Numbered from the stretch's first letter, positions 1 through 32,000 are shown. The stretch is 32,000 nucleotides of DNA from Promethearchaeum syntrophicum (GCF_008000775.2 NZ_CP042905.2:2190001-2222000); one strand, 5' to 3'. Translations and numbers: made by a program. The notes: generated by a model from the sequence alone, not told the origin.

Positions 1-59
1 TTGGAGACGTTAAAAGAAAAATAACAAATTTTTTCTTTTCTAAAATTATTATAAAATCT

Positions 60-2141
60 ATGGTTAAAAAACGAAAATGGGTAATAACTAGTGCATGGCC
101 ATATGTGTCTGCCACCCCACACTTGGGAAACATGATAGGAAGTGTTCTTTCAGGTGATGTTTTTACGCGCTATCTTCGCTCTAAAGGTGATGAAGTATTA
201 TACGTATCCGGTAGCGATACTCATGGAACTCCCGTGATGGTAGCTGCCATAGAGGAAAAAACGACCCCAGAAAAACTTGCTCCGAAAAATCATGCTATAA
301 TTAAAGAATTATTTCAAAAATGGTTAATATCCTATGATAATTATACTCAAACTCATAATCCAACTCACATAAAGTTTATTCAAGACTTTTATAGACAAGT
401 TGAAAAAAATGGATTCGTAACTTCAAAGGAGGAAGAAATGTTCTATTGTGAGTATGATAAACTATTTTTACCTGATAGATACATAGAAGGAATATGTCCT
501 CACTGCAGTTCTGAATTTGCTAGAGGTGATCAATGTGATGCATGTGGTAAATTACTCGAACCAGAAGAATTAATTAATCCTCACTGTAAACAATGTAAGA
601 AATCACCAATTAAAAAAAAAACAAGACATTGGTATCTGGATTTTAGTAAAACCGAAGAAGAAATCCATAATTTTGTTGTCAATAATGAACACCTACCTCC
701 AAATGCTCGTTCAGCTTCATTAAATTTCTTGAAAGAAGGATTACCTACCCGTTCTATTACACGCGATTTAGATTGGGGGATTCCCGCTCCATTTGATGGT
801 GCAGAAGGAAAAACCATTTATGTTTGGTTTGAAGCTGTATTGGGTTATATATCAGCAGTAAAAGAATGGGCAGAGAAAATTAAGAAGGATCCTAAAAAGT
901 TCCAATATTTTTGGAACGATCCAAAGACTAGATCAGTTTATTTTATTGGAAAGGATAATATTATTTTTCATTTAATTATATTTCCCGGACTTTTAATTGC
1001 GTATAATAAAAATCTTCCAAAAAACGAACAATTCACAATGCCTTTCAATGTGAGTTCTACAGAATTTCTTAACTATGAAAATAATAAATTCTCTAAATCA
1101 AGAGGGGTAGGTATATGGATTGATGACGCACTAGAATTAGCTCCCATCGAATATTGGCGCTATTCTTTGTTGCGAAATCGCCCTGAAAAGCAGGATTCTA
1201 ATTTTCTGTGGTCCCAATTTGAAAAAGATATTCTCGAATTAAATGATATCATTGGAAATTTTATACACCGAACTCTTTCATTTATTCATAAGAATTATGA
1301 TAGCAAAGTACCTAATGCCCCTCCTGATGAACAAATTGATGAAGAGGACAAAAAACTAATAAAAACAATTAAATCTTCTTCAAAACGAGTTGGAGATTTG
1401 TTTGAACGTTTTAAAATAAAAGATGCTCTGAATGAAATCATATCAATATCACGTAAAGGAAATATTTACATTAACAACAAAGCCCCTTGGAAAATGATTA
1501 AAGAAAATAAAGAAAAAGCGGGTTATACCTTTTATTTTGCAATACAATTGGTTAGAACAATCGGAATATTACTTGAACCTTTCATTCCAAATATTTCCGA
1601 ACAAATTTTGAAGAATATTGGTAGTTCTGAAAAATTATCCAAAGGACTTTGGAATTCCGCATCAAAATTAAAAGTGCCTTCAAACCAGACAATCCCAAAA
1701 CCCAAACCATTATTTCAAAAAATTGATGTTAAAGAAATTCAAAAGAAATTAGCAAAAATGCATGGAAAATCTGAAGGAAATGAAAAAAATCTTACTGAAA
1801 AAGAAGAAATACCCGAGATTGATTATGAAGATTTTCAAAAGCTTAAATTTCGCATTGGGACTATTATAGAAGCAGAATTAGTTCCAGATACAAAAAATTT
1901 GATTAAATTAATAGTCGATACAGGTGAAACTGAAAAAAGAACAATAGTTGCAGGGATTGGGAAAAATTATTCACCCGATGAATTAATTGATACTCAAGTT
2001 GTTGTGTTAACAAATTTAAAGCCGAAAATAATTAAAAAGATTAAATCTAGAGGAATGATTTTGGCATGTGACTTAAAGAAGAAAGGAGCAGCACTTCTTA
2101 GACCCATTGATAATGTGAAGAACGGGACAATAATTAAATAA
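60..2141 (+). CDS. metG: Methionine--tRNA ligase (class I aaRS) with C-terminal Trbp111/EMAP-type tRNA-binding domain
   Basis: 693-aa ORF. It has a HIGH-type signature 'PHLGN' and a KMSKS-type signature 'KFSKS'. Zinc knuckles are 'CPHCSS..CDACG' and 'CKQCKK'. The C-terminal OB-fold tail reads 'FRIGTIIEAELVPDTKNLIKLIVDTGE...VVVLTNLKPKIIKKIKSRGMILA'. Confidence 0.95.
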   Translation: MVKKRKWVITSAWPYVSATPHLGNMIGSVLSGDVFTRYLRSKGDEVLYVSGSDTHGTPVMVAAIEEKTTPEKLAPKNHAIIKELFQKWLISYDNYTQTHNPTHIKFIQDFYRQVEKNGFVTSKEEEMFYCEYDKLFLPDRYIEGICPHCSSEFARGDQCDACGKLLEPEELINPHCKQCKKSPIKKKTRHWYLDFSKTEEEIHNFVVNNEHLPPNARSASLNFLKEGLPTRSITRDLDWGIPAPFDGAEGKTIYVWFEAVLGYISAVKEWAEKIKKDPKKFQYFWNDPKTRSVYFIGKDNIIFHLIIFPGLLIAYNKNLPKNEQFTMPFNVSSTEFLNYENNKFSKSRGVGIWIDDALELAPIEYWRYSLLRNRPEKQDSNFLWSQFEKDILELNDIIGNFIHRTLSFIHKNYDSKVPNAPPDEQIDEEDKKLIKTIKSSSKRVGDLFERFKIKDALNEIISISRKGNIYINNKAPWKMIKENKEKAGYTFYFAIQLVRTIGILLEPFIPNISEQILKNIGSSEKLSKGLWNSASKLKVPSNQTIPKPKPLFQKIDVKEIQKKLAKMHGKSEGNEKNLTEKEEIPEIDYEDFQKLKFRIGTIIEAELVPDTKNLIKLIVDTGETEKRTIVAGIGKNYSPDELIDTQVVVLTNLKPKIIKKIKSRGMILACDLKKKGAALLRPIDNVKNGTIIK

Positions 2142-2242
2142 AATGAAATTTCATTCTTTCTATTATTTTTAATATCACTAAAGAATAAATACCTTTTTTA
2201 CCTTATTTTATATAGTTCTAGGCTATTAGGCGTAAATTTTCT

Positions 2243-3007
2243 ATGGTTCATTATAAAGATGAGATAAAATCTTCACCTTCCACACAAACTGAGCATGATT
2301 CTTCAGATTATAATGAGAATAACATTGTTATGCCTGAATTTACAATTGATGAAGATGGAATTCCTTACTGCATTAAGCAAACTGGTTATCAAAAAATTAT
2401 TGGATTAAAAAAGCAATATCCTCGAGAATTTGAAAAGATGCTTAATTGCAAACATTGTGACCATTATAAAAGGGACGATTGTTATTTTCCAAGAAGTGAA
2501 ATTGATAAAATTGAAGCAGATCGCCTAAAACAAAATATTAAGTGTAAGCTTTGTGGAATGAAAATAGACAGGCCTTTCTCAATTATGATGTCTGAGTTAT
2601 ATAAAGACCAACATGATGTTAATTTACCGGTTATTTGCTGCACATGTTATGCTGGACTTGAACACGGCACCTTTGAATCGACTTCTAAACGCCGGATGAT
2701 ACTCTTTTTTATTAGTTTGGCAACATCAATTTACTTTCTTTTCATGTATATTAGCCAGATATTCTCTTTTAATTGGTACTCTATCCTCGTCGTACTTGTT
2801 CCGTTTGCATTTTGGGGTTATATCTCTTTTCGTGACCTTAAAAGTATCTACTATTTACAAAAAGGAAGAAAATATTATAAAACATTAATGAATGCGCAAA
2901 CAAGGGAAAAATCTAAGGAAGAGAAATATAAAGAAAAATACGCAGATGAAGACGATAAGAAAAAACCCCCAGAAGGCGCTTTTTATTCTCCTGGTTATGA
3001 GTATTAA
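2243..3007 (+). CDS. Hypothetical Cys-rich (zinc-ribbon-like) protein with two C-terminal TM helices and a K/E-rich tail
   Basis: 254-aa ATG ORF. Cys pairs are 'CKHCDHYKRDDC', 'CKLCGMKID' and 'CCTCYAG'. They are followed by hydrophobic segments 'MILFFISLATSIYFLFMYI' and 'ILVVLVPFAFWGYISF'. I recognise no family. Confidence 0.6.
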   Translation: MVHYKDEIKSSPSTQTEHDSSDYNENNIVMPEFTIDEDGIPYCIKQTGYQKIIGLKKQYPREFEKMLNCKHCDHYKRDDCYFPRSEIDKIEADRLKQNIKCKLCGMKIDRPFSIMMSELYKDQHDVNLPVICCTCYAGLEHGTFESTSKRRMILFFISLATSIYFLFMYISQIFSFNWYSILVVLVPFAFWGYISFRDLKSIYYLQKGRKYYKTLMNAQTREKSKEEKYKEKYADEDDKKKPPEGAFYSPGYEY

Positions 3008-3019
3008 TTTATTTATTTT

Positions 3020-3331
3020 CTAGTAATCTCGTATTTGCTCTAATAATGAAAGAATTTGATAAATTGCAGTTCTGGTATGAGCGGGGCAATTTAAATCTTG
3101 AATTATGTCTTCTAATAATGAAACAGATGTACTTGCAACTATCGCAGGGGAATTTTCTTTATCATCTAATTTCTCTAATGTGTCGATTGATTCTTGTCCG
3201 ATTTTACGAATATTTCTTGGAACTCCAAGATCAGCGCAAATTCGAGATAATAAATTTTTAACTTCGTCAAGAATTTGTTCTACTTCTACTCTTCTTTCTT
3301 CTTTTATCTGTGCTTTGGTTTTTCTGGCCAT
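3020..3331 (-). CDS. UPF0147-family-like small archaeal protein
   Basis: 103-aa ORF. 'LGVPRNIRKIGQESIDTL' and 'DLNCPAHTRTAIYQILSLLEQI' resemble the 'VPRNIRR' and 'DPNMPxHxRxxIW' hallmarks I recall for UPF0147. The two overlapping + strand ORFs (3046..3261, 3105..3392) are low-complexity shadows. Confidence 0.6.
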   Translation of the reverse strand: MARKTKAQIKEERRVEVEQILDEVKNLLSRICADLGVPRNIRKIGQESIDTLEKLDDKENSPAIVASTSVSLLEDIIQDLNCPAHTRTAIYQILSLLEQIRDY

Positions 3332-3501
3332 TTTAATAACCTCTTTAGCGATTGAACTTTTGATTCTTAAATATTTTATAATTTTCTTGTGAAAAATAAG
3401 ATAAAATTAAAGCAATAACTTAAGTAAAAAAGTAAGTACTTTCTAAAAAAATTTTCCATATTATTTTCTGTTTACTTGATAAAATTGATTTTTTTGTTTT
3501 T

Positions 3502-5349
3502 TTAAATCACAGTTGAACCATTTAATAAGCGATCATGAGGGATTTTTCCATCTTTCCATACTTTATATAACTCTTGAACCATATAATAAACAATTTTGGG
3601 ATTTCTGTGCATATCAACTATACCAGTATTATTATACTCCTTAGGATGTTCGAAAAATCCACTCTTTGGTGAACATCTATAATCTTGAAATGTTGATATG
3701 AATGCACCGCCGATAAAATCTCTTTTAATTATTGCATTAATATATGTTTGTAGGAAAATATATTGATAATTTTCACTCCAACGAGCAAATTCAAATGATT
3801 TAAATCCAGAGATTGCACCACACCCGAATTCAGAAATGACAAAGGGTTTCATTTTATATTTTGGATTTTCTTTAATATCTTTCCAAATATTATCAAATTT
3901 TCCTGCAATCTCACTTAATTTCGCATTATATTCACTTTTCCTTCCCATATATATATTAATGCAGAGGAAATCAACTAAATCTACCGTTAAATCTCTTTTT
4001 ATGTTAAAGGGAACAAGAGTATGAAAACGAAACGGATCTAACTCGCGCGAAATCTCTAATAAAGTTTGCATAAAATCGCGACCTTCTGGTATTGATGTAT
4101 CACAATCGCTTGAAATACTCCAAGCAATAACAGAACAATGATTTTTGTCCCTATGTATCATCTCCCATATCTGTTGTTGCGCATTTACTAAATAATTTGA
4201 ATTATATTGCTCTTTTCCTAGTTTTCTTATCGGGGCTTCTTCAAAAACCAAAAATCCCATCTCATCTGCCAAAGAAAGTAAAGATTCATATGGGGGATAG
4301 TGTGAAGTCCGAATACAATTAATATGAGCTTCTTTCATTATGTTTAAATCGTTATAAATCAACCGAGGATTCATTGATGAGCCAACATCTGGATGATCTT
4401 CATGTCTATTTATACCACGTAAATGTATCTTGAGATTGTTTAGATAAAAATCATTTCCTATAATTTTTATGTCTCTAATTCCCCATTTTATCACTTCTCT
4501 GTCAATTTCACGCCGGTTCTTGTCTAACAATTGAAATGTAAGAGTATGCAAATGAGGATCATCAGGTGACCATAAATGTGGGCTTTTTAAAGGAAATTCT
4601 AAGTCGAAAAATCCGTTTCCAATTTCCGAGAGGCTAAATGGAATTTCTGTATGTTCCAATTCGACACCGTTTTTTAGTGTAAGTACGACATATCCTTCGA
4701 ATTTTGGTCTATTTGGGTTAAAATTTCTAATGTTAGCGCGAACTTTTAATATTGTTTTACAATCTTTGCAACCTTCCCCTATAGGATTAGGGAATTCAAT
4801 TTTGTTTGATATTTTGATATCATAAAAACACACTTGTGATGTAAGTTTTAAATAAACAGGCCGATATATGCCTCCATAATTCATCCAATCTACAGGATAA
4901 AACCAAGGCAATCGATTTTCCATGTATCTATTATCAACTTGGATAATTAACTGGTTATCTGTTCCAAATTTAACGAATTTGTTAATTTCAAACCAAAATT
5001 TAGTATAACCACCTTCATGTGTTCCTACTTTTTTTCCGTTTAACCAAACCGTTGTTTTATAATTTGATCCGTTAAACCCCAATGTAACCTTCTTTTCCCC
5101 TGCAGACCATGCGAGAGGTAGGTAGAAATGATTTTCATACCAGCCGGTTCCCCAATGATTAAAATTTCTTCGATTCTGATAATAAGACCATGTTGATGGA
5201 ACGTAAACCTTTAGAAGTTTTTCATTTGGGATGCCCGTCTCGAACCATTTTTCGGTAATACCGGGGTCTTCAAATTTGTCGTTTTGTTTTAAACTAAAAC
5301 AAAATTTCCAAAACGAGTCTGATAACAAAATTCTTCGGAGATCAACCAT
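3502..5349 (-). CDS. Glycoside hydrolase family 2 (beta-glucuronidase/beta-galactosidase-like)
   Basis: 615 aa. The sugar-binding region has 'VWLNGKKVGTHEGGYTKFWFEI'. The TIM-barrel block 'RGINRHEDHPDVGSS...NCIRTSHYPPYESLLSLADEMGFLVFEEAP' matches GH2 (compare GUS 'GFGRHEDADLRG...NSYRTSHYPYAEE'). A nucleophile-like 'ISEFGCGA' is present. The acid/base motif reads 'AWSISSDC' instead of 'WSxxNE'. Confidence 0.85.
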   Translation of the reverse strand: MVDLRRILLSDSFWKFCFSLKQNDKFEDPGITEKWFETGIPNEKLLKVYVPSTWSYYQNRRNFNHWGTGWYENHFYLPLAWSAGEKKVTLGFNGSNYKTTVWLNGKKVGTHEGGYTKFWFEINKFVKFGTDNQLIIQVDNRYMENRLPWFYPVDWMNYGGIYRPVYLKLTSQVCFYDIKISNKIEFPNPIGEGCKDCKTILKVRANIRNFNPNRPKFEGYVVLTLKNGVELEHTEIPFSLSEIGNGFFDLEFPLKSPHLWSPDDPHLHTLTFQLLDKNRREIDREVIKWGIRDIKIIGNDFYLNNLKIHLRGINRHEDHPDVGSSMNPRLIYNDLNIMKEAHINCIRTSHYPPYESLLSLADEMGFLVFEEAPIRKLGKEQYNSNYLVNAQQQIWEMIHRDKNHCSVIAWSISSDCDTSIPEGRDFMQTLLEISRELDPFRFHTLVPFNIKRDLTVDLVDFLCINIYMGRKSEYNAKLSEIAGKFDNIWKDIKENPKYKMKPFVISEFGCGAISGFKSFEFARWSENYQYIFLQTYINAIIKRDFIGGAFISTFQDYRCSPKSGFFEHPKEYNNTGIVDMHRNPKIVYYMVQELYKVWKDGKIPHDRLLNGSTVI

Positions 5350-5415
5350 TGATCATATTTATTCGCAATCCCTAAAAAAAGTTCAGAAATGGATGTAGCG
5401 ATAAAATCCGACAAT

Positions 5416-5925
5416 TTATGCGTCTGGAAAATAATCTTCCATTATATCCGCAAGAACTTCAACTATTAATTGATCACCGTATTTTAGTGTCAATTTTCTA
5501 ATAACATCACCCAATTTTAAACGGAGTTTATTTTTTACGCTTTCTTCGATTTCGGGGAATTTTTCTTTACATTCAAAATATTCCAAAGTATCTTTTTGGC
5601 TAATAATCTCACCATAAATTCCCTTGTTGTTATTGTGAATTATGAAAAATCCGTGAAAAGTTGCCTCTTGTTTGGTACCTTTTATAAAAACACTTTTTTG
5701 TTCGATAATTTCTCCTTCAAGGAAATCTGATTTTTTAAAACACACTTGATCGTCAATTGTATAAGATTTTAAGAAGACCCTTTCAAATAATGATTTCCTT
5801 CCTTTCTTTATTTTGGCAAAGAAATTTCGAGATTTTTTTCCATATTCCCAATTAAGTGGGCGATAATATTCTCCGTAAAGATTTTCTAATAGTTGGGTGG
5901 TTTTTACTGCTTCTGCGGTTGCCAT
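5416..5925 (-). CDS. Hypothetical protein
   Basis: The ORF track starts at GTG 5934. The first ATG is at 5925 (MATAEAV...). The composition looks soluble and I recognise no motif. Confidence 0.5.
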   Translation of the reverse strand: MATAEAVKTTQLLENLYGEYYRPLNWEYGKKSRNFFAKIKKGRKSLFERVFLKSYTIDDQVCFKKSDFLEGEIIEQKSVFIKGTKQEATFHGFFIIHNNNKGIYGEIISQKDTLEYFECKEKFPEIEESVKNKLRLKLGDVIRKLTLKYGDQLIVEVLADIMEDYFPDA

Positions 5926-6035
5926 TGAACTCACGATTGATTTTGAATAGTTAATATATGAAAGATATTTTTAGCATTTTTTAATAAGGGTAGGATGGTG
6001 ATTTATTTAAAACAATAAAATTCTTATCAAAAACT

Positions 6036-8831
6036 ATGGTGAACTGGGAAAAACGCAAATTACCCGAAAAAAGCAAATTAATATTATTAAAATCTTCAAA
6101 AAAAATAAAAAAAATAAGCAAAATATCATCCATCTCATTAAATCCTGATGATAGTCCTCAATTAAAAATTACTGCTATAGGAAATTCATTTATAAATCCT
6201 ACTCATTTATGGAAGAACTCCGATATTCTTGATAAAATCATCGAACCAACATTTGCACGCGCAGTTCATCAAATTCAGTCTCTGAAATTTCCAAATTTTG
6301 TCTTTTCAATTAATTCTGTTTTATATTTTGAAATGATTTATGAAGCCTATCCAGAATTATTCAACCATATTCAAAATTGCGTAGATCAAAAAACATGGGA
6401 ACTTATTGGGGGTGAATGGATTGAAATAAATTTAAATTTGCCGAATGGTGAAAGTATAATTCGACAAAGATTAATGGGGCAACGTTTTTATGCTAAAAAT
6501 TTTTATCAAATTGCAAAAATATCATGGATTAATAATACTTTCTCGGTTAAAAATTCATTACCGCAAATTTTAAAGAAAAGTGGTTCAGATTTTCTATATT
6601 TAAATAATCCCTTCTTAGATCTCAATTCGAATAATTTTCCATTTTTGCACTTTATTTGGGAGTCCCCTGATAGAAGCCAAATTTTGACAACTTGCTCTAA
6701 AAGAACAGGTAAATTAAATGAAATTTTATCTCGATTGTCCAATGATATAATTCCTTTACTTTTAAAGCCATATGGGGGAGAAGATAAGGAGTTAGGAGTG
6801 GATCCTATGAAAATTGTAGAAAAAATGGTTTGGGAAGATTTAGGATATATTCATAATCAGTCCATCTCCAAGTTTTTTTCACAGTTAATGAATAATAAAG
6901 AAAAGTTACCATCATGGCCAGATAATATTTCCTTTAATAATTTAAGAAATTCCCTCACATCAGTTGGAAATGTTAAAGAAAACAATCATACAGCGGAAAT
7001 CATAATGTTTCAAGCAGAAATTTTATCAGTTTTATCCGGATTATTGGGTGGTTCTCATTTTCAAGATGAATTTAGTTCAGATTGGAAAAGGATTTTACTT
7101 TTTCAAGCAGTTAAAACTATTGAGGGAAGGTCTATTTGTGAAGTATATCGGGATGCTGCTGATGAATACAATTCAATTTTCCATCATATTGCAAGCTCTC
7201 AAGAAAATTCCTTAATGACTATTGCGCATTCTTTAAAGTATACCTTAAAACATGATTTTTACTCAATTTTCAATCCAACTTGTTGGAAAAGAGGAGGTTA
7301 TATAACAGTTCTGCGTTCAAATTTCAATCATGCATTCGATCAAGATAGTGCACCTCTTTTAGTTCAAGAAGTTGCATTTTCTCCTTATGTTGACAATAGG
7401 GAGGTTCATTTAGGATTAAATTCGGTCCCTGGAACTAATTATTTAAAAGTATATAATAAATTAGCTAATGATTTAGCCGAAATCAATATAGAAATTCAAA
7501 AACAAGATGAACCTGTAACTTTACGTAGTTATGAAGAGAGATCTAAAAATAAATTATTAGTTTACATCCCTCCCAATTCAAAAATTGGATCTTTTGGAAT
7601 TGGAACCATATCATTTCTAAAATCTCCTCCTAAACCACAAAATTTTGCATCAAGACTCAAAGAAACAGAAGAGTTTTATATATTTTCAAATATGCATTAT
7701 CAAGTCAAAGTATCAAAGTTGAATGGAAAAATTATGCATGTGAGTAGAGACAGCCATTCTTCAAATAATATAAACAAAGAAGGAATTGGTTATAAAATCT
7801 ATCATGATGAAGATTCTAAAAATACTCCATTACTCTTTCCTGAATTAGAAGATATCAGTATTGAAGAATCAGGACCCATAAGATATACCTTACTTGTTAA
7901 ATATAATCCTACTAGAAATAAATCGACTATTCATACTCGTTATTGTTTCTATCATGAATCTCCAATAATTTATGGTGAAACACTTGTCGATTGGTCAGAA
8001 AAGTTAAAAATTCTTACTCTTAACTTAGGAACAAAATTTCAAACTTCAAATATATCATTAGGTAGCCAGTATTATGTTGATAAAATAGATATCGAGACAA
8101 AAATTTCAAAAGAAATAGAGAGAAAAGAAAGAAAGAATATTTCTTTTCAACAATTTGCTTCTTGGGAGAATGAAAATAAAATTCTTGGAGATTTTATCGG
8201 TTTAGCAGTTTATTCTCAAACAAAATACTGTTTAGCTCTTCAAAATGGAAATAAAGAATTAACATTATTAAATTCAACTAAACTACCGAAACCAGATAAG
8301 TCTTTGACTATATTAGATGATGATTTTGAATATCGCACTAAATTCAATGATCAAGGATTTCATAGAATCCCTTGGGCAATTGAATTTTATTTAGAATCCA
8401 AAGATAAAATTGATATTTTAAAAACTGCAATAGAATATAATGTTCCCATGATTTTAGCCCCTACTAATGCAGTACATAAACCAATTTCATTTTTTCAGAT
8501 AAACCAAACCAATGTACTTATCACTACGATAAAGGAAATAGAAGAATTTATGCGCGATGCGCCTGACTGGTTTTATAACCCTAGTATGGCTGAACTTGCA
8601 TTTATTATACGATGCGTTGAGTATGGTGGAAAACAAACGAATTGTGAGATAATTGTAAGTAAAAAATTAAATGTGAAAAAGGCATTTGAAGTAGATCTTT
8701 TAGAACGGATTGAAAACAATGGAATTACAACCTCAGATGTTGAATTTACTGAGGGAAAAATAAAATTTTCTATAAATCCTTATGAAATTAAGTCAATTCT
8801 TGTAATCGGAAGAATTCCGCTAGAAGAATAG
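6036..8831 (+). CDS. GH38 alpha-mannosidase homolog (Ams1/MAN2C1-like architecture), apparently catalytically degenerate
   Basis: 931 aa. 'KTWELIGGEWIEINLNLPNGESIIRQRLMGQRFY' matches the GH38 block 'GRWExVGGxWVExDxNxPSGESLxRQFLxGQRFF'. 'SWINNTFSVKNSLPQILKKSG' aligns to 'WLPDTFGYSxQLPQI'. 'FPFLHFIWESPDRSQIL' aligns to 'FPHxxFxWxGxDGSxVL'. The N-terminal 'GNSFIN' occupies the place of 'GHxHID'. Confidence 0.85.
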   Translation: MVNWEKRKLPEKSKLILLKSSKKIKKISKISSISLNPDDSPQLKITAIGNSFINPTHLWKNSDILDKIIEPTFARAVHQIQSLKFPNFVFSINSVLYFEMIYEAYPELFNHIQNCVDQKTWELIGGEWIEINLNLPNGESIIRQRLMGQRFYAKNFYQIAKISWINNTFSVKNSLPQILKKSGSDFLYLNNPFLDLNSNNFPFLHFIWESPDRSQILTTCSKRTGKLNEILSRLSNDIIPLLLKPYGGEDKELGVDPMKIVEKMVWEDLGYIHNQSISKFFSQLMNNKEKLPSWPDNISFNNLRNSLTSVGNVKENNHTAEIIMFQAEILSVLSGLLGGSHFQDEFSSDWKRILLFQAVKTIEGRSICEVYRDAADEYNSIFHHIASSQENSLMTIAHSLKYTLKHDFYSIFNPTCWKRGGYITVLRSNFNHAFDQDSAPLLVQEVAFSPYVDNREVHLGLNSVPGTNYLKVYNKLANDLAEINIEIQKQDEPVTLRSYEERSKNKLLVYIPPNSKIGSFGIGTISFLKSPPKPQNFASRLKETEEFYIFSNMHYQVKVSKLNGKIMHVSRDSHSSNNINKEGIGYKIYHDEDSKNTPLLFPELEDISIEESGPIRYTLLVKYNPTRNKSTIHTRYCFYHESPIIYGETLVDWSEKLKILTLNLGTKFQTSNISLGSQYYVDKIDIETKISKEIERKERKNISFQQFASWENENKILGDFIGLAVYSQTKYCLALQNGNKELTLLNSTKLPKPDKSLTILDDDFEYRTKFNDQGFHRIPWAIEFYLESKDKIDILKTAIEYNVPMILAPTNAVHKPISFFQINQTNVLITTIKEIEEFMRDAPDWFYNPSMAELAFIIRCVEYGGKQTNCEIIVSKKLNVKKAFEVDLLERIENNGITTSDVEFTEGKIKFSINPYEIKSILVIGRIPLEE

Positions 8832-9350
8832 AAATTTTTTTCTTTTCTTTTTTGGTAAAGTTAAACTATACTTCGTTTTAATTCCTAATCTTTCATTCAA
8901 CCAAGTTTGAAGCAAGGGTGCTTGAGAATCTACCATTACAATTCCGGTATCTTCGATAGGGTGCTTAATATTCAGTTTTGATAAATGTTTTTTAATTACA
9001 TCTCCAATTTCTGGACGCATTTTTAAAAATTGAATTATTGCTCCTTCTCCCATCTGATTATGAGGATGAAATGATATGAATCCTGTGAAAATTTTCTTTT
9101 CTGGAAAAATATTAATCTGATATTCCTTTAAATGTTGTAATCCTGCTTCAAAAATGATTTTATGATGTATTTTTTTCCGAAGCCAACCTTTCTTTTCTAG
9201 AAACTCTCCAACAACTATCGCCCTTCTTTCAGTTAAGAAAAATGTGGCGGGAAATCCTTTCATATAAGCAAAAGCTTCTTGATTTTGGACTTTTGTCCCC
9301 CATACTACATTAATGTAAGAACGAAATTGAACTATCACTGAACTTTTCAT
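8820..9350 (-). CDS. Hypothetical soluble protein (last gene of a four-gene minus-strand cluster)
   Basis: 176-aa ATG ORF starting 21 nt downstream of the preceding minus-strand gene. It has a basic C-terminus 'KKKRKKFLFF'. Its 3' end overlaps the convergent GH38-like gene by 12 nt. Confidence 0.55.
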   Translation of the reverse strand: MKSSVIVQFRSYINVVWGTKVQNQEAFAYMKGFPATFFLTERRAIVVGEFLEKKGWLRKKIHHKIIFEAGLQHLKEYQINIFPEKKIFTGFISFHPHNQMGEGAIIQFLKMRPEIGDVIKKHLSKLNIKHPIEDTGIVMVDSQAPLLQTWLNERLGIKTKYSLTLPKKKRKKFLFF

Positions 9351-9371
9351 TTCAAGAAAAAAAATAGAATA

Positions 9372-9650
9372 TTACAATTTAATTTTTCGTTCTGGGTATT
9401 TTACAGCTAGAAAAATTCCTACCAATAAGAAAATTCCCGCTACTACAAAATAGACCCAAAGTAATTCAGTTTCTGGACCGGGAAAAATATTAACTGCTGC
9501 TCCTAAGATATTTTTTAAAAATATACCTAAAGGTAATACAAATGCTAAGATTATTCCCATGCTCCACAAAATTACAGGAAGGATTTTTTCAACAACGCCT
9601 AAGATTTGCGAAAAAACATTTTGAATATCTTGTAAAATCATAGAAATCAC
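9372..9650 (-). CDS. Small membrane protein (2-3 TM)
   Basis: 92-aa ORF from GTG 9650, overlapping the upstream stop as GTGA. An alternative ATG is at 9641. Hydrophobic helices include 'ILPVILWSMGIILAFVLPLGIFL' and 'LLWVYFVVAGIFLLVGIFLAV'. Confidence 0.5.
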   Translation of the reverse strand: MISMILQDIQNVFSQILGVVEKILPVILWSMGIILAFVLPLGIFLKNILGAAVNIFPGPETELLWVYFVVAGIFLLVGIFLAVKYPERKIKL

Positions 9651-10123
9651 AACTCCTCCTCAATGGTTGTAAACGAGATTATCAAATCGTACAAACCAAT
9701 TATTAAATTCAATCCTATTACTCCCATAGAGATGTAGACCATAGTTTCAAAGTTTAAAGAGAAAATAGCAAATACAAAACCCAAATCCAATGACACTGCA
9801 ATATCTAATGCACCTGAAAACCGATATAAATATAGATAAATTGCATTTGCGAAAATTAAAATAATCTCAAAGATTGCTTTCCGATTTGAGTATTTTGGCG
9901 AAGATGCTTTTGTAAAGGATAAGCTCGCAGTTATTGAACCCATAGCAACAATCCAGAATATTATAATATCGACTTTAGCTTCTGTATAACCAAGATCTAT
10001 AAACGTTGTCTCTGCATTTTGTAAAATTGAGCGAAAAATATACCATGGGATAAGGATCTTCGTAATTACATTGCTTAAAGCAGCACCAAATCCTTTTAAT
10101 AAGTTCTTCATTTTTGAATCCAT
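9647..10123 (-). CDS. Polytopic membrane protein (about 4 TM)
   Basis: 158-aa ATG ORF. A GGAGGAG Shine-Dalgarno-like motif lies 9 nt upstream. There are several hydrophobic helices. Confidence 0.6.
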   Translation of the reverse strand: MDSKMKNLLKGFGAALSNVITKILIPWYIFRSILQNAETTFIDLGYTEAKVDIIIFWIVAMGSITASLSFTKASSPKYSNRKAIFEIILIFANAIYLYLYRFSGALDIAVSLDLGFVFAIFSLNFETMVYISMGVIGLNLIIGLYDLIISFTTIEEEL

Positions 10124-10132
10124 TTTATATTC

Positions 10133-10139
10133 TCCTCCG
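10133..10139 (-). promoter_or_regulatory. Shine-Dalgarno-like GGAGGAG upstream of the 158-aa membrane protein gene
   Basis: The + strand reads ctcctcc, which is GGAGGAG on the coding strand, 9 nt before ATG 10123. It sits in the 20-nt gap after the upstream gene's stop. Confidence 0.4.
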
Positions 10140-10143
10140 ATTA

Positions 10144-10803
10144 TCAGAGTCCGTAATCATCCTTCAAATTTTGTTTGTACTGGCTATAGCTTATACTAAA
10201 ATAATCATCATATGCTATAGAAAACTCAAGATCTAATCCAAAATCAATCAATCCTAAATTATATTTTGAGGCTATTGATAAAGTTACGTTAATATCATAG
10301 TTATTCAAGATATAAGGAAAGCTTAATGGTCTTAGCAAGGGTTCAAGACTTGAATTGGTTGCAATTAGCGCATCTACTTCAGGATCATTCCAAGTCCCTC
10401 CCATATCACCCAATAAACTCTGATTATTAAAAAATTCTCCCGTTGCCACAAGATCTATCATATATGAGTTCTTCCCTTCTAGAGTATTTTGATATATCTC
10501 CCTATCCAAAAAGATAATTTGATCAGCAGACGACTTATTTTCCATATCAATTTTTAGAGATACCGTAAAATTCTCAAAGGCAAAATAACCATCGTTGGTA
10601 AAATTAAATGAAAGCGAGATATTGTTACCTGACGCTCCAAAATTTGCTTGAATATCACTTTCATTTATTTGAAAATTATTTTCTATATCACTAGCGATTA
10701 ATACAATCGAAATTCCCCCAACAATTGAAGTTAGAGCCACCGATAAAGTAATAAATGCGATCACAATTTTCATTATGAGCCTTACTATTTTCTGCCAAGC
10801 CAT
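10144..10803 (-). CDS. N-terminally anchored extracytoplasmic protein, rich in N-x-S/T sequons
   Basis: 219 aa. The N-terminal anchor is 'IVIAFITLSVALTSIVGGISIVLIA'. A beta-rich region follows with about 8 N-x-S/T sequons (NES, NIS, NFT x2, NKS, NQS, NSS, NVT). Confidence 0.6.
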   Translation of the reverse strand: MAWQKIVRLIMKIVIAFITLSVALTSIVGGISIVLIASDIENNFQINESDIQANFGASGNNISLSFNFTNDGYFAFENFTVSLKIDMENKSSADQIIFLDREIYQNTLEGKNSYMIDLVATGEFFNNQSLLGDMGGTWNDPEVDALIATNSSLEPLLRPLSFPYILNNYDINVTLSIASKYNLGLIDFGLDLEFSIAYDDYFSISYSQYKQNLKDDYGL

Positions 10804-11198
10804 ATTTTTTCTGCCAAGCCCTGTTAATTTGACAAATCTAAAGAAATTATTATTTTATTGATAGATTTAACCTTAATTATAAGATATAACATCTGTATAT
10901 TACATTAAAAAACTCAAAATTACAATATCCATAATTATCCTAATTCTTTCTCATCCCCCCTAATTCATATTATCTTCATAGAAATCTTACTCACAAGTAG
11001 GACATACTGAAAGAAAAATGAATTTTTTTTTTCTTTTACCTCCATTTTTTTTTCAGACTTTAATTATGATCTATATATCTGTAAATTGACCAATTTGATA
11101 CTTTTCTTTAATATTGTTACCGTACTCTTCAAATAGATACGTAAAATCCGATATTTAAAATTCGGTAATTTAAAATCCTTTGTTACATTTGGTTAAAC

Positions 11199-11396
11199 AT
11201 GCAAAATTCATTTTCTGACATTATTTTACCACAAAGTATGAAAAATACTTATAAATGTGATTACTGTGAGAAAACCCTTCCTAAACGCTATTTCGTTCAT
11301 AAGAATATTGGTCAAGAAGTTCCAGAGCACAGATTCTGCTCAAAAGAATGTAAAACAAATTGGTGTTCCGATCTCTCGAAAAAGAGTGCAAAATAA
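11199..11396 (+). CDS. TRASH/FCS-type (L24e-like) zinc-ribbon mini-protein
   Basis: 65 aa. 'CDYCEKTLPKRYFVHKNIGQEVPEHRFCSKEC' has C-x2-C-x23-C-x3-C spacing with an F-C-S signature. The layout recalls archaeal L24e ('CDYCGTDIEPGTGTMFVHKDG...FCSSKCENN'), but the PGxG loop is missing. Confidence 0.55.
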   Translation: MQNSFSDIILPQSMKNTYKCDYCEKTLPKRYFVHKNIGQEVPEHRFCSKECKTNWCSDLSKKSAK

Positions 11397-11435
11397 TGTT
11401 CTTTAGGTAAACCCACAGTTTTTTTTATAATTATT

Positions 11436-12344
11436 CTATTTCTCTGATTCCTTATTATATGTAAGTAAAAGTCTTGTTAATTCTTTCAAAATTCCTAGCT
11501 GTTGCAATTGATCCCACCTTGAGAAAAGGATAGGAAGAAATTCCCTGCATTGAATGTCATACCAAGTTTTTTCATTAACGTATTCTTTAATAGTCTCGTT
11601 ATAATGTCGAATTATACTATAAAAGAAACTTTTCATATAAGTTGGTTCTAAACCTAATGTTTCTTTATTTACTAAGGAATCACCACTCGATGTATCAAAA
11701 ATGATAATCCCTTTAGTTAAATCAACCATCGGAATATATAATTTAAGTATTTTAAATGCTTCAGGATTCACACGATATTCATCCCACTCCCAGAAGAGAG
11801 GTGTGTATTCGTTTATTTCTCTCAATATGTGAAGATAAGCTTTCTTTTTGAAATATGTCCGGATAATCTTAATATATTTAATAAGAATTTGCTGAAAAAG
11901 CCCTAACATATCTAAAAGGGTTCCTATAGTTCGTGATTCACTGACTAATTCCCATTCTTTTCTAAGAGATCGTAAGGTAATTTTAAATTTTTCAAAAAAT
12001 TGAAGATTTGCGGCGCCATCTTCCCAATATTTTAGATCAATATGGTATTTAATCACAAATAATTTTAATACAATTTCTAACTGCGAACGCATTACCTTGC
12101 TATTCTGCTCTTTAGCATCTGCAGCTATAAGAAGAAGATTATGTTTTGAAGAAATCACGTAAGTCCAACGCATATCATGCATTTCAATGCTCTGGATGCC
12201 TTGTTCTTGAATTTCAACTTCCGAGAAATTATTTAACGCGGCCAACAAACCTGATACAATAATCGCTCGAAAGGGAGCATTATCAAATGAATGATAAAAT
12301 AACATGGTGGAAGAATCTTTCTTTATTATCCAAATATGCTTCAT
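11436..12344 (-). CDS. Paralog 1 of a window-specific family: longin/roadblock-like N-domain plus helical C-domain
   Basis: The track starts at TTG 12347. ATG 12344 gives 'MKHIWIIKK...', matching the MKHFW starts of the other two paralogs. The N-terminal roughly 110 aa has a beta-beta-alpha-beta-beta-alpha pattern ('IVSGLLAALNNFSEVE', 'WTYVISSKHNLLLIAADA', 'VMRSQLEIVLKLFV'). Confidence 0.7.
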   Translation of the reverse strand: MKHIWIIKKDSSTMLFYHSFDNAPFRAIIVSGLLAALNNFSEVEIQEQGIQSIEMHDMRWTYVISSKHNLLLIAADAKEQNSKVMRSQLEIVLKLFVIKYHIDLKYWEDGAANLQFFEKFKITLRSLRKEWELVSESRTIGTLLDMLGLFQQILIKYIKIIRTYFKKKAYLHILREINEYTPLFWEWDEYRVNPEAFKILKLYIPMVDLTKGIIIFDTSSGDSLVNKETLGLEPTYMKSFFYSIIRHYNETIKEYVNEKTWYDIQCREFLPILFSRWDQLQQLGILKELTRLLLTYNKESEK

Positions 12345-12641
12345 CAATTTTCCCCTGCTATAGCTTATTATTCCTTGTTATTTATCAAACAAAAAAAACA
12401 TTACTTTTCAAAAATAAGATGTTTTATAAGACAAAATTATTAATACTTATCGGAGGAATTTGATAAAAATTGTGATGACTATTTATAACCTAATTTCATT
12501 GTTCTAAAGCGTGAAAAACTTGATTATTATTTTTTTTATAAAAGATTGTAGAAGTTTATTAATTATCTATTTGAAATTTTATCATTTTTTCTTAATTCTG
12601 TTGGGGGATTATTTTTAAATAGAAATGAATAATTATTGATT

Positions 12642-13475
12642 ATGTCATCTACAACGACAGAAAATGTTTTTGAAAAAATAACTTATACAGATGGTACAGA
12701 ATCACCCGCAGATTTTGGAAAAATTGTTCGGTTCAACTTAATCATGGGGATTTTGCATTTTGTACAAGCTACTTTAATGCTTATAATGGGATTTGCTTTA
12801 GAAAATTTAAAAAATTTTCAAGCTTCAATTTATATTTTAGAAGTAGATTATCCATTTTTCGCATTATCTGACGAACCCTTTTTAATATTAAAAAGTGTTG
12901 GACCTATAATTGCCTCCTTTTTATATTTCTCTGCAATTGCTCATTTCTTATTAGCGGGCCCTTTGAAAAAATCTTATAAAAAGAATTTAGAGAAAAAAAT
13001 GAACCCCCTTCGTTGGTTTGAATATGCATTTTCAAGTTCAATTATGATTTTCTTTATTGCAGTATTATTTGGGGTGAAAGAATTCTGGATATTATTTTTA
13101 ATCTTCATTAGTAATGCTCTAATGAACTTGTTTGGTCACATGATGGAATTACATAACCAATATACAAAGAAAACAAACTGGACAGGGTATATTTATGGTT
13201 GGATTGCAGGTTTGGTTCCTTGGGTAGTGATTACTGCTGTATTCGTGTCAGCTATGCAAGTTGAAGGCGTTCCTTGGTTTGTTCCCTATATATATGGATT
13301 TGAAGTGTTATTATTCATGTCATTTGCTTTTAATATGCTTTTACAATATCTAAAAGTTGGACCTTGGAAAGATTATGTTCACGGAGAAAGAGTATATATA
13401 ATATTAAGTCTGATTGCTAAAACTCTTTTGGCATGGTTTGTTTTTGCAGGTGTGTTACAACCCGGAGAAATGTAA
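12642..13475 (+). CDS. Heliorhodopsin (7TM retinal protein, inverted topology family)
   Basis: Block-wise match to heliorhodopsin 48C12 as I recall it. 'NPLRWFEYAFSSSIM' aligns with 'NIFRWVEYSLSSSVM' (counterion Glu, codon 13020-13022). 'GERVYIILSLIAKTLLAWFVFAGVL' aligns with 'GERAYIVLSLVAKSALAWQIFSGTL' (Schiff-base Lys, codon 13419-13421). Both conserved His are present ('LHFVQ', 'IAHFLL'). The track start is TTG 12636 and the first ATG is 12642. Confidence 0.9.
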   Translation: MSSTTTENVFEKITYTDGTESPADFGKIVRFNLIMGILHFVQATLMLIMGFALENLKNFQASIYILEVDYPFFALSDEPFLILKSVGPIIASFLYFSAIAHFLLAGPLKKSYKKNLEKKMNPLRWFEYAFSSSIMIFFIAVLFGVKEFWILFLIFISNALMNLFGHMMELHNQYTKKTNWTGYIYGWIAGLVPWVVITAVFVSAMQVEGVPWFVPYIYGFEVLLFMSFAFNMLLQYLKVGPWKDYVHGERVYIILSLIAKTLLAWFVFAGVLQPGEM

Positions 13476-13580
13476 TATCAAGCAAGAGAAATACGGAAAG
13501 AAGGTTTTTTTTCTTTTTTAATTTAATAATATAATCAAAACTATTTTAAATCCAATAATCAATTATTAGATGAACATCTT

Positions 13581-14057
13581 ATGAAGGATAAATTTGGAAT
13601 TGTAGGATCAAAATTGGATGATTTTGAGTTACCTACATCGCGTAATACTATGTTTTCTTCTCTAAGTATGAGAACGAAAGCAAATCTTGTGATAGTTCTT
13701 TTACGAGATATTCATTGACCTTATTGTCGTGCGCATTTAGGAAGATTAGCTATGGCTTATGAGAGATTTCAAGCTTTGAAGACAGAAATTATTCCCATTT
13801 TAGTAGATAACTTGAAAAACGTTCAAAAAATGGAATCGAAATATGCTAAGGGAAAATTCCCGATTCTCTATGATGAAAAAAATTTTGTAGCCAAAAAGTT
13901 GCACCAAGAAGTAAAATTGTTAAAATTGGGGCGTCTTCCAGGAATGTTAATTGTGGATAAGCAAGGATTAGTCCAATATGCATATTATGGAGATAATATG
14001 GCTGATATTCCTAAGAATCGTGATGTCTTAGAAATATTAGCGACAATGCAAAGTTAA
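13581..14057 (+). CDS. Peroxiredoxin-like (AhpC/TSA-type thioredoxin-fold) redoxin with in-frame TGA at the CxxC position; candidate selenoprotein (UxxC), alternatively a nonsense pseudogene
   Basis: The track shows only 13752..14057. The same frame is open from ATG 13581 apart from TGA 13716-13718. Read-through gives '...KANLVIVLLRDIH[TGA]PYCRAHLGRLAMAYERFQAL...GRLPGMLIVDKQGLVQYAYYG', a full-length fold of about 158 codons. The TGA aligns with the first redox Cys. Confidence 0.55.
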
Positions 14058-14132
14058 TGATTCAAACATAGAATATAATGTAAACCTATGGATTATATTC
14101 ACAAGGTGTGCCCTCACCGTTTGATTTTTTTT
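14057..14132 (+). other. Structured 3' UTR element (candidate SECIS and/or terminator) followed by a T8 run
   Basis: Complementary segments are CAAAC 14063-14067 with GTTTG 14119-14123, GAATATAAT 14071-14079 with ATTATATTC 14092-14100, and GGTG 14105-14108 with CACC 14115-14118 (loop TGCCCT). TTTTTTTT follows at 14125-14132. Confidence 0.3.
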
Positions 14133-14222
14133 CTTACTTTTCAGAAAGGCAGGGTTTTCAATTCATAGATTAAGTTTTAAATAAATAGGAAAAAAAATTG
14201 AATTAGATCTGTGTTATTTTAT

Positions 14223-14714
14223 CTATTCGTTAATTATCTCGAAGATCATCTTGTCTATTATAGCTTTCTTCGTTTCTCGTTTATCAAAATACCATCCCAC
14301 GATATTGTCCGGCGTGATAACTACCATTACTCCTGTCGTTAGGTAATTGAGAATCTTCAAATCAACTTCGTGTAAATTTTCTTTACCATTTGGATGAGTG
14401 TGAAACTGATAGATAATGTCAATGTTTCGTTCTTCCTTTAGCTTACGCATATAATATAATTTATGCTTTTTCATGCGCATCCAACTTTTTGGGCGTACAT
14501 GTGAGTCGGCTGGGTCTTTGGTGACATCATAACCATTTATAATGGCGAAGTTGTTCTTTCTGTCTGCAAACATCCACCCTGCGACAATTCGATTCTTGTC
14601 TTTATGCCCATCTTTAGCTAGTTGCGTTAGTTCAACGAAAATTGCCTCTGGAATCAAATAACGAAAATCTATACTGGCCATGTTTTTTATCTCCAATGAT
14701 AAATAAAAACACAT
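14223..14714 (-). CDS. JAB/MPN (JAMM-like) domain protein
   Basis: 163 aa. 'FHTHPNGKENLHEVD' fits H-x-H-x7-[S]-x2-D with His in the Ser position. An upstream acidic residue lies in 'IPEAIFVEL'. The likely true start is ATG 14681 (MASIDFRY...), preceded by GGAG. Confidence 0.7.
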   Translation of the reverse strand: MCFYLSLEIKNMASIDFRYLIPEAIFVELTQLAKDGHKDKNRIVAGWMFADRKNNFAIINGYDVTKDPADSHVRPKSWMRMKKHKLYYMRKLKEERNIDIIYQFHTHPNGKENLHEVDLKILNYLTTGVMVVITPDNIVGWYFDKRETKKAIIDKMIFEIINE

Positions 14715-14799
14715 TAGTTTTGAATATTTCGAATATTACTCTATTGGGGAGTTTAAGTGAAAAAAAAATAAAAAAAAGAACAATTAAAGTAAGAATAAC

Positions 14800-15687
14800 T
14801 TAACGTGTTCTGACTTTTTTCTCTTTAAATGCATTTGACATTAGATTTTGGTTGTAACCTGTTGGAATTTTTCCAGTATCTGCATAAACGAATAATGCGG
14901 TATTATAAACAGAATTGGCAACATTGAAAATCAATGATAACACAATAAGGTATACAATAAATACTCCAACTGCAAGAACAATGCTCCAAAAATCCATGGT
15001 TGGATAAAGTAAGAAACCTAATGCTGTCGCTATTGCTGCACCGGGTATTAGCAAGAGGAATTGAATTAAACCCATACCATAATGTCGGACTATACTTTCA
15101 CCCCAAGTCTTGGAAAGTGTATTAATTGACTTTTTAATTGCGGCTTTCGGTCCAAGCCCATAATAAACCATCCCTGGAACTACAAAGATCGTGACGATAT
15201 TCCATACCATACCGATGATTCCCCGTAAAAATCTGACAAGAACTTCGCCAACATTTCCTAAATTTTGAGCAAATTGTTCAAGGACATATAATAAAAGCCC
15301 AACAGTGGCAGACAACAAACTCCAGGCAAAAATTAGATGGAATTTTTTGAATGCAAATGCCAAACTGCTCCCTAAGGTAGCATTTCCCCCTTCAAATCGT
15401 GTCTTGACAGTATATACAACGCAAACATTGAAAAATGTAGCGATTAAAGCCAATCCCAGATAAGTAACAAAAACAATAAGGTATTCAATCAATCCAAATG
15501 CGGTAGTCATATCATCTGGAATACCAGTTTCAATCCAACTAAAAAAAATTGTTGGAAATAGAATTGCGAAGGAGAATAACATCGAAAAAATTGCTGCTAA
15601 GAACGGATAAATCAATAACTCTTTATCTTTACTTATAACCCTAAAGGAAATTTTGGTTATTTCCCATGATCTACTAAAAACACCCAT
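14800..15687 (-). CDS. Polytopic membrane protein of unknown function (about 6-7 TM)
   Basis: 295-aa ATG ORF with repeated long hydrophobic helices. It is on the same strand as the JAB gene and 85 nt upstream of it. Confidence 0.65.
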   Translation of the reverse strand: MGVFSRSWEITKISFRVISKDKELLIYPFLAAIFSMLFSFAILFPTIFFSWIETGIPDDMTTAFGLIEYLIVFVTYLGLALIATFFNVCVVYTVKTRFEGGNATLGSSLAFAFKKFHLIFAWSLLSATVGLLLYVLEQFAQNLGNVGEVLVRFLRGIIGMVWNIVTIFVVPGMVYYGLGPKAAIKKSINTLSKTWGESIVRHYGMGLIQFLLLIPGAAIATALGFLLYPTMDFWSIVLAVGVFIVYLIVLSLIFNVANSVYNTALFVYADTGKIPTGYNQNLMSNAFKEKKVRTR

Positions 15688-15927
15688 TTTTAAATCATTT
15701 ATTATATTGAATTTCTCCTATAAATATCTTTTTGGTATAGGTTATTCAATTCAAGTTAGCTAATCCTTTTCAGACATTTTAGATTTTCATTTTGATATAA
15801 ATGCGTGGTAAGAATGGTTTCGAAAATAAAAGAACTCAAAAACTTAAAAATTTAAAATAGTTCCAGAAGAATATTATTTAATCAACACATTATTTGATTA
15901 ATTAAATAAACAGTTAAAATAGTGAAA

Positions 15928-16938
15928 ATGATGGTAAGAAGACGGTATGATGGTATGCAAGCTGATGTTCCCACTTTTAGGAATGTGGAGCCCCATGTCA
16001 TGAAAACTCGGAATGAATCAGTGGGATTATTTAACACTCAATTTGACCTCACTAAAACCCTACCTTTTATCGAAGAATATAATCAAAAGAATAATCTCGA
16101 TAGAAAGCAAAGATTAACATTTTTCCAAGTGTTTCTCTGTGCGATGACACGAACTTTTTTGTATCATCCACATTTGAACAGATTTATTCTTGGAAGAAGG
16201 TATTGGCAGAGAAATAGATTAAATTTCTCATTTGTAGTTAAAAAACAATTAAAAACTTATGCAAAAGAGACATTTGCAAAAATGGATTTTGATCCTTTGA
16301 GCACAATTGAAGATGTTCGCCAATTATATCATAATTATATCAATAAATCCAGATCGAGCAAAGGAAATGAGACAGAAGCAGAAATTGATTTTTTTGGATC
16401 TCTTCCCCGCTGGGTTTTGATGATTGCTATGAAGGTAGTTAAATTTCTTGATTTTTTTAATATATTACCTCCAAAAATGATGATTGAACCAGATCCGATG
16501 TATGTAAGTGCAACTTTAGCAAATTTGGGAAGTGTCGGTATTCAAGGTCAGGTTATACACCATATCTTTGAATGGGGAAATTCCAGTTGGTTTATTTGTG
16601 TAAATAAGATACATAAACAAGTTGTTGCAACCGAAGAGGGAGAAATAAAGGTAATTGATGTGGTAGATGTTGGAATAAATCTGGATGAACGTATCAGTGA
16701 GGGTATGTATTATATGAATGGTCTAAAAACCATGAAGAAATTTATCGAAAATCCCGAGTTAATGCTTGAAAAGCCTGAGGTAACACAAGATCAGATTGAT
16801 GATATGATGTTAAATGATCCTCGGGATAAAAAAAATTATAAAAAGCGTCAAAAGTATTTAGAAAAACGTCAAAAAGAGAAAAAGAAAGAACGAGAACGAA
16901 AAGCAAAAGAAAGATTAAAAGCTGAGAAGAACGCTTAG
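15928..16938 (+). CDS. Stand-alone 2-oxoacid dehydrogenase E2 / CAT-fold acyltransferase-like protein (no lipoyl domain), with K/E-rich tail
   Basis: 'LTFFQVFLCAMTRTFLYHPHLNRFI', 'ATLANLGSVGIQG' and 'GINLDERISEGMYYMNGLKTMKKFIENPELML' parallel E2 catalytic-domain blocks, including 'DHRVIDG...FL..lk..lE.P..ll'. The track starts at GTG 15922 and the first ATG is 15928. Confidence 0.7.
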   Translation: MMVRRRYDGMQADVPTFRNVEPHVMKTRNESVGLFNTQFDLTKTLPFIEEYNQKNNLDRKQRLTFFQVFLCAMTRTFLYHPHLNRFILGRRYWQRNRLNFSFVVKKQLKTYAKETFAKMDFDPLSTIEDVRQLYHNYINKSRSSKGNETEAEIDFFGSLPRWVLMIAMKVVKFLDFFNILPPKMMIEPDPMYVSATLANLGSVGIQGQVIHHIFEWGNSSWFICVNKIHKQVVATEEGEIKVIDVVDVGINLDERISEGMYYMNGLKTMKKFIENPELMLEKPEVTQDQIDDMMLNDPRDKKNYKKRQKYLEKRQKEKKKERERKAKERLKAEKNA

Positions 16939-16939
16939 A

Positions 16940-16962
16940 TTTTTTCTATTTTTTTTTTTTTT
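16940..16962 (+). terminator. Poly-T tract (archaeal-type terminator candidate)
   Basis: 'ttttttctatttttttttttttt' follows directly after the stop at 16938 and includes an uninterrupted T14 at 16949-16962. Confidence 0.4.
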
Positions 16963-17204
16963 CAATTTCAATTAAAATTTTTTTTCGTGATGTTCAGAAG
17001 TTATCTAAGCTCCCAAAAAGCCATGGAGTTTAACCACGATTTTTAGTGTGATGGGATAGAATTAATTCCCAACTTAGATCATTTATGAAGTCCATGTTTT
17101 TCTTATTCATTTTTTCATACTATTCAGATCCCCAATACAAAAAATTTTATTAGAAGTACAATTATTTTAAGCGTATTTAGAAATTAAAAAAATGTGCCAT
17201 TATC

Positions 17205-17885
17205 ATGGAAACCAACGATTTCAATAAAAATTTAAACCAAATTGAAGAAATACTCTCAGATTTTATTCAAATTTTTCCAATTCTCATGGGTTTATATAGT
17301 AAAATCAAAATGAACGAAGGATATAAAGAAAAGAAAAATCTTGAACTCTTCGAGAATTTAATTGAATTAAGTATCAAATCTAAAATCATATTGGAAAACT
17401 TTGCCATCAAAAAAGATTTACGATTTGAGCGGTTATTCGATCTAAAAACCATATGGCAAGGTAAAAAACGCGAAGATATGCTATTAATTTTAGAAAAATC
17501 TATGAATTTCTATCCTATAGCAATGCATTATGGTAAAATTCTTGAAAATGAATCAAAATTATCTGAAGATCAATCTTATATTCTTTTAAGAAATATAGTT
17601 TCAATTGGTGAAGATGCACAAATTCCCCAAAAAAGAGATTATGAAACCTATAATTTATTTGGGCAGGTTCAAAGACCAGATCGAAAAACAATAATCCTTA
17701 ATATCAATCCGGAAAATGGTGAGAAGATTTTATCTCTAGAAAAAGCTGATATTCAAGAAGAAGATGGGAATATTTATATTACAATTCCAAAATCTATTGT
17801 TTATGAAAAGGATGAGATTCGGCCGTTTTATGAAAATGATTATAATTATTCAATATTCGTGCTTAAATCAAAGAATAATGATTAG
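17205..17885 (+). CDS. Hypothetical protein ('gene X'), helical N-part plus beta-rich C-terminal module
   Basis: 226-aa ATG ORF. The C-terminal 'DGNIYITIPKSIVYEKDEI' loosely recalls the AbrB/SpoVT 'GRVTIPKEIR' hairpin, which is weak evidence. The last 195 nt are duplicated at 19799..19993. Confidence 0.6.
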   Translation: METNDFNKNLNQIEEILSDFIQIFPILMGLYSKIKMNEGYKEKKNLELFENLIELSIKSKIILENFAIKKDLRFERLFDLKTIWQGKKREDMLLILEKSMNFYPIAMHYGKILENESKLSEDQSYILLRNIVSIGEDAQIPQKRDYETYNLFGQVQRPDRKTIILNINPENGEKILSLEKADIQEEDGNIYITIPKSIVYEKDEIRPFYENDYNYSIFVLKSKNND

Positions 17886-18104
17886 AAAAATTAGAAAAAC
17901 CTTTATTAAAATTCATTTTTCTTAAATTGTCAATTCTTTAACGTAAAATTAAATAAATTACACAATTTTCTTTTTTTTTTTCATAAAATAATTTAATTTT
18001 ATCGAGAAAATCATTTATATAATTCTTCAACCATTTTCAGTAAATGTTGATTGATTGGAATTTGGGATTTATTTATTTGAAACCATTGCAAAAGATGGAT
18101 CAAC

Positions 18105-18512
18105 ATGGGTCAAAACCAAGGTGTAATTGATGTTAAGGTTGGTGTTGTTCCCGAAACTCCTATTTTTACTACTTTAACTCAGACAATCAACTCATCTGAA
18201 TTTACAATTGAATGGACTGCATCTAACTACACAGATGTTTATAATATTTATTTAGATGATACAATTGCAGGAAATACGACAATAACTGAATTTTTATTAG
18301 AATTTGATAATAATGGCGATTACATTGTTGGACTTTCTGTCCAAAATGAATACGGAATATCAAATCGGGCACTACCCATAACGATAATCGACGAAAATCC
18401 CAATTTTAAAGAATCTAACGATAATCATTATAGGTATTTCTTCGGAGGTGGATGGATAATAGTTGCAGGGTTTATTGGAGTTGCCTTTGTTAAAATGAAA
18501 TTGAAGAAGTAA
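18105..18512 (+). CDS. FN3/Ig-like domain protein with C-terminal TM anchor and basic tail
   Basis: 135 aa. The FN3-like pattern is 'PETPIFTTLTQTINSSEFTIEWTASNYTDVYNIYLDD...GDYIVGLSVQNEYGISN'. The C-terminus is 'GGGWIIVAGFIGVAFVKMKLKK'. No N-terminal signal peptide is visible. Confidence 0.5.
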   Translation: MGQNQGVIDVKVGVVPETPIFTTLTQTINSSEFTIEWTASNYTDVYNIYLDDTIAGNTTITEFLLEFDNNGDYIVGLSVQNEYGISNRALPITIIDENPNFKESNDNHYRYFFGGGWIIVAGFIGVAFVKMKLKK

Positions 18513-18532
18513 GCTCCTTTTTTTTCATGTTC

Positions 18533-19354
18533 TTATGGAGTCTTGGTAGAGCGTGACAGCTTTGTTGGACCCCATATGATGATAATTATTACTACAATAA
18601 TAATAGTAGTAAAAAATCCAATCCAACGGCCTATTCTGGTATACCAATAATGAATTGTGGCTGCAGATAAATTCATCATCCAATGGAATAAAATCGATAT
18701 TGACAAACTTCCTTTAGTATTGTTGTAAAGCCATGAATATAGTACAGATAATATAAGATTCATTAAGAAAAACTCGTAAAATGGGTAATTTGATTGAGTG
18801 GTTCCAGAAATAAAGGAAAGGGGTAAGTGCCATAGACTCCAAAAAAAACCTAATATTAAACTTGAGATTAGCGCATTATATTTTTTCTGAATTTTATCAA
18901 GAGCATATCCACGCCATCCAAACTCCTCTGCAATTGGTCCCCCAATGAAAAGAATCATAAAGAAATCCATTAAAATTTGCAATATCGGAGAAATCATTGA
19001 GTATTCTGCTGGGAATGTTTCGATTTGAATCATAATAATTAAAGTGATACTAGATGTAATAAATCCAAGAAAAATAGTGGGGATTAACCATTTCTTATCA
19101 AAATTCCACTGCCACGCTCTTTTCAACAAATTTTTTACACCCTCTATTTTCTTATATCGAAATATTATTATTATTGCAATTATTGAAGGACCAAAAGAAG
19201 CAAAAATACCACAGAAGAAAGGAATCGCCTCATGGATTGAAATTACTCCTTGGGAATTTAGAACACCGGGTAACCAGAATAGCCATGACCATATAAAGGT
19301 ATAAAGAAAGAATATGAAAAGATGATTTTCATTATTTATTTTAACTTCGCTCAT
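18533..19354 (-). CDS. CPBP-family intramembrane glutamic endopeptidase (CAAX protease / Abi)
   Basis: 273 aa and polytopic. The three family motifs are present: 'EEFGWR' (EExxxR), 'FFWSLWH' (FxxxH) and 'FHWMMN' (HxxxN). Confidence 0.85.
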   Translation of the reverse strand: MSEVKINNENHLFIFFLYTFIWSWLFWLPGVLNSQGVISIHEAIPFFCGIFASFGPSIIAIIIIFRYKKIEGVKNLLKRAWQWNFDKKWLIPTIFLGFITSSITLIIMIQIETFPAEYSMISPILQILMDFFMILFIGGPIAEEFGWRGYALDKIQKKYNALISSLILGFFWSLWHLPLSFISGTTQSNYPFYEFFLMNLILSVLYSWLYNNTKGSLSISILFHWMMNLSAATIHYWYTRIGRWIGFFTTIIIVVIIIIIWGPTKLSRSTKTP

Positions 19355-19427
19355 AAATACTCAAAAAAAAGGTTCTATATAAATCGCATTCCTAAAAATT
19401 TCCTTATTAGAGTGAAAACAAAAGATA

Positions 19428-19622
19428 ATGAAATTGAGGGTTATATCGCTGCTAATTCTCATTATTTGGATTATCTTTATGATTTTTTATTCAAGTTTCG
19501 AAAATTTTAATCGTCACCCTATGCTTTACGGCATTTTAATGCTTATGACATTTCTAAATATTTTAACAGCTAAAATTAAGAAGTTAGAAGAAAAAAAGAC
19601 TTTGGAATCCAATGATATCTAA
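19428..19622 (+). CDS. Small 2-TM membrane protein (paralog of 21308..21535)
   Basis: 64 aa. 'RHPMLYGILMLMTFLNILTAKIKKLEE...NDI' closely matches 'RHPMLYSILMLMTFHNIFTARIKKLEE...NDI' in the 75-aa ORF. Confidence 0.55.
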   Translation: MKLRVISLLILIIWIIFMIFYSSFENFNRHPMLYGILMLMTFLNILTAKIKKLEEKKTLESNDI

Positions 19623-19791
19623 AAATTTGATTATTTGTGTATGTTAGCTTAGGTAATTTGAAATAGATCCATTTTTTTATTTAATTTTTTATCATTATTC
19701 TGAAATCAGCCAAAAGTTTCTGATAATAAAAGAGATGTTAATTATATCACGTTCGTGGATGAAAAATAAAAGAAAAATTAAAATAAAATTT
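19441..19791 (+). repeat. Segmental duplication, copy 1 (small TM gene plus downstream non-coding core)
   Basis: Aligns by eye to 21354..21671. The 80-nt block 19711-19790 matches 21591-21670 at 76/80 positions. Confidence 0.8.
19738..19757 (+). promoter_or_regulatory. TATA-like box TTAATTATAT plus palindrome CACGTTCGTG (copy 1)
   Basis: Identical 20-mer in both duplicated cores. The palindrome is the only GC-containing island in an AT-rich spacer. Confidence 0.3.
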
Positions 19792-19795
19792 TAAA

Positions 19796-19993
19796 ACGAT
19801 AATTCTTAATATAAATCCCGAAAATGGTGAGAAGATTTTATCTGTAGAAAAAGCAGATATTCAGGAAGAAAATGGGAAGATTTTTATTACAATTCCAAAG
19901 TCCGTTGTTTATGAAAAGGATGAGATAAGACCATTTTATGAGGATGAATATAATTTTTCTGTATTCGTTCTAAAATCAAAGAATGATGATTGA
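19796..19993 (+). pseudogene. Start-less copy of the 3' end (last 64 codons) of gene X
   Basis: 19799..19993 aligns without gaps to 17691..17885, about 86% identical by my count. The frame is intact ('IILNINPENGEKILSVEKADIQEENGKIFITIPKSVVYEKDEIRPFYEDEYNFSVFVLKSKNDD*'). A TAA closes the frame at 19784-19786, and there is no in-frame ATG/GTG/TTG downstream of it before the homologous region. Confidence 0.65.
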
Positions 19994-20163
19994 GACTCAT
20001 AAACAAACCCTTTTTTTTTATTCAATATTCATCTTGTTTCATTCTATCATAAAATATACTATTCCAAACCAGAAATTTTTCTGTAGAACTAATGATGGAA
20101 TGGTATAATTGAATATTAATTATTTCTTTTTCTTTCTGATTTCACTCTATTTGTTATTATTCT

Positions 20164-20183
20164 AAGAAAAATTTATTTTTCTT
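20164..20183. promoter_or_regulatory. Inverted repeat AAGAAAAAT-tt-ATTTTTCTT (operator-like site 1)
   Basis: 9-bp arms with a 2-nt spacer. It matches the second site at 20242..20261 at 17/20 positions. Confidence 0.3.
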
Positions 20184-20241
20184 CGTTAGAAAAATTATTT
20201 TATCAAAAATCAATAAAAAGAAGATTTTCCTTAATATTCTT

Positions 20242-20261
20242 GAGAAGAATTTATTTTTCTC
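20242..20261. promoter_or_regulatory. Inverted repeat GAGAAGAAT-tt-ATTTTTCTC (operator-like site 2)
   Basis: Near-palindrome with one arm mismatch, ending 12 nt upstream of the ATG of the wHTH gene at 20273. Confidence 0.3.
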
Positions 20262-20272
20262 AGTGATTAAAA

Positions 20273-20833
20273 ATGAGTATTCCATCTGAAGATGTTCTTT
20301 TACAGGCAGTAAATCATAAAATTAGGAGAAAAATTCTCCAAATTGTGAATGATAATAAAGGTAGAAGTTATACAACGCTTCTTGAAACATTTGATATATC
20401 CAATGGAAAATTGAATTATCATCTAAAACTATTAAAAGGCTTTATACAAAAAGATGTAAATGGATATTACCAAATTACACCTTTAGGAATAAGAACACTC
20501 AAAATATTGGAAGATTTTATGCAAGAAATAAGTGAAGAAGAAAGACCTCTAATAAAAGAAGCGTATTTATCCCAAAAAGAAAATGATAAGTCTTTTATTG
20601 AACTACAATACGTGTCTGGGTATCGATTTAAGATAGTATTATTGATTGGATTGTATGCTATTATGATGATTGTAGGGATTCAGTACATTCCTGAAAATCC
20701 ATCATTTTATATTCCATTTCTTATAGCATTATCCGTTATAATCGTGCCAGGCATTGTCTTTCTTTTTAGAGTACAAAAAAAATCAGCTATATTCGCACGT
20801 AAAGTAGATAGATTACTCGATGATATGGAATAA
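20273..20833 (+). CDS. Membrane-tethered winged-helix (ArsR-like) transcription regulator
   Basis: 186 aa. The N-terminal wHTH pattern is 'HKIRRKILQIVNDNKGRSYTTLLETFDISNGKLNYHLKLLKGFIQKDVNGYYQITPLG'. Two C-terminal TM helices follow ('IVLLIGLYAIMMIVGI', 'FYIPFLIALSVIIVPGIVFLF'). Confidence 0.75.
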   Translation: MSIPSEDVLLQAVNHKIRRKILQIVNDNKGRSYTTLLETFDISNGKLNYHLKLLKGFIQKDVNGYYQITPLGIRTLKILEDFMQEISEEERPLIKEAYLSQKENDKSFIELQYVSGYRFKIVLLIGLYAIMMIVGIQYIPENPSFYIPFLIALSVIIVPGIVFLFRVQKKSAIFARKVDRLLDDME

Positions 20834-21017
20834 ATTCAAATTTTAAATGAATTCCCTTCATTTGTTGCTTAAGTAGAGTTTAGAGCATATATTTACATTA
20901 GTAGTGGACTTTAGGAAAAAATGGAATAGCATAAGAAAGACTTGAAAAAATTTAGTAAACGAATTAAAAAAACATTAGAAAACCAAATCAACTAAAAATA
21001 AACGATCTGATAAAAAA

Positions 21018-21284
21018 ATGATTGATAAAAACATGTATAAGAGATTAAGAATGGCGGTAGCAATAATGCTGCTGATAATGGTAGGAATATGGCTCATTGA
21101 AATAATATATTTAATGATCAATGGAGCAGATATTGAAGTGGTAATTGGTGATGAAGATAATTTTGTATGGATGATATTTTTGCTTCAACCTATGTCTATA
21201 TTGACTTTATTACCGGTAATTCTTTTAATGACTAAAAAAATTGAAAAGAAGGAAACTTCAATCGAGAAGTTGCAGGTTAATTAA
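21018..21284 (+). CDS. Small 2-TM membrane protein
   Basis: 88-aa ATG ORF with two hydrophobic helices. It lies between the wHTH gene and the 75-aa small TM gene on the same strand. Confidence 0.45.
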   Translation: MIDKNMYKRLRMAVAIMLLIMVGIWLIEIIYLMINGADIEVVIGDEDNFVWMIFLLQPMSILTLLPVILLMTKKIEKKETSIEKLQVN

Positions 21285-21307
21285 AAAAATATAATGGAAG
21301 AATAAAT

Positions 21308-21535
21308 ATGGATGAACTAGAAAAACTATATCGAGGTCGAGCTGCTGTAGGCATTATCTCAATACTAATTCTCATAACTTGGATTATCTATATGATTCTT
21401 TATTGTAGTTTTGAGTATTTTTATCGTCACCCTATGCTTTACAGCATTTTAATGCTTATGACATTTCATAATATTTTCACTGCTAGAATTAAGAAGTTAG
21501 AAGAAAACTATACTTCAGAAACCAATGATATCTAA
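21308..21535 (+). CDS. Small 2-TM membrane protein (paralog of 19428..19622)
   Basis: 75-aa ATG ORF starting 23 nt after the previous gene. See the paralog evidence above. Confidence 0.55.
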   Translation: MDELEKLYRGRAAVGIISILILITWIIYMILYCSFEYFYRHPMLYSILMLMTFHNIFTARIKKLEENYTSETNDI

Positions 21536-21671
21536 GAATATGAATATAAACCAATTTTTTTTTATTTAATCTCATTTTTCTTAAATCATCCAAAAGTATC
21601 TGAGAATAAAAGAGACGTTAATTATATCACGTTCGTGGATGAAAAATAAAGGAAAAATTAAAATAAAATTT
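21354..21671 (+). repeat. Segmental duplication, copy 2
   Basis: Aligns to 19441..19791. The intergenic part after the stop codon contains indels, then comes the 95%-identical 80-nt core. Confidence 0.8.
21618..21637 (+). promoter_or_regulatory. TATA-like box TTAATTATAT plus palindrome CACGTTCGTG (copy 2), upstream of longin-like paralog 2
   Basis: Identical to 19738..19757. It lies about 95-110 nt upstream of ATG 21730. Confidence 0.3.
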
Positions 21672-21729
21672 ACTATAATCATTTTTGAGGGATATTTTAA
21701 GTGAAACCTTTTTTTGGTGAAATAATTTG

Positions 21730-22578
21730 ATGAAGCATTTCTGGGTAATTTATTCGCAAAGTTCAGTTTCGCTCTTTTACAAAAACTATTCAGACTTTAA
21801 TCTGGACCCAGATCTAGTAAGTGGATTCTTAAGCGCTTTAAATTATTTTTCAGAATCTGAACTTGATTCTCAAGAGATTCTATCAATTGAAATGTCCGGT
21901 CTAAAGTGGGTGTATTCATACCATAAAGAAATGGGATTACTTTTAGTTGCTGCTTGTGAACCAAGTGCTGATACTAAAGTAATATTAGCTAGATTGCAAG
22001 TTATTTACAAAATGTTTGTTGAGCAGTTCAATTTAACTCCTGAATTACTTAATAAAGTTATTGTTGATCAAGAAAAATATGCTCCATTTGAAGAAATTCT
22101 TGACATGCTTTCAATGCAATGGAAACAAGCAGAAAAACTTATGAGCAGCAGTGGGGCTGCACATATATTCGATTTAATGCTCGTGTTTCAACAAATTTAT
22201 AATCATTTTAATAAGATTATTAGAAAAAAATTCCATAAAGAAGATTATGACAATGTAATTGATGAAATTGGAATGATTCTTAAAAATCTAAAGGAATCTC
22301 CTGAATTTAAGGAGAATCCGGAGTTATCGAAAATCTCATTCTCGAAACACGGATGGTCCGTTATCACCCTAAATCCTATGATATTGGACGAAGAAGTGCT
22401 TAAAAGAACATTAATTATGATTTTACTCCATCTTAATAACGTTCTTAAAGCTCATATGCGCGATTATCCTCGATTTAATGCATATTCAAAGGGAATTTAC
22501 AAATATCTGATTGAACAATTTGATCTTTTAAATAAATTAGATCTTGTCCGTATTCTATTACAGATGTTTATTCAATAA
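21730..22578 (+). CDS. Paralog 2 of the longin/roadblock-like family
   Basis: The track starts at TTG 21727. ATG 21730 gives 'MKHFWVIYSQSSVSLFYKNYSDF...'. It is collinear with paralog 3 over its full length, roughly half the residues identical by eye. Confidence 0.75.
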   Translation: MKHFWVIYSQSSVSLFYKNYSDFNLDPDLVSGFLSALNYFSESELDSQEILSIEMSGLKWVYSYHKEMGLLLVAACEPSADTKVILARLQVIYKMFVEQFNLTPELLNKVIVDQEKYAPFEEILDMLSMQWKQAEKLMSSSGAAHIFDLMLVFQQIYNHFNKIIRKKFHKEDYDNVIDEIGMILKNLKESPEFKENPELSKISFSKHGWSVITLNPMILDEEVLKRTLIMILLHLNNVLKAHMRDYPRFNAYSKGIYKYLIEQFDLLNKLDLVRILLQMFIQ

Positions 22579-22660
22579 AACTCCTAAAAGGTATGTGTGT
22601 GTTTCACTAATCCAATTTGATAAGGAACCTGATAGAAAATTATTGGATTTCTTAGAATTA

Positions 22661-23365
22661 TCAGAGAATACCCCGTTTCTTTAGTTCGTTTTTTATTTGG
22701 ATAGAAGATTGCATCCAGATCCCAATAACGCCGAGTTTTTCTGCTTCAATAACGTTCTTTTCTAAATCATCGATGAACATCACTTGATAAGGCTCCAAAT
22801 TTAACGAAGCTAAAGTTTTTTGATATATTTCCAATTCTGGTTTGCGAGCGTGCAATTCGTGTGAGAAGAAAGTTGACTCAAAAGAAGAAAATAATTGCGG
22901 AAATCGTTGCTTGATATCTTGGGCATGTAATTCGTTGATATTTGATAAAGCATATATTTTAAATCTCTCACGTAATTGTCCCACCAATGTAACCATCTTT
23001 GGATTTATTCCTATGTTTGTGTAAATCCATCCTCTTTTAAATTGCTCAAATTCCCAAGTAATATTCATTTCCTTTGTTAAATATTCGTAAAATTCAAACG
23101 CAGTTATCAAACCTTTTTCAAATTGATATAGAATCTCACTTTCATACGCGAAGTGAGATCGAAAGATCTTAGCCTCGTAGTTAGTCAATTCTGCCCATTT
23201 TTGATACGCTCGTTCAAATGAAAAGTTAATTAATACTCCCCCTAAGTCAAAAATGATTACTTTAATTTGAGTCATATTCCTTTTACCTTCTTTACCGAAA
23301 AAACTATCTAATATAAGAAAAACCCCAATTATAAATAATTTTAACCCAAAACTTTCAAAAATCAT
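22661..23365 (-). CDS. HAD-superfamily phosphatase (subfamily IA-like)
   Basis: Motif I is 'VIIFDLGGVL', motif II 'YALSN', motif III 'ARKPE' and motif IV 'MFIDDLEKN'. The catalytic core begins at internal ATG 23275 (MTQIKVIIFD...). The upstream 30 codons are hydrophobic and may be an anchor or may not be translated. Confidence 0.85.
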   Translation of the reverse strand: MIFESFGLKLFIIGVFLILDSFFGKEGKRNMTQIKVIIFDLGGVLINFSFERAYQKWAELTNYEAKIFRSHFAYESEILYQFEKGLITAFEFYEYLTKEMNITWEFEQFKRGWIYTNIGINPKMVTLVGQLRERFKIYALSNINELHAQDIKQRFPQLFSSFESTFFSHELHARKPELEIYQKTLASLNLEPYQVMFIDDLEKNVIEAEKLGVIGIWMQSSIQIKNELKKRGIL

Positions 23366-23648
23366 GAAAAAACTTCTTGATTCATAAATTGATAAAATTT
23401 TCTCAATTGAGCTCGTTTTACTAAAAAAATTTGGAGGAAACCCTCTGTTCCTTTCTCCCCCCAGTAAAAAAACTCTTGCTAGTTTGTAAACCTGAACCTG
23501 AAATATATTTTTGGAGCGCTTTAAGTGGGAATCGCGAGGATCGTAGTAAATTCTGCTGAATAAATAATAGTGAAGATGGAAGTCCGTCTATTCTTAAATA
23601 AAATTAATTATTTAACGGATTAGGAAGATTTTTCTTTTCCTAAACGGT

Positions 23649-25088
23649 CTAAAAAATCAGTAAATACAGGTAGATATATCCTATACCCAGTAAGATATGG
23701 ATGATTGCAAAAAATCCACCAACAATTACAAAATTTTTATAGGTGAAACCTTTTACTTTATGCTTCCGTGCTAATTCTAATGTCATCATATCACAAGCGG
23801 CTCCTTGTGGGAGAAAATTACCTCCTAAATTGATTCCTAATGTAAAAGCTATAAAAATAGGGTTACTAATATATTGATTTGTTGAAATTATATCCGCAAT
23901 TATAGGTAGGAATAATATAGTTATTGGGGCATCATCCATGAGCCCTGATAACAATGAAGATATTATTAGGATTCCAATAGATAATAGAAAAGTATTATGT
24001 TGGGTTAAATTTTCTATTAAATTTTCAAGAATTATTGTCAATTCCGCTAATTCCATAAAATATACAATTAAAAAGAGAATTATGAAAAAATAGATTAATT
24101 TTGCATCAATTCTGTGAAGATAGTTTGATAATGAAGGTTCTTTTTTTCCATTTCTTATTTTTATAGGGTTCAAAAATATGAACAACATTAATCCAAGGAT
24201 TCCTGCAACCACAATGCTCCTTATTGTCGACAGTATAATTATAAAAATAACCAAACCTACCAAATTCTTTTTATATGCTTTCTTTTCAATCTCAATTGCC
24301 AGTATTTTTTTGGTGGATTTAACTTCGATTAATTTGATTTGTTGACTATGTGGAACTTCAATCGTAGTTAAATGGATTTTTTTTGGATTATCTGATTGTA
24401 AATCTTTTAAATCTAAGTATCCTGGTATCGAAGAATCAAATTCGTCATTATATTCTTTTAAATACTTAGTTAAAATTAATCTATCTAATAAGAACAGTGT
24501 TATTGCTAAACTGAATATAAAATAGATTCCCAAATAAATTATATGCCAATGTAAATCTAAATTGAACCTATTTGCAATAATTATATTTTCAGCAGAACCA
24601 AATGGAGTAAGTGTGCTCGCCAAGTTAATACAAATAGTTACCCCATACATATATGGAATAGGATTAATTTTCATTTTTCGACAAGCTTCAATAACAATCG
24701 GAATAAAAATAATGGCCACGCTTAAATCCTCAATTATTGTAGCTATAAGAGTAGACACAATACTAAGTATATAGAACAATAACCGAGGTTTTCCGTGAAA
24801 TTTATTTACAATAATTATAGCAAATTGATGGAAAATTTTTTGTTCATTTAAAATCTCTACGATACAAAATAAGCAAAATAAAAACACAATTACTTCCCAA
24901 TCAATTGCTAAAATAACATCTTCTTTATTGTCCATTGAGCCAGGTTTCAAAAAATAAGTACTAATTGCAACGATAAAAATAAAGACTAAAGAATAGATTA
25001 GGTAATCTTTTGATTCCATAAATAATATAATAATAATTCCAGTAAAACACAATCCAACTATTATCTGAAGTATTAATATATTTTCCAT
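23649..25088 (-). CDS. Ion-transporter-superfamily permease (ArsB/NhaD/CitMHS-like anion transporter)
   Basis: 479 aa. Two polytopic halves are separated by a hydrophilic loop. The hairpin-like motifs 'LTPFGSAENIIIANR' and 'LGGNFLPQGAACDMM' are typical of this superfamily. Confidence 0.8.
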   Translation of the reverse strand: MENILILQIIVGLCFTGIIIILFMESKDYLIYSLVFIFIVAISTYFLKPGSMDNKEDVILAIDWEVIVFLFCLFCIVEILNEQKIFHQFAIIIVNKFHGKPRLLFYILSIVSTLIATIIEDLSVAIIFIPIVIEACRKMKINPIPYMYGVTICINLASTLTPFGSAENIIIANRFNLDLHWHIIYLGIYFIFSLAITLFLLDRLILTKYLKEYNDEFDSSIPGYLDLKDLQSDNPKKIHLTTIEVPHSQQIKLIEVKSTKKILAIEIEKKAYKKNLVGLVIFIIILSTIRSIVVAGILGLMLFIFLNPIKIRNGKKEPSLSNYLHRIDAKLIYFFIILFLIVYFMELAELTIILENLIENLTQHNTFLLSIGILIISSLLSGLMDDAPITILFLPIIADIISTNQYISNPIFIAFTLGINLGGNFLPQGAACDMMTLELARKHKVKGFTYKNFVIVGGFFAIIHILLGIGYIYLYLLIF

Positions 25089-25395
25089 ATAGATATCACA
25101 CTTGGCTTAGTTGAAAGATCATCATATCAATTAAAATTTTAGAAAGATAAATTATATGCATATAACTCGAAAATTATGCATTAATTAAATGTTGGTTTTG
25201 GCTGCAGTTTCAAGATGTACCTTAATATGCATTCTTTTTATTGAACTATTGATATATAAAACTTTGTGTAATAAAATGATAAAGAACTGACAAAATATCT
25301 TTTATTTTTTTTCATCACAATTTCATTTATATTTTTTTTTTACCACAAATTTTTACCCCAATGTTCAATATTGATATTTAGAGGGAAAATATTAG

Positions 25396-26238
25396 ATGAA
25401 ACATTTTTGGATTATCAATTCTTACAGTTCCGTAGCGTTATTCTATCGAAATTATTCTAATTTTACGTTGGATCAGGATTTGATTTCTGGTTTTTTAATG
25501 GCTTTAAACTCCTTCTCGGAGGTTGAACTGAAATCTCATGGGATCTCTTCCATTATCATGGGTGGACTTTCTTGGGTTTACTACGATCCCCGCGATTCTG
25601 GTTTAATGTTTGTAGCGGCTGATGATGTTAAATCAAATACCGAAGTCATGCGTTCCAGATTGGAAGTTATTTTTAAAATGTTTGTTCAACAATATGATAT
25701 AACTTCTAAAAAAATGCAATCTCTTGTCGATCAAAGTAAATATGTAGAATTTCAGGAAACACTCGATATGCTGGAAAAACAGTGGAAGCAAGCTGAAACG
25801 ATCTTAGAGGGTGGAGCAGCACTTATTTTTGACCTTCTCGGAATATTTCAACAATTATTTAATCAATTTAACCACATAATCCAAACTACCTTTTTTAAGG
25901 AAGAAAATGAAAAGGTTATGGATCAAATCGGTGAAATGCTGGAAAATCTAAATACCATGCCAGAATTTACGGATAATCCTGAACTTTCAAACATATCATT
26001 CGACGAACATGGATGGGATATTATCACCTTAAATCCACTCAAAATAGAGTTGGATGTCCTAAAAAGAACATTGACCCTCATAACTATCCATTTAAATAAT
26101 GTTTTGAAAGAAAATTTAACGGATTATGGGAGAATGAATGCTTATATAAACCACCTTTTTCCTTATATAATGGCACAGTATGAATTACTCGAAAATTTGG
26201 GAGTTCTCCATGATCTTCTTAGAATTTTCTTGCAATAA
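25396..26238 (+). CDS. Paralog 3 of the longin/roadblock-like family
   Basis: 280 aa starting 'MKHFWIINSYSSVALFYRNYSNF...'. A GAGGG motif lies about 12 nt upstream of the ATG. It is collinear with paralog 2. Confidence 0.75.
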   Translation: MKHFWIINSYSSVALFYRNYSNFTLDQDLISGFLMALNSFSEVELKSHGISSIIMGGLSWVYYDPRDSGLMFVAADDVKSNTEVMRSRLEVIFKMFVQQYDITSKKMQSLVDQSKYVEFQETLDMLEKQWKQAETILEGGAALIFDLLGIFQQLFNQFNHIIQTTFFKEENEKVMDQIGEMLENLNTMPEFTDNPELSNISFDEHGWDIITLNPLKIELDVLKRTLTLITIHLNNVLKENLTDYGRMNAYINHLFPYIMAQYELLENLGVLHDLLRIFLQ

Positions 26239-26250
26239 AAACCCATAAAA

Positions 26251-27141
26251 CTAACTTGATTCTTTTTTTTTCTCATCGGTATAATATTGTTTAATGCAAT
26301 CTGCACATAAACCATGCGAAAATAGCAATTTAGAATGATCTGAAAAATATTGCTCAATTTGATGCCAATTTCCTTCATCATCTTTAATTTTCTTACAATG
26401 GGCACAAATAGATAAGATGTTACCGATAATCTTTGCTTTTGCCTTATCTGCTGAAAAAATAAGAATTTTGAGCAATTGTGGCTCAAGTGCAAAAGATAAA
26501 CTTGAAATCAATGCCCCTAAACCGATTGATATCATCATAATACCTGGAAGAATTTTTGTTAATCGAGTTATATAAAACACAAATGAAAAAATACCGAAAA
26601 AGAAACCTCCAAGTAAAGTTAAACTAGCTTTCTTTTTTAGCGATTTAGGAGCTTTAATAAAAATCATTAAGCAGAACACGAAATATAATAGTGCGATTTG
26701 AGCTGTAAATATGGATAACCAAGTATGGTAAACATCGTTTGTTTGAAAACTAGGGCTTCCAGATGCTAAAAAAATGGGCTTAATTGCTTCAGAACTTAAA
26801 GAGGAAATAATTACTCCTGCTGCTGAAAATCCAAAGAGAAGAGTTTTAATCGGATCTAATGAACCCCGATAAAAACTATCTAAAACATATATCAATAAGA
26901 GTGTGGCGGGGATTAGAATAAGAATTTCCCATTTAAATAATTCCCTCGATTGAATAAGAAGCGCGACACCTCCTAAAGCCATATAAAGAAATACGAAATC
27001 CCAGATAATCACTATTAAATAATGAAATCTGTGTTTTACTTTCAGATATTCTCGAAACATTATCGTCCCGCTTATCAACATGAGAAATGCAGCAAGAAAA
27101 TAATTAAAAACTTCGATATTCCAATTCAATGTTAAGATCAT
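26251..27141 (-). CDS. 7TM membrane protein with C-terminal cytosolic CxxC...CxxC zinc-ribbon-like module
   Basis: 296 aa with seven predicted hydrophobic helices. The C-terminal module is 'ICAHCKKIKDDEGNWHQIEQYFSDHSKLLFSHGLCADCIKQYY' (Cys codons between 26296 and 26406). Confidence 0.7.
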   Translation of the reverse strand: MILTLNWNIEVFNYFLAAFLMLISGTIMFREYLKVKHRFHYLIVIIWDFVFLYMALGGVALLIQSRELFKWEILILIPATLLLIYVLDSFYRGSLDPIKTLLFGFSAAGVIISSLSSEAIKPIFLASGSPSFQTNDVYHTWLSIFTAQIALLYFVFCLMIFIKAPKSLKKKASLTLLGGFFFGIFSFVFYITRLTKILPGIMMISIGLGALISSLSFALEPQLLKILIFSADKAKAKIIGNILSICAHCKKIKDDEGNWHQIEQYFSDHSKLLFSHGLCADCIKQYYTDEKKKESS

Positions 27142-27280
27142 TTATTTATGAGCACTCTTTTTTAAAACCACTTTATCTAATCAAATAATTTCTTTCATTT
27201 ATTATCATATTTTTGGAAACATTCTAATTAGAATTAATAATTTTTCTGATTTAGTTTAAATTCAATCTTCCTTCTTTGAT

Positions 27281-28573
27281 TTAAACCGATATCGGTGGTG
27301 AAGTGAGATTTATATCGATTTTTCGTAAGGAAAGTAAAAATATTATCAAAACAATTGATGATAAACTCGCTAATATGATATAGCTGTATTGATAATTTAT
27401 ATTTACCAGAAATCCAACCCAGATAGGGGTTATTCCAAAACCGATTCCTGCTGCTAATTCTCCAAAATTTATATATTTTGAACTTCCTGTCTTAGAAGAA
27501 TAATCAAAATTAATCCGAATCACCAATCCTTGCTTAAGTCCCGTAGAAAGCCCCATAAGTACAGTTGCTGAGACAATGAATACAATATTTGAGGAAAAAA
27601 TCATAAATATAGCGCAAAAAGTGTCAAATAATAATAACCATTGGGTCAAAAGTTTCTTCTTTCGAATGGCCTGCGTTCCTATCCAATTCATTCCAAGAAC
27701 CTGTAAACCTTGTTGAAGGAAAATAAAAAGATAGCGCCAATATGATTGAAAATTTGCAGATTTTAAATTAAATGGAAATATAAAGTTATACATCGATTTT
27801 GCCATTGTGAAATAAATATTCAGAGTCCAAGCAATGAATGCGGGGAAAATAAGGTGTACGAGTGAAATATTTGCAAGAGCTTTCTTTGGAATTATATCCT
27901 CTAAACGGTGCTCGTCTTTTGTAATATGAGATTTAATGAGTAGGATTTCATTATTTTTTTTTTCTGCAGGAATGATTTTTTTTTCTCGTTCCAAAAGAAA
28001 TCCTATTGGAATTAATCCAAATGCAATAATACAAGCAACAATTAGCGCAATATAATCATTTTTCCAGAGAATTACTAAGAAAAACCCTATGATGTAGCCC
28101 CCTAAAATACCTAAATTCCATGATGTGTTAAAATGATGAAAATTCTCATCACTTTGCTCTTTGGTAGAAATTTTCTGCCACATACTTATTTCCATCATTG
28201 TGTTAGGCCAAAATAACCCTAATGAAAGCCCTTCGATCAATTGCATGACCACTAAAATGATAGGAGTAAAAAATAAGATCTGAGAAATGTACGAAATACT
28301 GCTTAAAAACAAGGAAAGAATGATCGCTTGCCTTCTTCCTATCATTTTTGCAATTATTTGCCCGATAAATGGTGTAATAATATAGGCTAGTGCAGTGGAA
28401 GATGAAATCACTCCAATTAACTCTGGATCCATATTAATTGTGTAGATTAAATAATTTGGGAGTGCAGAAAAAAAAAGTGACTGACATAATGTTTTCATTA
28501 TGAGTAATAAATACAATGACCAAGTTCGATACGATCGCTGGTTTTGAGGTTTTTCTTTAATTTTTTTTTGCAC
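27281..28573 (-). CDS. Major facilitator superfamily transporter
   Basis: 430 aa with about 12 hydrophobic helices. An MFS motif-A-like sequence, 'GQIIAKMIGRRQAIILS', follows TM2. The track start is GTG 28573, and internal ATG alternatives exist. Confidence 0.75.
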   Translation of the reverse strand: MQKKIKEKPQNQRSYRTWSLYLLLIMKTLCQSLFFSALPNYLIYTINMDPELIGVISSSTALAYIITPFIGQIIAKMIGRRQAIILSLFLSSISYISQILFFTPIILVVMQLIEGLSLGLFWPNTMMEISMWQKISTKEQSDENFHHFNTSWNLGILGGYIIGFFLVILWKNDYIALIVACIIAFGLIPIGFLLEREKKIIPAEKKNNEILLIKSHITKDEHRLEDIIPKKALANISLVHLIFPAFIAWTLNIYFTMAKSMYNFIFPFNLKSANFQSYWRYLFIFLQQGLQVLGMNWIGTQAIRKKKLLTQWLLLFDTFCAIFMIFSSNIVFIVSATVLMGLSTGLKQGLVIRINFDYSSKTGSSKYINFGELAAGIGFGITPIWVGFLVNINYQYSYIILASLSSIVLIIFLLSLRKIDINLTSPPISV

Positions 28574-28714
28574 AAGCCTTCAATTATCCCAATTTACGTT
28601 TAATCTTAAAGTTTAAGCTTCAAGTATGTTTTTTAAGTTCTAATTCTGGATTATAGAGGTAAATGTTAATATAATGATGAATGAATCTTTATAACTCAAT
28701 TTTATTTATCTTTT

Positions 28715-29035
28715 TTATTCATTAAAAATATCAAGAAGGCGTTTTATTCCTTGGATTTGTTCTTTATTCAAGGTTTTAACATGAATCCCTTGTTGATCTT
28801 TCTTTTGATTATCTAAAGAATATCCAATTTCAATGGATAATTTACCCGGATCATGTTTATATTTAATAGAATTGATGAATTCTGATCTAATTTTTTCAGG
28901 GGTTTTTGACATTTTAAGTTTAGAAGTGATTTGGGTGTTTTTTTTTGGTATCTGAGGTTCCCATTTCTTTTTTGATTTTATATTTCTCTCCGTTTTCCCC
29001 CAATCAATATTAATTTTCATCTGATCTGAACTCAT
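28715..29035 (-). CDS. Hypothetical basic protein
   Basis: 106-aa ATG ORF overlapping the upstream gene's stop by 4 nt (ATGA). It is Lys-rich and I recognise no motif. Confidence 0.5.
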   Translation of the reverse strand: MSSDQMKINIDWGKTERNIKSKKKWEPQIPKKNTQITSKLKMSKTPEKIRSEFINSIKYKHDPGKLSIEIGYSLDNQKKDQQGIHVKTLNKEQIQGIKRLLDIFNE

Positions 29036-29568
29036 TTTCGATTCTCCTCGACTATTTGTTTGGCTTGATCGATCAAACCTTCAGTAACACTCTCCTCTAA
29101 ATATTTCTCTAATGCTTTAGAAAATAAATCCCCAATAGATTCTAAGTGCGGAGATATCTTAACTAATTCCTTCAAAATTTGTGTTGAATACTCGTCCATT
29201 TTTAAGGGTAAAAAAAAATCGTTCTTTGCCTCAAAAATATTACCATCTATGATATTTTCATATATTTTAATTAAATTGGATAAATTGGGAAGTTCTAAAC
29301 TCGAAAGCGTCGTTGGATTAGTTGAAAATAACCTAATTAAACGATCTTGTTGCTTAGAAATTTTCTTACCTTCATATATTCTAAATTTTGAATCTGGATT
29401 TAAACATCGCGTCACAGTAGCTTGCAATATTCCAGGACTCACAATTTTAGATTTTTGAATATCATGATAAGAAATAGGTTCGATTTGCTGATTTATATAA
29501 TTAAAAACAAGTCGATCATTTAGATCAGGTTGTCTCGTTTTACTTGGTTTTGACGGCAATGCAATCAA
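29032..29568 (-). CDS. Hypothetical protein (possible DNA-binding N-terminus; weak)
   Basis: 178-aa ORF from TTG 29568, so the start is uncertain. It is preceded by an intergenic region with three copies of a 12-mer. It appears translationally coupled to the 106-aa gene. Confidence 0.5.
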   Translation of the reverse strand: MIALPSKPSKTRQPDLNDRLVFNYINQQIEPISYHDIQKSKIVSPGILQATVTRCLNPDSKFRIYEGKKISKQQDRLIRLFSTNPTTLSSLELPNLSNLIKIYENIIDGNIFEAKNDFFLPLKMDEYSTQILKELVKISPHLESIGDLFSKALEKYLEESVTEGLIDQAKQIVEENRK

Positions 29569-29579
29569 ATAAAAGAATT

Positions 29580-29740
29580 AATACTACTATTTAAAATTGC
29601 ATTAGGCCCACAACACTAGTTAGCATTTCTAAATTATTTAAAATTGATTAAATAGTAATATTTAGTTTAAAAATTTAACTGAATATTGACTTTCTCACAG
29701 ATTTAGAATTCACTAAATACTACTATTAAATACTACTATT
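29580..29740. repeat. Three direct copies of AATACTACTATT plus one inverted TACTATTTAA in a promoter region
   Basis: Direct copies are at 29580-29591, 29716-29727 and 29729-29740, the last two in tandem. The inverted partial copy is at 29648-29657. Confidence 0.6.
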
Positions 29741-29790
29741 TAACATATATATTCCAATGCAGATATCAAATAACTGGGTTTAAATCGATC

Positions 29791-30039
29791 TTACATGAAT
29801 GCTAAAAGTTTCTTTAATCTCTTTATGTTGTGTCGTACTGAGTTCTGAGTATTTGAAAGTCCTGTGATCGTTGAATTCTTGAATTTACTTGAATAGATTG
29901 ATTGGTGTGTGTCAAATTTTGAAGTTTCACTAAGATGTTCTTTGCAATTAACGAAAACTTCATCATTTTCGAGATCAAAATAAAGATTTAAACCCATATG
30001 AAAAATAATAAAAAAAATGCTAAAGAAGCCAGCTAACAC
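29791..30039 (-). CDS. Doubtful small ORF with hydrophobic N-terminus
   Basis: 82 aa. It lies between two same-strand genes. There is no motif support. Confidence 0.25.
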   Translation of the reverse strand: MLAGFFSIFFIIFHMGLNLYFDLENDEVFVNCKEHLSETSKFDTHQSIYSSKFKNSTITGLSNTQNSVRHNIKRLKKLLAFM

Positions 30040-30097
30040 GATATAATCATTTTCATGTTATTTACATCATACGCAATGGTGATTATATTGAACTATC

Positions 30098-32000
30098 TTA
30101 GTTTAAATCTTGAATATGGGTGTTTTGAATTATAATATTACGACTTTTTTTGAGTTTCTCTAATTCCTTCTCCCATCTTTTTGGATTGTCGGTATCCCAT
30201 TCCTTCAAAAGACTTAAAACCTCTTCTTGAAGGCTTAAATGTTGGATTACTGTTTTCTTATTTTCCCACCACTTTCGTAATAAAAATATTGCCTTTCTCG
30301 GACCGTTTCCTCCTAATGAATTCAACCATTTACAGAAATGTGGAGCAAAATAGAATAGAATATTATCTTGAAGCAGAGAATCTTCATAAAATTTCGCAAG
30401 ATCAATATCTGGAGTGTATTGGTATACCTGTTGATAAGTGATCGAAATTTTCAACAGTATATCTTGTATGTCTCGTTCATCTATCCAATCTTCATCAATA
30501 CGCATACGTTTTAAATCTCTCTCTAACCTGGCTATTTGTCGCCATTTTTGCCATTTTTTGGTAAAGGGTGAATCTTTCTTTAAAATTTCTGTTAATTTTC
30601 CTGGATAATCGCCTGATTGCTCAGGTTGTTCAGATTGTTCATAGTAATTTCTAAAGGCTATAAAGATTAGTTCCTCATAGTAATCGTAATTCTGGTATTG
30701 ATCCGAGAAGATATCATACTCTTTAATTCTTTTTTCAAGTAAATCATATTTCTTCAAATTTAACAGGATTAACAACTCGATTTGTGCTTCAGCTATTGTG
30801 AGTTGCTGTTGTTCTTTAAGATTTTCAATAATTTTAAGAACACGATCGTAAAGTCCAACTAGAAATGCGCGTTCCAAGTAAAACACGATATATCCTTTTT
30901 TAGATTTCGGTTCATTTTTGACCGTAAAATCAAGAAGATCTTCCCATTCGATGGACTTATTAGCAATTAATTGGCTTGCAATAATATCATATAGAATAAT
31001 TTCTAAAGATTGTGCAATCTTGTGGGTTTCACTTTCGATAATTGAATTTAATTCATTTGCTTTTAAATTCAAGCGTCTGATGAGATTTCTTGTATAAACA
31101 TAACCTATTTTTTTAGATTCGACCAGTTTTAAGAAGACTTCAATTTTAACAGTTAAATCAAATTCTGAAGCAGGACCAATTATTTCCCAAACGGTTTCTT
31201 TTTCAATTTCTGAAGTGCAATTACTTAAATATGTTATAAATTTGGAGAGAGGTTCGTTAATATTCAAATATTCTTTCAATTCCTGCCTTACTTCTCCATT
31301 ATCAATGTAAATAGATTTTAATCGGATATATAACCGGATTTTTTCTTCTAGAATATTTTCCCTTTTCCCAATCTCCTTAACTAAATCTGTGGAAGACTCG
31401 GAATTTGGGCTTTCCTGCAAATATTTGATTATTTCTGTGTTAGTTCGGGATTTTAAATATACTATATGGCTTTTCATGCGTTCTTGTTCTAGTTGCTGTT
31501 TGAGTTGCTCATGCTCTAAAATTCCTTGTTCATACATATTCGATTCTTCTTCGTCTATATTTCCTTCACTATCCATGATTTCTGTATCATTTTCGCCTTG
31601 TTCATCTTCAAATTCATCGAAATCGCCATCAAGATTATTTCCTTCAAAATCAGATTCTGTCTCAGGATCGAAACCTTTGGTCATTCCTCTTATTATCTTT
31701 GTATTAGCTGAGGGTGATTGAAATTGTTGAATTGAGATTTGTTTTAGATTCTCAGGTAAAATCTTCAATTGATGGTCAATCTTTTCTAAAACCCCAGTAA
31801 GCTTAACCATTACATCATTGGTTGAAGGCCCCGATAGGGTAGGAGATATTTCATTAGAAACATTACCAATATTTGATTGAATAATCTCTTGGTTCTTGTT
31901 ACGTGTAACATTCTCTATACTTCTCGCTTCTCCATTATCATTACTTTTTCGTTGAGTATTCACAGATTCTGCTAAATCTTTCACATCTGAAGGAACTGTG
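30098..32000 (-). CDS. Large hypothetical protein with an acidic D/E-rich segment and long helical regions; 5' end possibly beyond the window
   Basis: The track starts at GTG 31984, but the frame stays open to the window edge. The acidic stretch is 'DFEGNNLDGDFDEFEDEQGENDTEIMDSEGNIDEEE', followed by about 450 aa of helical, repeat-like sequence. I recognise no family. Confidence 0.6.
   Translation of the reverse strand, partial: TVPSDVKDLAESVNTQRKSNDNGEARSIENVTRNKNQEIIQSNIGNVSNEISPTLSGPSTNDVMVKLTGVLEKIDHQLKILPENLKQISIQQFQSPSANTKIIRGMTKGFDPETESDFEGNNLDGDFDEFEDEQGENDTEIMDSEGNIDEEESNMYEQGILEHEQLKQQLEQERMKSHIVYLKSRTNTEIIKYLQESPNSESSTDLVKEIGKRENILEEKIRLYIRLKSIYIDNGEVRQELKEYLNINEPLSKFITYLSNCTSEIEKETVWEIIGPASEFDLTVKIEVFLKLVESKKIGYVYTRNLIRRLNLKANELNSIIESETHKIAQSLEIILYDIIASQLIANKSIEWEDLLDFTVKNEPKSKKGYIVFYLERAFLVGLYDRVLKIIENLKEQQQLTIAEAQIELLILLNLKKYDLLEKRIKEYDIFSDQYQNYDYYEELIFIAFRNYYEQSEQPEQSGDYPGKLTEILKKDSPFTKKWQKWRQIARLERDLKRMRIDEDWIDERDIQDILLKISITYQQVYQYTPDIDLAKFYEDSLLQDNILFYFAPHFCKWLNSLGGNGPRKAIFLLRKWWENKKTVIQHLSLQEEVLSLLKEWDTDNPKRWEKELEKLKKSRNIIIQNTHIQDLN

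What the first reader, a model, noticed from the sequence alone, without database searches (positions are those of the whole stretch)
13581..14057. In-frame TGA exactly at the first Cys of a CxxC redox motif: candidate UxxC selenoprotein hidden by ORF calling
The ORF track reports only a 101-aa fragment from ATG 13752. The same frame is open back to ATG 13581 apart from one TGA at 13716-13718. Reading through gives MKDKFGIVGSKLDDFELPTSRNTMFSSLSMRTKANLVIVLLRDIH-[TGA]-PYCRAHLGRLAMAYERFQALKTEIIPILVDN...GRLPGMLIVDKQGLVQYAYYGDNMADIPKNRDVLEIL. That is a complete AhpC/TSA-type, peroxiredoxin-like thioredoxin fold of about 158 codons. The TGA sits after the hydrophobic beta-strand, where this family has the pattern '..vvLvFyRG.WCPyC..'. 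It therefore replaces the first redox Cys and yields U-P-Y-C. A single stop at a redox-Cys column, with both flanks intact and no frameshift, is the classical signature of Sec recoding rather than decay. Sec decoding is established in methanogens and in Lokiarchaeia-type Asgard archaea, which fits the apparent origin of this contig. A recent TGY->TGA nonsense mutation remains possible.
Basis: partly seen in the sequence, partly recalled or inferred. Interest (0 to 1): 0.75.

Follow-up and report, generated by a model that had tools for sequence, protein, structure and literature searches.

The report
Known selenoprotein gene, truncated in annotation
The in-frame TGA really encodes selenocysteine in a peroxiredoxin-like redox protein of the Asgard archaeon Promethearchaeum syntrophicum, but this gene and its family are already published, so the only possibly new point is an unusual three-armed RNA fold behind the gene that probably directs the recoding.

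Summary
ATG 13581 to TAA 14055-57 is one 158-codon frame with a single TGA at 13716-18, and it encodes a full-length AhpC/TSA (Prx-like) protein with U-P-Y-C.

The Sec interpretation is strongly supported:
- The same TGA column occurs in all 13 Sec-carrying Asgard-type orthologs read at DNA level, and in 78 of 80 species-representative genomes (Asgard and bacteria).
- Rare homologs carry Cys at that column.
- The 45 codons upstream of the TGA are under purifying selection (dN/dS about 0.1).
- TGA is an ordinary stop elsewhere in the window.

It is not new. The window is P. syntrophicum MK-D1. The exact read-through protein is listed as the Prx-like selenoprotein 'GCA_008000775_U_2' in the supplement of ISME J 2024 (PMC11227280). 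The PrxL family in Lokiarchaeota dates from Mariotti et al. 2016. Only the public annotation is wrong: it gives a 101-aa fragment.

My added finding is a 63-nt three-way-junction RNA at 14062-14124, starting 4 nt after the stop codon and followed by a U-run. It is conserved with strong covariation behind all PrxL clades examined. It is absent behind the one non-Sec Asgard homolog. Its main hairpin (9 bp, 12-nt A-rich loop ending in G) resembles the published lokiSECIS, but the defining AUGA/GA core is missing. It is the probable SECIS.

The parts
13581..14057 (+). Complete prxL (Prx-like thiol:disulfide oxidoreductase) coding sequence: 158 codons including one Sec codon, then stop TAA 14055-57
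   Evidence: The translation is identical over 158/158 residues to 'Lokiarchaeia_GCA_008000775_U_2' in the supplement of PMC11227280.
13716..13718 (+). UGA read as selenocysteine (codon 46), the first residue of the redox box U-P-Y-C (13716-13727)
   Evidence: The TGA is conserved at this column in 78/80 homologous loci. One locus has TGC and one has GAT. The column aligns to the first Cys of CxxC.
13581..13715 (+). N-terminal 45 codons, missed by annotation. They encode the beta-strand (NLVIVLLRD) that leads into the redox box.
   Evidence: The segment is conserved in all orthologs. dN/dS against the window is 0.10 for L004 and 0.07 for L091, similar to the downstream part.
13752..14057 (+). 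The 101-aa fragment that public annotation reports (UniRef A0A5B9DBY9, 'AhpC/TSA family protein')
   Evidence: P0003 is 100% identical.
14062..14124 (+). Candidate SECIS: a three-way junction.
- P1: 14062-67 paired with 14119-24.
- Hairpin A: 14071-79 paired with 14092-100 (9 bp), with the 12-nt loop GUAAACCUAUGG at 14080-91.
- Hairpin B: 14105-08 paired with 14115-18, with loop UGCCCU.
   Evidence: The MFE is -16.3 kcal/mol with z -3.0, and this fold makes up 49% of the ensemble. The same architecture is recovered independently in orthologs and paralogs. Covariation: alignment A11 has 96.7% of cells paired, 20/20 pairs with changes on both sides, and 0/500 shuffles as high; alignment A8 has 97.8% paired.
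14125..14132 (+). U8 run directly after the junction: probable archaeal transcription termination signal (inference)
   Evidence: Sequence. T-rich runs lie directly or within about 10 nt after most of the 20 aligned elements.
13505..13560 (+). Intergenic region: a T-run (13505-19) ends the upstream heliorhodopsin unit, and an AT-rich TATA-like stretch (about 13543-51, some 30 nt before the ATG) suggests that prxL has its own promoter (inference only)
   Evidence: Sequence. No promoter test was run.

Best explanation
13581-14057 is a single gene for a 158-residue Prx-like (PrxL) thiol:disulfide oxidoreductase of Promethearchaeum syntrophicum MK-D1. Codon 46 (UGA) is decoded as selenocysteine, giving a U-P-Y-C redox box at the start of the first helix of a thioredoxin fold. 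The Sec is the attacking residue. It cycles with the single Cys three residues later through a selenenylsulfide.

Recoding is most likely directed by the 63-nt three-way-junction RNA in the 3'UTR (14062-14124), about 345 nt downstream of the UGA. This RNA would recruit the archaeal Sec elongation factor with Sec-tRNASec. Transcription probably ends at the U-run that follows.

Shown here:
- the reading frame and the domain;
- the Sec/Cys column and deep conservation of the TGA;
- purifying selection on both halves of the gene;
- the conserved, covarying RNA structure behind the gene.

Taken from the literature: the Sec machinery and the other selenoproteins of this genome.

Inferred:
- that the junction is the functional SECIS;
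- which protein binds it;
- the biochemical substrate of the enzyme.
For: Frame and domain.

Origin: P0003 is 100% identical and is named Promethearchaeum syntrophicum.

TGA conservation:
- The DNA of L001-L010 has TGA at the same column. The 'W' in database proteins P0001, P0002, P0004 and P0008 is that TGA read under another genetic code.
- 78/80 species-representative loci have TGA, one has TGC and one has GAT. The pattern that found them does not include the Sec column.
- All five metagenome loci also have TGA.

Sec/Cys pairing: CPVC/CPFC in P0012-14 and WCPYC in PDB 3hdc.

Selection: dN/dS upstream of the TGA is 0.07-0.10 against the two informative relatives. A third relative gives 0.45 on only 8 changes. 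Downstream the values are 0.12-0.15.

TGA is not reassigned: 4 of 28 ORFs in the window end in TGA.

Literature:
- The PrxL family, with UxxC or UxxU, was described in Lokiarchaeota (PMC4989117).
- Prx-like selenoproteins occur in 43% of Sec-using Asgard archaea (PMC11227280).
- This exact sequence is listed for GCA_008000775, together with Sec-containing SelD, HdrA, FrhD and FrhA.

RNA element:
- Independent MFE folds give the same junction.
- A covariance model built from the other subclade gives alignment A8: 97.8% paired, 10/20 pairs with double changes, 0/500 shuffles as high, and slid controls at 33-57%.
- A model built only from the window and three close relatives returns, at E<=0.6 in 36 kb, ten hits. 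All ten lie directly behind PrxL stop codons, including the paralog-clade loci L098 and L100.
- On that alignment 96.7% of cells are paired, 20/20 pairs show double changes, 0/500 shuffles are as high, and slid controls give 35-48%.
- The one non-Sec Asgard homolog (L023, Asp at the column) has no such element: under 11 bits against 43-92 bits for the complete elements of its closest Sec-carrying relatives.
Against: - There is no direct evidence of selenium incorporation or of read-through peptides.
- tRNA-Sec, EFSec, PSTK and SepSecS are not in the window and were not retrieved here. Their presence rests on the published survey.
- The 3'UTR element lacks the AUGA...GA core that defines the published lokiSECIS and the eukaryotic SECIS. 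No Rfam SECIS family matches. Its role as the SECIS is therefore inferred from position, conservation and association with Sec forms only.
- The Sec-form versus non-Sec-form contrast rests on a single non-Sec locus.
- Covariance-model alignments lean towards the modelled structure.
- A flexible three-helix fit reaches 16-18 of 19 pairs in random AT-rich sequence. Individual weak members such as L002, L006 and L017 are therefore not significant on their own.
Confidence: 0.9

Rival explanations
1. The TGA is a recent nonsense mutation or an assembly error, and the gene is a pseudogene or a truncated 101-aa protein.
For: Public annotation calls only the 101-aa fragment. A single TGY-to-TGA change would produce this picture in one genome.
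Against: The TGA is present at the same column in independent assemblies and metagenomes down to 32% identity, in 78/80 genomes. The upstream 45 codons are conserved with dN/dS of about 0.1. No additional stops or frameshifts occur in any ortholog.
Confidence: 0.01
2. The UGA is read through or reassigned to a standard amino acid (for example Trp or Cys by near-cognate decoding) rather than to Sec.
For: Some gene callers translated the orthologs with TGA = Trp (P0001, P0002, P0004, P0008).
Against: In those same contigs TGA also serves as the true stop of the gene (L001, L002). In the window TGA ends 4 of 28 ORFs. The column is the catalytic Cys position, and its only alternatives are Cys or, once, Asp. 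The family is a recognised selenoprotein family, and the genome is reported to carry other selenoproteins.
Confidence: 0.03
3. Sec is inserted, but the functional signal is not the three-way junction as a whole. Either hairpin A alone acts as a relaxed type I eukaryote-like SECIS, with P1 and hairpin B serving as terminator or stability elements, or a signal lies elsewhere, for example inside the coding sequence as in bacteria.
For: Hairpin A alone has the published lokiSECIS geometry: a 9-bp stem and an 11-12-nt loop that is A-rich and ends in G. L010 seems to lack P1 and instead has an extended hairpin A. The bacterial homologs of this family must use an in-CDS SECIS. The element is followed by a U-run, so part of it could serve termination.
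Against: P1 and hairpin B covary as strongly as hairpin A across clades: 6/6 and 5/5 pairs with double changes. They are present in all three MK-D1 paralogs. Archaeal termination is not known to need a hairpin (my own knowledge). No conserved hairpin follows the UGA in the Asgard genes: RNAalifold finds no consensus structure across 19 sequences. No canonical AUGA-stem-GA element lies near the gene; the nearest pattern match in the window is 3.7 kb away inside other genes.
Confidence: 0.25

Closest known systems
PrxL (Prx-like) selenoproteins of Lokiarchaeota/Asgard (Mariotti et al. 2016, PMC4989117; ISME J 2024, PMC11227280)
   Same: Same family: an AhpC/TSA fold, a redox box with Sec replacing the first Cys, and no other Cys in the protein. 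This very sequence is entry GCA_008000775_U_2 in the 2024 dataset.
   Different: The two PrxL genes described in 2016 (GC14_75...RGAWUYYU......RGSWUIHC...) belong to another PrxL clade. The window's clade (LLRDIHUPYCRAH) is closer to the bacterial Prx-like selenoproteins. Its 3' element lacks the AUGA/GA core reported for the 2016 genes.
Bacterial Prx-like thiol:disulfide oxidoreductase selenoproteins (Fomenko & Gladyshev 2003 and Zhang & Gladyshev 2008, as cited in PMC4989117)
   Same: They are homologous at 32-41% identity, with U-P-[YF]-C at the same column in about 65 species of Chloroflexota, Syntrophales, Clostridia, Spirochaetota and others.
   Different: Bacteria must decode the UGA with a SECIS inside the coding sequence. 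The archaeal genes carry a conserved structure in the 3'UTR and no conserved hairpin after the UGA.
lokiSECIS / eukaryote-like SECIS (AUGA, 9-bp stem, 11-nt apical loop, GA)
   Same: Both lie just behind the stop codon. Both have a 9-bp stem and an apical loop of about 12 nt with adenines near its start and G at its end.
   Different: No AUGA directly 5' and no GA/AA directly 3' of the stem: the window has CAUA and AC there. The stem sits in a three-way junction with a second hairpin and a closing helix whose pairs are Watson-Crick and covary, so no kink-turn core is apparent.
True peroxiredoxins (AhpC/BCP/PrxQ)
   Same: They share the Pfam AhpC-TSA/Redoxin fold.
   Different: Peroxiredoxins have T/S-x-x-C, with the catalytic Cys at the position of this protein's second Cys. 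Here the Thr column is Sec, giving a thioredoxin-type UxxC.
NCBIfam NF040769, SelL-related redox protein
   Same: It is the best NCBIfam match (E 5e-14) and also a UxxC/CxxC-type redox family.
   Different: The score of 52 bits is far below the family cut-off of 120, and only part of the profile is matched. The protein is not a member.

Membership tests
PrxL / Prx-like selenoprotein family | AhpC/TSA-Redoxin (thioredoxin-like) fold over the whole protein | tested here: met
   Pfam AhpC-TSA E 5e-18, residues 8-133, profile positions 1-123 of 124; Redoxin E 1.7e-13
PrxL / Prx-like selenoprotein family | CxxC-type redox box (not T/SxxC) whose first position is Sec or Cys | tested here: met
   The window has U-P-Y-C. 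The column is Cys in P0012-14 and in 3hdc (WCPYC), and Thr in the true peroxiredoxin 6q5v.
PrxL / Prx-like selenoprotein family | In-frame UGA conserved among orthologs with intact flanks | tested here: met
   TGA in 78/80 genomes, and in every Asgard-type ortholog read at DNA level except the single non-Sec homolog L023 (Asp). dN/dS upstream is about 0.1.
PrxL / Prx-like selenoprotein family | No Cys outside the redox box (noted for Loki PrxL) | tested here: met
   The 158-residue translation has a single Cys, C49. The remark comes from PMC4989117.
PrxL / Prx-like selenoprotein family | Host genome has Sec machinery (tRNA-Sec, EFSec, PSTK, SepSecS, SelD) | not testable with these tools
   None of these genes is in the window. 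The published survey lists a Sec-containing SelD and four other selenoprotein families for GCA_008000775. It defines Sec users by at least 3 machinery genes plus a selenoprotein.
PrxL / Prx-like selenoprotein family | Selenium actually incorporated | not testable with these tools
   This needs 75Se labelling or mass spectrometry.
lokiSECIS / eukaryote-like SECIS | Located in the 3'UTR close to the stop codon | tested here: met
   The element starts 4 nt after the TAA stop codon. In the orthologs the aligned elements start within about 30 nt of the stop.
lokiSECIS / eukaryote-like SECIS | 9-bp stem with an apical loop of about 11 nt, adenines at the loop start and G at the loop end | tested here: met
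   Stem 14071-79/14092-100 is 9 bp. The loop GUAAACCUAUGG is 12 nt.
lokiSECIS / eukaryote-like SECIS | AUGA immediately 5' of the stem and GA (or AA) immediately 3': the kink-turn core | tested here: not met
   The flanks are CAUA and AC. A pattern scan of the whole window finds no AUGA-stem-loop-GA/AA element near the gene. The AUGA at 14057-60 lies just 5' of helix P1, and in the orthologs the equivalent bases pair by Watson-Crick rules within P1.
Euryarchaeal SECIS (GAA_A bulge) and Rfam SECIS families | Match to a described SECIS model | tested here: not met
   Rfam gives no hit at gathering score, and no SECIS family appears among hits up to E = 10 in 13500-14400. By eye there is no GAA...A bulged hairpin.
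Bacterial SECIS | Conserved hairpin immediately 3' of the UGA inside the coding sequence | tested here: inconclusive
   RNAalifold finds no consensus structure in 63 nt after the UGA across 19 Asgard sequences. However, the bacterial positive control also gave only a weak consensus (-1.4 kcal/mol), so the test has low power.
True peroxiredoxin (AhpC/BCP) | T/S-x-x-C peroxidatic motif | tested here: not met
   Sec occupies the Thr/Ser column.

The most novel reading that the evidence does not exclude
The PrxL selenoprotein genes of Promethearchaeum-type Lokiarchaeia are recoded by a SECIS of a form not yet described. It is a roughly 63-nt three-way junction made of a closing helix, a 9-bp hairpin with a G(U/A)AAAC...GG loop, and a short second hairpin. 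It has no AUGA/GA kink-turn core, so it is neither the euryarchaeal GAA_A type nor the eukaryote-like lokiSECIS. This would mean that the only cultured lineage at the archaea-eukaryote transition uses more than one SECIS architecture, and that kink-turn recognition is not obligatory there.
Probability: 0.3. Interest if true: 0.55.

Novelty: already known. Interest (0 to 1): 0.3.

Why it matters
For the gene itself, the practical value is a correction. GenBank/UniRef carry a 101-aa fragment (and a separate 45-aa upstream piece in some relatives) for what is a 158-aa selenoprotein. Some metagenome gene calls show Trp where Sec belongs.

MK-D1 is the first cultured Asgard archaeon (PMC9723677). 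Its PrxL genes and their 3'UTR elements are therefore the natural substrates for the first experimental test of Asgard Sec insertion.

If the three-way junction is the SECIS, the picture of a simple progression from archaeal to eukaryote-like kink-turn SECIS needs a further branch. Pattern-based SECIS searches that require GA..[G/A]A would miss these genes.

Tried and rejected
- Rfam at gathering score and at E<=10 found no SECIS or any other credible family. ARAGORN found no tRNA or tRNA-Sec in the window.
- A first fold of 14055-14225 gave an insignificant z of -1.3, because A/U runs further downstream competed with the element. The element emerged only from comparison with orthologs.
- MAFFT alignments of the 3'UTR elements misaligned the helices (A3, A4, A9). 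I replaced them with covariance-model alignments.
- Model R1, built from the other subclade, does not detect the window's element by sequence. The reverse model R2 does connect the clades.
- My hand-made structural alignment (97% paired, 19/19 positions with double changes) is not strong evidence by itself. The same flexible fit reaches 16-18 of 19 pairs in random sequence, although 19/19 occurred in 0 of 600 random sequences against 14 of 22 real ones.
- I considered a kink-turn or k-junction reading of the junction and rejected it. The first pairs of hairpin A and the pairs of P1 are Watson-Crick and covary, and the junction strands carry no conserved G-A.
- The scan for other TGA-interrupted genes in the window found only three short, unconvincing candidates.
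- The metagenome scan added only five loci.
I did not pursue it, since the Pfam and PDB alignments already place the Sec.
- The supplementary tables of PMC11227280 with per-gene SECIS calls, and the supplement of PMC4989117, are not held. I therefore could not check whether this element was already recorded.

Full report
**Observation.** The sequence is as described. The mechanical ORF list gives only 13752..14057 (101 aa) on the + strand. Translating 13581-14060 in the same frame gives MKDKFGIVGSKLDDFELPTSRNTMFSSLSMRTKANLVIVLLRDIH*PYCRAHLGRL...ATMQS**. There is one internal stop, TGA at 13716-13718 (att cat TGA cct tat tgt cgt), and the terminal stop is TAA at 14055-57. With Cys placed at the stop, Pfam AhpC-TSA covers residues 8-133 and practically the whole profile (1-123 of 124; E 5e-18). 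Redoxin also matches (E 1.7e-13). The two pieces therefore form one domain, and the TGA sits inside it.

**Origin.** The 101-aa fragment is 100% identical to UniRef A0A5B9DBY9, 'AhpC/TSA family protein', of Promethearchaeum syntrophicum. This is the cultured Lokiarchaeia strain MK-D1. G+C content is 30%, and 4 of 28 ORFs in the window end in TGA, so TGA is a normal stop in this genome. Neighbouring genes are unrelated to selenium metabolism. A heliorhodopsin gene lies directly upstream, and glycosidases, MetRS and transporters lie elsewhere. The window holds no tRNA.

**Is the TGA a sense codon?**
- The first protein search returned two kinds of relatives. One kind was about 100-aa fragments cut at the same place. 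The other was full-length proteins with Trp at the critical column (HWPFC, RWPYC, HWPYC).
- Fetching their DNA showed that each 'W' is a TGA read under another genetic code. In two of those contigs a second TGA is the true stop of the gene.
- Extending the fragment-type relatives upstream gives the same picture in every case: MKDKF..., 45 conserved codons, TGA, then P-[YF]-C-R.
- A scan of one genome per species found 80 confirmed loci. The hits that carry TGA can only have been found through KLLKLGRLPG, a stretch far from the Sec column, because the other search pattern requires Cys there. Of these loci, 78 have TGA at the column, one has TGC and one has GAT.
- The TGA loci comprise 13 Asgard-type loci (one of them a contig binned into a bacterial MAG) and about 65 bacterial species from Chloroflexota, Syntrophales, Clostridia, Spirochaetota and others.
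- Five further metagenome loci all carry TGA.
- Cys-containing relatives (CPVC, CPFC) and the solved thioredoxin-family protein 3hdc (WCPYC) place the first redox Cys at this column. In a true peroxiredoxin (6q5v) the column is Thr.
- Against close relatives, the 45 codons upstream of the TGA have dN/dS of 0.10 (L004) and 0.07 (L091), like the downstream part at 0.12-0.15.
- A nonsense mutation, a pseudogene, an assembly error or a split gene cannot account for these results.

**What is known.** This is the 'Prx-like' (PrxL) selenoprotein family.
- Mariotti et al. 2016 described PrxL in Lokiarchaeota as a thioredoxin-type CxxC protein whose first Cys is Sec (PrxL.2) or whose two Cys are both Sec (PrxL.1). 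It has no other Cys. Sec forms were already known in bacteria and some eukaryotes (PMC4989117).
- The 2024 Asgard selenoproteome found Prx-like selenoproteins in 43% of Sec-using Asgard archaea (PMC11227280).
- The supplementary FASTA files of that paper contain 'Lokiarchaeia_GCA_008000775_U_2', which is identical over all 158 residues to the read-through translation of this window, with X at position 46.
- The same assembly contributes two more Sec-containing PrxL paralogs (U, and U_3 with UxxU), plus Sec-containing SelD, HdrA, FrhD and FrhA.
- That study accepted an organism as a Sec user only with at least three Sec-machinery genes and one selenoprotein gene.
Only the database annotation is deficient.
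- The two PrxL genes of the 2016 paper belong to the other PrxL clade (RGAWUYYU, RGSWUIHC). The window's clade (LLRDIHUPYCRAH) appears only in the 2024 dataset, and it is the clade nearest to the bacterial Prx-like selenoproteins.

**The recoding signal.** Archaeal and Asgard SECIS elements lie in the 3'UTR. The published lokiSECIS is AUGA, a 9-bp stem, an 11-nt apical loop (A-rich at its start, G at its end), then GA. The 2024 survey searched with the looser pattern GA..[G/A]A flanking a 7-15-bp stem, and reported such structures for 85% of genes.
- Neither Rfam nor a direct pattern scan of the window finds such an element near this gene.
- Comparing the 3'UTRs of the orthologs shows instead a common three-helix structure that starts within about 30 nt of the stop and is usually followed by a T-rich run.
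- In the window it is as follows:
  - P1: UCAAAC 14062-67 paired with GUUUGA 14119-24.
  - A 3-nt linker.
  - Hairpin A: GAAUAUAAU 14071-79 paired with AUUAUAUUC 14092-100, with loop GUAAACCUAUGG.
  - An A-rich linker.
  - Hairpin B: GGUG 14105-08 paired with CACC 14115-18, with loop UGCCCU.
  - Then U8.
  - The MFE is -16.3 kcal/mol, this fold makes up 49% of the ensemble, and z is -3.0.
- Independent MFE folding gives the same junction in most of the roughly 27 sequences folded, whether untrimmed or trimmed.

**Statistical support for the structure.**
1. Subclade with P1 = AUUUGG/CCAAAU: a covariance model finds 11 complete elements at 43-92 bits, plus one cut by a contig end. On its alignment 97.8% of cells pair, and 10 of 20 pairs show changes on both sides (7 of 9 in hairpin A). 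None of 500 shuffles reaches this. Slid controls pair at 33-57%.
2. Window-type model: a model built only from the window and three near-identical relatives returns ten matches at E<=0.6 when run unfiltered on 36 kb. Every one lies directly behind a PrxL stop codon. They include members of the other subclade and of the two paralogous PrxL clades (L098 = MK-D1 U_3; L100). On that alignment 96.7% of cells pair, against 54.6% in shuffles and 35-48% in slid controls. All 20 pairs show changes on both sides, and 72 cells do so against 20.5 +/- 3.6 in shuffles.
3. Caveats: these alignments are fitted to the model. A freely sliding three-helix fit reaches 16-18 of 19 pairs in random AT-rich sequence, though it never reached 19/19 in 600 trials against 14 of 22 real elements. 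Weak individual members carry no weight alone.

**Association with Sec.**
- All three PrxL paralogs of MK-D1 and their relatives carry the junction, in three different genomic contexts. The apical motif is the same: GUAAACCACUGG, GUAAACAAAAAAUG and GAAAACCUUUGG.
- The single non-Sec Asgard homolog available (Helarchaeota L023, D-L-F-C) has only a small hairpin behind its stop. It scores under 11 bits with both models.
- No conserved hairpin follows the UGA inside the Asgard coding sequences, although this test had low power.

**How the element compares with known SECIS types.** Hairpin A has the lokiSECIS geometry: a 9-bp stem, and a 12-nt loop with AAA near the start and G at the end. However, the stem is flanked by CAUA and AC, not by AUGA and GA. 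An AUGA does occur at 14057-60 (stop TAA plus TGA) and at the 5' edge of P1 in many relatives. There the bases pair by Watson-Crick rules with the 3' strand, and they vary (AUGGAC in L099; CCGA, AUAA and AAGA in others). They therefore do not form sheared G-A pairs. I see no kink-turn. I conclude that the junction is the probable SECIS and that it departs from the described core. I cannot say whether the 2024 tables already list part of it, because they are not held. A full-text search found no paper that links SECIS with a three-way junction in archaea.

**Mechanism proposed.** The mRNA starts from its own AT-rich promoter region after the heliorhodopsin terminator (inference). It runs through the 158-codon frame and ends at the U-run after the junction (inference). 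The junction recruits the Sec-specific elongation factor with Sec-tRNASec, directly or through an unknown adaptor. No SBP2 homolog is known in Asgard archaea. UGA-46 is then read as Sec (inference, supported by conservation). The product is a thioredoxin-fold oxidoreductase whose Sec46 attacks a disulfide, sulfenic acid or peroxide. It is resolved by Cys49 through a selenenylsulfide. This chemistry follows the known behaviour of CxxC/UxxC proteins; the family has never been characterised experimentally.

**Verdict.** Novelty of the finding as submitted: already known. The residual interest lies in the mis-annotation and in the non-canonical, junction-type candidate SECIS.

Noticed in passing
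window 12636-13475 (+): A heliorhodopsin gene (Pfam PF18761, E 4e-79) lies directly upstream of prxL on the same strand, 105 nt away and separated from it by a T-run. The orthologous prxL loci have a cupin gene there instead, so the pairing is not conserved.
   Followed up: partly
window 17685-17907 and 19793-20015: A 223-nt direct repeat (83% identity, 2108 nt apart). The first copy is the 3' end of ORF 17205-17885 and the second lies in apparently non-coding DNA. The repeats bracket ORF 18105-18512 and an Rce1-like CAAX protease gene (18533-19354, -). This could be a partial gene duplication or the footprint of an insertion.
   Followed up: partly
L001, L002, L003, L009 (database proteins P0001, P0002, P0004, P0008): Public metagenome gene calls translate the Sec codon as Trp, so a TGA=Trp code was evidently used. 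In two cases they run past the true TGA stop, producing false C-terminal extensions. This is a systematic artefact that hides selenoproteins as 'W' variants.
   Followed up: yes
L096 (MK-D1 paralog 'U') and L097: In this PrxL paralog the three-way junction overlaps the end of the reading frame. L097 has its stop codon inside hairpin A. In MK-D1 the frame stays open for about 50 more codons. The published protein (…PLVFYDYLVCSQ…NDFR) reads through the RNA element, so its true C-terminus is uncertain.
   Followed up: partly
L014 (DATKTP010000126.1) = L094: A contig binned as the bacterium 'Candidatus Deferrimicrobium' carries an Asgard-type prxL (55% identical) with the archaeal 3'UTR junction (43 bits with model R1). 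The contig is probably misbinned, or else the gene was recently transferred.
   Followed up: no
L023 (Helarchaeota Hel_GB_A), gene 885-1355: The only Asgard homolog without Sec or Cys at the column has M-D-L-F-C-Q. It has lost the first redox residue and the Pro but keeps the second Cys. It lacks the 3'UTR junction and retains only a 5-bp hairpin with a 12-nt loop.
   Followed up: partly
L042, L056, L060, L063, L078, L087 (bacterial homologs): Six bacterial members have U-P-[YF]-A or U-P-F-T. Sec is kept but the resolving Cys is lost, which suggests a one-residue (selenenic acid) mechanism or an external thiol partner in those lineages.
   Followed up: no
window 11436-12347 (-): A 303-aa ORF has a weak match (E 6e-4, below the cut-off) to the first longin domain of FUZ/MON1/HPS1. 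It may be one of the eukaryote-like trafficking proteins typical of Asgard genomes.
   Followed up: no
window 14055-14060; L098 1295-1303: The prxL genes often end in tandem in-frame stops (TAA TGA here; TAA TAA TGA in paralog U_3). The last stop forms the 5' edge of the RNA junction. This may be a safeguard against Sec insertion at a terminal UGA, or it may be incidental.
   Followed up: no
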